Sequence record: MN709127.1
From: Escherichia phage Ec_Makalu_002
Length of the DNA stretch: 64,000 bases
Reading direction: 5' to 3' (one strand)
The translations under genes were made by a program, and so were the position numbers. Every line of letters begins with the position of its first letter. The first letter of the stretch is position 1. The notes beneath the pieces were generated by a model. It was not told where the DNA came from and made no database searches. It saw only the letters and a program-made list of their open reading frames with translations. Shown one piece after another: positions 1-64,000 of this stretch.

Positions 1-9
1 TATCACCTC

Positions 10-2118
10 TTAAAATTTAACATTCTTAACCAGTTTCATAAAGTCTTGTGCGCGTTTGTCGTTATGCAGAATACGATACCAGTTATCTACAATATCATAC
101 AGTAACGGGCTATTCTCTTTAAACTTCGCACAAACTGCTTTAATTCGTTCGTTTGCTGCCGTGAATTTTTCATCACAGATCTTTTTAGTTTCTTCGTCCA
201 TAATCCAACGAGTACGAAGGAGTAACTTGGAAACCTCTTTATTATAATGACGACCATAGAGTCTGTCAATAAATTCTGGAATACAGCGTTCTAATTCATC
301 GTCATGAAACAACATAGTGATCACGCCCAGATATTCGCCATACCCCAGATGATTGGTCTTAACCTTCTTAGCCAGACCAGCCAGCTTACCGCGAACAAAG
401 TCTAATGCGCATTCTAGCTGTTCGTCAACGAGATATTTTTGTGTCTCGTTTCGGGTAATAATATACTTTGTTACCCCGAAGTAGTCAAGCGCCGTGTGTA
501 ATGTATTTTCATTATAGATCGATTGACGGCTACGGCTTTCGAATGCATCACCCACGCGGAACATGTGCAAGCCTGATAACTCGCGAATCTCTGCCGCCTT
601 CATGTGATAGCTGGTTTTATGCCAACTGTCACCAATCTTTTCCATGATATACACGTTAGGCAGCTTAGGAGTAGCTTCACGCTGTGCACGTTCGGTCTTC
701 TCCGGCTTAACTGCTTTAGCACGCAGGTCATCGGCCTCGGATACCTTAATCACGGTCATTTCCGATTCATCATAATACTGTTTGATGTACTCGAAAGTCT
801 CCATGTGTTTTTCGTTGCTCTGACGGAACACCAGTACCTTTTTATTGATGCCGTATTCCTGGACCATGCCGTTAAGAGTCAGTGCACGCAGTTTCGGTTT
901 ATCCGTATCATCAATTACACATAGAATATCTTCTTTATGCATCCATACAAAGTGCGTAATGTTGTATTGACTGCTAACGAAAGCAGGGCGCAATTTGCTG
1001 ATTGTGTGTCGAGTACGATACAGAGTATACACTTGACCTTCCACGTCATTAGGCGAATCTTTACCAGCATTCACAAACTTATTATAGATTGCTACCGGAT
1101 CATCCCACTGTCCGATCTTACCCATCTTGCTAATAATATTGCGTTGAGTCGATGAATACTCGCTCATAAATTGAGCAAGTTTACGCTCTGTTTCAATGCT
1201 GGCGATCTTTTCTTTAACCTTTTCCAACATCATTTCATTGATTTCTGCAATACGTTTTTCGATGTTCGCTTTAGTCTCAATTGACAAGTGAACTTCTTCG
1301 CGCGATGGCATCAGGTCCAGATCACCCAACTCAAAATTAATGTAAATTGTCTGGTGCTGGCGGTTTACAGCTTCTAACCATGTTCCGCGAACATATTCAT
1401 ACGGGATCGGATACTGGATCTTACCCATGATTGCATATACCACGTAGGAATCGTTATCACGCCCATTGCAAACATAATAATTGTCAAAGCTAGGGAAATA
1501 ATTAATTTCGATTGCGTTGATATTCGGTTTATGTTCCCCAAAATGACGCAGTACAAATTGTGCTTCTCGATGCCATGTCTGAATATCTTTCTCTTTCACC
1601 GGAATAGTGATTTTCAGACCATTGTCTTCATAGGTTGGTTCGTCGAAAATCTGCACCATTTTCGGCATAGAGTTTTGCACGAATGCAGTAAAGCCATAAG
1701 CGCGACCATTGTAATAGTTCACGATTGTAAAGGTGTCGGTGTAGCTATAAGCAGACTTCGCACCCAAACCAAAAGATCCGATATAGTCATTAGTCTGGTC
1801 TTTGGTTGATTCAAAGTAAACCGTAAACAGTTGTTCTAATTCTTTCTTAGATGGAATACCCGTACCATAATCACGTACAGAGAAATACGGTTCGATTGCA
1901 GTTGGTAAATGAATATCAAACGGACGATCTAAGGTTCCCGCTTCTTTGTGAGTGTCGGTAGCATTGCACGAATACTCACGGACGCAAGCACGCTCACAAT
2001 ATTGATAGGTATTCTTAGAAAGCACCATAAAAGCCTTGCTACTTGCTTTCAGTGAAAAATCAACCGCACCGCTCAGGTCACTGCCAAATACTTCTTCATT
2101 ATCAATATGCATTTTCAT
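10..2118 (-). CDS. rIIA: rIIA protein (GHKL-type ATPase-like N-terminus)
   Basis: 702-aa ORF; HATPase-like motifs DYGTGIP and GSFGLGAKSAYSY; first gene on complement strand as in T4; SD GAGGA before ATG at 2118. Confidence 0.8.
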   Translation of the reverse strand: MKMHIDNEEVFGSDLSGAVDFSLKASSKAFMVLSKNTYQYCERACVREYSCNATDTHKEAGTLDRPFDIHLPTAIEPYFSVRDYGTGIPSKKELEQLFTVYFESTKDQTNDYIGSFGLGAKSAYSYTDTFTIVNYYNGRAYGFTAFVQNSMPKMVQIFDEPTYEDNGLKITIPVKEKDIQTWHREAQFVLRHFGEHKPNINAIEINYFPSFDNYYVCNGRDNDSYVVYAIMGKIQYPIPYEYVRGTWLEAVNRQHQTIYINFELGDLDLMPSREEVHLSIETKANIEKRIAEINEMMLEKVKEKIASIETERKLAQFMSEYSSTQRNIISKMGKIGQWDDPVAIYNKFVNAGKDSPNDVEGQVYTLYRTRHTISKLRPAFVSSQYNITHFVWMHKEDILCVIDDTDKPKLRALTLNGMVQEYGINKKVLVFRQSNEKHMETFEYIKQYYDESEMTVIKVSEADDLRAKAVKPEKTERAQREATPKLPNVYIMEKIGDSWHKTSYHMKAAEIRELSGLHMFRVGDAFESRSRQSIYNENTLHTALDYFGVTKYIITRNETQKYLVDEQLECALDFVRGKLAGLAKKVKTNHLGYGEYLGVITMLFHDDELERCIPEFIDRLYGRHYNKEVSKLLLRTRWIMDEETKKICDEKFTAANERIKAVCAKFKENSPLLYDIVDNWYRILHNDKRAQDFMKLVKNVKF

Positions 2119-2132
2119 AATATAATCCTCAC

Positions 2133-2390
2133 TTAATTAAAATCTTCTTTGTCCATCTCTGCGTAGATTACATCCCACGCCCATAAATCAATAAACGCAT
2201 TATATGTCACGGTGCAATTATTGTCAATCACTTCTTTCGCATATTTCTTGATGTTTTCGTAGGAAACTTGCGGATCAATTTTGTTCTTCCGAAGGTGAAG
2301 ATATTCATACCTCAAACATTCCATAAACAGGTCCATCGATTTCTTGTCTCGATGATACTTGGCGAACATAAAATCAAAACTTCTATTCAT
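2133..2390 (-). CDS. hypothetical protein (rIIA.1 position)
   Basis: 85-aa minus-strand ORF tiled directly upstream of rIIA. Confidence 0.5.
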   Translation of the reverse strand: MNRSFDFMFAKYHRDKKSMDLFMECLRYEYLHLRKNKIDPQVSYENIKKYAKEVIDNNCTVTYNAFIDLWAWDVIYAEMDKEDFN

Positions 2391-2400
2391 TTTCTACTCC

Positions 2401-2595
2401 TTACACATTTTCAATCACCCATTGCAGATGGGCTTCTGCGTCAACCAATTCAGCGCGGCTTTTATCTAAGCACTTGCTGTATTCTTTACGTTCCCAATCA
2501 GCAATTTCGTTTTTCAGGACTTCTTCATAGTAAGCAATTACGCCTTTCAGATCGGAAACTTTACGGCTTGCCAGTTCGATGTAATGGTTACGCAT
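2401..2595 (-). CDS. hypothetical protein
   Basis: 64-aa minus-strand ORF in tandem tiling. Confidence 0.45.
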   Translation of the reverse strand: MRNHYIELASRKVSDLKGVIAYYEEVLKNEIADWERKEYSKCLDKSRAELVDAEAHLQWVIENV

Positions 2596-2782
2596 TTTGA
2601 TTCTCCTTTGTTACTAGATAACGAATTTGGTCTTGCATTGCAATCAGTTCCCAGCGTGCTACTTTCATCAAGGAAACTGCCTCTTTGAACATAATATTAG
2701 CCTTTTCCTTCTCTCCTGTCAAGTAGATTTCTGCAATTTTTTCACAAAATTTTTGAGTTTCTTCATTCTTAAACGGTTTCAT
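2588..2782 (-). CDS. hypothetical protein
   Basis: ORF track gives 2588..2791 with TTG start; first ATG at 2782 (MKPFKNEE...), downstream of promoter cassette. Confidence 0.45.
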   Translation of the reverse strand: MKPFKNEETQKFCEKIAEIYLTGEKEKANIMFKEAVSLMKVARWELIAMQDQIRYLVTKENQNA

Positions 2783-2812
2783 ATAAGTCAACCTTTTGTT
2801 TTCGATGGGGAT

Positions 2813-2841
2813 ATTATGCTATATCCCCGATCCAGCGTCAA
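2813..2841 (-). promoter_or_regulatory. sigma70-like early promoter cassette (TTGACG-N17-CATAAT) with hairpin GGGGATAT/ATATCCCC
   Basis: read on minus strand; followed by CATCGAAAAC box and SD. Confidence 0.5.
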
Positions 2842-2848
2842 CAACTTT

Positions 2849-3148
2849 TTAATCTTTTTTCAGTGCATCCATTACTCGCTCTGCAATCAGTTCTCTTAAG
2901 CACTGATAACCATGATATTTGATAGCAATGTCACGCAGATCATTAACCAGTTCCCGTACTTCATGGTCTTTCAAATCGTCTCTGTATTTCGATTTAACCG
3001 TGTCTTTAGGTGGATTGCGGATAACCTGAAAACCTTGTTCTGCAATCACTGCGGCTTCTCGCTGACGTTCATGCTGTACTGTATTTTTGATCAGGTCTGC
3101 TTCCATGAACTTTGCCATGCTCATCATCATGTTATTCTTTTTGCTCAT
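2849..3148 (-). CDS. hypothetical protein
   Basis: ORF track 2849..3184, but a promoter cassette lies inside its 5' end; internal ATG 3148 (MSKKNN...) has SD GAGGA. Confidence 0.45.
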   Translation of the reverse strand: MSKKNNMMMSMAKFMEADLIKNTVQHERQREAAVIAEQGFQVIRNPPKDTVKSKYRDDLKDHEVRELVNDLRDIAIKYHGYQCLRELIAERVMDALKKD

Positions 3149-3182
3149 TATTAAATCCTCATAAAAGAAAAGGGAGACTCCC

Positions 3183-3210
3183 ATTATAGAGAATCTCCCT
3201 TGTATGTCAA
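3183..3210 (-). promoter_or_regulatory. sigma70-like promoter (TTGACA-N16-TATAAT) overlapping palindrome GGGAGACTCCC
   Basis: minus-strand reading immediately downstream of topoisomerase stop. Confidence 0.5.
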
Positions 3211-3216
3211 GTGTTT

Positions 3217-5040
3217 TTAGCTACACATCCACTCTTTACGGCGGTCTGAATCTTCGCTATAGAGCAAATCGAATAGCTCTTTATAGTTTTCCGGTAACGT
3301 GATGATCTCCATGACAGGATCATTGATCACGCGATGATAATCTGATTCTGTAAGCGATGCTAACCCTTTGATATATCGAATGTTATAACCTTTGATATTA
3401 TCTCGGTCGTTCTCGAAATCTTCTAGGTCATAATACCATCGAACATCATCACCTTTCTTTGGTTCTGCAATGATAATAGGCGTTTTGATAAACCGGATTC
3501 GTCCATCTTCGAACAATTCAGGCCAACGTGCAAAGAAAGAGATCAGACTAGGCTTAATAGATCCGATCCCGTCAGTATCCGCGTCAGTCATAATCGCAAT
3601 ATTTTTGTATTGCATAACTTCCAATGCATCAACACCAAATTGCAAGCCAGTGATCGCCATGATGTTAAAAATTTCGGCATTCTTAACGATCTTTGCCTCC
3701 GGTTGTTCCCACGTTGTAAGAGTTTTACCTCGCAACGGGAAACCTCCATGTAAATCTTGATCACGTACAGAGATCAGATAGTTGATCGCGGAGTCACCCT
3801 CCGTCAGAAACAGGGTAGTTTCTGCGTCAGTTCCAATAAGGTTAGCTTTAACGTGTTTTGCTACCTTAGCCCGTTTTGCTGCCTTTGCTGCCTTAGTCGC
3901 TGCCGCTTTATCTGCTGCCTCTTTGCGTGCCAGGACTACAGCAATAATAGGCATGATAATGTTTTCTTTCTTAGCAATGACCTTAGCCAGCTTTTTAAAA
4001 TCAAGATCAATGTGACGCTTGATATCACCAGTCGGGTTAGTCAATCGCTCTTTTGTCTGTGAATCAAAGCGCAGGTTAGGCAATTCACGAACAATAAGAA
4101 TACAGGTCAAACCAGACTTAACCGCAGCTTTAGTAACATCAACCTTATATTCTTTCTTGATTCGTTTTACAATCTCTTCACAAAGATCATCTGTCACATA
4201 GTCTACGTGTGTTCCCCCGTTTTTGGTAAACAGACCATTAGCAAAGGATACAGATTTAAAACCTTCACCCTCAACCGCAGGAACTAGGGCAAGTGAAAAG
4301 TTTTTATCTTCAATGACAAACGGATCATCATTATAGAGTTTAGCATAGTCCTTGAACTTGCTAACAATACGTTTACCATTAAACTTAAACGTGATCTTAG
4401 GAAAGATTACGCTCAATGATTGCAGACGATCATGAACGATATCTAAAACAGAGTTGTCCATCATATAGCCTTCGAAGTGATCGAAGTCTGGACAAAATGT
4501 AACCTTTGTTCCTTTTAATTTTGATGGTTTTGATGACCATGTGATATTTTCAGCACCGTTGGTACATTGAACGGTCATTTCTGTTTCACCGTCACAGGTT
4601 ACACCAGTAAACCAATCGCTAAAGAAATTTGACAACGAAGATCCTACGCCGTTCATCCCTTGCGTTAATCGATTGGTATCATCAAAGTTAGATCCGGCTT
4701 TTGTTCTTGTCCATGCGGCGACTGGTTGCGGAATCTGCGTACCCTCTGGGGTAGTGACCATATGTTGAGGAATACCGCGACCATTGTCTGTTACCGTAAC
4801 AATATTGTTTTGGATATCGACGCTAATCACATTGGCAAATTCAAAATTAGTGCGGATCGCCTCATCTACAGAGTTGTCGATGATCTCATCAATGATTTTA
4901 ACCAGTCCAGGAACGTATGAAATTTTTGTCCACTTACCGAACAGGAAACGTTGATGTTCTTCGTAAGTAGTTGATCCTATGTACATTCCTGCACGCTTAA
5001 GGACATGTTCACGATCCGATAAAATGCGGAACTCACTCAT
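3217..5040 (-). CDS. 39: DNA topoisomerase II large subunit, gp39 with gp60 portion fused (GyrB-like)
   Basis: 607 aa; N-terminus MSEF..ILSD.EHV.KR.GMYIGS and DNGRGIP match T4 gp39 from memory; single continuous ORF. Confidence 0.85.
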   Translation of the reverse strand: MSEFRILSDREHVLKRAGMYIGSTTYEEHQRFLFGKWTKISYVPGLVKIIDEIIDNSVDEAIRTNFEFANVISVDIQNNIVTVTDNGRGIPQHMVTTPEGTQIPQPVAAWTRTKAGSNFDDTNRLTQGMNGVGSSLSNFFSDWFTGVTCDGETEMTVQCTNGAENITWSSKPSKLKGTKVTFCPDFDHFEGYMMDNSVLDIVHDRLQSLSVIFPKITFKFNGKRIVSKFKDYAKLYNDDPFVIEDKNFSLALVPAVEGEGFKSVSFANGLFTKNGGTHVDYVTDDLCEEIVKRIKKEYKVDVTKAAVKSGLTCILIVRELPNLRFDSQTKERLTNPTGDIKRHIDLDFKKLAKVIAKKENIIMPIIAVVLARKEAADKAAATKAAKAAKRAKVAKHVKANLIGTDAETTLFLTEGDSAINYLISVRDQDLHGGFPLRGKTLTTWEQPEAKIVKNAEIFNIMAITGLQFGVDALEVMQYKNIAIMTDADTDGIGSIKPSLISFFARWPELFEDGRIRFIKTPIIIAEPKKGDDVRWYYDLEDFENDRDNIKGYNIRYIKGLASLTESDYHRVINDPVMEIITLPENYKELFDLLYSEDSDRRKEWMCS

Positions 5041-5139
5041 TATTAAACCTCTTCATAACATAACCATAACTTACTGCAACCGCCACAAAGACGGCTGCAA
5101 CAATCATATTAAAAATTGAGTGATTGTCAAGTATATGAC

Positions 5140-5313
5140 TCATGACACGCGCACATTTTTATCGTAATACCCGCCATTAATACCGCGCGGGGCAGTTAAT
5201 CCCTGTTTACATTCTTTCCCACATTCAGGACATTCTGCCTTTTCACGCTCGGAAATTTTGCGGATTTTCTGGAATTGACCGTGTTCTTCACAAGAATAAT
5301 CGTATAATGGCAT
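5140..5313 (-). CDS. FmdB-family zinc-ribbon protein
   Basis: MPLYDYSCEEHG...CPECGKEC; paired CxxC motifs; start set at internal ATG 5313. Confidence 0.6.
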   Translation of the reverse strand: MPLYDYSCEEHGQFQKIRKISEREKAECPECGKECKQGLTAPRGINGGYYDKNVRVS

Positions 5314-5314
5314 A

Positions 5315-5983
5315 TTATCCCCTTTGTTTCTTAACTGAATTTGGATCTGGATTTTCTGGCAAGTCTTCCAGACCCATAGCATAACGTTGTGCATAGATTA
5401 GCATAAGAATATCGCGAGCGCAATCATGAATTGCATCATGTGCGATGAATCCGTCTAATGTACCCATTGGTAGCGGACACTCACACATACCACGATGCAT
5501 TAATGTGCGCTCAATGGCGGTGCGAACATCTCGGATGTTCCAGAATCGCACAGGTTCAAGATTAAACGTCTCGCGGGTATTATGAGCACGTCGAATCATA
5601 TCAACTAGTAACGGAATATCAAACGCATTACCGCGTGACCACATTACGGATTTAACCGGATCTACTCCTACGGATTCACAGAATGCGTTAAAACGCGCTA
5701 AACCTTCTTTGGTTGATACTTCCGTCCCATTTGTGATTAATTGCTTTCTCATGCCTTCTGAGGCGGTATTCTTCCACCATTCAACCACACCATGATCAAA
5801 GATCCTTACACCTTTCTGGGAAGGAATATCAAATTTTACCAGAAAGGAATTATCAACCAGTTCTTTAAATGTCGGTGGATTGTGTGGGTCTTCTTTAAAT
5901 CCGATTGCCGCCATATTGATTACCGCCCCATCAGGCGGATAACCTAAACTTTCAAAGTCAATCATTAAATCCACTGGAAGCAT
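5315..5983 (-). CDS. dexA: exonuclease A (DEDD 3'-5' exonuclease)
   Basis: MLPVDLMIDFESLG and FWNIRDVRTAIE resemble T4 DexA; start at internal ATG 5983. Confidence 0.8.
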   Translation of the reverse strand: MLPVDLMIDFESLGYPPDGAVINMAAIGFKEDPHNPPTFKELVDNSFLVKFDIPSQKGVRIFDHGVVEWWKNTASEGMRKQLITNGTEVSTKEGLARFNAFCESVGVDPVKSVMWSRGNAFDIPLLVDMIRRAHNTRETFNLEPVRFWNIRDVRTAIERTLMHRGMCECPLPMGTLDGFIAHDAIHDCARDILMLIYAQRYAMGLEDLPENPDPNSVKKQRG

Positions 5984-5984
5984 T

Positions 5985-6227
5985 TTAAATATCCTCCGCG
6001 ATGTGCCGGAACAACTCAAGATCGTTTTTGTCCAGAATGAAACCGCTACAATCAATAATTCCTTTACCGTAATTATCGGTTAACAGTCGGTCCGTTGCCA
6101 TGTATGCGCATACCTTGTTGTTAAAATTCATTACATGTTGTGCATAGTCACAATGAATCTTTTGACGGTTCCACGCGACAATTGATTCAAGATGAATTAC
6201 CTTAGAGATATCGTTAATAACAACCAT
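5985..6227 (-). CDS. hypothetical protein
   Basis: 80-aa ORF; its start codon and RBS lie inside the 58-bp direct repeat. Confidence 0.5.
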   Translation of the reverse strand: MVVINDISKVIHLESIVAWNRQKIHCDYAQHVMNFNNKVCAYMATDRLLTDNYGKGIIDCSGFILDKNDLELFRHIAEDI

Positions 6228-6281
6228 ATCAAAAACCTCGCTTAGTGAAATATTCGATCATTTTATTGATACATGCAGCTT
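6224..6281. repeat. 58-bp direct repeat, copy 1 (57/58 identical to 6401..6458)
   Basis: ccatatcaaaaacctcgcttagtgaaatattcgatcattttattgatacat... read directly in both places. Confidence 0.9.
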
Positions 6282-6404
6282 GGTAGTCACGAGATTTTTT
6301 GACGAATTAAGAGCTACAGCCAAAAAGTCCTGTAATTGTTCGTTTGTCATTTTTGGCTTACGACGCGTATCTAAACTCTTCTTTCTTCTAACTTTATTAG
6401 CCAT
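6258..6404 (-). CDS. hypothetical small basic protein (48 aa)
   Basis: MANKVRRKKSLDTRRKPK...; ORF bounded by the two repeat copies; below the 60-aa ORF-track cutoff. Confidence 0.3.
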   Translation of the reverse strand: MANKVRRKKSLDTRRKPKMTNEQLQDFLAVALNSSKNLVTTKLHVSIK

Positions 6405-6458
6405 ATCAAAAACCTCGCTTAGTGAAATATTCGATCATTTTATTGATACATTCAGCTT
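6401..6458. repeat. 58-bp direct repeat, copy 2
   Basis: see copy 1. Confidence 0.9.
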
Positions 6459-6573
6459 CACTGTCGCCGGACACGTTCCATCCATAATAACCCCAACAAA
6501 AACACATGGTAACAGTTCCATTGTGACGGCGTACCGTCACTTCGTCAAATTCGGGGATATTTCGCATAATCAT
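6406..6573 (-). CDS. hypothetical small protein (55 aa)
   Basis: MIMRNIPEFDE...; SD GAGGAAA overlaps dda stop; below ORF-track cutoff. Confidence 0.35.
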   Translation of the reverse strand: MIMRNIPEFDEVTVRRHNGTVTMCFCWGYYGWNVSGDSEAECINKMIEYFTKRGF

Positions 6574-6583
6574 AATAGTTTCC

Positions 6584-7975
6584 TCAAATATAGTCTACCC
6601 GATAACGTGCACGGGTAACACCCACATATAATAACTGCATTGCCAGTTCAAAGTCAACATTATCTGTACACATGCAAGGAGTATACAGGAACACGCGGTC
6701 TACGCTGATCCCTTGTGACTTATGAATAGTGCAAGCTGGTAATGCTTTTACATTCAGGAACATACGTTTCATCGTCCAGAAAGAATCCCAATCTGGTTTA
6801 AAGTTTGGATTCTCTTTCTTCATTTCGCGATATTGTCCGGCGACCGTATTCAGGTAGATAGAGAAAATGTTCTTCTGTCGTTGTTCTGTCAGAATATTGA
6901 TTTCTACTAAATCCGGTTTGTCGGTAGTGATTCCGACTGCATCTAAACCAACTTTCTGATTCAGGATCTCTTTGTCTTCGTCATTATCTACGCTTTCTAC
7001 TTTAAGAGTATAGCCTAAAACTGGTTGCGGATCTACCCCCGTGCAACGTAATGTAAATTCGCGCGGTATAACCTCTTTAACTCGGATCATCTCACCGTTG
7101 TTAAAAATCACATTAGGAATCTTCTTCCCGCGTTCATCTCGCAGATATTCGATCAACGGTTCCTGAGTAACCAGAATTTCATCTACAATGACCGGATCTT
7201 CTGTATTGTAAATGCGCTTACGCACAATTTCATTGAGTTTTTCGACACTCTTATTAGTGTAAGCCAGAATACGGTTTTCTAACAGGTCTTCCGGCGTTTT
7301 AACTGCTTCAAAATAACGAGTCATAAACTCCGGCAGAGTTGAGCTATGGAATACACCCTCGTTACCGCACTGCTTTTCGAATACCCATTTACCGTTACGG
7401 ACAGCGGTCGCCACATCAATTATTGGTGCATTAGATCGTTTAATCTCTGTAAGTTCTACATTATGGAACTTTTCATCGGTGAAGAAAGGAGAAATCGACG
7501 TTGCACCGCTCGGATCAACTGGTCGTAACTGGTGCGGATCACCCACGGCAATAATAACAATTCGCCCGTTGATACTCTTCATGAGAATATCAAATAACTT
7601 CTTATCGACCATACTCGCTTCATCAACAATGATGATCTGAACATCATCTAGCTTAGGAGTATCTTTTTGTTCAAATACTTGAGTATCTTCATAGTTGGTC
7701 GGATTAAGACGCAATAAAGCATGTAAAGTAAATGCTTGACGGCCTACCGCCTTACTCAAAACCTTTTTAGCCTGGTGGGTAGGCGTTGCCAAAACCACAC
7801 CAGTTACACCACGGCGGACCATTTCCTGAACAATGAATTTCATCATTGCGGTTTTACCAGTACCCGCCGCACCTCGGACAGTTGTATGCTTCTTTTGTTC
7901 AATGCGTTTCATCAGAACATCGAAAGCATGTTTTTGTCCGTCTGTCAACATATCGAAAGTTAATACTCTGCTCAT
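6584..7975 (-). CDS. dda: Dda DNA helicase (SF1)
   Basis: TFDMLTDGQKHAF..GAAGTGKT..ATPTHQAKK..IIVDEASM closely resembles T4 Dda. Confidence 0.85.
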   Translation of the reverse strand: MSRVLTFDMLTDGQKHAFDVLMKRIEQKKHTTVRGAAGTGKTAMMKFIVQEMVRRGVTGVVLATPTHQAKKVLSKAVGRQAFTLHALLRLNPTNYEDTQVFEQKDTPKLDDVQIIIVDEASMVDKKLFDILMKSINGRIVIIAVGDPHQLRPVDPSGATSISPFFTDEKFHNVELTEIKRSNAPIIDVATAVRNGKWVFEKQCGNEGVFHSSTLPEFMTRYFEAVKTPEDLLENRILAYTNKSVEKLNEIVRKRIYNTEDPVIVDEILVTQEPLIEYLRDERGKKIPNVIFNNGEMIRVKEVIPREFTLRCTGVDPQPVLGYTLKVESVDNDEDKEILNQKVGLDAVGITTDKPDLVEINILTEQRQKNIFSIYLNTVAGQYREMKKENPNFKPDWDSFWTMKRMFLNVKALPACTIHKSQGISVDRVFLYTPCMCTDNVDFELAMQLLYVGVTRARYRVDYI

Positions 7976-8289
7976 TATCCTAAAATCCTCACCTTGCGAA
8001 CACAGATAGTATTGAGTTCTCGTCGTACCCGCTCTTTTTCATAGTCTGGAATTTTGTATTCTACACCATCCCGAACAATTTCAGAAGACCGGATTATACC
8101 AAATTTTCGTTTAGGCACAACCTTGTATTTCGGTTCACCTGCCAATAGACTCTCACAATAATCTATCTGATCACACATTGACGCTAACGCAGCATCATGT
8201 GTTTCGCAAGTTAGGACGCGACCCTTCGCGTCCACTGAGTATTGAAAGAATCCGTCTTTATCACGATAACATACAGCAAATACATGCAT
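7975..8289 (-). CDS. hypothetical protein (dda.1 position)
   Basis: 104-aa ORF; start overlaps upstream stop (TAATG). Confidence 0.5.
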   Translation of the reverse strand: MHVFAVCYRDKDGFFQYSVDAKGRVLTCETHDAALASMCDQIDYCESLLAGEPKYKVVPKRKFGIIRSSEIVRDGVEYKIPDYEKERVRRELNTICVRKVRILG

Positions 8290-9044
8290 TATAAACCTAC
8301 CTTCGCTTTCATCAATTCAATCCACGACGCATCAATCGGAAGCCCGTATTTCACGCGTTCTTTTTGTGCTGGCGTTAAGTTCTCATACTTAGAAAGAGAT
8401 TCAATCAAAACGCTGGTATATTTTAGCACGATTTCGGTATTGTTTGCAATAGCCTTAAGTTTTTCCTCTTTCTTGTTGATTTCGCTAAGGGCTTGCTTGA
8501 GATCTGCAATTTTCTGATAACGTTCTTCCATACGGAAGAGAGTGTTTTTAATTGCTTTCTCTGCTGCCTCGGCTTTCTCCGGTTCATTGTGCTTTTTGTG
8601 GCGTTCTATCGCTAATTTCTTTTCTTCAATAGCCATTTCCTGATTCTTGATGCGACTCTCGTTAAGTTCGATCCATTCGATGTACTTTGCACGCAGGGCG
8701 ATCTCATCATCAGAAAGTTTACCGTTAGTTCCTAGTTCCTGGATCTCTTTAAGAGATTCGATAGTGTGATTACCACGGAATGAATTGTATTTCAGTTTAA
8801 CCGGAATCACATTGCCATCAACATAGCCCAGATTGCAATCAATGCGCTCTAAGGAGAGTCCATCATCACCTTCACCGAACGCCTCACCTGAATATGCGCA
8901 ATGAGTCTGGCGATAGATGTTACGCACAGTGACTAAGCTCATAGAGAAGTCTTTGTTACGACGAGAAGCGCCAGCCATGATAGAGTTCAAACGGAAAACA
9001 ACCAGCGCCAATTCTTCGTTAGATTTAAAAGCAAACATTTTCAT
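8289..9044 (-). CDS. hypothetical protein, coiled-coil C-terminus (Srd position)
   Basis: 251 aa; sits between modA-like and dda as srd does in T4; call is positional only. Confidence 0.45.
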   Translation of the reverse strand: MKMFAFKSNEELALVVFRLNSIMAGASRRNKDFSMSLVTVRNIYRQTHCAYSGEAFGEGDDGLSLERIDCNLGYVDGNVIPVKLKYNSFRGNHTIESLKEIQELGTNGKLSDDEIALRAKYIEWIELNESRIKNQEMAIEEKKLAIERHKKHNEPEKAEAAEKAIKNTLFRMEERYQKIADLKQALSEINKKEEKLKAIANNTEIVLKYTSVLIESLSKYENLTPAQKERVKYGLPIDASWIELMKAKVGL

Positions 9045-9073
9045 AATTGATTCTCCTTAGTTGGTATGTGTTT

Positions 9074-9102
9074 ATTATTGTCTATCTGGTTTGTGCTGTC
9101 AA
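9074..9102 (-). promoter_or_regulatory. sigma70-like promoter (TTGACA-N17-AATAAT)
   Basis: followed by SD TAAGGAGAA and ATG 9044. Confidence 0.5.
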
Positions 9103-9105
9103 CAC

Positions 9106-9609
9106 TTAAATTAAAGAAAATTTGTAAATCTCTATCAGGTCGCCATTGCACGCGTAAACTTCCTCGATCTCATCAAGGATCATGGTCGTCCCTGTCTTGT
9201 ATATGCACTCGCGCTCATCCGCCAACATAGCATACAAAGACAGTCGAGTAGTCGGATTGTCATACTCTTTAGACACCACTCGGTCAATAGCATGTTCGTA
9301 ATAATTCATGCAAGGCTTGGTAGGTTTTATTGCAATAATCTTTCCTGTTGCATAAACATCGGTTGCAAAGTCCTCTGCTGTTGATTGTAGTGGCGTAAAG
9401 CTCATAGGACGCTCTACAACGAAAGAATCCCCTACAATTAAGGTATCCAGCTTACGGCCTTCTCTTTTGCTCACCCCGCGATACAAGGCTTCATGATGCA
9501 CTAACCGCTCAGTCTTTTCGATCAATCCATTAAGGATCGACATATCGATATTTTCTTTAGAGTTCATCACTTCATCAATGATGTTAAGTTCTTCTGGTGT
9601 GAATTGCAT
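9106..9609 (-). CDS. ADP-ribosyltransferase, ModA/ModB-like
   Basis: R-S-E triad candidates (LYRG, QSTAED, ERE); T4 modA position. Confidence 0.5.
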   Translation of the reverse strand: MQFTPEELNIIDEVMNSKENIDMSILNGLIEKTERLVHHEALYRGVSKREGRKLDTLIVGDSFVVERPMSFTPLQSTAEDFATDVYATGKIIAIKPTKPCMNYYEHAIDRVVSKEYDNPTTRLSLYAMLADERECIYKTGTTMILDEIEEVYACNGDLIEIYKFSLI

Positions 9610-9612
9610 AAT

Positions 9613-9642
9613 AAAAAAGCCTCCAATCTTTCGACGGGAGGC
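9613..9642 (-). terminator. hairpin GCCTCC..GGAGGC plus T-run just before the ART start (terminator or attenuator)
   Basis: minus strand GCCTCCCGTCGAAAGATTGGAGGCTTTTTTATT. Confidence 0.4.
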
Positions 9643-9671
9643 ATAATAAAACCATTATAGAGTAGTGTCAA
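9643..9671 (-). promoter_or_regulatory. candidate promoter TTGACA-N17-TATTAT
   Basis: lies upstream of the hairpin/T-run, the reverse of the usual cassette order. Confidence 0.3.
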
Positions 9672-9678
9672 CTAATTT

Positions 9679-10203
9679 TTAGTAGCCGCGTTCTTGACGG
9701 GCGAAATTTTCGGCATTTTTCAGGTAGTACAGAATAAAGAGTTCTTGAGCGTCAATACCCAGCGGGATCATCTTTGACAGAATGAAGTGGATCGCGTCCA
9801 CAAATTCAAATTTCACTTCAAGCTGATCTTCTGGTGACAGTTCAGAGAATTTACGCGCTCGCGCTTCCCCGTGGTTCTTTTTCCACATTTTCCAGATTGC
9901 GCTTGCATCTTTACCATTGGACATTCCACCCAGCGATGTGTATAGCTCTCGTGTTTCGTCTGCGATAGCGTCATCCATCCGTTGCATCCAATCCAGCATT
10001 TCACCGCAAGTCTCTAGCTTAGTTGGATTTGGGACCCAATCAAATTTTTCAGATAATGCAACTTGTAAACCAGTTTGCATTTCAAGCATCACCTGAAACG
10101 GATCTTTACCTTCTGCGATCGCATGATGATATGCGGCGATAGCCGCGTTAATATCTTTTTCGTTAACCAGACCAGCACAAGAATTAAATTCTGACATATT
10201 CAC
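9679..10203 (-). CDS. 56: dCTPase/dUTPase-dCTPase (gp56, MazG-like)
   Basis: KDPFQVMLEMQ, SPEDQLEVKFE and LYYLKNAENFARQ closely match T4 gp56. Confidence 0.8.
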   Translation of the reverse strand: MNMSEFNSCAGLVNEKDINAAIAAYHHAIAEGKDPFQVMLEMQTGLQVALSEKFDWVPNPTKLETCGEMLDWMQRMDDAIADETRELYTSLGGMSNGKDASAIWKMWKKNHGEARARKFSELSPEDQLEVKFEFVDAIHFILSKMIPLGIDAQELFILYYLKNAENFARQERGY

Positions 10204-10211
10204 CTCATTAA

Positions 10212-11240
10212 TTAAAATTTACAATATTTCATAAACCGCATTTTAGCCATCAGACCTTGTACGGTGTTCTCTTTGATATATTCCATGATCTGGTCGCGTG
10301 TAGCACCCTCATCCTGAATCATGGCGTTAACGTCTTTAGAATGCCACGGGCAACGATCCCACAATACAATCTTTTCCCCTGCATTGATAAACTTTTCCAG
10401 TCGGTGCATTGTATCGGCTGACCGTGGTTCCGCATCAAGTACAAACACTCGCTGGTCTGGGAAAGGGATTTCATCTAATCCCAAAGTACCGCCAGTGATA
10501 GCACATCCATTATCAATAAACAGGGAATCTATCGGACCCTCTAAGAAGTACACTGGTTTGCTCGGATCAGCACGTTCAAGACCGTAGACCTTACTCGCTA
10601 ACTCATGAGTTTTAATCGTCATATATTTGGTCTTTCCGTAATCCTTTCTCAATGCTCGCCCCTGAATGGATTCTATCTTGTTCTCACGGTTAAAGATAGG
10701 AATCACTAAACGCGGTTCAGGTTGCGGATTCTTGAAGGTATCCGCTTTAATGTGATTTGCTACCTTTTGCCATTCTCTCGTGAAATACAGAAGATCCCAT
10801 TTATCGTGGGGAATGCAACGATCACTGACATACTTTATTATAGGATGATTAGCCGGAAGAGTATCTAATCTCTCGCAGAAAGGCAATGTTTGCACTTTCT
10901 TAATCTCCGGCTTTTCTACCTTTTTCAGTGGCTTGAACGTGGTGTTCTTGTGGTCGCCTTGTTCCTTCCGTCGTTCCATAAGCCATTCCCTGAATAGGTC
11001 CGGCTTATATTGTTTAAGAAATTCACCTAACGGCTGATTGTAGTTACAGTTGAAACAACCACAACGCAAACTATCTTTGTAGGTATAGATACGGAATCGC
11101 GCTTGAGTATGATTTTTCTTTGAGTCACCGCAGATCGGACAACTACAGACCAGCGTAAATGAGCTAGTATGCAACCGTTTAAAATTTCGTTCGCCGTATA
11201 TGGCTTTTTCCGCTATTTCATAATCTGCGTAGTAAATCAT
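10212..11240 (-). CDS. 61: DNA primase gp61
   Basis: 342 aa; N-terminal zinc ribbon CxxC..CxxC, TOPRIM-like core; T4 order 61-56. Confidence 0.85.
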   Translation of the reverse strand: MIYYADYEIAEKAIYGERNFKRLHTSSFTLVCSCPICGDSKKNHTQARFRIYTYKDSLRCGCFNCNYNQPLGEFLKQYKPDLFREWLMERRKEQGDHKNTTFKPLKKVEKPEIKKVQTLPFCERLDTLPANHPIIKYVSDRCIPHDKWDLLYFTREWQKVANHIKADTFKNPQPEPRLVIPIFNRENKIESIQGRALRKDYGKTKYMTIKTHELASKVYGLERADPSKPVYFLEGPIDSLFIDNGCAITGGTLGLDEIPFPDQRVFVLDAEPRSADTMHRLEKFINAGEKIVLWDRCPWHSKDVNAMIQDEGATRDQIMEYIKENTVQGLMAKMRFMKYCKF

Positions 11241-11249
11241 AATAACCTC

Positions 11250-11453
11250 TTATAGCTCAAATTTCATGAAAGTTCCAACACTTTCATTTTCATTCTCTCC
11301 GTTTTCATCTAAGCCAAATTTGTAGACACTACCATCTGGCGATGTGTAAGAGAATACACGAAAACGGCCTACCTGGTCAAGTTCTGTAAATTCATATTCT
11401 TTTCCTGCTTCAAAAAGTGCATATGTGCTTTTAAGACATTTCATCGTAATCAT
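11250..11453 (-). CDS. hypothetical protein
   Basis: 67-aa ORF; ATGA overlap with upstream ORF. Confidence 0.45.
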   Translation of the reverse strand: MITMKCLKSTYALFEAGKEYEFTELDQVGRFRVFSYTSPDGSVYKFGLDENGENENESVGTFMKFEL

Positions 11454-11593
11454 TTAAGCGCCACCGATAACAGAATGAGAACTACACCAACATACATTGT
11501 GATCTCGGATAACTTTTCTGTTTTTGTTTTGTGTCCAGATAATCCGAAAACAACAACACCGATAATAGCGGACAGCAAGCCAACGATAAACAT
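11450..11593 (-). CDS. hypothetical small membrane protein (47 aa)
   Basis: MFIVGLLSAIIGVVVFG...; hydrophobic; overlapped start and stop. Confidence 0.3.
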   Translation of the reverse strand: MFIVGLLSAIIGVVVFGLSGHKTKTEKLSEITMYVGVVLILLSVALK

Positions 11594-11600
11594 GATGATA

Positions 11601-11777
11601 CTAAGCACCGTCTTTCTCCTTCTTGCGTTTTTCTTTACCCACTACGCTAGGTCCACGATTGGTAATAGATCCGCTCGTTTCCCCTGCTGCGATCTTCTCA
11701 GGATTGCCGCCAGCATCACCAGCGGTCATATCTTCTTTGAGTTTATTTTCTTCAACAAACTGTTTAAAGCCAATCAT
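11601..11777 (-). CDS. hypothetical small protein (58 aa)
   Basis: MIGFKQFVEEN...; start overlaps stop of upstream ORF. Confidence 0.3.
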   Translation of the reverse strand: MIGFKQFVEENKLKEDMTAGDAGGNPEKIAAGETSGSITNRGPSVVGKEKRKKEKDGA

Positions 11778-12151
11778 AGAATAATCTCTTTCAGTAAGTC
11801 AACGATCTGGTCTTTCGTCAGTTTATCCTGATTCTCTACAATCTTGATAACACAAGCGTTAACATCTTTGCGAGTCACACGGGAGATCGTTTTAATACGA
11901 TGAAACGGTTCGTAGAAATATACTGCTTCATTATAGAGCGCAGCAATTTTTCGACGCATTTGATCTTTATCTGACAAGAAAACAAGTGTTGTTTTATGAC
12001 CTTCTACACCCGCCACGTTATATAGTTCAGCAACACCCCAACGACCTTCCGGTTCAATCATTCCGGCGTGTTTACCGTCGATAAAAATAAGAATATCTCC
12101 GTTGAATGCGGTTTTGAATGCTACATCTTCCGGCGTAATCATATTTTTCAT
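11774..12151 (-). CDS. hypothetical protein
   Basis: 125-aa ORF; SD AAGGAGA; between 61 and 41. Confidence 0.5.
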   Translation of the reverse strand: MKNMITPEDVAFKTAFNGDILIFIDGKHAGMIEPEGRWGVAELYNVAGVEGHKTTLVFLSDKDQMRRKIAALYNEAVYFYEPFHRIKTISRVTRKDVNACVIKIVENQDKLTKDQIVDLLKEIIL

Positions 12152-12181
12152 AATATAGTCTCCTTAGATTTTCATTATAGA

Positions 12182-12817
12182 TCAATCGAATGTAGAAAGC
12201 AATTGTTTTGTTTCTTTCAGTTGTCGTTCAAGATCTTTGCGTTTCTCTTTAAGTTGCATTTTAGCATTATTTCGCTCTCTTGTAACCTCTTTATCAATGC
12301 TCTTATTCCAGTTATCAATATCAGAATAAGTTGGCATACCCAATTCTAGACCTAATGCGGTTGGATACAGGGTAACGGTCCATAAACCTCTAATCTTCTT
12401 AAATAGGTCTGGGTGTAGTGTACTATCTACATCTTCCGGTGTCAACTCTTTTTCTTCTTTCAGTGGTGGGTTCTCGTCATATGGTTCTAGGGCATCTACT
12501 TTATTAGCGGATAGCTCATCAAAGAATCCTCGTACATCCGCAGGAAATACACAAGCAATTTCCCAACCGTGATCGCGCAGAGAAGTAATATTTTTCACTT
12601 CCCCGCCATGTGTGATAATTGACGTGACATTACCATCAAGATCCACCGAATTTACGAGAAATGGCTTATCGTCTGTCAGATCATTATAAAACTGTGCTTC
12701 GGCGGTAGTCATTTCCAGAAACAGATCCCGAATAGGGCGACCATCTGGTGCATTTCCTTCCTTGAGAGTATAAATTCGACTTACGATCCATTTTGGCGGT
12801 AAAGCATTAGCGATCAT
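12182..12817 (-). CDS. hypothetical protein
   Basis: 211-aa ORF; SD AGGAGAT. Confidence 0.5.
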   Translation of the reverse strand: MIANALPPKWIVSRIYTLKEGNAPDGRPIRDLFLEMTTAEAQFYNDLTDDKPFLVNSVDLDGNVTSIITHGGEVKNITSLRDHGWEIACVFPADVRGFFDELSANKVDALEPYDENPPLKEEKELTPEDVDSTLHPDLFKKIRGLWTVTLYPTALGLELGMPTYSDIDNWNKSIDKEVTRERNNAKMQLKEKRKDLERQLKETKQLLSTFD

Positions 12818-12867
12818 GTTATATCTCCTATCAAATCATTCACCAGCGCCCCGCAGGGCGCATTTTA

Positions 12868-14280
12868 TTAGAAAGTCATGTTATTTGCTAGCTCGTCGAG
12901 TTTTTCGCGTTTCTCGGCTTGCTGTGCGCTTTGTGGTTTAACTTGTGCATTCTCCTGATCTGCAATCTGGTTTGGGACTTCATACCAACGCTGATTGCCT
13001 TTTTTCACACCAACGTTAAACCGTGAATAATAGTTCTTATCACCGTAACGAGATTTAATCTGCTTGAGTAATTGAACACCCATTTTTGCAAGATCTTCGG
13101 TCTCAATTACACCCAACATAAAATCGGCTGTAGCCGGAAGACCTGCTGATTCAGCGGTATCACTCATGTTAAGATCCGATGCGTCCCAACCAGCACGGGT
13201 AGTTTGTGCCGCAGTCCAACCAACAACATCCCACTTAACAAAAAATCCGCGAAGTTCTTCCGCAATCGCTTTAACGAGAGTGTAGCTATTCTCAGAGTAT
13301 ACACGCAATCGAGACGATGCGCAAATCCCCAGATAATCAACAATTACAACATCAGGTTTAAACTGTTTCTTGAGTCGCAATTCATTCATTAACGCCTCAA
13401 AGTGATTGGAGTTCGCGCCACCAGTCGGATATTGCTTGATCATCAGCTTGCCGATTGGACGTTCCCCAGCTTTCTTATTCTTGACACGTTTCATGCGTGC
13501 GGAATATTCAGCAAAGGAAACATTACCATCATCCAATTCATCTAAGGTAATGTCAAGCAAATTTGCGTCAATACGTTTGGCTACGACATGCTCTGCCATC
13601 TCCATTGAGATATACAGAACATTATAACCACATTCCATATAATCCGCAGCAAGAGAACACAATCCCAACGATTTACCAACGTTTACACCAGCAAGTAAAA
13701 CATTCAATGTCTTTTTCTCTGCCCCGCCTTTCGTGATTTTATTCAGAATAGACAGCTTAAACGGGATCTTATTCGCTTTAGTCTGATATAACAAGAATCG
13801 TTTTTCAAAGTCATTAAACCAGTCATGACCTACATCAGAATCAAACGTAATGGATAGTGCTTCCTGCATGATCTCAGGAATAGCGCCTTCACTTGGCAAG
13901 TTCTTATTCTGTTTCTCTTTTGGTAGTTGTGCGTTCGCCTGAATCTCAAGCGCCCGTGACATTGCATTATACATAGCGCGGTCACGAATAAATTTTTCGG
14001 TTTCCTTCATTAACCAATCAAGGTCTTCCGGTGTATTCTCCAGCGAATCGAGAAGGGTTTTAGCCCCTTCATATGTTGTCTGATTGCCTCTCTCCTTGTC
14101 TAAAGCAATTTGTAATGCAGTTGGTGTAGGAATATTAGAATATTCGTCTACGTGCTTTTTAATCAGCTTATAAATCAGCTTTTCTTCGTCTTCGGTGAAG
14201 TAGTCCGCTTTAAGGTGAGGCCATACATTCGTAAAGAATGCGCCATTGTAAATCAACTGTGAAAAGATAGTTTTAATCAT
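12868..14280 (-). CDS. 41: replicative DNA helicase gp41 (DnaB-like)
   Basis: 470 aa; Walker A GVNVGKS and DnaB-like motifs. Confidence 0.9.
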   Translation of the reverse strand: MIKTIFSQLIYNGAFFTNVWPHLKADYFTEDEEKLIYKLIKKHVDEYSNIPTPTALQIALDKERGNQTTYEGAKTLLDSLENTPEDLDWLMKETEKFIRDRAMYNAMSRALEIQANAQLPKEKQNKNLPSEGAIPEIMQEALSITFDSDVGHDWFNDFEKRFLLYQTKANKIPFKLSILNKITKGGAEKKTLNVLLAGVNVGKSLGLCSLAADYMECGYNVLYISMEMAEHVVAKRIDANLLDITLDELDDGNVSFAEYSARMKRVKNKKAGERPIGKLMIKQYPTGGANSNHFEALMNELRLKKQFKPDVVIVDYLGICASSRLRVYSENSYTLVKAIAEELRGFFVKWDVVGWTAAQTTRAGWDASDLNMSDTAESAGLPATADFMLGVIETEDLAKMGVQLLKQIKSRYGDKNYYSRFNVGVKKGNQRWYEVPNQIADQENAQVKPQSAQQAEKREKLDELANNMTF

Positions 14281-14594
14281 ACATAGCCCCCGACTACACG
14301 CATAACAAAGGTCTTGAGTTTATACCAGAAAGTTTCCTTTTTCAACTTTTCTTCTGCTTCTTTGATCTGCGCGGTTAACGCCTTAATGACGTGAGGATAT
14401 ACCACATCACGATCTGACGGCGTGGAGTAGTCGACCACAATACCTTTAGTGTCTGGATCGTATTCAACATTATGAATATAGACAATATGATGCTCTCCCT
14501 CTTCATCAACAATTATCAGTTCCTGAATAACTGTCTTCATTGCTTCTTGAATCAAGCCGTGTGCTTCTTCTAAACTTGTTGGTTTCTTATCCAT
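14277..14594 (-). CDS. hypothetical protein (gene 40 position)
   Basis: 105 aa; ATGA overlap with gp41; SD GAGAGGA. Confidence 0.45.
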   Translation of the reverse strand: MDKKPTSLEEAHGLIQEAMKTVIQELIIVDEEGEHHIVYIHNVEYDPDTKGIVVDYSTPSDRDVVYPHVIKALTAQIKEAEEKLKKETFWYKLKTFVMRVVGGYV

Positions 14595-14611
14595 AATATA
14601 ATCCTCTCTAG

Positions 14612-14640
14612 ATATGAAAAAGGGGCAAGTAGCCCCTTTA
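14612..14640 (-). terminator. rho-independent terminator after uvsX
   Basis: minus strand AAAGGGGCTACTTGCCCCTTTTTC. Confidence 0.6.
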
Positions 14641-14649
14641 CTACCATTG

Positions 14650-15720
14650 TTATGCTAACATATCTTCGATTTCTTTGTCAACTGCTTCATCGCTGATCAC
14701 TTGTCCCAGCTTATAATGATCGTTGATTGCTTCGTTAAACTTATCGTTTGTCAGAAGTGGTTTCCAGAACTCAATACTATTTGTTTCTTTAGCACGGAAC
14801 TTGCGTTCTTCGGTTTCCATCTCTCCGGTCTCCGTATTCAGGATGGAACGAGAATACCAGCCGTTTGACGGTTTCACTACCCAACCTAACTCTACAGCCA
14901 ATTCCAGTAAGCCAGAATAAGGATCGATACCACCGCTAAAGGTTACGCTAATCGGGAACTTAGATTTTTCTTTAACGGTTCGTGATTTTTCCGCATTCAG
15001 GATAAAATCATAACCAGTAATTTCGGTTCCTTCTTTCTGCTGACGACGACCGATAATGAAAACTTCATTGGCTGAATACATCGCGCCCGTACCGCCTGAC
15101 ATAACGGTCTTACTAAACATTTCTTGCGTTTCGTAAGTGTGGTTAATGGCGATGCACGGGATATCATTCATAGTCAGATACGGAGTAACCATACGGAACA
15201 AGCCTTTAAGTGCTTTAGCTCGCGTCATATCTTGTGCGGATTTCTCATTAATCGCGTCTTCAACTTCTTTTTTGCTTGCTAAGTTACCGATTGAGTCGAT
15301 AAAGATAATCACTTTATCTTCGCGGGTAATTTGCTCAAGCTGGTTCATGATTTCAAATTTAAGTTCTTCGATGTTCTTGATCGGAACATGCACCACGCGA
15401 TCAGGGTCTACACCCATAGATTCAAGATATGCGGAAGTAATACCAAACTCAGAATCAAAGAACAAGCAAGCCGCATCAGGATTCTGTTTCATGTATGCAC
15501 TAACACAAGTTAATCCCATGTTTGATTTAAAGTGCTTAGACGGACCAGCAAAGAAAATCAGACCAGATTGAAAGCCTTTTTTAAGATCACCAGAAAACGC
15601 AATATTCAGCATCGGGATCTTAGTGCGAGTATTTGTTTTTTCGTTAAAGAAGCTGGATTTAGACAGTACCGCAGTAGTTTTCAGGGTAGAGTTCTTTTTC
15701 AGTTTTTCCAGTACAGACAT
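14650..15720 (-). CDS. uvsX: UvsX recombinase (RecA-like)
   Basis: 356 aa; RecA-fold motifs; T4 order 41-40-uvsX. Confidence 0.9.
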   Translation of the reverse strand: MSVLEKLKKNSTLKTTAVLSKSSFFNEKTNTRTKIPMLNIAFSGDLKKGFQSGLIFFAGPSKHFKSNMGLTCVSAYMKQNPDAACLFFDSEFGITSAYLESMGVDPDRVVHVPIKNIEELKFEIMNQLEQITREDKVIIFIDSIGNLASKKEVEDAINEKSAQDMTRAKALKGLFRMVTPYLTMNDIPCIAINHTYETQEMFSKTVMSGGTGAMYSANEVFIIGRRQQKEGTEITGYDFILNAEKSRTVKEKSKFPISVTFSGGIDPYSGLLELAVELGWVVKPSNGWYSRSILNTETGEMETEERKFRAKETNSIEFWKPLLTNDKFNEAINDHYKLGQVISDEAVDKEIEDMLA

Positions 15721-15731
15721 TATTAATACCT

Positions 15732-15920
15732 CTATTCAGTTAATCCGTAATACTTTAATTGCTTCATTGTTATTCGATCTTTGTAGTGCTCTTGAATTAA
15801 CTTTTTCATCGCATCAACATCGATCGTCACAAATACTTCGTTGCTGTGATTTCCGTGAACTTTCTTGAAATGCTCTATGCCTTCCTCTCGTTCACGTCTA
15901 ATCTTCTCGATATCTCTCAT
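15732..15920 (-). CDS. hypothetical protein
   Basis: ORF track 15732..15959; promoter hairpin lies in the extension so internal ATG 15920 (MRDIEK...) preferred. Confidence 0.4.
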   Translation of the reverse strand: MRDIEKIRREREEGIEHFKKVHGNHSNEVFVTIDVDAMKKLIQEHYKDRITMKQLKYYGLTE

Positions 15921-15964
15921 AGTATATTTCTCACATTGGCGGGTATCGTCACCCAACACCCGCC

Positions 15965-15992
15965 ATTATACACACTTTATTTTAAATGTCAA
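15965..15992 (-). promoter_or_regulatory. sigma70-like promoter (TTGACA-N16-TATAAT) then hairpin GGCGGGT..ACCCGCC
   Basis: -35 overlaps last codons of gene 43. Confidence 0.5.
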
Positions 15993-18660
15993 ACAGGTCA
16001 GTCAGAGAAGCAACTTTTTCATATTGCAGCTTTGCAGCCGTGGTAATGTTCTCCAGTGGTTTGACGAAAGTCTTATTAAACAACAAAGGCCAGTCTAACC
16101 ACTTTAACACTTCTGATTCAATTTCTGGCGGAATACGAGTACCAGACAACCAACCAAAGCAGATTTCTCCAAACGGATTTCGATCTTTGAGCGGTACGAT
16201 CATAACTTTCTCGCCCTCACGAATCGGATCTAGTCCGAATTTTCGAGCATTACGATTATAACACAATACACTCTTAACCGCATACGGACAACCCTTAATC
16301 GGATACCCGTTTGAATCGCTGTATTTCTGTAGGTTGTTTGCAGATGATACCGCAGCAACCTCAAGATAGTCAAGTTTTCTAAATTCTTGCTCAAAAATAC
16401 CGTAGTATTCCTGCAATGACTCTTCACCTTCCTGCAACATACGACGAATACATTCTTTCAGTGATTTCTGACATGCTTTAGGAGTAGAACTACGCTGTGT
16501 TTCCAAGCCCATGATTTTTAGCTTAGGTTCAGCAAAGCGCGTTCCTTCCATATCCCAAACATTAAGAGCATAACGCTTTTTACCCGTCCAGAATCCACCG
16601 ATACCCGCAGATTTCAATGGAGGACCAGCAATTGCCTCACGGTCCATAAACATCAAGTGCTCATAGTTGTTCATGTACTCGCATAACTCGCGATATCCCT
16701 TGTCGATAATCGGTTCCATTCGATGTTTACCGAAATTATCAAGGAAGTCAACAAGTTTTTCGGTATCGTCGAAACGGTCTTCCCCGCCAACCTTATCAAC
16801 AACATTGTTAACCAGCACATAAACGGAGTCAGTATCACAATAACGAACATACGCAAAATCAGTTGTTCCGCAAAGCTCGTTTAAGTATTCGTTAATCTTA
16901 CGCTCAATCCACTGAATTGCAAGCTGACCAAACAGTGTGATCGCACTAGCGTTACGGAGATCATAAAAGCGGAATTTAGGATTCCCCAACGCACCATAAA
17001 GGGAGTTGATCAAAACTTTACGAGAAAGCTGGTTTGTATTGCACAAGATCGACTCGTCTTTACACTCTTCCAGCAATTTCTCTAGGGTATCTTTGCTTAA
17101 TTCCGAAAGCATAGATTTAAACGCTTCATCGAAGTCGTGACGCACTTCAACGCTATAGCTAATGGTTCCCCCATAAACATGATTTTCATCGTGTAGAATC
17201 GCTTTACAGAGTTCAGCATTGCGATCACATGCCAACATCATGTTTTTGTACTGCTTACGCTGATCGAATACCTTTTTAATCTCAATCGGTACGATACCAT
17301 GAATATCTTTTCTATACATCCATCCGTTAGGCGAGCAAGAATACTCATCACTCGGACGTGGTGCAGTTTTATTGATATACTCGTGCATCGGTGCAGCATC
17401 AAAAGACCCAGCGATCGTTTCCGGCGAAATATTAACCTGTCGAATAATAGATGGATACAGACTTGTTAAGTCAAAGCTCATCATCCAACGGTAAGCATTC
17501 GGCACAGGTTCTTTTACAAATGCGCCTGGATAAGTCTGCTTAGGCTGTATCTTATTTTCCGGTACTACTTTACCCTCTGCTTTCAGAGATCCGAAGATAA
17601 TAGCATCCCATACTTTCATCGGATTATAAACATGGTTAAATTTAATCTTTGCATAGAAACATAGGCTATACACCAGATCAATAAAACCACGTTTTTTATC
17701 AATCGCCAACACACGGTCAACGTCGCCGATGTTATAATCGATGTAAAGTTGATGGTTGTCATCACGCAATTTCTTTAACGGACCATCATAATCAACCTTA
17801 CCGATTCCTGTCTCATATTCAGCAACATAATCTAATGCATATGTTGGTTGAGTCGTAAAGCTAAATTTCTTGTACAGGTCAATATAATCAAGGCTTTCGA
17901 TCCCCATGATCGTAAATGCTTCACGTTCGTTGCCAAAATCATCCTGTGAGATTCGGGATTTAATCTTACCGCACGGGCTTAAACGGTTTGCCGTTCGACT
18001 TCCAAACTTATTACTGATACGCTTAATGATATACGGGATATCGAATGTTTCTGTGTTCCAGCCAGTGAAGCCAACGGGTCGGTTTTCCTCAAAGAATCGG
18101 ATGTATTCTAATAGCAATTCATCTTCTGTATCATAGACATTATAAACAACGCGCTCTACAATATCAGGTCGAAGAATAGATTTGCTTGCTTCCCAGATTT
18201 CACCGTTTTTTCCTTTCAAATCAAATACAAAGAAACGATCATGTACGGAGTCATAATGCGTAATTGCATCGATAGGATATTTCGCCTCTTCTGGTTTAGG
18301 AAATTCAGGTGCAGTGACCTCAATATCAACCCATGCTACACGGATTTTATTTCGGTCATATCGAATCTCGCCTTTATATGTATCCGACAGATAGGAGATG
18401 ATAAAATCATCCATCCCTAGTGCCTCTTGCCCCATTTCCCCCATTTTTTTACGCCATTTGTTGGCATCGTTCATAGATGGGAATTTTTTAGCAATGCAAG
18501 GCTTGCCGTAGATATCTTTATAATTAGTAACCATACCGGGTGCGGCATGATGAAATAATGTTGGCGTATATTCAACGTAACGCTCTTGTTCTTGTCCAGC
18601 ATCATCAATATAACGCTCGTAGATCTTATCACCTACTCGCTCACATGACAGAAAATACAT
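15982..18660 (-). CDS. 43: DNA polymerase gp43 (family B)
   Basis: ORF track 15982..18690 (GTG start); ATG 18660 (MYFLSCERVGDKIYERYID) aligns with T4 gp43 N-terminus; YCDTDS motif; SD GAAGGAG. Confidence 0.9.
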   Translation of the reverse strand: MYFLSCERVGDKIYERYIDDAGQEQERYVEYTPTLFHHAAPGMVTNYKDIYGKPCIAKKFPSMNDANKWRKKMGEMGQEALGMDDFIISYLSDTYKGEIRYDRNKIRVAWVDIEVTAPEFPKPEEAKYPIDAITHYDSVHDRFFVFDLKGKNGEIWEASKSILRPDIVERVVYNVYDTEDELLLEYIRFFEENRPVGFTGWNTETFDIPYIIKRISNKFGSRTANRLSPCGKIKSRISQDDFGNEREAFTIMGIESLDYIDLYKKFSFTTQPTYALDYVAEYETGIGKVDYDGPLKKLRDDNHQLYIDYNIGDVDRVLAIDKKRGFIDLVYSLCFYAKIKFNHVYNPMKVWDAIIFGSLKAEGKVVPENKIQPKQTYPGAFVKEPVPNAYRWMMSFDLTSLYPSIIRQVNISPETIAGSFDAAPMHEYINKTAPRPSDEYSCSPNGWMYRKDIHGIVPIEIKKVFDQRKQYKNMMLACDRNAELCKAILHDENHVYGGTISYSVEVRHDFDEAFKSMLSELSKDTLEKLLEECKDESILCNTNQLSRKVLINSLYGALGNPKFRFYDLRNASAITLFGQLAIQWIERKINEYLNELCGTTDFAYVRYCDTDSVYVLVNNVVDKVGGEDRFDDTEKLVDFLDNFGKHRMEPIIDKGYRELCEYMNNYEHLMFMDREAIAGPPLKSAGIGGFWTGKKRYALNVWDMEGTRFAEPKLKIMGLETQRSSTPKACQKSLKECIRRMLQEGEESLQEYYGIFEQEFRKLDYLEVAAVSSANNLQKYSDSNGYPIKGCPYAVKSVLCYNRNARKFGLDPIREGEKVMIVPLKDRNPFGEICFGWLSGTRIPPEIESEVLKWLDWPLLFNKTFVKPLENITTAAKLQYEKVASLTDLFDI

Positions 18661-18692
18661 AATATAAACTCCTTCACTTACGAAAGACACTC

Positions 18693-18721
18693 ATTATAGG
18701 GGAGTCGAACTAGTTTGTCAA
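18693..18721 (-). promoter_or_regulatory. consensus sigma70 promoter (TTGACA-N17-TATAAT) inside inverted repeat ATAGGGG..CCCCTAT, upstream of gene 43
   Basis: minus strand ATAGGGGTGTTGACAAACTAGTTCGACTCCCCTATAATGAG. Confidence 0.55.
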
Positions 18722-18742
18722 CACCCCTATCCCATCAGTATC

Positions 18743-19105
18743 TTAGCGTCCGATCTGATACTTTTCGATCAGAGTCCACTCTTCTTTCTGTTTAAAAGAC
18801 AGTACGCGGAAATTATTAACTTCGGTAGTTTCAAAATCACTATCAATCAGGGTGCATAGATTCCACTGCGCAAGAAGTTTTGCAATGTTATTACGGCGTA
18901 ATTCATCTTCCCACGTCATTTTAACACTACGACCATCTAATTTCAACAACTCCTTGAAATGAACGATGTAATAACGCCCCTTCTTCTGGAGAATATGACA
19001 AGACTGATACAGCGTCTTGTCTCGATTGTTGGCAATGCCGCAGCGGGTTAAAGTCTCCTTAATTTTAAGGAAGTTTTCAGGATTAATCAAATTAATTTCA
19101 ATCAT
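18743..19105 (-). CDS. regA: translational repressor RegA
   Basis: MIEINL..ENFLKIKETLTRCGIANN.DKTLYQSCHILQKKG.YYIVHFKE nearly identical to T4 RegA. Confidence 0.85.
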   Translation of the reverse strand: MIEINLINPENFLKIKETLTRCGIANNRDKTLYQSCHILQKKGRYYIVHFKELLKLDGRSVKMTWEDELRRNNIAKLLAQWNLCTLIDSDFETTEVNNFRVLSFKQKEEWTLIEKYQIGR

Positions 19106-19106
19106 T

Positions 19107-19685
19107 TTACCACCTTTCTATAATCTTTTTAAGTCGTTTCCTTTCTGTCTGATTCTTAGTAACACCCGCCAAAAGTTCATCGGTCGCATACGGTTTAATG
19201 TGCTTCAATAACTTGTCCATATATCCCTTTTCATTAGCCAAATCGAGATAAAACCGGGCGTCATCCATATTTACACAATATGCTTTCGCCACTGCCATTA
19301 AAACCAATTTTTGGTCCAATTCTTCTGTTAGTTTAGCCCATTTACCGTATCGTTTCCCCTTAGAAATACTCTGTAAGAGATAATCAAAGTGCATTTGATC
19401 TGGGAGGCCATGACCGATTAAATTCATCACATACGCGCTATATAGACAATCTGCGTGCTGGGAAAGAGCGGTGTTAATCCATCTCTGGTTATATGCAGAA
19501 TTGTTTCCCACATTAACGCGCTGTTTATCTAAGGTGATATGATCCATCAGAGCAAATAATGCATTGTCGGTTTTCTCGGTGAATGTGTCCGCTAGTTCAG
19601 ACACCTTTTCCCAATCACGAGAGCGCCATGCAATTTCATGCTCGTTTAATTGTGTATCATCTTCACCGAAAAATTGACCTAACAT
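19107..19685 (-). CDS. 62: clamp loader small subunit gp62
   Basis: 192 aa; between regA and gp44 as in T4. Confidence 0.7.
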   Translation of the reverse strand: MLGQFFGEDDTQLNEHEIAWRSRDWEKVSELADTFTEKTDNALFALMDHITLDKQRVNVGNNSAYNQRWINTALSQHADCLYSAYVMNLIGHGLPDQMHFDYLLQSISKGKRYGKWAKLTEELDQKLVLMAVAKAYCVNMDDARFYLDLANEKGYMDKLLKHIKPYATDELLAGVTKNQTERKRLKKIIERW

Positions 19686-20674
19686 TATACGAACTCCAAT
19701 TCAACCATTAATTGCATTAACAAAAAGACAATGTGAATCTCTTTATCAGCCGCGTGTGCAAACATCTGATTATTTTCACCGATAATCTCAGTGAGACGAA
19801 TAATCGACGCTGGCTTAACTTGAGTATACAACTCATTATAAAGTTTCTTGACAAATTGAGCGTAGGTATTGGTATATCGTGGCGCAAGTTTACGCACATT
19901 AGCAAACTGTTTAGTTTTAAGTGCTTCCACCACATCGGTTACTTCGGTATTGCTACTTTCGATAACCATGCTCAATACACCAGCATCAATTTTACCGTGT
20001 TTTGCGTAACGGTCCAAGAGTTTCATTACGCGCCGGAAATCTGGGAAGTTCTGCTTAACCAGTTCCGCCAATACGCGCATTTCTTCTACTGGAACACCTT
20101 CTTTATCAAGAATTGCTTTACACCGGACGATCATTTCTTTCATCATGCGAAGCTGATCATCTTTAGTCGGAGATCCAAACGTGATGGGGTCAAATCGAGA
20201 TCGCAACGCTGGGATAATACCTTCTAGATCGTTTGCTGTGATAATGAATGTCACATTGTTTGAGTATGCCTCAGAGAAACTACGCAAGTGTCTTTGAGCA
20301 TCAGCCAGCCCCGCTCGGTCATACTCATCGATAATCACAACTTTGCCTTTTTCTCGTTTTTCTTCATCGAGTGATACACTCTGCGCAAAGCGTGTAATCT
20401 CATCGCGGATAAAGTCAATCTTACAATCTGCGCCGTTAACAAACAGATAATCAACGCCCACGTCTTCACAAAGCGCCTTAGCAACGGTTGTTTTACCAGT
20501 ACCCGGTGATGGGCTATGCAGAATCATTGAAGGGATTCGGCCTTGTTTAACGATCTGCGCGAAGATCTTTTTATCTGCTTCCGGCAGAATACATTCAGAA
20601 ATTGATTTCGGACGGTATTTCTGTTCCCACTGAAACTCATTTTCATTAACACTCAGCATATAATCACCTCTCAC
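19685..20674 (-). CDS. 44: clamp loader ATPase gp44 (AAA+)
   Basis: Walker A SPSPGTGKTT; 329 aa. Confidence 0.85.
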   Translation of the reverse strand: MRGDYMLSVNENEFQWEQKYRPKSISECILPEADKKIFAQIVKQGRIPSMILHSPSPGTGKTTVAKALCEDVGVDYLFVNGADCKIDFIRDEITRFAQSVSLDEEKREKGKVVIIDEYDRAGLADAQRHLRSFSEAYSNNVTFIITANDLEGIIPALRSRFDPITFGSPTKDDQLRMMKEMIVRCKAILDKEGVPVEEMRVLAELVKQNFPDFRRVMKLLDRYAKHGKIDAGVLSMVIESSNTEVTDVVEALKTKQFANVRKLAPRYTNTYAQFVKKLYNELYTQVKPASIIRLTEIIGENNQMFAHAADKEIHIVFLLMQLMVELEFV

Positions 20675-20724
20675 AAATTACATCATTAAAACGGGGAGTA
20701 TTTACACTCCCCACAAACATTATA

Positions 20725-21414
20725 TTAGTCGGTGTAGCTGGAGTCAAGGTCACACGCGATCATATAAGATACGGTTTCACTTGCCAGCCATACAGCCTTA
20801 CGGCGAGTGAAGCTCAGTTTGTAATCGCCGAAGTCAGTAGCAACCAGTTTCATGTTGTCTTTACGAATAAAGAAATGGAAGTCGGCGGTTCCGGTATATT
20901 CGCCCATGTCAAGACAAAACATCTCATTAGGATTGTTTTTGTCAATCTCTTCCCAGCCTTTGATCATCAGACGACCATCAATCGGAAGAAATTCAAGGCG
21001 GTCCACTTTAAGCTGATTGCTCATTTTCATAAGCTGTTTCAGATCGTCGTTGCTCAGTTCGTAATCTACATCGCTTGCAGGTGGAGTAACTCGGCCTTTC
21101 GGTGATACGATAGCGGCAGCACTAGCACCAGGATAATTAATTTTCAGTCGATCGTTAGACACACGAATGTTTCCAGTGCGGTTATCAACCGTAATATCTG
21201 CTTCATCGCCTACCAGATTCAGAATACCCAGGAAAGAGTTAAGATCATAGATCCCGATTTCGTGTTCCAGTTCTTGATTCAGAGTCGCTTCACCATATAC
21301 AACGTTTGTCATGTTTTTGGTGATCAGGACGTTTCCTTTTTTCAGGATGATACCTGGGTTAATAGCGGAAAAGTTTTTCAGAGTAGCAATAGTTTCTTTA
21401 GTCAGTTTCATCAA
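20725..21414 (-). CDS. 45: sliding clamp gp45
   Basis: 229 aa; MKLTKETIATLKNF... resembles T4 gp45. Confidence 0.85.
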   Translation of the reverse strand: MMKLTKETIATLKNFSAINPGIILKKGNVLITKNMTNVVYGEATLNQELEHEIGIYDLNSFLGILNLVGDEADITVDNRTGNIRVSNDRLKINYPGASAAAIVSPKGRVTPPASDVDYELSNDDLKQLMKMSNQLKVDRLEFLPIDGRLMIKGWEEIDKNNPNEMFCLDMGEYTGTADFHFFIRKDNMKLVATDFGDYKLSFTRRKAVWLASETVSYMIACDLDSSYTD

Positions 21415-21440
21415 ATCACCTTTATCATGTTAATCAATTA

Positions 21441-21839
21441 TTACGGGTTTACTTCGTGTTCGTTACGAATCTTGAGCATTTTGTTTTGGAAGTTTTCCGC
21501 AGCTTTCTCATCAATAGTATGAGTATATCTGAATCCAATATATGCTGTCAAGTATTGTTGCAGAGCATAGACAGTAACAGGATTCTTTGCGGTCTTCTTG
21601 CCTTCGAGATATACCAGATCACCGCAAGGTTCAAAAGCAAGTTTACGACGAATCACATTATCAACAAACTCATCAACAACAAAATGCCAAATGTTGCTAT
21701 CGGTTCCAATATCAAAATTAACCACACTGCCACGTTTGACATAATCAAACGGTATCGGGAATAGTTTATAGTCAAGTTCGATAAACATTAATTGTTCTTT
21801 TAGGCTCATACGTTTCATTCTATCACTTCCCATCAGCAA
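21441..21839 (-). CDS. hypothetical protein (rpbA position)
   Basis: 132 aa; positional only. Confidence 0.4.
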   Translation of the reverse strand: MLMGSDRMKRMSLKEQLMFIELDYKLFPIPFDYVKRGSVVNFDIGTDSNIWHFVVDEFVDNVIRRKLAFEPCGDLVYLEGKKTAKNPVTVYALQQYLTAYIGFRYTHTIDEKAAENFQNKMLKIRNEHEVNP

Positions 21840-22215
21840 TTGCGATTAGACGAGTTACTACTACGCTAGCGGCTTCAATCAGCAGTTCATCAGTGTCAAT
21901 CTGATAACCCTTTTCGAGAATATCTTTACCTCGAATAGTTTTAGCGCCCTTAGCAATTGAATCATCGTAATACTTGCGCATTGCCGCGATCCATTCTTTT
22001 TGCACCATATCATCAATATGCGCGTACAGTTCAAAGCGTGCTTGCTGCGGGATAACCTTCATTTTAGCTTTCTCGCTTTCCGGCATTTGCAGTACCCACG
22101 CTTTACGGATCTTGTTCATTGCTCGGTCAAATTCGAGACTGGTTTTCTTGTTCTGAATGTCTGCTACAGTAATTTTAGCCAGGTTTGCGGAAGTAGTCAT
22201 AATATTAATCTCCAA
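21823..22215 (-). CDS. hypothetical protein
   Basis: 130-aa ORF in tiling. Confidence 0.45.
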   Translation of the reverse strand: MEINIMTTSANLAKITVADIQNKKTSLEFDRAMNKIRKAWVLQMPESEKAKMKVIPQQARFELYAHIDDMVQKEWIAAMRKYYDDSIAKGAKTIRGKDILEKGYQIDTDELLIEAASVVVTRLIAIADGK

Positions 22216-22230
22216 AATAAAATCAGTATA

Positions 22231-22461
22231 TCACGTTCTAAAGTTTGTTGCAACCCCAGCATCAGGGTAATCAAGTTTATCTAAGTTGGGGACCAGCATA
22301 AACTCATGATGACGACAAGACAACATTTTTGTTATGTCTTCATCGCTGTATATGCTGTTTTTCATATCCCCCATACTAACTACATATTCTTCACCGGAAT
22401 ATAGATTGATTAATGTATACAATTCTAACTCCGGCTGCGTTACTCTGTCAAATGTTAACAT
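22231..22461 (-). CDS. hypothetical protein
   Basis: 76-aa ORF; short overlap with gp46 start. Confidence 0.4.
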   Translation of the reverse strand: MLTFDRVTQPELELYTLINLYSGEEYVVSMGDMKNSIYSDEDITKMLSCRHHEFMLVPNLDKLDYPDAGVATNFRT

Positions 22462-24130
22462 TCATTTCAGTGAATCGCCCACGTTTAACCATCTTGAGAT
22501 GACGGCTAAAATCATCAGGGTTATGGTCACGATGGCTGATAATATACACGTTATCATCTAACTTGTCAATGATGGAATCAAGTGCTTTTACGCCTTGAAC
22601 GTCAGTAGCCCCATCATAAATTTCATCGAGTACCAACAAAGAAATATTAGTACCAGATACTTTACCAGCAACATCACGCCATGTAAAGAGCATCGCAAGA
22701 TCAATACGTGCTTTTTCGCCTTGACTGAATGATGTATACGAAAACGATTCACGCCCCCGTGATTTAATTGTCTCGTTAAACTCTTCATCTAACGTAAAGA
22801 TATAATCCGCTTCCATGATCTCCAGATAATAAGCAATTCGATCATTGAAATATGGAATATATTTCTTGACGATAGACGCCTTAACACCGGAATCCTTCAA
22901 CATTTCTGTTACAAATCCACGATGATATTTTTCAAGAACTAGTTTTGATTTTTCATTGGTAATCTCTACCAGTTCGTGTTCCAGTTTAGCAAGTTCTTCG
23001 GAATTGTCAACCCTTTCTTTTTGTAATTCCTGAATTGCTTTCTGAATCTGTTTAGCCCGACCTACAGATGCCGTTAAATTCGCTCTCTGTGACTCTATAG
23101 CGCGTTTAATTTCCAAGACCTTAGTTTGTGCTGTCTGGAAAGAATTGGCTTTCTCTGCGTATTCTACGCGTTTCTCGTCAATCAGAGACAGCTTATGTTC
23201 TGCTTGTGCTTTTTGTTCGCGTACAGCCCGATCATTACCCTGAATGATCGGTTGTGTGCACGTAGGACAAACCCCGCCTTTCTCGTGCATATGGATAACA
23301 CGATCAAAGTTCTGGATCTGCGCACCAATCTGTGCGATAGCCGTATTAATTTTAGCCAATGCCGCGCTGGGATCTTCCGGCATAACAACAGCCAATAGCT
23401 CATCGGTCAAGCGCGTTTCTTCGGCTTTAAATGCTTTAGCCGACTCTACCTCTTTATCATACATATTCTGTAAACGCTGGAGATTCTCGGCACTCGCCTT
23501 GCTCGCGTCTTCTATGTACTTTTTGTGGGTGTTGATTTGTTGCTGAACGTGATTAGCTTTCATTTCCTGCATTTGGATATTCTGGGTAATCTCACGCACA
23601 TACGCTTTATTCAGCTTGTCCATTTCTCCTAGCGTAGCAATATCAAGCAAATCCTCGACCAGTTTACGGCGACCCGCTGCCGGAAGACTCATAAACGGAA
23701 CATAACCAGCAGTGCCTAAAACAACGATCTGTTTAAAGCTGGCTAGGTTCATGCCTATGATACCTTCAAAATATTCCTGAAAGTCTTTGGTGCTCGCGCT
23801 CTCGTCGATCTTTTGACCGTCGCGATGCACTTCGAATACTTCCGGCTTTTGACCACGTTTAATATAAAATTCTTTCCCGTCCAGTTCAAACCAGACTTCG
23901 ACTAACAGTTTCTTTTTGTTGACGCTGTTAATCAATTGGCCTTTCTTGATACTACGAAACGGTTTACCAAACAATACAAAGCAAAGCGCCTCGATCATTG
24001 TTGATTTACCAGCACCGTTAACACCAGTGATTAGTGTCTTTTTGAATCCGTCTAGCTGAATCTCTACAGGTTCAGCACCTACGCTCATTATATTTTGATA
24101 GCGCAAGGTTTTAAAATTTAACTTTGCCAT
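22448..24130 (-). CDS. 46: recombination endonuclease subunit gp46 (SbcC/Rad50-like)
   Basis: 560 aa; Walker A GVNGAGKST; coiled-coil middle. Confidence 0.85.
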   Translation of the reverse strand: MAKLNFKTLRYQNIMSVGAEPVEIQLDGFKKTLITGVNGAGKSTMIEALCFVLFGKPFRSIKKGQLINSVNKKKLLVEVWFELDGKEFYIKRGQKPEVFEVHRDGQKIDESASTKDFQEYFEGIIGMNLASFKQIVVLGTAGYVPFMSLPAAGRRKLVEDLLDIATLGEMDKLNKAYVREITQNIQMQEMKANHVQQQINTHKKYIEDASKASAENLQRLQNMYDKEVESAKAFKAEETRLTDELLAVVMPEDPSAALAKINTAIAQIGAQIQNFDRVIHMHEKGGVCPTCTQPIIQGNDRAVREQKAQAEHKLSLIDEKRVEYAEKANSFQTAQTKVLEIKRAIESQRANLTASVGRAKQIQKAIQELQKERVDNSEELAKLEHELVEITNEKSKLVLEKYHRGFVTEMLKDSGVKASIVKKYIPYFNDRIAYYLEIMEADYIFTLDEEFNETIKSRGRESFSYTSFSQGEKARIDLAMLFTWRDVAGKVSGTNISLLVLDEIYDGATDVQGVKALDSIIDKLDDNVYIISHRDHNPDDFSRHLKMVKRGRFTEMNVNI

Positions 24131-24374
24131 TAATCCACTCCGCGATCACACATTCCATAATATTAAATGCTAACACATCTTCATCAATGTTGTAAACACT
24201 TGCCGCCTTCACTTTAACTAGTGTGTCTCTGCGATCTGGCAACATGATCACATAATCCAGTGTCGCCGGATCATAGGTCATAAAGGGGTCAATATAAACC
24301 CCTTTATTCAGTGCCAGATATTCGCGAAGACCTTCTATAACCCTGTGTCTAAGGTAGGTCATCGATAGAATCAT
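24111..24374 (-). CDS. hypothetical protein
   Basis: 87-aa ORF between 47 and 46. Confidence 0.45.
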   Translation of the reverse strand: MILSMTYLRHRVIEGLREYLALNKGVYIDPFMTYDPATLDYVIMLPDRRDTLVKVKAASVYNIDEDVLAFNIMECVIAEWINGKVKF

Positions 24375-24967
24375 TTTAGTTTATGTTCCTCTAAAAATTC
24401 TTCAATTTCACCTTGCAGGTCTTCCGCTTGCTGTTCCAGAATATCGCGAAATTCACCTACAGTCAAGCGGTGGTCACATTTCACCAGTCGATGTGGGAGA
24501 ATATATCCCTTGTACATTGTCTCTGACGCTTCCAGGAATACACCGCTATGCATGACAGAGATCCAACCTGTTAGCGTCAATGGAGTATTCGGAAAATAAT
24601 ACTTGCTGGATTGTATCCACTGGACGAAAGCACCATATACAATCGGATTATATTCACCTACCACGCTTTTAATGATAGACTCTACTTGGTCTTTGACAAA
24701 TACGCCAATGTCCATAGTTACCATCAAATCCTGCGGATGAATCACTTTAAGGTAACGACGATAACCATCATCATAGTACAGCTTAACCGCTGACTGATTC
24801 CCCATTTTAGCAATATTCGCTTTCAGATACCCATAAATCGGATTCTTGTAATATGATTGTTTTGCTGTGTATGTATGCAACAACGTAATAAAATGTTGCA
24901 TTACCAGTAAATCAGAATCAGCCGCGACCATAGTCGTATTCATAATATGTTCCCCCTTCAATCTCAT
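24371..24967 (-). CDS. hypothetical protein
   Basis: 198-aa ORF; true start may be internal (24943 or 24931). Confidence 0.45.
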   Translation of the reverse strand: MRLKGEHIMNTTMVAADSDLLVMQHFITLLHTYTAKQSYYKNPIYGYLKANIAKMGNQSAVKLYYDDGYRRYLKVIHPQDLMVTMDIGVFVKDQVESIIKSVVGEYNPIVYGAFVQWIQSSKYYFPNTPLTLTGWISVMHSGVFLEASETMYKGYILPHRLVKCDHRLTVGEFRDILEQQAEDLQGEIEEFLEEHKLK

Positions 24968-25235
24968 ATTGTTTCAGGTCTTCTAAAAGTTCATCCATTG
25001 CTTGTTTCAGCACATGACGCAGCGTAAAGTAATAGCTTTCATCAAATTCTATTTCCTCGCGAGGAATAGAACGAATCTTACACTTAACGGTAGTGTCAGT
25101 GAGTCGCTTTTCGAGCATCATCCGAACTTCTTCATGCTCTTTGGAATACCATACATCAACGGAGATCCCCTTACGGCGAGCGAACATCGGCAACGCTGCA
25201 TTAAATTCCATTACTTTCTGTGCAAGTGTTTTCAT
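24918..25235 (-). CDS. hypothetical protein
   Basis: 105-aa ORF. Confidence 0.45.
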   Translation of the reverse strand: MKTLAQKVMEFNAALPMFARRKGISVDVWYSKEHEEVRMMLEKRLTDTTVKCKIRSIPREEIEFDESYYFTLRHVLKQAMDELLEDLKQYEIEGGTYYEYDYGRG

Positions 25236-25498
25236 CGTACAGACTCCATAGATCCACGCGCAATAACATTCTGGGTAATATCAGCAATCTTACGGGATAC
25301 AATGGTCGCTAGTTCCAGTCTAGTGATATTGTCTCGGTCGAAAGGAATTTCGTCATGTGTCCACATCCCGTAGTTAGAACGGAAGGATAGCATATGTTGA
25401 CCATTCCGAACAACCTCAAAAACTCGGATCTTAGTGAACTTCTCTAAACTTGCGTTAAATTCTTTCAGTGCATCAGTAATCATAATAACCTCCATCAA
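25232..25498 (-). CDS. hypothetical protein
   Basis: 88-aa ORF; SD GGAGG; preceded by promoter cassette. Confidence 0.45.
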   Translation of the reverse strand: MMEVIMITDALKEFNASLEKFTKIRVFEVVRNGQHMLSFRSNYGMWTHDEIPFDRDNITRLELATIVSRKIADITQNVIARGSMESVR

Positions 25499-25507
25499 TT
25501 TTTAGTG

Positions 25508-25536
25508 AGTATAACGGGGATTTCTCCCCGCGTCAA
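25508..25536 (-). promoter_or_regulatory. sigma70-like promoter (TTGACG-N17-TATACT), hairpin GGGGA..TCCCC in spacer
   Basis: begins right after gp47 stop. Confidence 0.5.
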
Positions 25537-26562
25537 CTAACTTTTTGCGCTATTTACTTCTGCTAAAAGTTCATCAGAGATACGCTTAACTGCCGCAAGT
25601 TCTTCCGGTTCTAGGTTTTGTTCTTCCAGATATTCATAGACCATCTGAATAGTGCTTTTAACTTCAATAACACCTGTTTCCTGTGATGCGCTACTCTCCA
25701 GCTTATGGACCACTTTTAGCTTGTGTACAACGGCCTCTAACGCGCTTTCTAACTTAGTTAACCCATTATCAGCAACCGTTGCAATAAGACGCACACTAAG
25801 CCCCTTATAGCGTTCTACATCGATTTTATCATCTGACGGGTAAGTGATCCGCACATGATATGTTTTATCATTCTGGATAAACTCTTTTTTGTGTGTATCG
25901 GTATCGAATACCCAAAAACCACGCGGATCATTTTCGTCACCCGCCGTTAGTGTGTATGGTGTACCAATATACGTTACGTTACCTCCATCACTGATAGTAT
26001 GAAAGTGACCGGAAAACACTTCACGGTATTTCTTGAGGAAGTCCGCGCTATAACCTTCGGATTTTAGACCTTTATAGAAATAGTAACCGGATAATTCCCA
26101 ATGGCCTACACAATATTCGCTGAATGAATTTTGAATAAACTCTAAAATCTCTGATTTATTGTCATCACAAAACCACGGGAACAGATCAAACGATACCCCA
26201 TCAAAGGTAACTGTTTCCGGCTTATCGATGACCTTAATGCAATCATACTGGCTTAACACTTCACGCGGTGCGTTAGGCTGGATCTTGTTTCGTTTAAACA
26301 TATCATGATTCCCGACCGTGATATAACAAGTAATTCCAGCCTCTTCCAGTAACGGGATGACCTTAGTACGGTTAAATTTCATGGTTTCATGGGTAATTGC
26401 TTTTCGGCAATCAAACCAATCCCCTGTTTGAATCCATGTCTTAATATTATGCTCTTTGGAGTATTCAACCGCTTTCTTGATCGTGTCTAAAATATACTCA
26501 TGCACCCACGGATCGTCGCCACCGATACCAGTATGCAGGTCACCTAAAAGCAAAATTTTCAT
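25537..26562 (-). CDS. 47: recombination endonuclease subunit gp47 (SbcD/Mre11-like)
   Basis: 341 aa; MKILLLGDLH phosphoesterase motifs. Confidence 0.85.
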   Translation of the reverse strand: MKILLLGDLHTGIGGDDPWVHEYILDTIKKAVEYSKEHNIKTWIQTGDWFDCRKAITHETMKFNRTKVIPLLEEAGITCYITVGNHDMFKRNKIQPNAPREVLSQYDCIKVIDKPETVTFDGVSFDLFPWFCDDNKSEILEFIQNSFSEYCVGHWELSGYYFYKGLKSEGYSADFLKKYREVFSGHFHTISDGGNVTYIGTPYTLTAGDENDPRGFWVFDTDTHKKEFIQNDKTYHVRITYPSDDKIDVERYKGLSVRLIATVADNGLTKLESALEAVVHKLKVVHKLESSASQETGVIEVKSTIQMVYEYLEEQNLEPEELAAVKRISDELLAEVNSAKS

Positions 26563-26652
26563 AGTCTCTTCCTCTCTTAGTTTTCGATGCTCTCACTATA
26601 TCACAGAAAAATAAAAAGGGAAACCCCTTTCGGAGTCTCCCTTATAAAGCCA

Positions 26653-26940
26653 TTACAGCATACTTAATACCGTTTGCCGTGTACTAACCCACATAGCAGA
26701 AAGCAGTTCTGGCGTGTGTGGCTGTTTGTAGATATCACGTAACTTTCCGATAGCGTAGATATACGCATCACGGTTATCATCGATGATAGCCTTTTCAGCC
26801 CACAATTTAAGGCGTTCAATCTCTCGCGCGTTCTTACGCAGGATCTTTTCAGCCTTTTTAGCGGCTTTCGCCTCTAGGTCTGCTTGAACTTTGTCTACTT
26901 CATTCACAGCAATTTGCTCATGGTGTTCATTGTAAGTCAT
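26653..26940 (-). CDS. hypothetical protein
   Basis: 95-aa ORF. Confidence 0.45.
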   Translation of the reverse strand: MTYNEHHEQIAVNEVDKVQADLEAKAAKKAEKILRKNAREIERLKLWAEKAIIDDNRDAYIYAIGKLRDIYKQPHTPELLSAMWVSTRQTVLSML

Positions 26941-26941
26941 A

Positions 26942-27175
26942 TTATTTTCCTTCTGGGATATAGTCGATGATTAAAGAAAATTCATCTTCCGAAACATTAT
27001 AGCTATGTGAGATTGTACCCGTCAAGACCTCAAGATCCGGTGACTTGATATTACACGGATCGATAATCACCGGAACGCCGCAATCTCTCAAAAATAATTT
27101 GGAGAAATACGGCACAAGGTCAGTTTCAAACTCTGCTTCTTCCAGCAAACGGGAAATGTTAATTTTCAATCTCAT
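26942..27175 (-). CDS. hypothetical protein
   Basis: 77-aa ORF. Confidence 0.4.
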
Positions 27176-27692
27176 AAAATTGGTCCAGACTAGGCAATTC
27201 CTCGGTCAATACATCTTCAACCTTTGGCGCTTTCGGTTTATTGACCGATTCCTCGTAGTTGTTGATTTTATCGTAAATATCCTGTATGAATGCCTCATCA
27301 GCAATCTGGCACATATCAGCGTCGCGTTCGTCATATACATGATGCACAAAATATTTGTATTTTGCGGCTGTCGCTGTTCTCTCTTTTTTAATGCGCTGTA
27401 CAAAAGCATTAAAGCACGCTTGCGTGATGTAAGCATGAGGATTTTTATACTTTGTCTCGTCAAAATTAATCAAACCCTTGACCGCCGCTTCGATTCCGTC
27501 GTCGATCATTTCTTCGCGCCATGTTTGACTATAACCAGAAAAGTTAAAACGCCGTGATAGATTTTTAGATATTTGCATAATTGCCAGACCGATTTGATCG
27601 CTCATTGGAACTTGCCGACCTTCTGCTGCAATTCGTTGTTTCCAACGGCAAATTTCTTCGTAAAGCTCTTTATTGTTTACATAATCAGACAC
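27159..27692 (-). CDS. 55: late sigma factor gp55
   Basis: [57 protein letters not shown] nearly identical to T4 gp55; apparent GTG start with SD GAGGGTG. Confidence 0.85.
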
Positions 27693-27711
27693 TTCGCACC
27701 CTCGATATTAT

Positions 27712-29202
27712 TTAGGAAATAACCCTTTCGGGCGATTCCCCATTACCATTATACTTTCTTTGCTTAGTTATCCACACTCTAACCATCTCTACCGATTCAC
27801 CGTCAGACGGGTCAAGAGTTTTTCCTTTTTTCTTCATGCGGTACTTAAATCCGTTAAATCTGGCATTCTCTTGCTCGTTAAAGTCGAACATCTTTTTAAA
27901 TGATTTTCGCCCTTTACGCTCACCACATTCTAGCGGAATCATTCGGTCTGTTATTACATTGGCATTAGGTAGAAACGTTTTTAGATAATCCACCAACGCC
28001 CAATCAGGAACATATAGATTAACACTCTCCTTGCTCTTGTTGTCTCTCAGGTTACAACGCAAACATAATTGAAATGCTGGTTCCAGATAATCAGACACAT
28101 GACGCGCTTTCAAAAACTCATTTGTCGGGAGACCGCAACTATTAGCAAGACCTTTTAAAATATCAATCTCCCATCGTTGAGGGTTAAAGCTGAACATCAC
28201 AGCAACATTTTTATGATGAATGTAAGAGTTAAGACCATAAGATCCGTAAGGTATCCGCTCACCAATACCATTTGTGCACGCTTCACGGTCCCGATTCACG
28301 GTATAAATGAAGTCATCACCGCATTCATTTTTAACCATATCAACAAGACGTTCAAAGGTATTGTTTGTTTCTGACTGGTGACGCGACCAGCGTTCGGAGT
28401 CCGTCATAAGGATGATATTAACTCTATCTGTATTTTTATACTCTTTGAAATATAGTCTGGATTCTAGCGCACTCGGAACAAAATCGCAATTTGCATAGTA
28501 TCGTAGATACTTTCCGCTGTATGTATCAAAGAGATTTGCACATGCTATCGTAACCTTTTTAAAGTCTCCCCACGTACCGTGTTTGTTATCGTTCAAGAAA
28601 ACAATTTTCGACCCATTCTTCCGGTGTCCTTCGTTATGTTTTACCATAACGTTGATTTTCTTCTCTAATAACGCCTCATAAAGCCCTCTAAGCGAAGAAT
28701 CGATCATATCAGTACCATCCTTCGCACTTTCTATCTTTTCTTTGATAGCGGACTTCTCAGAGTCTTTTAGAACTAAGTTCTGTAGACATTCCGATTCGTC
28801 GGCGATTGGTTCGCAATGCTTCGTGATAAGTTCAAGATTAGACTTAAACGGATACTCATTAAATTCAACCAGTTGAGGAACTTCATCAATGTAAAGAGCA
28901 TAATCACCAAACATTTTTGAACGTTCCATATTAGATAACGCTGTATGTGTAATGAATATCACATCAGCGCCGTCTTTAACTGATTGCATTATCGACGCTT
29001 GCACTGTCTTAAGGCTTCTTAGTCTTGTGCTATCAATCAAGACAGCACGACCGCCCATTCTTTTAAACTTATTGTAAGATTGTTCACTTAAAACACGAGA
29101 TGGCGAAGCAATAACCGCTTTTTCTTTTGTCTCTAGGACGTGGGAAAGTATAGCATCAGTTTTCCCCGCCGCTGGCAATGCGATTAATGTTTCAATCTTC
29201 AT
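27712..29202 (-). CDS. P-loop NTPase, SF2-helicase-like N-terminal domain, function unknown
   Basis: 496 aa; Walker A LPAAGKTD, motif Ia-like SPSRVL, Walker B/DExx YIDEVPQ; occupies the T4 alpha-gt slot. Confidence 0.5.
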   Translation of the reverse strand: MKIETLIALPAAGKTDAILSHVLETKEKAVIASPSRVLSEQSYNKFKRMGGRAVLIDSTRLRSLKTVQASIMQSVKDGADVIFITHTALSNMERSKMFGDYALYIDEVPQLVEFNEYPFKSNLELITKHCEPIADESECLQNLVLKDSEKSAIKEKIESAKDGTDMIDSSLRGLYEALLEKKINVMVKHNEGHRKNGSKIVFLNDNKHGTWGDFKKVTIACANLFDTYSGKYLRYYANCDFVPSALESRLYFKEYKNTDRVNIILMTDSERWSRHQSETNNTFERLVDMVKNECGDDFIYTVNRDREACTNGIGERIPYGSYGLNSYIHHKNVAVMFSFNPQRWEIDILKGLANSCGLPTNEFLKARHVSDYLEPAFQLCLRCNLRDNKSKESVNLYVPDWALVDYLKTFLPNANVITDRMIPLECGERKGRKSFKKMFDFNEQENARFNGFKYRMKKKGKTLDPSDGESVEMVRVWITKQRKYNGNGESPERVIS

Positions 29203-29507
29203 TAGAAACCCTTACGTCGTGCTTTCTGGCATTTCTTGATCATCTTATCAGAGATTTCTCGCTTTGGTGCAATCTCTTTCACACCGAAAGCACTAATGCC
29301 AAATTCAGAGAGAATATATTCAACCAACAATTCACGCACACGCGCTTTACCGATATTCACGCCGTTATTTTTCAGATATGTCTGACCTTCTACTTGCATC
29401 AGATCTAAATCTGCATCGGTAATACTGATTTCTTCCATGCGTCCAAATCGAGAGTAAACCATGTGTGCGATTGCATTGTGTACTAACATAATATATTCCT
29501 CGCTCAA
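29202..29507 (-). CDS. hypothetical protein
   Basis: 101-aa ORF. Confidence 0.45.
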   Translation of the reverse strand: MSEEYIMLVHNAIAHMVYSRFGRMEEISITDADLDLMQVEGQTYLKNNGVNIGKARVRELLVEYILSEFGISAFGVKEIAPKREISDKMIKKCQKARRKGF

Positions 29508-29510
29508 GAA

Positions 29511-29669
29511 TTACTTAATGATACTTACTTTACCAGATCCGTGACAATGAGCGCAACACCCATCACCACGCAATCCTGTTCCGTTACAGTGTTTACACTT
29601 CTTCAACGGTAAAGCCATTATAGCAAATAAAGCAATAATGAACACCGAAACTAAATTCTCAATAATCAT
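29511..29669 (-). CDS. small membrane-anchored DnaJ-type zinc-finger protein (52 aa)
   Basis: hydrophobic N-terminus then CKHCNGTG and CAHCHGSG (CxxCxGxG x2); below ORF-track cutoff. Confidence 0.4.
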   Translation of the reverse strand: MIIENLVSVFIIALFAIMALPLKKCKHCNGTGLRGDGCCAHCHGSGKVSIIK

Positions 29670-29928
29670 AAATCGCCCTCAGTTCTTTATAGCCTCCAAT
29701 GTGCTCGTTGTCAATGAATATCTGGGGGTATACAAACCGGAGGCTCTTTGAGTTCAGCCTCCCCGCCAGTTCTTCAATCATATCACGGTCGGGAATAATG
29801 TCAACCCCGACCTGCTTGAATACTGGTTTAAGTGTATACGGAATACCCAGATCATCCAGTAGCTTCATTGCACTAATACAACCATAACAATGATAAGCCT
29901 CTTTCGGTATGCCGTATATCTCGATCAT
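29659..29928 (-). CDS. glutaredoxin-like protein (NrdH/Grx)
   Basis: CYGC active site; 89 aa. Confidence 0.65.
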   Translation of the reverse strand: MIEIYGIPKEAYHCYGCISAMKLLDDLGIPYTLKPVFKQVGVDIIPDRDMIEELAGRLNSKSLRFVYPQIFIDNEHIGGYKELRAIYDY

Positions 29929-30431
29929 TTCTCAGCCTTTAATCTTTCCAGTTCTTCTTCCAGTTCCTTGATGCGCTTCTCGCGTTCAATATCACGTTGG
30001 ATCTTAGTGGCGAATACTCGTTTAAACTGATTATAGTCATCAATTTTAAATACTTCCTCTTCACCATATCGACGTACAGAAACTTCGTAGTTGTTAAAAA
30101 ATTGTTCCAACATTGCATCAGTGGTCAGTTCTGCCGATACCACTTTAAAATGACGTTCTTCTGATTGCAAAAACCAGTTGTGCGCGTACTCCCGTACATC
30201 ATCAACATTGCAGCAGGTGTACACCTTGCCATCAATTTCAATCACAGAAACATAATCCACATCCGATGCATGGTGATCAAATGCAATAACTTTAAATGGA
30301 CGGTCGCCGATAAACTCTGCTATTGCATCATTTGCAACGCTAAAGTTTGCAAAATCTTCTCTCGTTTTCTTATCTTTCCACTGATAGGTCACGCCAGCAA
30401 CAAACATATTACCATCCTCGCTCTTTACCAA
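29925..30431 (-). CDS. paralog-family protein (novel ~90-aa domain + coiled-coil tail)
   Basis: GVTYQWKD..DRPFKVIAFD..IEIDGKVY..W; C-terminal EREKRIKELEEELERLK. Confidence 0.5.
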   Translation of the reverse strand: MVKSEDGNMFVAGVTYQWKDKKTREDFANFSVANDAIAEFIGDRPFKVIAFDHHASDVDYVSVIEIDGKVYTCCNVDDVREYAHNWFLQSEERHFKVVSAELTTDAMLEQFFNNYEVSVRRYGEEEVFKIDDYNQFKRVFATKIQRDIEREKRIKELEEELERLKAEK

Positions 30432-31233
30432 TCAAAAATTCAACTTCACGACGGTTAATGTCTTCTTGAAGGTCTTTAATCTTCTGTCGATCTTGCATGA
30501 TTTCGTCCATCTTGTCAAGTGCTGTGATGAAATCATCGAAACGTTCAAAGGTTTTACCTTCATTTGCTTCGCCAAATTTAACCATTGTTAGGCCATAACG
30601 ACTACTAAACAGACGCTTCAATTGCCCAACGATCTTAGAATCAGTGGTTATAACTTCCAATTCTTCTACTTCTTGAAAGAATTTTCTATCAGAATCAATA
30701 AACCAGCTAGTTCCTTTATGGTCGCTATCTTCGGTTGCACTCATTAGAGTATGGTCTTTACCATCAATTTCAATTACATCAATTTGCCCACATGGACGAA
30801 CATTTTTAACAGTAAAAGGTCTATAATTTATTGCTCGTGCAATAACATAATTAAGATTAGATACGTTTTCAGCATAATGACAGAAGTCGGTCATAGCATT
30901 CGCATCTTTCCAAGTATAAGTTTTACCAACCTCCCATTTCTGGGGAACTTCTTCAACTTCACGAAAGAATTTTCTATCGAATGGACTAAAGAGATATGTT
31001 GCAGTCCAAATGTCTTTTCCTGTAGCAGTTTTCGCCGTATGCTCAACCCCATCGAGTTCTATTACATCAATCCAACCATTATCCTCGATCTCGATGATGG
31101 TAAATGGCTTGTCACCAATAGCTGCACTAATATCGCTGTTAAGTGGAGAAAGAACACCTTCACCGTTAGTAATAAACTCAGTTTTAGCTTTTTCATCTTT
31201 CCAAGTGTAAGTTTTACCAATTTCCCATTTCAT
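30409..31233 (-). CDS. paralog-family protein with two tandem copies of the domain
   Basis: MKWEIGKTYTWKD...DRKFFREVEE then QKWEVGKTYTWKD...DRKFFQEVEE. Confidence 0.5.
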   Translation of the reverse strand: MKWEIGKTYTWKDEKAKTEFITNGEGVLSPLNSDISAAIGDKPFTIIEIEDNGWIDVIELDGVEHTAKTATGKDIWTATYLFSPFDRKFFREVEEVPQKWEVGKTYTWKDANAMTDFCHYAENVSNLNYVIARAINYRPFTVKNVRPCGQIDVIEIDGKDHTLMSATEDSDHKGTSWFIDSDRKFFQEVEELEVITTDSKIVGQLKRLFSSRYGLTMVKFGEANEGKTFERFDDFITALDKMDEIMQDRQKIKDLQEDINRREVEFLIGKERGW

Positions 31234-31245
31234 AATATATTCCCC

Positions 31246-31746
31246 TTAACCGATTTTATCAAGTTCGTTTAATGCTTTCTCTGCTTCCTGTATAGCTTGC
31301 ACTCTTTCCGGCATTTTGTCAAGAAAATCTTTCAACTCTTCAAAACTGGAGATATGACGCAATGCATTAGCACCGATAGCCGCATGTGATTTGCATTCAA
31401 AGCGAATTTTATAATTATCCATCGCCAATTTGAGAAGATCAATTAGATCATGCTCATGACCAGGCAATAAAACTTCTTTGAAGCACGCTCGGTCGCCATC
31501 GGAAAACCATATATTATCACCAACATCGATAGAACTAATATAATCCCCTTCGTGATTATAGATTGAACGTACATTACCCCAACGGTCTACCGTAGCAACA
31601 ATAAATGGTTTATCGAGATATGTAAACATACCATCAATATTAGGTCTTCGTTCGTAACGCCAACAATCACGCAAAATACTCTTTTCGTATTCTCCACCCA
31701 ACTTATAGGTCTTACCTTCTTCCCATTTCATATTATCATCTCTCAT
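31246..31746 (-). CDS. paralog-family protein
   Basis: MKWEEGKTYK...DKPFIVATVD...DRACFKEV; helical tail. Confidence 0.5.
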   Translation of the reverse strand: MRDDNMKWEEGKTYKLGGEYEKSILRDCWRYERRPNIDGMFTYLDKPFIVATVDRWGNVRSIYNHEGDYISSIDVGDNIWFSDGDRACFKEVLLPGHEHDLIDLLKLAMDNYKIRFECKSHAAIGANALRHISSFEELKDFLDKMPERVQAIQEAEKALNELDKIG

Positions 31747-32272
31747 TTTTGATACGTGATTCTAATTGGATCATACGGTCGCGCGTTTGCTTGTATTCGC
31801 GGATAGCACCGATCCGGCTAGGCATACCATCCAGTACGCTCTTAATACCTTCTAGGGTAGTGATTTTAGCAATGCTATTGTGCAATCCTGTCTTATCGAT
31901 CAACTGAATGTCGTAGGCTTCCATAAGCAGACCCAGACGTTCTAAAGTTAGGTCTTCTTCTTTTTCTTCCGATTCTGGAATCTTAGGTTCAATAGTAACT
32001 TCGGTAAAGAAACGACGCTCACCCGACCAAAACCACACACCAGAACAACCAATAGGGGATTCTTTTAACGTCATAGAGTCGAAATTACTACCAATAATAG
32101 TAATTTCTCTAACATCACCATCATCGTCAAGGTCTTCTACCCTAAACGGGCGACCAGCCAACAAGTCAACAATACATCTGTTAATAGACGACGAAAATTT
32201 AGTCAGTTCGGCTTTCGACGCTTCGCATTCAATCTTGTAAGTTTTACCAACTTCCCATTCCATAATAATCAC
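31736..32272 (-). CDS. paralog-family protein
   Basis: MEWEVGKTYK...GRPFRVEDLD...ERRFFTEV; helical tail. Confidence 0.5.
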   Translation of the reverse strand: MIIMEWEVGKTYKIECEASKAELTKFSSSINRCIVDLLAGRPFRVEDLDDDGDVREITIIGSNFDSMTLKESPIGCSGVWFWSGERRFFTEVTIEPKIPESEEKEEDLTLERLGLLMEAYDIQLIDKTGLHNSIAKITTLEGIKSVLDGMPSRIGAIREYKQTRDRMIQLESRIKNER

Positions 32273-32273
32273 C

Positions 32274-32777
32274 TCAAATAATTTTCACGGGAATACTATT
32301 AACAATCTTGTATTGTACTTGATTGTCAGACCCCCGCCACGGCTTCTTCGTTGGCATATCTTTAATATAACGCCCATCGATGAACATGTCAACCGATTCT
32401 ACAATTTTTCTTTGCTCATCATTCAATTGGTCAAGGGTATAACCGGACCATAGCCAAATATCTTTATTTGGCATCCATGATTTTACTTCATCGATGATCC
32501 GCTGTACACCCTTTAAATTGCGTTTATACAGCGGATCGCCACCTAAGAATGTTAGCCCCTGAATAAAATCAGGTCTAAGCAGATCCAGAATCAATCCCAT
32601 TGTATCATCGGTGAATGGTTCCCCGTTCTTAGGATTGAGTATACTGGAATTAAAGCAACCATCACATGCGTGTGAACATCCGGTAACGTAAAGGGAGACT
32701 CTCACTCCCTCACCGTTAACCATATCACAATCTTTAATATCGGCATAGCGTAGTTTGCCGTATGTATCAGAACTCAT
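32274..32777 (-). CDS. nrdG: anaerobic ribonucleotide reductase activating protein NrdG (radical SAM)
   Basis: CSHACDGCFN cluster, GGDPLY, DIWLWSGY, PTKKPWRGS match T4 NrdG; ATG 32777. Confidence 0.85.
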   Translation of the reverse strand: MSSDTYGKLRYADIKDCDMVNGEGVRVSLYVTGCSHACDGCFNSSILNPKNGEPFTDDTMGLILDLLRPDFIQGLTFLGGDPLYKRNLKGVQRIIDEVKSWMPNKDIWLWSGYTLDQLNDEQRKIVESVDMFIDGRYIKDMPTKKPWRGSDNQVQYKIVNSIPVKII

Positions 32778-32919
32778 ATTCAATTACCCCGAACTCGTTT
32801 ACAATCTGCGCTTTATAGTAACCGCCGCGAGATGCCAATAGATAAGCTGGGCTTAGGTATTCGTATTCACGGATTTCTACTTGTGCGTTTTCAGTTTCCC
32901 AAATCAGTAAAGTCCACAT
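32767..32919 (-). CDS. hypothetical small protein (50 aa)
   Basis: ORF track 32767..32994 contains the promoter cassette; internal ATG 32919 with SD AGGAGAA. Confidence 0.35.
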   Translation of the reverse strand: MWTLLIWETENAQVEIREYEYLSPAYLLASRGGYYKAQIVNEFGVIEYEF

Positions 32920-32961
32920 ATTTGATTCTCCTGTAAAGTTGTATCTCGTCTTGATGAATAT

Positions 32962-32990
32962 AGTATAGGGGATCTCGCGATCCCCGTCAA
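32962..32990 (-). promoter_or_regulatory. sigma70-like promoter (TTGACG-N17-TATACT), spacer palindrome GGGGATC..GATCCCC
   Basis: minus-strand reading. Confidence 0.5.
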
Positions 32991-32994
32991 GCAT

Positions 32995-33546
32995 TTATTT
33001 AAATTTTTCGAGAGATTTCAACCACAGGCGGCCTGGTAGGTACTCTCCGGCAAACATGAAATTGTCATCTGGATAAGAACGCAGCATATTCAAAATAAAC
33101 TTCCGGCACTCTTCGTAATCTTTACGTTTAAGATAAATCACATTCTCGCCAGTACCGATCACACCTTTGCTGTATCCATGCTCTTTACGCACAGACCATT
33201 GTACAGTATCCTTTTTAACCCGAATCACAACAGGTTCCCAATACCCAGCGCATCCGGCTACACCACACGAACAGGTGAGGAAGTATTGACCTTTTGCTTT
33301 GTTTTCCTCCCACCCGATATTAACCGGATGCCATTCGTGAAACAAGGCTAAAGCATCGTGTGTCTCTTCGATCTGTTTATTGTCAATTCTTACCGTAACC
33401 ATCCATACAGGGATCTTATTTGTTGGTTCATCATCATAACATGAATCATCATCAATATGTTCTAATGTCATATCAACATTAATTGATTTTGCGTGTTCCA
33501 TGTGTCGTTGTGCTTTACGTTTACGGTTTAATGATTTCATAGTCAC
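32995..33546 (-). CDS. hypothetical protein
   Basis: 183-aa ORF between nrdD and nrdG. Confidence 0.5.
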   Translation of the reverse strand: MTMKSLNRKRKAQRHMEHAKSINVDMTLEHIDDDSCYDDEPTNKIPVWMVTVRIDNKQIEETHDALALFHEWHPVNIGWEENKAKGQYFLTCSCGVAGCAGYWEPVVIRVKKDTVQWSVRKEHGYSKGVIGTGENVIYLKRKDYEECRKFILNMLRSYPDDNFMFAGEYLPGRLWLKSLEKFK

Positions 33547-33557
33547 CTCACATTATT

Positions 33558-34100
33558 TCAAAGATCGCGATATTGTACATTATGAAAGTGAGAACTTGCA
33601 TTACCAATATTGTAGATAATAAATTCTTCATCCGGCGCTTGCGCTACAAATTGAGTATGAGCAACCGCCACAACCTTAAAAATACGATCCGTGATCTTGT
33701 GTTTAATTTCGGCTCCTACTTCCATAGGAACATATTCATGTGTTTCTGTTTCAGTCGCAAAAAAGCCATCTTCTTCATAAGCACGAACAAATCGATCGCA
33801 ATCAGTACGCTTAACAAATTCAAGAGTATACAATTCTCGTGAATTGTCGGTATATACCAATACAGAATTATTCTGATAGCGAATCACATACAGGTTATTA
33901 TCATCGTCAATTACGCAAAAGCTACGGATTTGTGTTCCTTCTCCTTTACTCCAGCAGATATTAACTACCGTTCCTCTAATAAAAAAACTTTCCTTTAAAT
34001 TAAAACTAGCCAATGTGCTAGCGTGCATTTTAACAACAACACCATCACCAATTTCCAGTTTACGAAGTTTAACTTCTTTGCTCAGTACACAAAACATCAT
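33558..34100 (-). CDS. hypothetical protein
   Basis: 180-aa ORF; SD GAGAGGA. Confidence 0.5.
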   Translation of the reverse strand: MMFCVLSKEVKLRKLEIGDGVVVKMHASTLASFNLKESFFIRGTVVNICWSKGEGTQIRSFCVIDDDNNLYVIRYQNNSVLVYTDNSRELYTLEFVKRTDCDRFVRAYEEDGFFATETETHEYVPMEVGAEIKHKITDRIFKVVAVAHTQFVAQAPDEEFIIYNIGNASSHFHNVQYRDL

Positions 34101-34132
34101 AATGTTGTCCTCTCTTTGTTTTCGATGTGAGC

Positions 34133-34160
34133 ATTATACATGAGCTAATCATGTTGTCAA
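34133..34160 (-). promoter_or_regulatory. sigma70-like promoter (TTGACA-N16-TATAAT)
   Basis: directly follows nrdD terminator; CATCGAAAAC box. Confidence 0.55.
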
Positions 34161-34162
34161 CA

Positions 34163-34202
34163 CCCCAAAAACGAAAAAAGCCGACCCTTTCGGATCGGCT
34201 GA
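34163..34202 (-). terminator. rho-independent terminator after nrdD
   Basis: minus strand AGCCGATCCGAAAGGGTCGGCTTTTTTCGTTTTT. Confidence 0.65.
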
Positions 34203-34205
34203 AAA

Positions 34206-36068
34206 TTACATGTGCTTAACGCGGTTTACCATCTCGGAGTGTTTCCCGTGGTTAAATGGACGCAGATCAACAGATCCAAGATATCCACTAACGCGACGGA
34301 TGACATTCATCTTTTCCAGATTGTCATTGCCGCAATCAGGACAAACAAAACCAGACTCGGTCGCTCTCATTTCCTTAGTAGATCCGCATACATGACATAC
34401 ATCAGAAGGAGTATTAACACCGAAGTAGTGCAATTTATCCATTGCATAGTCTACTACAGTTTCAAGCCCTTTAATGTTGTTTTTCATGTCCGGGAACTCA
34501 ACATAAGAGATCATACCACCAGACGCCAGCCAGTGATAGTCTTTCTCAAAGTCGATTTTCTCAAACGGTGTAACTTTCCGGTCTACGTCAAGGTGGAATG
34601 AGTTGGTGTACCAATCTTTATCGGTAGCACCCTTAACAATACCAAATTGCTCTCGGTCCAGTCGATTAAATCGATAACAAAGGCTCTCGGCTGGCGTGCC
34701 GTAAAGACTAAACCCAAGTCCGGTTTCGTCCTTCCATTTTTCAGTATAATGACGCAGGATTTTAAGAATATGTTTACCGTATCGCTGCGCATCTTCCGAA
34801 TCAAACGGATGAACACCAAACAGGACGCTCAACACTTCATGTAAACCAATATACCCAAGAGAGATACTAGCGCGACCATCTTTCAGCACTTCCAAAATTT
34901 CATCGTTTTGATGAATACGGAAAAATGCACCTTCTGTATACAGCACCGGAGCAACATTGGCTTTAGCCCCTTTTAAAGCGTCTACGCGACTCATGAGCGC
35001 ATCAAAGCAAATAGGCAGACGATTAGCTAGCTCTTGTTCGAATAGCTCAATTCTGCGCATTACAGACGCTTTACCAGCACGACGCGCGGCAATAAGTGCA
35101 ATACGCGGAAGATTCAGAGTCACAACACCTAAGTTATTACGTCCGTCTAATACTTCTTCGCCTTTCTCATTATGCCACACACCCAGGAAGCTACGACAAC
35201 CCATCGGGCTAACCGGAACACTAGATCCAGTGATACTACGGTTATTCTTCGCAGAGATATAATCAGGGTAAAGACGCTTACTAGAACATTCCAATGCAAG
35301 TTGCTTAATATCGTAGTTCGGATCTTCCGGTTTAAGGTTTAATCCTTCTTCTAAGAACATCACCAGCTTAGGAAACACCGGAGTTATACCATCTTTACCT
35401 AAACCTTTAGTTCGAACTTTCAGGATCGCTTTCTGAATCAGTTTTTCTTCCCAGCTAGTACCCATACCAAAGGTTAAAGTCACAAAAGGTGTTTGACCGT
35501 TGGTAGAGAACAAAGTGTTGATCTCATATTCCAACGCCTGATATCCGTCTAGTGTTTCTTTTTCTGTCTTCTCTTGTGCATAGAGAGTATTAGCTTTGAT
35601 TCCGTAGGTTTCGGCATCAGCAAGATGTTTATGATATGTTTTCTTAACATACGGTGCTAACACCTGATCGATGTTTGCTATGGTAGTTCCGCCATATTGA
35701 TGACTTGCCACCTGTGCGATAATTTGAGCTGTTACAGCACATGCAACACCGATCGATTTAGGACTTTCGATTTGTGCGCTACCCAATTTAAAACCATTCT
35801 CTAACATGTCTTTGAGATTAACAAGACAGCAGTTAGTAAACGGCATAGCGGGTGCATAATCCATATCATGATAATGAATATCACCGTCTACATGCGCTTT
35901 ATAGATGTGCTCAGGTAACACGGTTTTAGCAATCTGTTTAGACACAGCACCAGCAATCAGATCTCGACGTGTCGGGAATGTTCGCGCGTCTTTGTTCGCG
36001 TTCTCTTTGCTTACTTCGTTTTCTTTACCCGTTGCGATCTCTGTAATGTCTTTGATTAGTTTTTCCAT
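34206..36068 (-). CDS. nrdD: anaerobic ribonucleoside-triphosphate reductase NrdD (glycyl radical enzyme)
   Basis: 620 aa; C-terminal Zn ribbon CHVCGSTK..CPDCGN and glycyl-radical motif RVSGYLGS; no intron. Confidence 0.9.
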   Translation of the reverse strand: MEKLIKDITEIATGKENEVSKENANKDARTFPTRRDLIAGAVSKQIAKTVLPEHIYKAHVDGDIHYHDMDYAPAMPFTNCCLVNLKDMLENGFKLGSAQIESPKSIGVACAVTAQIIAQVASHQYGGTTIANIDQVLAPYVKKTYHKHLADAETYGIKANTLYAQEKTEKETLDGYQALEYEINTLFSTNGQTPFVTLTFGMGTSWEEKLIQKAILKVRTKGLGKDGITPVFPKLVMFLEEGLNLKPEDPNYDIKQLALECSSKRLYPDYISAKNNRSITGSSVPVSPMGCRSFLGVWHNEKGEEVLDGRNNLGVVTLNLPRIALIAARRAGKASVMRRIELFEQELANRLPICFDALMSRVDALKGAKANVAPVLYTEGAFFRIHQNDEILEVLKDGRASISLGYIGLHEVLSVLFGVHPFDSEDAQRYGKHILKILRHYTEKWKDETGLGFSLYGTPAESLCYRFNRLDREQFGIVKGATDKDWYTNSFHLDVDRKVTPFEKIDFEKDYHWLASGGMISYVEFPDMKNNIKGLETVVDYAMDKLHYFGVNTPSDVCHVCGSTKEMRATESGFVCPDCGNDNLEKMNVIRRVSGYLGSVDLRPFNHGKHSEMVNRVKHM

Positions 36069-36079
36069 TGTATCACCTA

Positions 36080-36105
36080 TGAAAAAGCGGGATTTTCTCC
36101 CGCTC
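36080..36105 (-). terminator. hairpin AGCGGGA..TCCCGCT plus T-run immediately upstream of nrdD
   Basis: minus strand GAGCGGGAGAAAATCCCGCTTTTTC. Confidence 0.5.
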
Positions 36106-36113
36106 GTTGATAG

Positions 36114-36608
36114 TTATTTTACCAGTTCTGCTAATTCTTTTTCTTTAGCTTCCAGTTCAGCCTTAAGCTGTTTAATCTCTTGTCGCTTCTTATTAGCGGC
36201 TTCCTGCTTACTATTTCGGATAATCTGATCTAGATACAACTCCCAATCCTGAATATTTTTGATAATATAACCGTCAACATTAATTGGTTGGATATTTAGT
36301 ACAGCTTCCAGTTTAGTCGCAAAAACTTTAATTGCTGGGGTGAAGTATTCATATTCGTTATCTTCAAACCAATAACCTAGACTTGCATTATCAATACGAA
36401 GACGAAGTTCAAGATCAAGGTCTTTATCTTCGGTGTATAGGTCTTTTACACCCCCCATCGAACCAACAACAACTTTAAAACGAATTTTATCAACACCACC
36501 AAACACATCAGTAAGGATACCAGCAATTGAACTATTAGCGCAAGATTGGTCGCTGAATGCGTCAAGGTTTTCTTTAGTTACAGTATACCAAACATCTTGT
36601 ACCCACAT
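36114..36608 (-). CDS. hypothetical protein with coiled-coil tail
   Basis: 164 aa; C-terminal KKRQEIKQLKAELEAKEKELAELVK like the paralog-family tails. Confidence 0.45.
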   Translation of the reverse strand: MWVQDVWYTVTKENLDAFSDQSCANSSIAGILTDVFGGVDKIRFKVVVGSMGGVKDLYTEDKDLDLELRLRIDNASLGYWFEDNEYEYFTPAIKVFATKLEAVLNIQPINVDGYIIKNIQDWELYLDQIIRNSKQEAANKKRQEIKQLKAELEAKEKELAELVK

Positions 36609-36638
36609 AATATAATCCTCTCGTTGTTAAGTGGGAGT

Positions 36639-36666
36639 ATTATAGCATACTCCCTTCGCATGTCAA
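36639..36666 (-). promoter_or_regulatory. sigma70-like promoter (TTGACA-N16-TATAAT), hairpin GGGAGTAT..ATACTCCC
   Basis: minus-strand reading. Confidence 0.5.
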
Positions 36667-37841
36667 GCACGAACTTTTTTCTTTACTGCTTTCACCTTCT
36701 GGCGAATTGCTCGAATCGCTTCGATCTCTTTTTCAGTCTCTTTAACAATTTCTTTGCGATTCTGAATATCTGTATCGAGATTATCATCAAGTTTAGGCAG
36801 CACGTCAATCAAGAACTTTTTAAAGTCTTTCAGGTTTCGGATAACCGCACCTTCACCCATTACCGCCACCCCTACACCATCCGGCAGATCACCAAACAGC
36901 TTAACCAGTTCAGATAGATGATCATGATCCTCTAGTGCTTCTTCCGGTTCAGATGGCAGTTCAACAAAGTTATAACGTTCATCATTGCTGATCAGATGAT
37001 ACCAGCAAAGCCCGAAAGATTTAGGAGTATATTCTACACCATCAACTTCAACCGCGTCAACACTTCCGAAAGGATCTACTTTAGTTACCTTAAATCCATG
37101 TTCCAGCTTTTGAACAATTTCAATAACATGGCTGGATACGGTTTCAGTGTTAAACCAATGAGGCAAATTATGCTGATTTGGCTTGTAGCGTTCGCCTACT
37201 TTAAATCGCTGACCTTCCGCTTGCATAGAATGAAATTGATGGTTGGTGATTTCCGCGAAGTATTCAAATTCGCCACCGTCAAACACACAAGCCCATTGAT
37301 CACAAAAACGATCTGCCTTAACGGTTTCACCTTTCGCGGTGATCATGGTAGCTGATCCGTGCAATTCTTCTTCAACCAAAAAGCCATATTCGACAAAATC
37401 AGCAAGTTTCATGGCTTCTTTGTGTTCTGGGTCATGCTCTCCCCAGAATCGCTTAAATTCTTGCAAACCTTCTGGGGTAAACGAATAACATTTACCTTTT
37501 TCAAAGTAAGTCGGCATTGCATCCTCTTTCTTGTTCATCGCTTCGTATGCCTCTTTTGAGATACGTTTAAAGTATTTGCGCTCATTGTGCATAATCATAG
37601 TAGACCAATAATAAACGATATCCTCAGCGGAATAAACTACATCTCCAGCTTCAATAGTAATAACATGACCGTGGTCATCTTTTTCTAATACTTTAAAGCC
37701 CTTTTCTACGATTTCAGCAACTCGAATATGACCACGGCGCGAAGCATCGGTCAGAATAATTGAATAGCGAGAAAAGTCTAGAAACTCATCTTTACCGCCT
37801 TCACGGAATGCATAGTAATGACCTTCAAAGAATTTAGCCAT
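36663..37841 (-). CDS. paralog-family protein with three tandem domain copies
   Basis: 392 aa; GHYYAF..GFKVLEKDDHGHV..NERKYFKRI; KGKCYSF..; KVGERYK..GFKVTKVDPFG..ERYNFVEL. Confidence 0.5.
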   Translation of the reverse strand: MAKFFEGHYYAFREGGKDEFLDFSRYSIILTDASRRGHIRVAEIVEKGFKVLEKDDHGHVITIEAGDVVYSAEDIVYYWSTMIMHNERKYFKRISKEAYEAMNKKEDAMPTYFEKGKCYSFTPEGLQEFKRFWGEHDPEHKEAMKLADFVEYGFLVEEELHGSATMITAKGETVKADRFCDQWACVFDGGEFEYFAEITNHQFHSMQAEGQRFKVGERYKPNQHNLPHWFNTETVSSHVIEIVQKLEHGFKVTKVDPFGSVDAVEVDGVEYTPKSFGLCWYHLISNDERYNFVELPSEPEEALEDHDHLSELVKLFGDLPDGVGVAVMGEGAVIRNLKDFKKFLIDVLPKLDDNLDTDIQNRKEIVKETEKEIEAIRAIRQKVKAVKKKVRA

Positions 37842-37872
37842 AATATAATCCTCTCGTTGTTTAGATGGGAGT

Positions 37873-37901
37873 ATCTTACTACTCCCGTTTCATCATGTCA
37901 A
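37873..37901 (-). promoter_or_regulatory. sigma70-like promoter (TTGACA-N17-TAAGAT), hairpin GGGAGTA..TACTCCC
   Basis: minus-strand reading. Confidence 0.45.
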
Positions 37902-38464
37902 GCGTTAAATGACTTTTTAATCTCTTTCAGTTCTTCCACTTTCTCGGCGCTGAATTTAGCGTAGGTATCATGTCGAATAATTTCACTTTCAAGAAAGGTT
38001 TCCAGTCGAGATCTATTTTCAATAAGGAACTCTTTCAGGTCTTCCGCGTTCTTGACAAAGATTTTATTGTCGGTAATGTCATCTTCAATCGCAAAGGAGA
38101 TAGAGCGAACTTTACCAAACAAGTTAATCAGATCTTCCAGAGATTCTTCTTTCTTAACTGGCTTCATTTCTTCAAACTGCTTTTTAGTGATGCGTTTAAA
38201 GTATTTGCGCTCGTTTGCAGCAATCAGAACAGATGCACCTTCATACCCATGAGTTTCTACCAGATACACACGCCCCATCGCATCAACAGTGAGAACTTTA
38301 AAGCCGTTACAAAGCACGTCATACAAGAACTTATTATGTTGCGGACATCGTTTGATAAATTCTGCGGCTGTTTCTGCACTACGGAAAGTGTAATAACGAC
38401 CTCGTTCAAAAACAGCATCATTTGAAGACTTAGCCGGATACAATTTATACGTTTTCTGTACCAT
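37898..38464 (-). CDS. paralog-family protein
   Basis: GFKVLTVDAMGRVYLVE..NERKYFKRI; start moved to ATG 38464 with SD GAGGATTATATT. Confidence 0.5.
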   Translation of the reverse strand: MVQKTYKLYPAKSSNDAVFERGRYYTFRSAETAAEFIKRCPQHNKFLYDVLCNGFKVLTVDAMGRVYLVETHGYEGASVLIAANERKYFKRITKKQFEEMKPVKKEESLEDLINLFGKVRSISFAIEDDITDNKIFVKNAEDLKEFLIENRSRLETFLESEIIRHDTYAKFSAEKVEELKEIKKSFNA

Positions 38465-38490
38465 AATATAATCCTCTATCATTTCACTAA

Positions 38491-38751
38491 TTAAACAGCA
38501 CGGAACAGAATGCGCTCACACGGAAGCAGCATAAATTCCCAACGCGGGTCAAAGTCTTTAGCGGTGTATGTTTTCCCATCAACCGCTATTTCACTTACAT
38601 AACCAACAGGTGACACTTTAAGAACAGTAAACCCATTCTTGATGACTTCGTAGGTATCTTTCACCCCTTCGTATTCATCATCTAAGAAGTCTTTATGTGC
38701 TTGCTCAGATTTAAAAACATAGGCCACACCGGATTTAAACATCTTACGCAT
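38491..38751 (-). CDS. paralog-family protein (single domain)
   Basis: GVAYVFKS..GFTVLKVSPVGYV..VDGKTY..W; start ATG 38751 with SD AAGGAGAA. Confidence 0.45.
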   Translation of the reverse strand: MRKMFKSGVAYVFKSEQAHKDFLDDEYEGVKDTYEVIKNGFTVLKVSPVGYVSEIAVDGKTYTAKDFDPRWEFMLLPCERILFRAV

Positions 38752-38782
38752 TGTTGATTCTCCTTCTTGATTAGATGGGAGT

Positions 38783-38811
38783 ATTTTACTACTCCCATTT
38801 CTTATTGTCAA
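38783..38811 (-). promoter_or_regulatory. sigma70-like promoter (TTGACA-N17-TAAAAT)
   Basis: minus-strand reading. Confidence 0.5.
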
Positions 38812-38814
38812 CTA

Positions 38815-39288
38815 CTATCTTAATCTTTGTATGAATTGTTTCTTATACTTCTTCGTGATTTCTTCTCGTGTATCAGCGTCGCAGTAATCGAAACCTTCTG
38901 CGTCCATAATAGCAACCATCTCCGCGCGTGTCAAGCGTGAAAATCGTTTTACTTTATCAACAGCATATTGAGGATGTAAATGATTGTTGGTGTAGTCTCC
39001 TTTGATGTAATTAACATAGTTTGTAGCCCAAACTACGAAATCAGCACCTAAAGCACCAACACCAAACCGCTTAAAGTCTCCGGTCAACGATCCTTCTAGG
39101 CGGTTGCAACACGAATGAAGCAATCCCCTTACACGTCCTTGACCTTTACCATCTAGATCGTGGTCGTGGTCAAGATGGTTTTTGCTCATATCCTCAAAAA
39201 GTGGCAATTGACAAAGGGGGCAAATGCCCCCTTGTTTTTCGAATAGTTCTTGTTTGTACTCTTTAGCACTCTTAGCAGTCAGTAACAT
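38815..39288 (-). CDS. 49: endonuclease VII (Holliday junction resolvase gp49)
   Basis: MLLT.K..KE.KQ...GICPLCQ...NHLDHDH.L.G...G.VRGLL..CN closely matches T4 endo VII; 157 aa from ATG 39288. Confidence 0.85.
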   Translation of the reverse strand: MLLTAKSAKEYKQELFEKQGGICPLCQLPLFEDMSKNHLDHDHDLDGKGQGRVRGLLHSCCNRLEGSLTGDFKRFGVGALGADFVVWATNYVNYIKGDYTNNHLHPQYAVDKVKRFSRLTRAEMVAIMDAEGFDYCDADTREEITKKYKKQFIQRLR

Positions 39289-39312
39289 AAATTCACCCTC
39301 CAAAGAAGGTAT

Positions 39313-39594
39313 TTAACCATTAATCTTGTTTTTGACTACAAAGGATCGGAACTCATCAAAGCCACCGATATAATCACCATTATAGAAAATCTGCGGCATG
39401 GTGGCAATAACTTCTACCCCTGCGCGATCCTGAATATCGGCAATGATAGAATCAATCTTTACAGGGCGACCGTTTTCGTCCACACCATCATTAACAGGAA
39501 TATAGATGTAAGGGATCTTGCGCGATTCACAAAGGCGCTTTGCGTTCTGGCAATACTTACAGTTGTAACCTTCAAAACCAAAAATTTCTACCAT
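39313..39594 (-). CDS. nrdC: thioredoxin/glutaredoxin NrdC-like
   Basis: CKYC active site, NAKRL, MPQIF..GGFDEF resemble T4 NrdC; ATG 39594. Confidence 0.7.
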   Translation of the reverse strand: MVEIFGFEGYNCKYCQNAKRLCESRKIPYIYIPVNDGVDENGRPVKIDSIIADIQDRAGVEVIATMPQIFYNGDYIGGFDEFRSFVVKNKING

Positions 39595-39602
39595 GTTATA
39601 CC

Positions 39603-40415
39603 TCAATCTACGTTAGTTACATAAACTTCTTGTGTATCAGAAGACTTGCCACCTGAACGATCTAGACAATAGGTCTTATTCAACAGGACGCAGTTTAAAT
39701 CATTCCGCTTGATAAAGTCAATAAGATGGTTATTGACCTTTCCCTTATGATGCGTGACATTACTGATACCAAACTGAACACCACGCGCCATAATAGATTC
39801 TACCCACCGATAGAATTTAATCTCTTCCTCATCACCCCAGAACTTATTATATTCAGCAGAAGTGATAAGGTACGGCGGGTCCAAATAAACAAAATCACCG
39901 GGCAAGATCTCGATCTCGTCATACCGTCCAGAAGTAAACTTGATTCGACCGTCTTTGGTTTCTTCCTTAAAATTCAAGACACGCTCTACCGCATTTTCGT
40001 TAAAAGTCCGGCGACCAAAGTTAGCATTAAATTCGCCCTTCCGGTTATGGCGGTTAATGTTGCTAAAACTATGCTGAATCAACACAAACAGCGATAGCGG
40101 ATCTGGATTCTCATTATACTTCTTACGGAATGCCATGTAAGCATCTTTATCATCACGAGACAAACCATTCTCGGAAATAATCCGCTTGATCGTAGAAACC
40201 GGGTCAGGACACGCATCAATGGCCTTGTAAGCGTCAATTAAACGATGGTCGTAGTCATTAGCCAGTACATCACCTTCAACATACAGAGACACGCTCAAGC
40301 CACCGCAAAAGGCATCAACAAAGCGGTTGTAGTGCTTAGGGAAATACTTACTAACACCAGGCAATAACTTTTCCTTATTGCCAGTATAGGGAATTAAACC
40401 TAATGCTTTCTTCAT
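39603..40415 (-). CDS. dam: DNA adenine methyltransferase Dam
   Basis: YTGNK, FVD.FCGGLSVSL and DPPY motifs resemble T4 Dam. Confidence 0.8.
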   Translation of the reverse strand: MKKALGLIPYTGNKEKLLPGVSKYFPKHYNRFVDAFCGGLSVSLYVEGDVLANDYDHRLIDAYKAIDACPDPVSTIKRIISENGLSRDDKDAYMAFRKKYNENPDPLSLFVLIQHSFSNINRHNRKGEFNANFGRRTFNENAVERVLNFKEETKDGRIKFTSGRYDEIEILPGDFVYLDPPYLITSAEYNKFWGDEEEIKFYRWVESIMARGVQFGISNVTHHKGKVNNHLIDFIKRNDLNCVLLNKTYCLDRSGGKSSDTQEVYVTNVD

Positions 40416-40846
40416 TATCCCTTCCTTAAATAAGTTCTTTCAGTTTCTACCAGTTCGAAAAATTCATCCCAATCACACGGAAAGTTACAGTTTCCAAAAT
40501 GGTCTTCGTTGTAGAGTTCTTCACCGGATGGCAACTTAATATCTGTTACAGTATACCAACCGCAGCAATCGCAATCACCCTCAACAACAGAAACCTTCGT
40601 AGGAATTTGCATCATTGCCAGATACAAAGGTACGTCAGACTGTTCAAAGATCATGTAACCTTCATGGTCAAACGAGACAAAATTGTCATCACCCAAAAAA
40701 GGAATGTAATGGTCATAATCGATGACAGGTTGACCGTGCAATTCCCATTCTACAATTTTAACAATACCACTAAACTTTATACCCATCATATCAACCATAA
40801 AATGGGTATCATCAATGTAAATCTTACTAGGTGTTGGATAAACCAT
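40415..40846 (-). CDS. hypothetical protein
   Basis: 143-aa ORF. Confidence 0.45.
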   Translation of the reverse strand: MVYPTPSKIYIDDTHFMVDMMGIKFSGIVKIVEWELHGQPVIDYDHYIPFLGDDNFVSFDHEGYMIFEQSDVPLYLAMMQIPTKVSVVEGDCDCCGWYTVTDIKLPSGEELYNEDHFGNCNFPCDWDEFFELVETERTYLRKG

Positions 40847-40856
40847 TATATAATCC

Positions 40857-41153
40857 TCATATCTCAGAGAATAGAATCTCTGTTAGCTTCACTGACTGCT
40901 CTCTGAATGTTAGCGTATACTCGAAAGGAAAGTCAACACCTAATTTCAGAAGAGAATAACCTACCGCCTCTTTATGCTTATCGGTTAGGGCGATCCTAAC
41001 CAATTCCCGTTGAATCTCTTTAGGCGGTGAATGGATAGTAACACGGGTATCATGTAATGTCCAGTCACCATTTCGAATTAAGATTAACGGTTTATCATCA
41101 TTGAAGATCACCGACCCCTTTCCGGTCGGTGAATGTTTTATATTAATCATCAA
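40857..41153 (-). CDS. hypothetical protein
   Basis: 98-aa ORF. Confidence 0.45.
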   Translation of the reverse strand: MMINIKHSPTGKGSVIFNDDKPLILIRNGDWTLHDTRVTIHSPPKEIQRELVRIALTDKHKEAVGYSLLKLGVDFPFEYTLTFREQSVKLTEILFSEI

Positions 41154-41364
41154 ATTCTAAGAAATATTCTGGAACGATATAACCGTTAAAGTCATTGCAC
41201 TTATAAAAATGTGGTGCATTTAATGCTTGATGAGCATTAGTAAAGAGTTCACCCTCTAGAAACAGAATGTAATTAATCGGTCTAATACCGACAGAATCAG
41301 GGTCTAAACCTTTTTCTTTCAGTTCAGCCAGCGTTAAAACTCGTCCAGATCTTAACTTAGCCAT
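41143..41364 (-). CDS. hypothetical protein
   Basis: 73-aa ORF. Confidence 0.4.
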   Translation of the reverse strand: MAKLRSGRVLTLAELKEKGLDPDSVGIRPINYILFLEGELFTNAHQALNAPHFYKCNDFNGYIVPEYFLEFDD

Positions 41365-41650
41365 GATTTACCCCCAATTCATCAAGATTATGTCGCAGCA
41401 TTTCAGAGTATTTTTCTACTTCCTTAATCTTAGTGTGGATCTCCACGATCTCATCCACACTATCAGAAATTTTAATGGCATTCGCGAGCGTGCTTTTACC
41501 CGCTTTCACAGTCTCTTTCATTTCAACCAACATGTCCGCGTGTTTCAATAGTAATTCTTCACGTCGAACATAGGCGACGGTCAAAGCCTCATCAGCAAGT
41601 TCTAAAGCATTTTCAGCGACACCAACAACCATTTTACGAGTAGACAACAT
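41357..41650 (-). CDS. hypothetical protein
   Basis: 97-aa ORF. Confidence 0.45.
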   Translation of the reverse strand: MLSTRKMVVGVAENALELADEALTVAYVRREELLLKHADMLVEMKETVKAGKSTLANAIKISDSVDEIVEIHTKIKEVEKYSEMLRHNLDELGVNHG

Positions 41651-41664
41651 AAATTCACCTCACA

Positions 41665-41973
41665 TTATTTCACGTTAACGCCGTCATCAATCCAGCCGAC
41701 GCTATTTGGTTTAACAGTTTTACCATAGGATGCATACTTAATCAAGCATGGTTTAACATCATTATCAAATCTTCCTAAGCGCACTCCCAAATCAGGAATA
41801 TCCATGTATGCGGCTTTATATCCCCATGTACAATATTCAGCATCAATCTCAACCGGACGGCCTTTAAAAGCATATACTACACCGTGACGGTCAACGATAA
41901 CATAGCGATAGCCAGCCGGAAGATACACAGTTTCGCCATAAACTTTAACTGGAGTAGCAGAAGAGATAAACAT
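41665..41973 (-). CDS. hypothetical protein
   Basis: 102-aa ORF; SD GAGGATTATATT. Confidence 0.45.
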   Translation of the reverse strand: MFISSATPVKVYGETVYLPAGYRYVIVDRHGVVYAFKGRPVEIDAEYCTWGYKAAYMDIPDLGVRLGRFDNDVKPCLIKYASYGKTVKPNSVGWIDDGVNVK

Positions 41974-42007
41974 AATATAATCCTCACATCGTTCATTTGA
42001 TGCGGCT

Positions 42008-42036
42008 ATTATAGGATAACCGCATTTTCATGTCAA
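42008..42036 (-). promoter_or_regulatory. sigma70 consensus promoter (TTGACA-N17-TATAAT), hairpin GCGG..CCGC
   Basis: minus-strand reading. Confidence 0.55.
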
Positions 42037-42044
42037 CTGTTTTT

Positions 42045-42419
42045 TTAAAAATCTTCTTCCGGTTTATATCGACAGTCGTCTTCTTTTTTTGGAGTAAATC
42101 CGGTATGCTTGCGCGGCTTCGCTTCCGGTTTACCCGCAATTGATAGACCAAACCATTTAAGAAGTTTGTATGAGTAAGCGATGACCACAACCACCCACGT
42201 TATAGGCCAGATGATTGCAGCAATACAAAATGCTCCTGTATCGACCTCTTTGGTGTCCTTGTCGAATCTGGCATACAAGCAGAATATAAGATACGAGATC
42301 ATTGCACCAGTAGGCCAAATATAAAGCACATTAACAATATCTTGTGTTGTCACATTATCCTCCTTACATGTCTTGCAGTGCGTAAAAGCATTTATCTTCA
42401 TAGTCATAGAAAATGTCAA
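42045..42419 (-). CDS. hypothetical membrane protein
   Basis: 124-aa ORF; overlaps upstream ORF by 56 nt so true start may be internal (42302). Confidence 0.4.
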   Translation of the reverse strand: MTFSMTMKINAFTHCKTCKEDNVTTQDIVNVLYIWPTGAMISYLIFCLYARFDKDTKEVDTGAFCIAAIIWPITWVVVVIAYSYKLLKWFGLSIAGKPEAKPRKHTGFTPKKEDDCRYKPEEDF

Positions 42420-42642
42420 AGTATGCTTTTTCTACATACTCGCCATTGATCCAAGCGGCAGTAACAATCAGGGTAGTCCAGTTAGATCCGCTCTCCACCG
42501 TAAAGGTTTTAATACCCAGCTTAACAGCCAAGTCACGAGCAAACTGATCGCAACCACGGCAGGAAGTGATATTGGAAGTTTTGATTTTGATGCCACCGCG
42601 AGTTTTAGAAATTTCTACTTTAGCGAAAGACAGGTTGCTCAT
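42364..42642 (-). CDS. hypothetical protein
   Basis: 92-aa ORF. Confidence 0.45.
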   Translation of the reverse strand: MSNLSFAKVEISKTRGGIKIKTSNITSCRGCDQFARDLAVKLGIKTFTVESGSNWTTLIVTAAWINGEYVEKAYFDIFYDYEDKCFYALQDM

Positions 42643-42684
42643 TTTGATTCTCCTTAAGAAAGTGTGTTTCGTTTTGATGTGTGT

Positions 42685-42713
42685 AGTATAGGGGATCGGC
42701 GATCCCCTGTCAA
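42685..42713 (-). promoter_or_regulatory. sigma70-like promoter (TTGACA-N17-TATACT), spacer palindrome GGGGATC..GATCCCC
   Basis: minus-strand reading. Confidence 0.5.
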
Positions 42714-42729
42714 CAACTTTTTTATGATT

Positions 42730-43050
42730 TTAGTGAATTAACTCTACACCAAAATGAGGCACAGAGAACGCATTACGAAACACATATTCACCATGTTTAG
42801 GAATCGCCCCTAACCGCTCTATTTCGCTCGCCATCACGATAAACTGTTTATCTGGTGCATATGCCTTGTGTGCTTCAACAACGCACGGAAAACGCGTTTT
42901 AGAGAGTTCTGGATAGTTTTCTGAATCCAGAAGGACAATGAATACCCTGTTACATTGATTGTAGAATCCTGTTTTTGATTTCATCAAGTTTTCTTCTATG
43001 TTCAAGTCGTGCAATCTTCTTTTCATGATTTCGTTGGTTCTTGTCTTCAC
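42730..43050 (-). CDS. hypothetical protein (possible 3' part of a frameshifted gene)
   Basis: 106-aa ORF overlapping 42950..43288 by 101 nt in another frame. Confidence 0.35.
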   Translation of the reverse strand: MKTRTNEIMKRRLHDLNIEENLMKSKTGFYNQCNRVFIVLLDSENYPELSKTRFPCVVEAHKAYAPDKQFIVMASEIERLGAIPKHGEYVFRNAFSVPHFGVELIH

Positions 43051-43288
43051 AGTTTACCCACTCAACAAGATCTTTACCTAACTCAAAAGCCCATTCTCGG
43101 TCTTGCTTTACGTTTTGTAGGTATGGACTTTCCGACACTCGACGAAGTGATGTTGTCGTAACAAGAATGATCCCAGGAATGGTCGGATGCTCCTTACCAT
43201 ATACAATCGGACGGGAATCCCTTTCGACACCTTGTAAGAAGGTGTATCCTGAATCATTCAGCAACAAATACATTTTCGGTTCGTTCAT
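42950..43288 (-). CDS. hypothetical protein (possible 5' part of a frameshifted gene)
   Basis: 112-aa ORF with low-complexity charged tail in the overlap. Confidence 0.4.
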   Translation of the reverse strand: MNEPKMYLLLNDSGYTFLQGVERDSRPIVYGKEHPTIPGIILVTTTSLRRVSESPYLQNVKQDREWAFELGKDLVEWVNCEDKNQRNHEKKIARLEHRRKLDEIKNRILQSM

Positions 43289-43554
43289 TACAGCTTCCTC
43301 AACCAGTTATTAAAGCGAGCAAACAATGATGCTTTTCGTGCTTCTTCTTCGGCTTTGCACGCACGCAAACCACTGAAACACCATTCATAATCATCACTGA
43401 AACATGATTCAACAGGAACACCCGCATTTCGTAGTTCTCTGGTCGTTATCATAAATCCTTGACATAATGGGCGACCTTCAACAATGATAGGAAGTTTAAC
43501 TTTTTTCATGAAAGTATACCCAGCACGGTCAATAATTTCAATTTTAATTTTCAT
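43288..43554 (-). CDS. hypothetical protein, small paralog family
   Basis: AGYTFMKKVKLPIIVEG..TTRELRNAGV resembles 45907..46128 product. Confidence 0.45.
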   Translation of the reverse strand: MKIKIEIIDRAGYTFMKKVKLPIIVEGRPLCQGFMITTRELRNAGVPVESCFSDDYEWCFSGLRACKAEEEARKASLFARFNNWLRKL

Positions 43555-43799
43555 TTTACGTTATCTCCATAGATCTTTCCATCAATATCAATTTCACCAG
43601 CGCGAACATCTAGGATAAGATGCGGTAGGTGTATGTAGTTTTCCCACCCTACGCGCTTCATTTCTTCTACGGTAACGTAAGCCCACCCGTTCGCTGTAAT
43701 AAAGTCTACTTCAACCTTGAGAGGAAAGCAAGACTTTTCTATGTCTTCGAATCCGACAATATGTTTTGTTGTTGAATATGGAATATATCCGGTGATCAT
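43551..43799 (-). CDS. hypothetical protein
   Basis: 82-aa ORF. Confidence 0.45.
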   Translation of the reverse strand: MITGYIPYSTTKHIVGFEDIEKSCFPLKVEVDFITANGWAYVTVEEMKRVGWENYIHLPHLILDVRAGEIDIDGKIYGDNVK

Positions 43800-44230
43800 T
43801 TTGTGATCTCCTTATACTCAACACACCATAAGCGGGTAGCCCATGATAAACGCTCATAACGCTGGCAGAAATCGGACCATAGATATTGTGCACCGTTCGG
43901 CATAGTTGAAATATGCGTTTTCTCTCCAACTTTCACGAAAGAAGTGTTCGATTTTGTGATCTCGACCGGAGTATATCCGAAAGCGGGTTCCAAGCCAACA
44001 TCTGAACTAAATGCCAATTTAACAGAATTTGTTTTTCTAACCGCTGTCCGGTTTCCTTCTGGGTATAGCACAGCAGGTTTAGCGCCTAAGCGGATAAACT
44101 CACTATTTTTAATAAACAGAATATCATGATAACCGTCATATTCCGACACTTCCATAGTAACAGGAAAATCGACATGTTCTAAACCTGGTAGATCTCGCAT
44201 ATCATAAAATGTAGCAATCAACTTTTTCAT
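43796..44230 (-). CDS. hypothetical protein (C-terminal domain duplicated in next gene)
   Basis: EITKSNTSFVKVGEKTHISTM..YLWSDFCQRYERLSWA matches 44241..44459 product. Confidence 0.45.
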   Translation of the reverse strand: MKKLIATFYDMRDLPGLEHVDFPVTMEVSEYDGYHDILFIKNSEFIRLGAKPAVLYPEGNRTAVRKTNSVKLAFSSDVGLEPAFGYTPVEITKSNTSFVKVGEKTHISTMPNGAQYLWSDFCQRYERLSWATRLWCVEYKEITK

Positions 44231-44240
44231 CTTGTATTCC

Positions 44241-44459
44241 TCACTCTTCTGTAATTACTTCATATTCAATTTTCCACACATCAATCGCCCAGCTTAAAAG
44301 CTCATACGATTTACAGAAAGATGACCAAATATACTGTTTTCCGTGCATCGTTGTTATGTGTGTATGCTCGCCAACTTCAACGAAAGACATATTTGACTTT
44401 GTGATAACTATAGGAATACGACCGAAAGGAGGCGGTATTACTGATTCGTTGGTCTTCAT
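44241..44459 (-). CDS. hypothetical protein, paralog of 43796..44230 C-terminus
   Basis: start ATG 44459 with the same 17-nt RBS segment (attcctcactcttctgt) as the neighbour. Confidence 0.45.
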   Translation of the reverse strand: MKTNESVIPPPFGRIPIVITKSNMSFVEVGEHTHITTMHGKQYIWSSFCKSYELLSWAIDVWKIEYEVITEE

Positions 44460-44469
44460 TCTATATTCC

Positions 44470-44706
44470 TCACTCTTCTGTTTCATTTCTTTTATATGGT
44501 ACTATAACAGGATTAAGACAGCAAGCACCAATTACGTTATGAGCACCACAATTTAAGCATTTATAATCATGGAACTTGTTAAGGAATCGACCGAACTCAT
44601 AACCGACTAACGCCGCGTGCACTTGAGTCTCGATCTCATCCATATCAGCCAATGTTTTAACCTTCATAATATAATCCTCAAATGGTAGTTTTGCGAAGAT
44701 GGTCAT
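44470..44706 (-). CDS. hypothetical Cys-containing protein
   Basis: 78-aa ORF; CLNCGAHNVIGACC. Confidence 0.4.
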   Translation of the reverse strand: MTIFAKLPFEDYIMKVKTLADMDEIETQVHAALVGYEFGRFLNKFHDYKCLNCGAHNVIGACCLNPVIVPYKRNETEE

Positions 44707-44968
44707 TACATGCTTTTAATGCATCAGTCGCTGTGTCATAACGAGTATTATCATAGCACCAGTAACCATCTATCAACTGATAAATTAATCCATCCTTTTT
44801 AGCTTCGATGAAAGACAATTCTTTGAAAGTTTCTACTTTCTTTGCTGATAATCCACGATCACGGCGCTTATAGAGTTTAGCTAAAATGCGTTCAGCTTGT
44901 TCCTCTTTATCACCAGACAGATCCCAAATAATGTTGCGGATATGTTTGATTAATTGTTCAGTGGTCAT
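44678..44968 (-). CDS. hypothetical protein
   Basis: 96-aa ORF; SD AAGGAGAA. Confidence 0.45.
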   Translation of the reverse strand: MTTEQLIKHIRNIIWDLSGDKEEQAERILAKLYKRRDRGLSAKKVETFKELSFIEAKKDGLIYQLIDGYWCYDNTRYDTATDALKACNDHLRKTTI

Positions 44969-44997
44969 CTTTGATTCTCCTTAGTTGGTATGTGTGC

Positions 44998-45025
44998 ATT
45001 ATAGCACTATGATTTTCATTGTCAA
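44998..45025 (-). promoter_or_regulatory. sigma70 consensus promoter (TTGACA-N16-TATAAT)
   Basis: directly follows terminator. Confidence 0.55.
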
Positions 45026-45030
45026 CAACT

Positions 45031-45064
45031 AAAAACAAAAAAGGCTACCCCGAAGGATAGCCCA
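45031..45064 (-). terminator. rho-independent terminator after the Gly-rich gene
   Basis: minus strand GGGCTATCCTTCGGGGTAGCCTTTTTTGTTTTT. Confidence 0.65.
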
Positions 45065-45069
45065 TAAAA

Positions 45070-45849
45070 TTACACGCGAGCACCATAGATCGTGCCTACT
45101 TTATCCCAGCGAGGGGCATTGCCAGTAACAGCCTTACCAGCCGCCCCGCCATTATATTCCGATCCCTGTCCACGGATATTACATTTACCACCAGCACCAC
45201 CAGCATCACCACCGTTACCGCCATTATATACACCGTTGACAGACCCTTTACCTGGCGCGGAAATAGTACCAGCAGTAGCACCCCGTTCCATATTAGCAGA
45301 CCCGCCAGCAGCACCAAACGGACGACCACCGCCACCACCAAAGGTTAATTTCATTTGTGACATAGGAGACCAGTATCCGCCGCCACCGCCGCCACCGCCA
45401 CCGCAAATAGCGCCGTTATTTGTGATGCGTAAGCGTGTGCCTATACCGTTGTTAATTGCATTACCACCAGCACCACCAGCGGAGTTATTGCCACCATTAC
45501 CACCACGCCCCCAAACATGAACACCGGGGTTAATGATCAATGTTACATATTCGTTTGTTAACGAGCTAGGGAAGTCAAGACAAGGAACGCCAGTAGAATG
45601 GGAAACAATATTACCTGTGATAGTAATTACTACCGGAGTAGATCCTTGTGCTTTCATCCAGTTAATAAGAGTGTCTTTATTGTAAGAGTTACTAGCACCA
45701 ATGCTATAATGAATCTCTTTAGAGCGTCCGACCATCGCTGACATATACGCCGGACGGCCTAAGCGTACAGCTTGCATTGCGGCGCTCATCCACCGTTGAC
45801 CTGTTTCTGATACGGCAGATGAACCGACCCACCCAGAAGATATTGCCAT
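45070..45849 (-). CDS. glycine-rich adhesin-like protein (gp38-type receptor-recognition protein?)
   Basis: 259 aa; GWVGSSAVSETGQRWMS N-terminus then glycine-rich motifs (GRGGNGGNNSAGGAGGN, GGGGGGGGGYW, GGGGGRPFGAAGG) alternating with variable segments, as in T2-type gp38. Confidence 0.55.
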   Translation of the reverse strand: MAISSGWVGSSAVSETGQRWMSAAMQAVRLGRPAYMSAMVGRSKEIHYSIGASNSYNKDTLINWMKAQGSTPVVITITGNIVSHSTGVPCLDFPSSLTNEYVTLIINPGVHVWGRGGNGGNNSAGGAGGNAINNGIGTRLRITNNGAICGGGGGGGGGYWSPMSQMKLTFGGGGGRPFGAAGGSANMERGATAGTISAPGKGSVNGVYNGGNGGDAGGAGGKCNIRGQGSEYNGGAAGKAVTGNAPRWDKVGTIYGARV

Positions 45850-45863
45850 AAAATTTCCTCACA

Positions 45864-45886
45864 AGAAAAGCCCCAATTAAGGGGCA
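45864..45886 (-). terminator. hairpin GCCCC..GGGGC plus T-run upstream of the Gly-rich gene
   Basis: minus strand GCCCCTTAATTGGGGCTTTTCTT. Confidence 0.5.
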
Positions 45887-45906
45887 TTGTTGATTGATAA
45901 TATTAC

Positions 45907-46128
45907 TTAGATGATCTCAGCTTCACCATTCAGGAAGAAAGACCAAGTTTTGTTTGGGTAACGACGCGCCCATGATTCGGCGGTTTTAACACCAGCTTCG
46001 AACAATTGACGGCTGGTTACTTTAGCCATACCATCTTCGATGGCAACGTTTTCAATAATCATCGGGTACTTAGCGCCACGCATGAAACCGAAGCCAGCGG
46101 AAGATTTGATAATTTTAACAGTTGCCAT
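45907..46128 (-). CDS. hypothetical protein, small paralog family
   Basis: AGFGFMRGAKYPMIIEN..TSRQLFEAGV resembles 43288..43554 product. Confidence 0.45.
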   Translation of the reverse strand: MATVKIIKSSAGFGFMRGAKYPMIIENVAIEDGMAKVTSRQLFEAGVKTAESWARRYPNKTWSFFLNGEAEII

Positions 46129-46169
46129 TTTTGATTCTCCTAGAAAGTGTATCTCGTTTCGATGGGTGT

Positions 46170-46198
46170 ATTATGCAATAACACCGGATCGCTGTCAA
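46170..46198 (-). promoter_or_regulatory. sigma70-like promoter (TTGACA-N17-CATAAT)
   Basis: CATCGAAAC box downstream. Confidence 0.5.
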
Positions 46199-46217
46199 CA
46201 CTTTCTAAGAAAATTTT

Positions 46218-46502
46218 TTAAATTAATCGAAGATAGCCCAGAATTTCAGCACCTTTAGCCAGACCTAAAACTTCCCAATCAAGGTCGCCGTAGTCATAAT
46301 TTGCAACCATCAGTTCACCATTTTTCATGCAGCAATCATGAGAGAAAATTTGCCCTGCATAAACTACGATAGTAATAAACTTTCCTGATTCTGGCGGTGT
46401 GGAAGACAAAGCGACCATATGACCATTCAGCTTAGTCACCAGTGACGGAACAATAAAATTCGGGCTTACCTGAATGCCGTTAAATTCGTTTGTGTCTTTC
46501 AT
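46218..46502 (-). CDS. hypothetical protein
   Basis: 94-aa ORF. Confidence 0.45.
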   Translation of the reverse strand: MKDTNEFNGIQVSPNFIVPSLVTKLNGHMVALSSTPPESGKFITIVVYAGQIFSHDCCMKNGELMVANYDYGDLDWEVLGLAKGAEILGYLRLI

Positions 46503-46849
46503 GCCATACCCCTTAAAACACTAATAGCATAATCATGCTGGTTATTCATAATATCAATTGCATTGTGATAACGAGCTAAACCATCAAGGATAAATTCTTG
46601 TTTATCTTGTTTCAGCTTAGTATCACGCGCAGCCATAAGAGCATCGAGAACAGGTCCAAAGTGATTGTCCAATTCATCTTCGGTTGCAATGTTTCCTATT
46701 GCCTCGTCGATCCGTGATTCTAATGCTTGCTTTTCGTTGATCACTTGCTGGGTATATTCCAGAACATCAAGAATATCGCGGGTAACGTCGCCATGATAAG
46801 GTATTCCCGCATGAAGATGATCAATTAATCGCTGAATATCAATGTTCAA
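46499..46849 (-). CDS. hypothetical protein
   Basis: 116-aa ORF; ATGA overlap. Confidence 0.45.
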   Translation of the reverse strand: MNIDIQRLIDHLHAGIPYHGDVTRDILDVLEYTQQVINEKQALESRIDEAIGNIATEDELDNHFGPVLDALMAARDTKLKQDKQEFILDGLARYHNAIDIMNNQHDYAISVLRGMA

Positions 46850-47184
46850 TTGTAGCCCTCCTCTGAAAGTACATCCCAGATAATCGGATCAAGGTGCATT
46901 AAATTCCACATAATAGAGTCATAACTACCGGAGCCATGAGTAAAAATTACATCACACTGGCGATAGGTCTTATGAAAATCGGTTGCACTCTTTGCATGAA
47001 TAGGCATATCGTCACCAGAAAGCACCAGACATTTAAGAATCATGATTCTGTTAGCGGATGGCGCGCCTTTAGTTGCTTCGGCGTATCTTTCGATGATCCG
47101 TTTCGCCTTTTCTTCGGTGATACGTCCAGACCAAATCCGGTTTCGGTATTGATTCATAATAATTTCAATCACATCATTTTGCAT
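46846..47184 (-). CDS. hypothetical protein
   Basis: 112-aa ORF. Confidence 0.45.
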   Translation of the reverse strand: MQNDVIEIIMNQYRNRIWSGRITEEKAKRIIERYAEATKGAPSANRIMILKCLVLSGDDMPIHAKSATDFHKTYRQCDVIFTHGSGSYDSIMWNLMHLDPIIWDVLSEEGYN

Positions 47185-47383
47185 TCTTTACAGTCTCCAT
47201 AATTGTTTTGTAAGCCAGTTTAAGATGATCACCGAAAAACTTTGCGGTGTTACCTTTCGGATCGCGAAGCATGGTTTCTACGATCTCATCGGCAGTAACA
47301 ATTTCTCCTTTCTTTGCTGCATGTTCTACCATATACTTCAAAGTTTCTTCGGAAGCAAGTGCTGCGGCTACTGGATTAATCAT
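47174..47383 (-). CDS. hypothetical protein
   Basis: 69-aa ORF; SD AAGGAGAA. Confidence 0.45.
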   Translation of the reverse strand: MINPVAAALASEETLKYMVEHAAKKGEIVTADEIVETMLRDPKGNTAKFFGDHLKLAYKTIMETVKNAK

Positions 47384-47412
47384 TTTGATTCTCCTTTGTT
47401 GTCGATGTGTGC

Positions 47413-47441
47413 ATTATGCTATACTATATTCCGGTTGTCAA
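47413..47441 (-). promoter_or_regulatory. sigma70-like promoter (TTGACA-N17-CATAAT)
   Basis: directly follows terminator; CATCGACAAC box. Confidence 0.55.
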
Positions 47442-47444
47442 CAC

Positions 47445-47480
47445 CTAAAAACGAAAAAGCCACCCTTTCGGATGGCTTTT
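47445..47480 (-). terminator. rho-independent terminator (GAAA tetraloop)
   Basis: minus strand AAGCCATCCGAAAGGGTGGCTTTTTCGTTTTT. Confidence 0.65.
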
Positions 47481-47711
47481 GATTATATTTTATTCACGTC
47501 CATTTGTATAGTAGTGTTTGAATCGACCTTTGCTAAACTAGTTAAACATAGTAACCAATTCACCATCCCTTTCCAATGATAACCCTTCCTCGTCTTAGAC
47601 GGGTCTTCCGATTCGGCAGTAATTGAACACGCGAAAGTATGAGGAAGCCAAATAGTTGTGTTAATGCTAGTATTCTTTTACTTCTGGTATGCATCCACCC
47701 TGTGACTAACA

Positions 47712-55845: not shown

Positions 55846-56184
55846 TCACACCTTCAAAGTCATAGACGCATAAACATTAATATCAGGCCAGTTAGGATCG
55901 CAATTATACTCAACATCCCACAAATAAAGCGGTTTAGATGTATCAGCCAGGTTTTTAAAATCTTCTACCCACATTTCAAGGCTATATGAAGGATAAACTA
56001 GGCTATCATACCCGCCGTAACGTTGGCCTACTGGTCGGTCAGTAAAGACTACCTCAAGATCCGGCAATTCTTTTTCTAGGATAACAGCCAGCGCATAAAT
56101 CAGGCGGTCTTCCTTGTTACGCTGCCGTAGGACCGTTGTTAGTTGGTTCTTCTGGTTCACTAGCAAGTACCTCCACATTTTCAC
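55846..56184 (-). CDS. hypothetical protein (possible 3' part of a frameshifted gene)
   Basis: 112-aa ORF overlapping 56117..56437 by 68 nt. Confidence 0.4.
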   Translation of the reverse strand: MKMWRYLLVNQKNQLTTVLRQRNKEDRLIYALAVILEKELPDLEVVFTDRPVGQRYGGYDSLVYPSYSLEMWVEDFKNLADTSKPLYLWDVEYNCDPNWPDINVYASMTLKV

Positions 56185-56437
56185 AGAATGAAATTTTCAC
56201 AGACACAATTTTACCATAAGTGAAGAATGAATATACATTATCGAGATATTCAACGTCACCTACAATCACATCAAACTGCGGGTCAGCCACTGCCGCAACA
56301 TATTCTACCAGTTCATCAAGAGAATGCAACTTAATTTCATCAATTCGGCTATATTTGGTTGCATCTTTAATTTTAAAACCACGTTCTTTCAGCTTGTCAA
56401 TCAGAATTTCGCGCGGAGTTTCAAACAGTTTGCTCAT
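56117..56437 (-). CDS. hypothetical protein (possible 5' part of a frameshifted gene)
   Basis: 106-aa ORF; low-complexity tail EPEEPTNNGPTAA in overlap; SD GAGGATTATATT. Confidence 0.4.
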   Translation of the reverse strand: MSKLFETPREILIDKLKERGFKIKDATKYSRIDEIKLHSLDELVEYVAAVADPQFDVIVGDVEYLDNVYSFFTYGKIVSVKISFCENVEVLASEPEEPTNNGPTAA

Positions 56438-56455
56438 AATATAATCCTCACACAG

Positions 56456-56656
56456 TTAATCAGTATAATCAATAATCTTGCACATTATAACAGAAAGAAC
56501 AAAGACCGCAACCCACATATAGATCCCAGCAATCAATGCAATTTCAATATCACAATATCCAAGATATACAACAGGAATAAAAACAAACATACAGACCAGC
56601 GCAATGAAACTAGCATATACGCTCGAAAATCTGATGGCACTATTATTAATTTTCAT
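56456..56656 (-). CDS. small membrane protein
   Basis: 66 aa hydrophobic. Confidence 0.45.
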   Translation of the reverse strand: MKINNSAIRFSSVYASFIALVCMFVFIPVVYLGYCDIEIALIAGIYMWVAVFVLSVIMCKIIDYTD

Positions 56657-56657
56657 A

Positions 56658-56840
56658 TTAACAATCCTCGCGGCTTAAGTCAACAGCAATTGCATACAGA
56701 AGAATGAATATACTAGCAGATCCCAGAATCAATGCACCGTCACATTTTGAAACTCGCTCATCAAAATGCAACATTATCCATCCGAGGATGTTAAAGGCGC
56801 ATATCGCGCCTATGTTATCTAACCAATTAATCTTTTTCAT
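56658..56840 (-). CDS. small membrane protein
   Basis: 60 aa hydrophobic. Confidence 0.45.
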   Translation of the reverse strand: MKKINWLDNIGAICAFNILGWIMLHFDERVSKCDGALILGSASIFILLYAIAVDLSREDC

Positions 56841-56848
56841 AATATACC

Positions 56849-57175
56849 TTAGAAAGAAACAGTTTTCAAGAAATCCAGATTTTCAGTACCGAAAACAGAA
56901 AAGTAGTGTTTTCCTTTTTCGGTTTTAGAGAAAGCGATTGTCTTCTCTACATGGTGACGGAAGCCAGACAGACGATCACCCAGGTCAAGGCGGCAAGCGT
57001 AAGTAGTGCCGTTTTCGAAAGTAACCTCGATTTGAGTTTTGTCATATTCGCTTTCATAGGCTTTTGCTGCCGCTTCCAGTGCTTTACGCTCGAAGTCTTC
57101 GAAGTGGAATACTTCGTTTGCGTTAGCGAATACAGAAGATTCAGAGAAGATAACTTTAACAGATACTGGTTTCAT
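56849..57175 (-). CDS. hypothetical protein
   Basis: 108-aa ORF. Confidence 0.45.
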   Translation of the reverse strand: MKPVSVKVIFSESSVFANANEVFHFEDFERKALEAAAKAYESEYDKTQIEVTFENGTTYACRLDLGDRLSGFRHHVEKTIAFSKTEKGKHYFSVFGTENLDFLKTVSF

Positions 57176-57217
57176 TTTGATACTCCTTAGTAGTTCGTGT
57201 TTCGTTTCGATGGGTGT

Positions 57218-57246
57218 ATTATGCTATACACCCTCTCGCGTGTCAA
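57218..57246 (-). promoter_or_regulatory. sigma70-like promoter (TTGACA-N17-CATAAT), hairpin GGGTGTAT..ATACACCC
   Basis: CATCGAAACGAAAC box downstream. Confidence 0.55.
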
Positions 57247-57254
57247 CAACTTTT

Positions 57255-57443
57255 TTAGTCTTTTTTCATAATTTCTAGAGCAGTTTCTACCGCACCTTTC
57301 CAACCCTCCCACATAATGGACATGGTAATGAAGGTAAAGCACCCACAGGAATCAGCCTTTTTAGAAATAAACCATTCTACAAACTCTTCGCTCATACCAT
57401 GCTCTTTAGCGGATTCGCGTAATTGTTCAATTTTGTCTTCCAT
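57255..57443 (-). CDS. hypothetical protein
   Basis: 62-aa ORF. Confidence 0.4.
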   Translation of the reverse strand: MEDKIEQLRESAKEHGMSEEFVEWFISKKADSCGCFTFITMSIMWEGWKGAVETALEIMKKD

Positions 57444-57465
57444 AGTATCACCTCAACACTTAACG

Positions 57466-57654
57466 TTATTCAAACGGTTTATTCAACCTATTGTAAAAGT
57501 ACATGTAACAAGCATAGTTTTGTTTTGGTTGTACCGTATCCGATAGACACGCTTTTACAGCCTCGCGGTCCGATGGATCTACACCCTCAGCTTTAAGTAA
57601 TGCTAAAATCTGGTTATAGCGTACTCTCAATTGCGTTAATGGTTTATCCCCCAT
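57466..57654 (-). CDS. hypothetical protein
   Basis: 62-aa ORF. Confidence 0.4.
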   Translation of the reverse strand: MGDKPLTQLRVRYNQILALLKAEGVDPSDREAVKACLSDTVQPKQNYACYMYFYNRLNKPFE

Positions 57655-57663
57655 ATTACCCCC

Positions 57664-57891
57664 TTATAGTTGATCAGCGATGTATGCGGTGCATTTGCGG
57701 AGTTTAGCCATAGCACCACCTTTCATGTCGCTTGCGCCTACAATGTTCATGATCTCTAAGCGATCAGCCGGATTCAGTCTAGTAGCCCAGATCTGGTTAG
57801 CCAGTTCCATTTTACCCATCTGCGGTTCCATCTCAAACAGTTCACGCTCAAAGTCGATAATTTCTTTTGCTGCGTCTTTAAAGTTAATCAT
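57664..57891 (-). CDS. hypothetical protein
   Basis: 75-aa ORF. Confidence 0.4.
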   Translation of the reverse strand: MINFKDAAKEIIDFERELFEMEPQMGKMELANQIWATRLNPADRLEIMNIVGASDMKGGAMAKLRKCTAYIADQL

Positions 57892-57920
57892 TTTGATTCT
57901 CCCGTTTCGTTGATGGTTGT

Positions 57921-57949
57921 ATTGTAGGGGAGTTATCCTCCCCTGTCAA
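57921..57949 (-). promoter_or_regulatory. sigma70-like promoter (TTGACA-N17-TACAAT), hairpin AGGGGAG..CTCCCCT
   Basis: minus-strand reading. Confidence 0.5.
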
Positions 57950-57957
57950 CACTTTTA

Positions 57958-58143
57958 TCAGAAATATGCAATATAGTTTGCCAGCCCTACAGAGTCATCA
58001 TTCGGCATTGCTTTTACCGCCAGTTCAAACCCTGCTTCAACTTTCTGTTTAGCGGATTCTTCGTTATAACCCCAGATTACCAGAATAGCTACTACGTTTT
58101 CTTTGCTTACTGCTTTCAGTGCTTTAGTGATGCGACGTGCCAT
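57958..58143 (-). CDS. hypothetical protein
   Basis: 61-aa ORF. Confidence 0.4.
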   Translation of the reverse strand: MARRITKALKAVSKENVVAILVIWGYNEESAKQKVEAGFELAVKAMPNDDSVGLANYIAYF

Positions 58144-58189
58144 AATTTGATTCTCCGTTTAAGAAAGTGTGTTTCGTTTCGATGGGTGT

Positions 58190-58218
58190 ATTATGCTATA
58201 GGCCGGATCTGGTGTCAA
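58190..58218 (-). promoter_or_regulatory. sigma70-like promoter (TTGACA-N17-CATAAT)
   Basis: directly follows terminator; CATCGAAACGAAAC box. Confidence 0.55.
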
Positions 58219-58242
58219 CAACTTTTTTAAAAAAATTTTAGG

Positions 58243-58271
58243 CAATAAAAAAGCCACTCCGAAGAGTGGCT
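58243..58271 (-). terminator. rho-independent terminator
   Basis: minus strand AAGCCACTCTTCGGAGTGGCTTTTTTATT. Confidence 0.65.
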
Positions 58272-58419
58272 TATAGGGAAGGTAGCGAATCTTCCTTGTC
58301 TCCAACCTGCTAGCGGCCTAGCAAGTGAATGCTTTAGCGTACCGGATCGCCCATACGCTGCAATAAATGCGGCTAGGTGACGTCCAAATCATTCTAACCG
58401 CGCTGTCTTTAGTTCACTA

Positions 58420-58638
58420 TTATTTATATCGCTTTCTCTCGCGACGTTTTTGATCTTCTTCCTTGATAGAGTTAAATGCATCAAAAAGACACATGACACT
58501 AATAATAAACATAACCGTATTTTCTACGATATCCCACGGCTTCGCATCAGTACAGATCCCCCAAACGGTAAGAAATGCAAATAAGGCAGAAGAGATCACA
58601 AGCATGATACTTGCTAAGACATAAAAGGTCATCTTCAT
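58420..58638 (-). CDS. small membrane protein
   Basis: 72 aa; hydrophobic core, basic tail. Confidence 0.45.
   Translation of the reverse strand: MKMTFYVLASIMLVISSALFAFLTVWGICTDAKPWDIVENTVMFIISVMCLFDAFNSIKEEDQKRRERKRYK
58421..58428 (-). promoter_or_regulatory. T4-type late promoter core TATAAATA
   Basis: exact motif overlapping upstream stop, heading a 148-nt non-coding stretch. Confidence 0.4.
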
Positions 58639-58829
58639 GGTTTTACCTCAATTCTTCGATATTCATCACACATCCATGCAGTAAGCAAGAATCCCAACAC
58701 ATAAGCAACAAAATACGTTAATGCTTCTTCTGGTTCGGTGCTATGCGCCATCATCAGACCAGCGAGAAAGGTCTTAACAATTACATTTAAAATAATTAGC
58801 CACGCAAATAATTTCATCGTTTGCCCCAT
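58635..58829 (-). CDS. small membrane protein
   Basis: 64 aa hydrophobic. Confidence 0.45.
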   Translation of the reverse strand: MGQTMKLFAWLIILNVIVKTFLAGLMMAHSTEPEEALTYFVAYVLGFLLTAWMCDEYRRIEVKP

Positions 58830-59053
58830 TTCGGTCGAGTCTTCTCAAACTTATACATTCCGTGACAATCTCGAATCATCCACGTAACAAGAGCACCACT
58901 CAACACCGACAGCACACAGAAGAAGTAAAACGGTCCGGTTGCATTATCAACATGAGCAAGCCATGTAAAGAATACACATGCTAAGAATGTAAAGAACATC
59001 ATAAAACACAAGAAAGCAAAATATTTTATGCTACTCATATCGCCACCATACAA
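58814..59053 (-). CDS. small membrane protein
   Basis: 79 aa hydrophobic. Confidence 0.45.
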   Translation of the reverse strand: MYGGDMSSIKYFAFLCFMMFFTFLACVFFTWLAHVDNATGPFYFFCVLSVLSGALVTWMIRDCHGMYKFEKTRPKWGKR

Positions 59054-59141
59054 CAGATCATAAGAAACCCAAACGCAATAAGAATTGCATCAAATTTAGT
59101 GAACTCCGGTCCACCTATCAACATCATTCGTTCCTGTTCAG

Positions 59142-59339
59142 TCATAGATCACAGATCCATCTAAAAGCACCACATACAGCGATCAGGAGTGTAGGAACAC
59201 TTGAGAAGAAAACCAATGTACAAAAATCATCTAGTGTAATACCGGAATAACTACCGACTGCAATCACACCGATGATCAGACACAGAAAGAAAACAAATGC
59301 AATCAGAAACAAAGTATTGCTAAACAGTTTAGTGATCAT
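59142..59339 (-). CDS. small membrane protein
   Basis: 65 aa hydrophobic. Confidence 0.45.
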   Translation of the reverse strand: MITKLFSNTLFLIAFVFFLCLIIGVIAVGSYSGITLDDFCTLVFFSSVPTLLIAVCGAFRWICDL

Positions 59340-59533
59340 TAGACACCCCCACGACGGTCAATTTCAAAAACTTTCTTATCACAGACAAAGCAGGTCACTA
59401 CAGCCTCATTGACTTCCGCAAATTGTTGTGTTACCCACTTAAGGTCAGAGCGAAACAATGTTTTGTTAATAACAAATGTTTTACCTTTCTTATCCTTACC
59501 CATAAATTTTGCTTTAACCATATCCAATTCCAT
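59339..59533 (-). CDS. dmd: Dmd-like antitoxin (inhibitor of RnlA/LsoA-type toxins)
   Basis: ME...FMG..K...W.TQQFAEVNEAVV..F..DKKV.E.D.RG pattern matches T4 Dmd (60 aa) as recalled. Confidence 0.5.
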   Translation of the reverse strand: MELDMVKAKFMGKDKKGKTFVINKTLFRSDLKWVTQQFAEVNEAVVTCFVCDKKVFEIDRRGGV

Positions 59534-59542
59534 ATTATCACC

Positions 59543-59701
59543 TTATTTGCTAATCGCTAAACCTAATCCGAAGAGAGCACCAGACGCTACAGTATACCCG
59601 AAAGTTTCAAAGGCAGTCAAGATATCCAACCCACCAGCTAACAGAGTTGCAGTAAACAGAGTACCAGCTACGAACATAAAAGTTTTACCGATAAATTTCA
59701 T
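59543..59701 (-). CDS. small membrane protein (52 aa)
   Basis: MKFIGKTFMFVAGTLFTATLLAGG...; SD AAGGAGAA. Confidence 0.35.
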   Translation of the reverse strand: MKFIGKTFMFVAGTLFTATLLAGGLDILTAFETFGYTVASGALFGLGLAISK

Positions 59702-59733
59702 TTTGATTCTCCTTTCGTTTGTTTGTTGGGGGT

Positions 59734-59762
59734 ATCTTACTACCCCCGTTTCATGTTGTCAA
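59734..59762 (-). promoter_or_regulatory. sigma70-like promoter (TTGACA-N17-TAAGAT), hairpin GGGGGTA..TACCCCC
   Basis: minus-strand reading. Confidence 0.45.
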
Positions 59763-59768
59763 CTGTTT

Positions 59769-60146
59769 TTAAGAAAATTTTACTTCGTCTACAATGTCTT
59801 TCATGACATTGATTTCCATTCCGGTCAGAACACGTTGGAACATGTGCTGCACATACGCTTTCAGGTATTCATTTGATGGCTTGCTATCAAAAGTCTTTTT
59901 AGTGTAGTAGTCATCACCGAAAGCTACTGTAATTACATTTTCGTCGTCGTTCCAGGCAATATAAGCAAATTTGCCGTTATCCCAGAATCGAGCACTAATT
60001 GCTACTTTCGTTGAATCGAATCCTACTTCGCTGTGAGATTCAAGAACTACTTGCGTGCCAGTTTCTTTATGAATGTAGTAGCGGGATACTAAGTCAAAGT
60101 TACGGGTGTAGTGACATTCGAATTTATCTTTAAACATCATCATCAT
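59769..60146 (-). CDS. hypothetical protein
   Basis: 125-aa ORF. Confidence 0.5.
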   Translation of the reverse strand: MMMMFKDKFECHYTRNFDLVSRYYIHKETGTQVVLESHSEVGFDSTKVAISARFWDNGKFAYIAWNDDENVITVAFGDDYYTKKTFDSKPSNEYLKAYVQHMFQRVLTGMEINVMKDIVDEVKFS

Positions 60147-60185
60147 TTTTTGATTCTCCTAAGTGTGTTTCGTTTCGATGTGTGC

Positions 60186-60214
60186 ATTATGCTATAGTCG
60201 TTTATGGTTGTCAA
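60186..60214 (-). promoter_or_regulatory. sigma70-like promoter (TTGACA-N17-CATAAT)
   Basis: directly follows terminator; CATCGAAACGAAAC box. Confidence 0.55.
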
Positions 60215-60219
60215 CACAT

Positions 60220-60256
60220 AAAAACAAAAAAACCCCGAAAAAAAATTTCGGGGTAT
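60220..60256 (-). terminator. rho-independent terminator after Acb1-like gene
   Basis: minus strand ACCCCGAAATTTTTTTTCGGGGTTTTTTTGTTTTT. Confidence 0.65.
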
Positions 60257-60260
60257 AGAA

Positions 60261-60731
60261 TTACAGTTTGGTCGTCCACTCCAGATCTAGATCTTCGACA
60301 TATTCATGTGATCGGACAATCTCTAAATCGAACTCTAGGTCAGTGCCAAATTTACGCGCGCCAACATCATAAGAAAGCGTGATATGCGGTACATATTCAG
60401 GATAATCCCACGTCGCACCTAAAGCAGTTCCGATATCGTGTCTGAATTGCATGTAGTCGCTTTCAAATGCCAGCACAAGTGCATTAGTACCGGATTGAGT
60501 TTCAAACACTTTCAGATGGCACAGAGAGCCTAAGAACTTCTCCCCTTCTTCTGGGATAAACGGAACATAAACACGAGAATATAAGATCGTGCTATGAAGT
60601 TTATCACGAGGAACGGCATTAGGCAGATCGTAGAACTCCTGCAATTTTTCAATGCGGTCTAGTGTATCCTCAGTGAATTTAACCGCCGCATATGTACCTT
60701 TAACGGATTCTCGAAACGGGGTCATAATCAA
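60261..60731 (-). CDS. 2H phosphoesterase, Acb1-like anti-CBASS nuclease (T4 57B position)
   Basis: two H-x-T/S motifs (KLHSTILYS, VPHITLSY); directly upstream of 57A-1-3 as T4 57B. Confidence 0.6.
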   Translation of the reverse strand: MIMTPFRESVKGTYAAVKFTEDTLDRIEKLQEFYDLPNAVPRDKLHSTILYSRVYVPFIPEEGEKFLGSLCHLKVFETQSGTNALVLAFESDYMQFRHDIGTALGATWDYPEYVPHITLSYDVGARKFGTDLEFDLEIVRSHEYVEDLDLEWTTKL

Positions 60732-60994
60732 GCCTCCGTGATCAGTTCTACTTCCTCTTTATCGTCTTCCGCTGCCTCGTCTTTAGGGAGAAGTGCTTTT
60801 ACTTCTTCGACAATAGCATCAAGGGAAACAGTGCCGTTTTCGTCTGGCTGAATACCCAGAATGCGTACCAGTTCCATCAAGACACGCTCACGATCTTTCA
60901 GTTGGCCTTCTAAGAATGCGGCTTTTTCTTGAGTGTCAAACAGACGTACTTTCAGGACATTAATCATTTGTTCATGCTGATTGGACATATTCAC
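60728..60994 (-). CDS. 57A: tail fiber assembly chaperone gp57A
   Basis: 88-aa coiled-coil; FDTQEKAA and IVEEVKAL with acidic tail resemble T4 gp57A; ATGA overlap. Confidence 0.6.
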   Translation of the reverse strand: MNMSNQHEQMINVLKVRLFDTQEKAAFLEGQLKDRERVLMELVRILGIQPDENGTVSLDAIVEEVKALLPKDEAAEDDKEEVELITEA

Positions 60995-61020
60995 ATCTCC
61001 TACTTGTTGATAACTTTTTA

Positions 61021-61677
61021 TTAAAGGTTCGCGAGAATCGCGCTTTCAAATTCTTCTAATGTACCATTATTTATGATAATGGTTTCACCGTCAATAGGCA
61101 AAATTCCTTTTTCGGTGGAGTGAGTCGATACAATACCAGTATCACGCTGAATATGCAACACCTTAGCACCCATAGTACGCATGAGAGCAATTTCAATAGG
61201 CTGACGCACATCAACTACTACAAAATACCCTTCTTCATTTTTGCGCTTCATAAACTCATTCACGAAGAGATTACACCAATAAAGCGGATTAATCAAGTTA
61301 ACCATTATGTCAGTACCGAGAGTGGTTAACATGAGACGGATAGACCAGACGTTATTATGTTTTTCTCCGATCTCATTAACGACCTTGTAAATCTCAGCCA
61401 GACGGTCACATGTAAAGGAACTACCACCATACTTAGAATCTAGCATAAGCAGACACTGAATAAACCACTTATGCGCGGTGTAGGTATCAATACCTAGATC
61501 GGCTTCTCTGTCACGCCCTAACCCGTCAAAGTCAAGATAAGTCAGACCTAAGTCTGGTTGACATTCGCATAAGATTTCTTTGATCGGTGCTGCCAGCTGA
61601 TAACTGTGTCCATCAATGATTAACGCGGCAGTGTCTTTTCCTACGCGTTTTTTACCACAAAGTGCAATCAATTTCAT
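61021..61677 (-). CDS. 1: deoxynucleoside monophosphate kinase gp1
   Basis: MKLIALCGKKRVGKDT P-loop N-terminus as in T4 gp1. Confidence 0.8.
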   Translation of the reverse strand: MKLIALCGKKRVGKDTAALIIDGHSYQLAAPIKEILCECQPDLGLTYLDFDGLGRDREADLGIDTYTAHKWFIQCLLMLDSKYGGSSFTCDRLAEIYKVVNEIGEKHNNVWSIRLMLTTLGTDIMVNLINPLYWCNLFVNEFMKRKNEEGYFVVVDVRQPIEIALMRTMGAKVLHIQRDTGIVSTHSTEKGILPIDGETIIINNGTLEEFESAILANL

Positions 61678-61692
61678 AATATAAGCCTCTTG

Positions 61693-62283
61693 TTACTTTC
61701 TAAAAGCAGGGTGCATAGCTTTAATTCCTTCCACTCGCTGACGATCCGCCGCCTGAATTGCTGGGCGAGGAACGATCAGTTGACCATCACGTTCAATGCT
61801 CATTGTTTTAAATGGAAGAATTGCAGTACACACCAGAGATTCATGCATATCATCGGTGTATGTTAACTCAAGTTCCCCCAATTGTGAACACCAACAACCA
61901 TAAAAGTTAAAGGTGCATACAATGTTACGGCGTTCATTGTCCATCATGTGAACTTGAACGGCTTCCGGCATTGAATCCTTCCACGCGGTGGAGTTACCGT
62001 TATTGTAGTCTACTATAGAAAGCATCCATGTGTAAAGGTTTAGATAGCTTTCCAAATGCTCATCGACAATAAACCGGACTACCAGCGGGTCAAACTCTAC
62101 ATGACTGGAAGGATAATCAGCGACCGCCAAACCATATTGACCAGCAACTTGCTTAGTCGGTGGAATGGTTATAGCCGGAAGTGTAACACCTTGAGCATTT
62201 AAAGTAAAGCCTTTTGTTAGTTGACCATCTGGAATACTGATCTGCCAGTTACTAGGGTTAGCATAGTTAAAGAGATTAGACAT
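61693..62283 (-). CDS. 3: tail completion/sheath stabiliser protein gp3 (positional)
   Basis: 196-aa ORF after gene 1 as in T4 order 57A-1-3-2. Confidence 0.5.
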   Translation of the reverse strand: MSNLFNYANPSNWQISIPDGQLTKGFTLNAQGVTLPAITIPPTKQVAGQYGLAVADYPSSHVEFDPLVVRFIVDEHLESYLNLYTWMLSIVDYNNGNSTAWKDSMPEAVQVHMMDNERRNIVCTFNFYGCWCSQLGELELTYTDDMHESLVCTAILPFKTMSIERDGQLIVPRPAIQAADRQRVEGIKAMHPAFRK

Positions 62284-62472
62284 TACTGATTCCTCAAATG
62301 AAAATATTTATTAACAATTGTCGCTTTGCGACGTGCCGTAGGCACTGACTACTTTTTAACCGAAACAAATTTTTATTATTCTAAAGATCTTTCTTCGTTT
62401 TGGTTATGTTTTAACCAATAACTATATTTTTATACAGTAATAAATAAAACGGGTACTATACGAGGACTTCTT

Positions 62473-62727
62473 ATGACAGAAGACATTTTGTTAAAACTCT
62501 ATGATCGTTTGGATAACGAATTAGCAACATTGCGGGGTGAAGTTCTCTATTTGTCTAAATGTAATACAGATCTGCTTAAGCAGATTGCAGAAAGGGATGA
62601 CCAAATAAAATCCCTTTCAGGTGCATTACGTGACCGCGACAAGGCATTAGAGATTTTACAGCGTGTTACCAATAAGGAAGAATTAAAAGACTTCTTACAT
62701 GGTTATGCTCATGCTATCGATCTATAA
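62473..62727 (+). CDS. hypothetical coiled-coil protein (plus strand)
   Basis: 84-aa ORF; SD GAGGA; converges with gene 2 on a shared hairpin. Confidence 0.5.
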   Translation: MTEDILLKLYDRLDNELATLRGEVLYLSKCNTDLLKQIAERDDQIKSLSGALRDRDKALEILQRVTNKEELKDFLHGYAHAIDL

Positions 62728-62754
62728 TAAAAAAGCCCGTCATTGACGGGCTTA
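62726..62754. terminator. bidirectional hairpin terminator between convergent genes
   Basis: AAGCCCGTCATTGACGGGCTT; T-run on minus strand. Confidence 0.6.
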
Positions 62755-62757
62755 ATC

Positions 62758-63579
62758 TTATGCATCCTTCCAAACTTTCCTTGCGTCGTATTTCTTGCCT
62801 TTTGACATAAACTGATATGTAGGCATATAGATAATATTGCTCCAGTCTTTCGGGCTAATCTCAACAAGTTTTGTTTTAATGTGTCCCGGCAAGTATGCTT
62901 TGATCATGTGATCACTACCACGCATACCTTTTACATCGCTCCATTTGATTTTTAAGCGTGTTTTATTGCTCAAGGTAGGCGTAGATGCATATTGCTTTAA
63001 AAGTGCTTCCAGAAACTGCTGACGGGCTTTAGGCGTTACATAGTGTAAGTTAAGACCCAGCATTACAGTATTACCCGCCTTTGTCTTAGAATCACCCAGA
63101 CAAATGATCAGCGGGAAAACATCCCAATATGGCAAAGTGTCTTTATACTTCGCATCATACATAAAAGTATAGATTCGCCCTACTTGCGGTTTTACAATCT
63201 GGTGTCCCTTTATTCCCGCTTTTATTGTTTTGGTAAACCATTCCTGTGATTTTTCTTTAGGACGACTCTTTGATACAGCACGCATAGACGCACGAAAATC
63301 ATTAATCATCATCATTGCGCGTTGCTGCTTATTGAGACCCTTTGCACCTTTCCCTTTTAGTTTTTCAACTTCTATTGCTGTTTTAATTTCGCTGGCATAA
63401 CGAGACATACTTTTAGTGAAAGTCGCATAGGCTATTCCCTTAGAATCTGCAAATGCTTTAGCTGTCATGCCTTTGGCTTTTGCTTTCGCAAATTCTACAC
63501 CCAATTCGACCCACTGTTTAGACTTTCGCTTTTGGGGAGACGGCTTTTCGTCTTCTGTGATTATTTCAAATACGCTCAT
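62758..63579 (-). CDS. 2: DNA end protector protein gp2 (positional)
   Basis: ORF track 62758..63711; start moved to ATG 63579 (MSVFEI...) with SD AGGATAA; 273 aa, basic. Confidence 0.5.
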   Translation of the reverse strand: MSVFEIITEDEKPSPQKRKSKQWVELGVEFAKAKAKGMTAKAFADSKGIAYATFTKSMSRYASEIKTAIEVEKLKGKGAKGLNKQQRAMMMINDFRASMRAVSKSRPKEKSQEWFTKTIKAGIKGHQIVKPQVGRIYTFMYDAKYKDTLPYWDVFPLIICLGDSKTKAGNTVMLGLNLHYVTPKARQQFLEALLKQYASTPTLSNKTRLKIKWSDVKGMRGSDHMIKAYLPGHIKTKLVEISPKDWSNIIYMPTYQFMSKGKKYDARKVWKDA

Positions 63580-63613
63580 AATATTATCCTCTATGTTTAT
63601 GTATGTTACACAC

Positions 63614-63642
63614 TTGACAATCCTCTTTGCTATTGCTAAAAT
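63614..63642 (+). promoter_or_regulatory. plus-strand sigma70-like promoter (TTGACA-N17-TAAAAT)
   Basis: upstream of plus-strand HNH ORF; divergent from gene 2. Confidence 0.5.
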
Positions 63643-63705
63643 GCAGACGAAAATAAACAGCGATACTTGTTGATAAATATCATTATACCATAGGAGTAAC
63701 CTTAG

Positions 63706-64000
63706 ATGCAAGATATTAAGAACAAAATTTTGATGCAGTTTCCGAATGCAGATATCAAGTATTTAGAAAAGTATCTAGAAATTTGTGCAAACCCAGATAA
63801 GGATGGGGAATTAGAGAGGCATCATATTCTACCAAAATCAATTTGGAAGGAATATGAAGACCTTAAAATTCATGATTTTAATGCTGTTCACTTGAACACC
63901 GTTCGTCATATGATGGCACACTACTATTTCAGTAAAGCAACAAATTCCATTTGGAAGTCTGTTGTTATGATGTTTAATACCAGAATTGATATTATGAAGG
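63706..64000 (+). CDS. HNH homing endonuclease-like protein (5' part; runs off window end)
   Basis: MQDIKNKIL...ERHHILPKSIW..., HNH-type signature; SD AGGAG; no stop before 64000. Confidence 0.55.
   Translation, partial: MQDIKNKILMQFPNADIKYLEKYLEICANPDKDGELERHHILPKSIWKEYEDLKIHDFNAVHLNTVRHMMAHYYFSKATNSIWKSVVMMFNTRIDIMK

Follow-up and report, generated by a model that had tools for sequence, protein, structure and literature searches.

The plus-strand open reading frame (ORF) that starts at position 63706 of the 64,000-nucleotide stretch of Escherichia phage Ec_Makalu_002 analysed here (MN709127.1; hereafter the window) is probably the 5' third of a free-standing MobD-like HNH homing endonuclease gene. 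It would be borne on a selfish cassette of about 1.5 kb in Krischvirus, the RB49-like T4-type coliphages to which the window belongs. This reading is carried by a complete catalytic motif, by homology to T4 MobD, by the insertion itself, by the linkage of the insert to a particular allele of gene 4, and by the near-identity of the cassette across different phage backbones. A search of the literature found no experimental work on this gene. In one study (PMC11611945), Ec_Makalu_002 is credited with an 'HNH-type homing endonuclease ORF131' that Makalu_001 lacks, and the ORF numbering suggests that this may be the gene at 63706.

The evidence for insertion comes from comparison with related phages. 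Positions 62400-64000 of the window are matched by 58 phage records. In 56 of these, the match ends at window position 63594, and gene 4, a head completion gene on the minus strand, is followed by gene 2 across a gap of 11 bp with no insert, an arrangement seen in RB49, Ec_Makalu_003, UPWr_E1, and G2494. In the window and in the two other records (PHB13 and Cognac), an insert of approximately 1.14 kb occupies the junction of genes 4 and 2 and encodes a protein of 340 aa on the opposite strand. PHB13 and Cognac both have a plus-strand ORF of 1023 nt between genes 2 and 4, which their records label a hypothetical protein and whose products are 99-100% identical to the 340-aa endonuclease. The exact 340-aa protein (P0001) was also recovered from 22 assembled metagenome contigs, each time between genes 2 and 4. 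No close relatives of the endonuclease were found in IMG/VR, and no paralogs of its ORF are present in the 64-kb window. Among close relatives, the gene is thus present sporadically and at one fixed site (2 of 58 Krischvirus records, plus the 22 contigs).

Alignment with RB49, PHB13, and Cognac places the left junction at 63594/63595, immediately past the CTA that serves endonuclease-free relatives as the stop codon of gene 4. The left part of the inserted cassette, which as a whole comprises the insert of about 1.14 kb and some 375-400 nt of foreign gene 4, occupies 63595..64000 and continues past the end of the window. In the relatives, the endonuclease ORF and gene 4 share 12 nt at their 3' ends. 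The first-pass annotation of this DNA had proposed, from the letters alone, an insertion in the gene 2-4 interval, and had advised that its absence be sought in close relatives; the comparison with RB49 and the other phages confirms the former, and the latter was observed at the exact site in 56 of the 58 records.

The left-hand neighbour, gene 2 (DNA end protector, PF26869; 62758..63579, minus strand), is ordinary backbone sequence and differs from that of the endonuclease-free Ec_Makalu_003 at only 1 of 822 bases. The minus-strand neighbours of the ORF in the window are gene 1 (dNMP kinase), gene 3, and gene 2. The ORF does diverge from gene 2, as was first noted, but there was no pre-existing divergent interval: in Krischvirus, genes 4 and 2 are co-oriented on the minus strand as an operon, and the endonuclease gene lies antisense inside this late operon.

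Other features of the neighbourhood were recorded alongside. A conserved plus-strand ORF of 84 aa with a coiled-coil-like sequence (62473-62727; PHROG 17832; RB49p130) separates genes 3 and 2, to which it is antisense, and occurs in every Krischvirus relative examined. Behind it, at 62733-62753, comes a terminator-like hairpin (9 bp, of which 6 are G-C), where relatives annotate a terminator on both strands. Cognac has a second extra gene (L002:3359-4387) directly downstream of gene 2, whose stop it overlaps. Its product of 342 aa matches PHROG 681 'endonuclease' (E 3.5e-79) and Pfam CapR repeats, and has a GIY-YIG/T5orf172-like C-terminus, so that two putative homing endonuclease genes flank gene 2 in this phage. 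Finally, gp4 of the relatives (L004:5012-5485) has a precomputed Pfam match to Tn7_TnsA-like_N (PF08722), a restriction-endonuclease-like fold that is curious for a head completion protein encoded beside an endonuclease cassette.

The part of the endonuclease gene that lies in the window (63706..64000, plus strand) comprises the first 98 of 340 codons (MQDIKNKILMQFPNADIKYLEKYLEICANPDKDGELERHHILPKSIWKEYEDLKIHDFNAVHLNTVRHMMAHYYFSKATNSIWKSVVMMFNTRIDIMK), from the ATG at 63706 to the window end, which cuts the still open frame. These 98 residues are 100% identical to residues 1-98 of P0001; the last 242 codons were read from the near-identical relatives, and their integrity in the phage's own genome is assumed. 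The HNH-type signature picked out by the first-pass annotation (ERHHILPKS) corresponds to residues 37-45 and proves to be part of a full motif, HH..N..H..H, which is also complete in the full-length protein as read from the relatives. The residues of this putative HNH (beta-beta-alpha-metal) catalytic core, H39, H40, N59, H68, and H72 (63820..63921, plus strand), occupy invariant alignment columns: together with L42 and P43, they are unchanged in 47 homologs with 19-36% identity, and the columns hold too in 89 sequences aligned to the window fragment. All of the motif falls within the window, with a spacing of HH, 18 residues, N, 8 residues, H, 3 residues, H. We take the HH-N-H-H pattern to be a colicin-type H-N-H, with a metal ligand plus general base, a structural Asn, and two metal ligands.

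Structure prediction is in agreement with this assignment. In the AlphaFold model of the 98-aa fragment (pLDDT 94.7), a strand-strand-helix arrangement surrounds the conserved residues, with strands at 37-40 and 60-63 and a helix at 65-79 (pLDDT about 98); in the full-length model (pLDDT 85.7), the conserved residues again lie on a strand-strand-helix unit. Searches of the PDB with Foldseek returned nothing significant for either the full-length or the 98-aa model; the fold searches are only weakly supportive. Sequence and profile searches of the PDB retrieved no HNH structure, and their matches to TRPM1 and centrin, in the helical or C-terminal region, are spurious. Scores against the Pfam models were below threshold for both HNH (PF01844; 12.8 bits versus a cut-off of 21.4) and AHH (13.1 versus 22.3), each with an E-value of about 0.1, and NCBIfam yielded nothing for either the fragment or the full-length protein.

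The protein matches phrog_655 'homing endonuclease' (E 7e-15; 3.6e-10 for the fragment alone) and phrog_12434 'HNH endonuclease', and an exhaustive HMMER search identified 258 relatives at E <=1e-3. With tblastn, genes of roughly 25% identity were detected in many T4-like phages, where they are annotated as MobD-like or mobD, HNH, or homing endonucleases. When the family profile was compared with T4 MobD using hhalign, the match reached a probability of 99.6% (E 5.7e-25) over 208 columns that span the nuclease core, a NUMOD3-like middle region, and a C-terminal module. In 90 homologs, the Pfam matches were to NUMOD3 (50), HNH (16), HNH_5 (13), and HNH_4 (8), the HNH-type matches being weak (best E 4e-5). 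The family is a divergent branch that is poorly covered by the Pfam HNH models, and its membership in the HNH class is argued from the motif and the MobD homology rather than from fold matching.

From these comparisons, the N-terminal 100 residues or so, which lie wholly inside the window, are predicted to form a beta-beta-alpha-metal nuclease. The nuclease would be followed by a helical linker related to NUMOD3 repeats; the middle region of the 340-aa protein itself falls below NUMOD3 scoring. The C-terminal module of MobD (W..YD.LY.LW...GYP..Y) is present in two tandem copies, at residues 225-275 and 292-337 approximately, which match MobD in BLASTP with E-values of 4e-8 and 4e-4. These two modules presumably bind DNA.

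The start signals reported by the first-pass annotation were located upstream of the ORF on the plus strand: a Shine-Dalgarno sequence (AGGAG, 63692..63696) 9 nt ahead of the ATG, and a sigma-70 promoter of early type (63614..63642) made up of TTGACA (63614-19), a 17-nt spacer, and TAAAAT (63637-42). In a consensus scan, this promoter scored 11/12 and had a TG at the extended -10 position; transcription is predicted to start near 63649. A site as good appeared in 99 of 20,000 shuffles (0.5%) of the 126-nt upstream region, in which promoter-like sites overall are not above chance (6 found versus 6.0 expected). Across the 64-kb window, there is a single sigma-70-type site of at least 11/12 on the plus strand, the one upstream of the endonuclease gene, versus 32 on the minus strand, a bias that fits an early-gene region transcribed leftwards. 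The promoter hexamers are the same in 9 of the 10 endonuclease-bearing loci compared, the exception (L005) being changed at 63615, within the -35 hexamer. The promoter call is reasonable, and its function is predicted from the sequence.

A second candidate element, GATAAATA (63672..63679, plus strand), lies 26 nt ahead of the ATG and matches the T4-type late promoter TATAAATA at 7 of 8 positions. The same variant is also found upstream of gene 4 in relatives; in L004 it stands at 3967-3974 and 5517-5524. Late-promoter matches with one mismatch are no more frequent than expected by chance, and a role of this element as a late promoter of the endonuclease gene is speculative. The 5' leader folds no better than shuffled sequences, in the window variant and in the consensus alike, which rules out a hairpin that sequesters the ribosome-binding site, as in I-TevI or Aeh1 mobE.

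The window copy of the cassette departs from all other copies at five positions (63603, 63688, 63691, 63697, and 63701), all of them upstream of the ATG. Four of these changes cluster in 14 nt around the Shine-Dalgarno sequence (consensus AACACAGGAGGAACATTAG, window ACCATAGGAGTAACCTTAG), where the AGGAGG of every other cassette becomes AGGAGT. The 295 coding bases of the window copy are those of the commonest cassette sequence, and PHB13 and Cognac have one coding difference each. In an exact-pattern scan, the leader variant of the window was found in none of the metagenome contigs. These changes may serve to tune translation down, or they may mark a short patch of conversion.

The presence of the insert is linked to an unusual allele of gene 4. 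Gene 4 of carriers is about 80% identical to that of non-carriers; for gene 2, carriers and non-carriers together share 96-99.9% identity. The divergence lies in a tract that extends from codon 34 of gene 4 to its stop, with approximately 76% identity over about 400 nt, and beyond codon 34 the identity jumps back to 99-100%; the gene 2 side has no such tract. The codon differences in the tract are mostly synonymous (50 versus 21 non-synonymous), a pattern consistent with a functional allele of foreign origin rather than with damage by mutation. Among 118 phage records that match a gene 4 query, this allele was found only in the two endonuclease carriers.

The cassette as a whole (insert plus tract, 1522 nt) shows only 0-3 base differences among eight loci, and 9-11 in Cognac, whereas the gene 2 sequences next to these same cassettes are up to 35 of 822 bases apart (up to 4%). 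In addition, the gene 2 alleles of carriers interleave with those of non-carriers, and one carrier locus (L009) is a single base from the endonuclease-free G2494. A near-identical cassette across differing backbones, together with a linked allele, is the footprint of intronless homing with co-conversion of the flanks, a process described for the seg and mob genes of T4 (PMC2988022). Along with the MobD homology, this footprint supports the mobile homing endonuclease that had been suspected from the window. The near-identity of the cassette could instead stem from a single recent origin followed by spread through ordinary phage recombination.

Nuclease activity, mobility, the target site, immunity of carriers, and use of the promoter are inferred, and they may act together as follows. 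During co-infection with an endonuclease-free relative, the enzyme would nick or cut the genome of that relative, in the manner of MobA, MobE, and I-HmuI (PMC2988022). The break would then be repaired by recombination from the endonuclease-bearing genome, and this repair would copy the endonuclease gene along with the adjacent gene 4 sequence of the donor, which, being different at about one base in four, would render carriers immune. Because immunity is required of carriers, and because the sequence on the gene 2 side is that of the ordinary backbone, the target is expected in the divergent part of gene 4 or across the 4/2 junction; the most likely candidates are the 3' four-fifths of gene 4 and the gene 4/gene 2 junction that the insert disrupts. 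The endonuclease gene, antisense between late genes 4 and 2, would probably be transcribed early from its own sigma-70 promoter.

Two further elements bear on how the neighbouring genes might be expressed in carriers. The 3' end of gene 4 in carriers (L004:5030-5065), about 1 kb past the end of the window, contains a perfect 10-bp inverted repeat, AACCGAACAC ... GTGTTCGGTT, which comes directly after the endonuclease stop codon and falls within the final 15 codons of gene 4. The corresponding hairpin has a dG of -16.5 kcal/mol (z -5.2) on the plus strand and of -15.9 (z -4.6) on the minus strand; the non-carrier allele does not fold there (z 0.7) despite nearly the same local protein sequence, and the hairpin may be a two-way terminator created by synonymous recoding. 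On the minus strand of the insert, neither TATAAATA nor GATAAATA was found, only TCTAAATA at 63760-67, and a late promoter for gene 2 inside the insert was rejected. Directed toward gene 2 is an extended -10-like element, TGgTATAAT (63682..63690, minus strand), which has no good -35 and is TGtTATAAT in other cassettes; its role as a replacement promoter for gene 2 is speculative.

These elements allow a more elaborate reading, which we consider unlikely: that the cassette is an integrated module that splits the late 4-2 operon and supplies replacement signals. In such a module, the early sigma-70 promoter would drive the endonuclease antisense to the late genes, the recoded 3' end of gene 4 would keep the local protein sequence while making a strong two-way hairpin, and the minus-strand extended -10 (TGnTATAAT) would act toward gene 2, beside an immune allele of gene 4. 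If this were true, the timing and coupling of gp2 and gp4 expression would be rewired, and this would be the first case of early expression described for a homing endonuclease of a T4-type phage.

The same data were weighed for the possibility that the gene is a decaying or inactive remnant, spread through the free recombination of T4-type phages, possibly owing to an advantage conferred by the linked gene 4 allele itself. T4 MobD is uncharacterised and has never been demonstrated to be active (Table 1, PMC2988022), the prevalence of the gene is low (2 of 58 records, none in IMG/VR), and the window copy has a weakened Shine-Dalgarno sequence amid its four clustered changes. However, the ORF of 340 codons is intact; 22 contigs encode an identical protein, the proteins of PHB13 and Cognac are 99-100% identical, and all catalytic residues are kept. 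Moreover, 0-3 differences per 1.5 kb of cassette beside gene 2 sequences up to 4% apart indicate a very recent spread rather than long residence and decay, and make a remnant improbable.

We attach a low probability to a domesticated HNH nuclease, whether used for the exclusion of competitors, for the degradation of host or rival DNA, or for a head-completion or DNA-end role beside gp2 and gp4. The location between the genes for the DNA end protector and for head completion would be in keeping with the last of these, and an early-type promoter, reported for none of the T4 homing endonucleases (PMC2988022), would suit an anti-competitor role. Yet a gene that is missing from about 97% of otherwise near-identical phages is dispensable, the architecture and homology are those of Mob-type homing endonucleases, and a linked, co-converted flank is a hallmark of homing; marker exclusion by homing endonucleases already accounts for the exclusion of competitors. 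Least credible, and highly improbable, is a unit of the PeSL or moron type (a promoter-early stem-loop joined to an ORF) that would have travelled by recombination of repeated promoter elements. PeSL cassettes are known in Krischvirus, where they have been described for RB49 and phi1 (PMC2839356), and the present cassette brings a strong early promoter of its own as well as a stable hairpin at the 3' end. But of the defining PeSL element (a repeated sigma-70 promoter of ~100 bp with an adjacent G/C stem-loop) only the promoter is present, the upstream region having no stem-loop (z = 0.23) and sharing at most 13 nt with the rest of the window, while the site lies in a conserved late operon rather than in a hyperplastic region, and the replacement of about 400 nt of gene 4 would be left unexplained.

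As a putative homing endonuclease, the protein has its closest characterised relatives among the Mob endonucleases of T4. Like MobD (NP_049710), it is encoded by a free-standing gene between phage genes and combines an HH..N..H..AH core with a NUMOD3-like middle region and a C-terminal module; it differs in its length (340 aa versus 259 aa) and in the doubling of the C-terminal module, and local identity is about 25-33%. The mobD gene runs in the same direction as its neighbours and lacks a dedicated promoter in non-coding DNA (PMC2988022), whereas the window gene is antisense and has an early-type promoter. MobE and MobA, for which nicking and preferential inheritance have been demonstrated (PMC2988022), share the HNH class and the presumed mode of spread, of which the linked gene 4 allele would be the signature here. 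Their insertion sites are different (nrdA/nrdB and 60.1/39), and homing in the present case is deduced from sequence comparison.

With respect to orientation, a parallel is T4 SegD, whose gene lies between late genes 23 and 24 and, alone among the homing endonuclease genes of T4, runs against the neighbouring late structural genes (PMC2988022). The window gene is likewise antisense to neighbouring late genes; however, SegD belongs to the GIY-YIG family and no SegD-specific promoter has been found, whereas the window gene has a sigma-70 site of 11/12. More generally, no T4 homing endonuclease has an early promoter (PMC2988022). The closest homologs outside Krischvirus, P0007 and P0010 of other T4-like phages (37-39% identity), are encoded in the same 1-3-2-4 neighbourhood, but at the gene 3/gene 1 (dNMP kinase) site, co-oriented with their neighbours, and with a length of 242-276 aa (L018:3509-4339, L019:3518-4246). 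I-HmuI of phage SPO1 has a similar modular organisation (HNH plus NUMOD), and 3 of 90 homologs match Pfam I-HmuI_NUMOD-like; in contrast, I-HmuI is intron-encoded, and searches by sequence and by fold gave no direct match to its structure.

With this gene, the T4 superfamily gains a further free-standing HNH homing endonuclease, from Krischvirus, a genus in which few are present. The cassette would be an ordinary kind of phage mobile element, yet a clean example of spread through a nearly clonal phage population, with a sharp co-conversion boundary and a candidate target region in an essential head-completion gene. As such, it may offer a convenient system in which to study how nicking Mob-type enzymes promote homing and whether early antisense expression is tolerated. 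For the genomics of phage therapy, the cassette would explain the patch of 76% identity in gene 4 among phages that are otherwise 97-99% identical.
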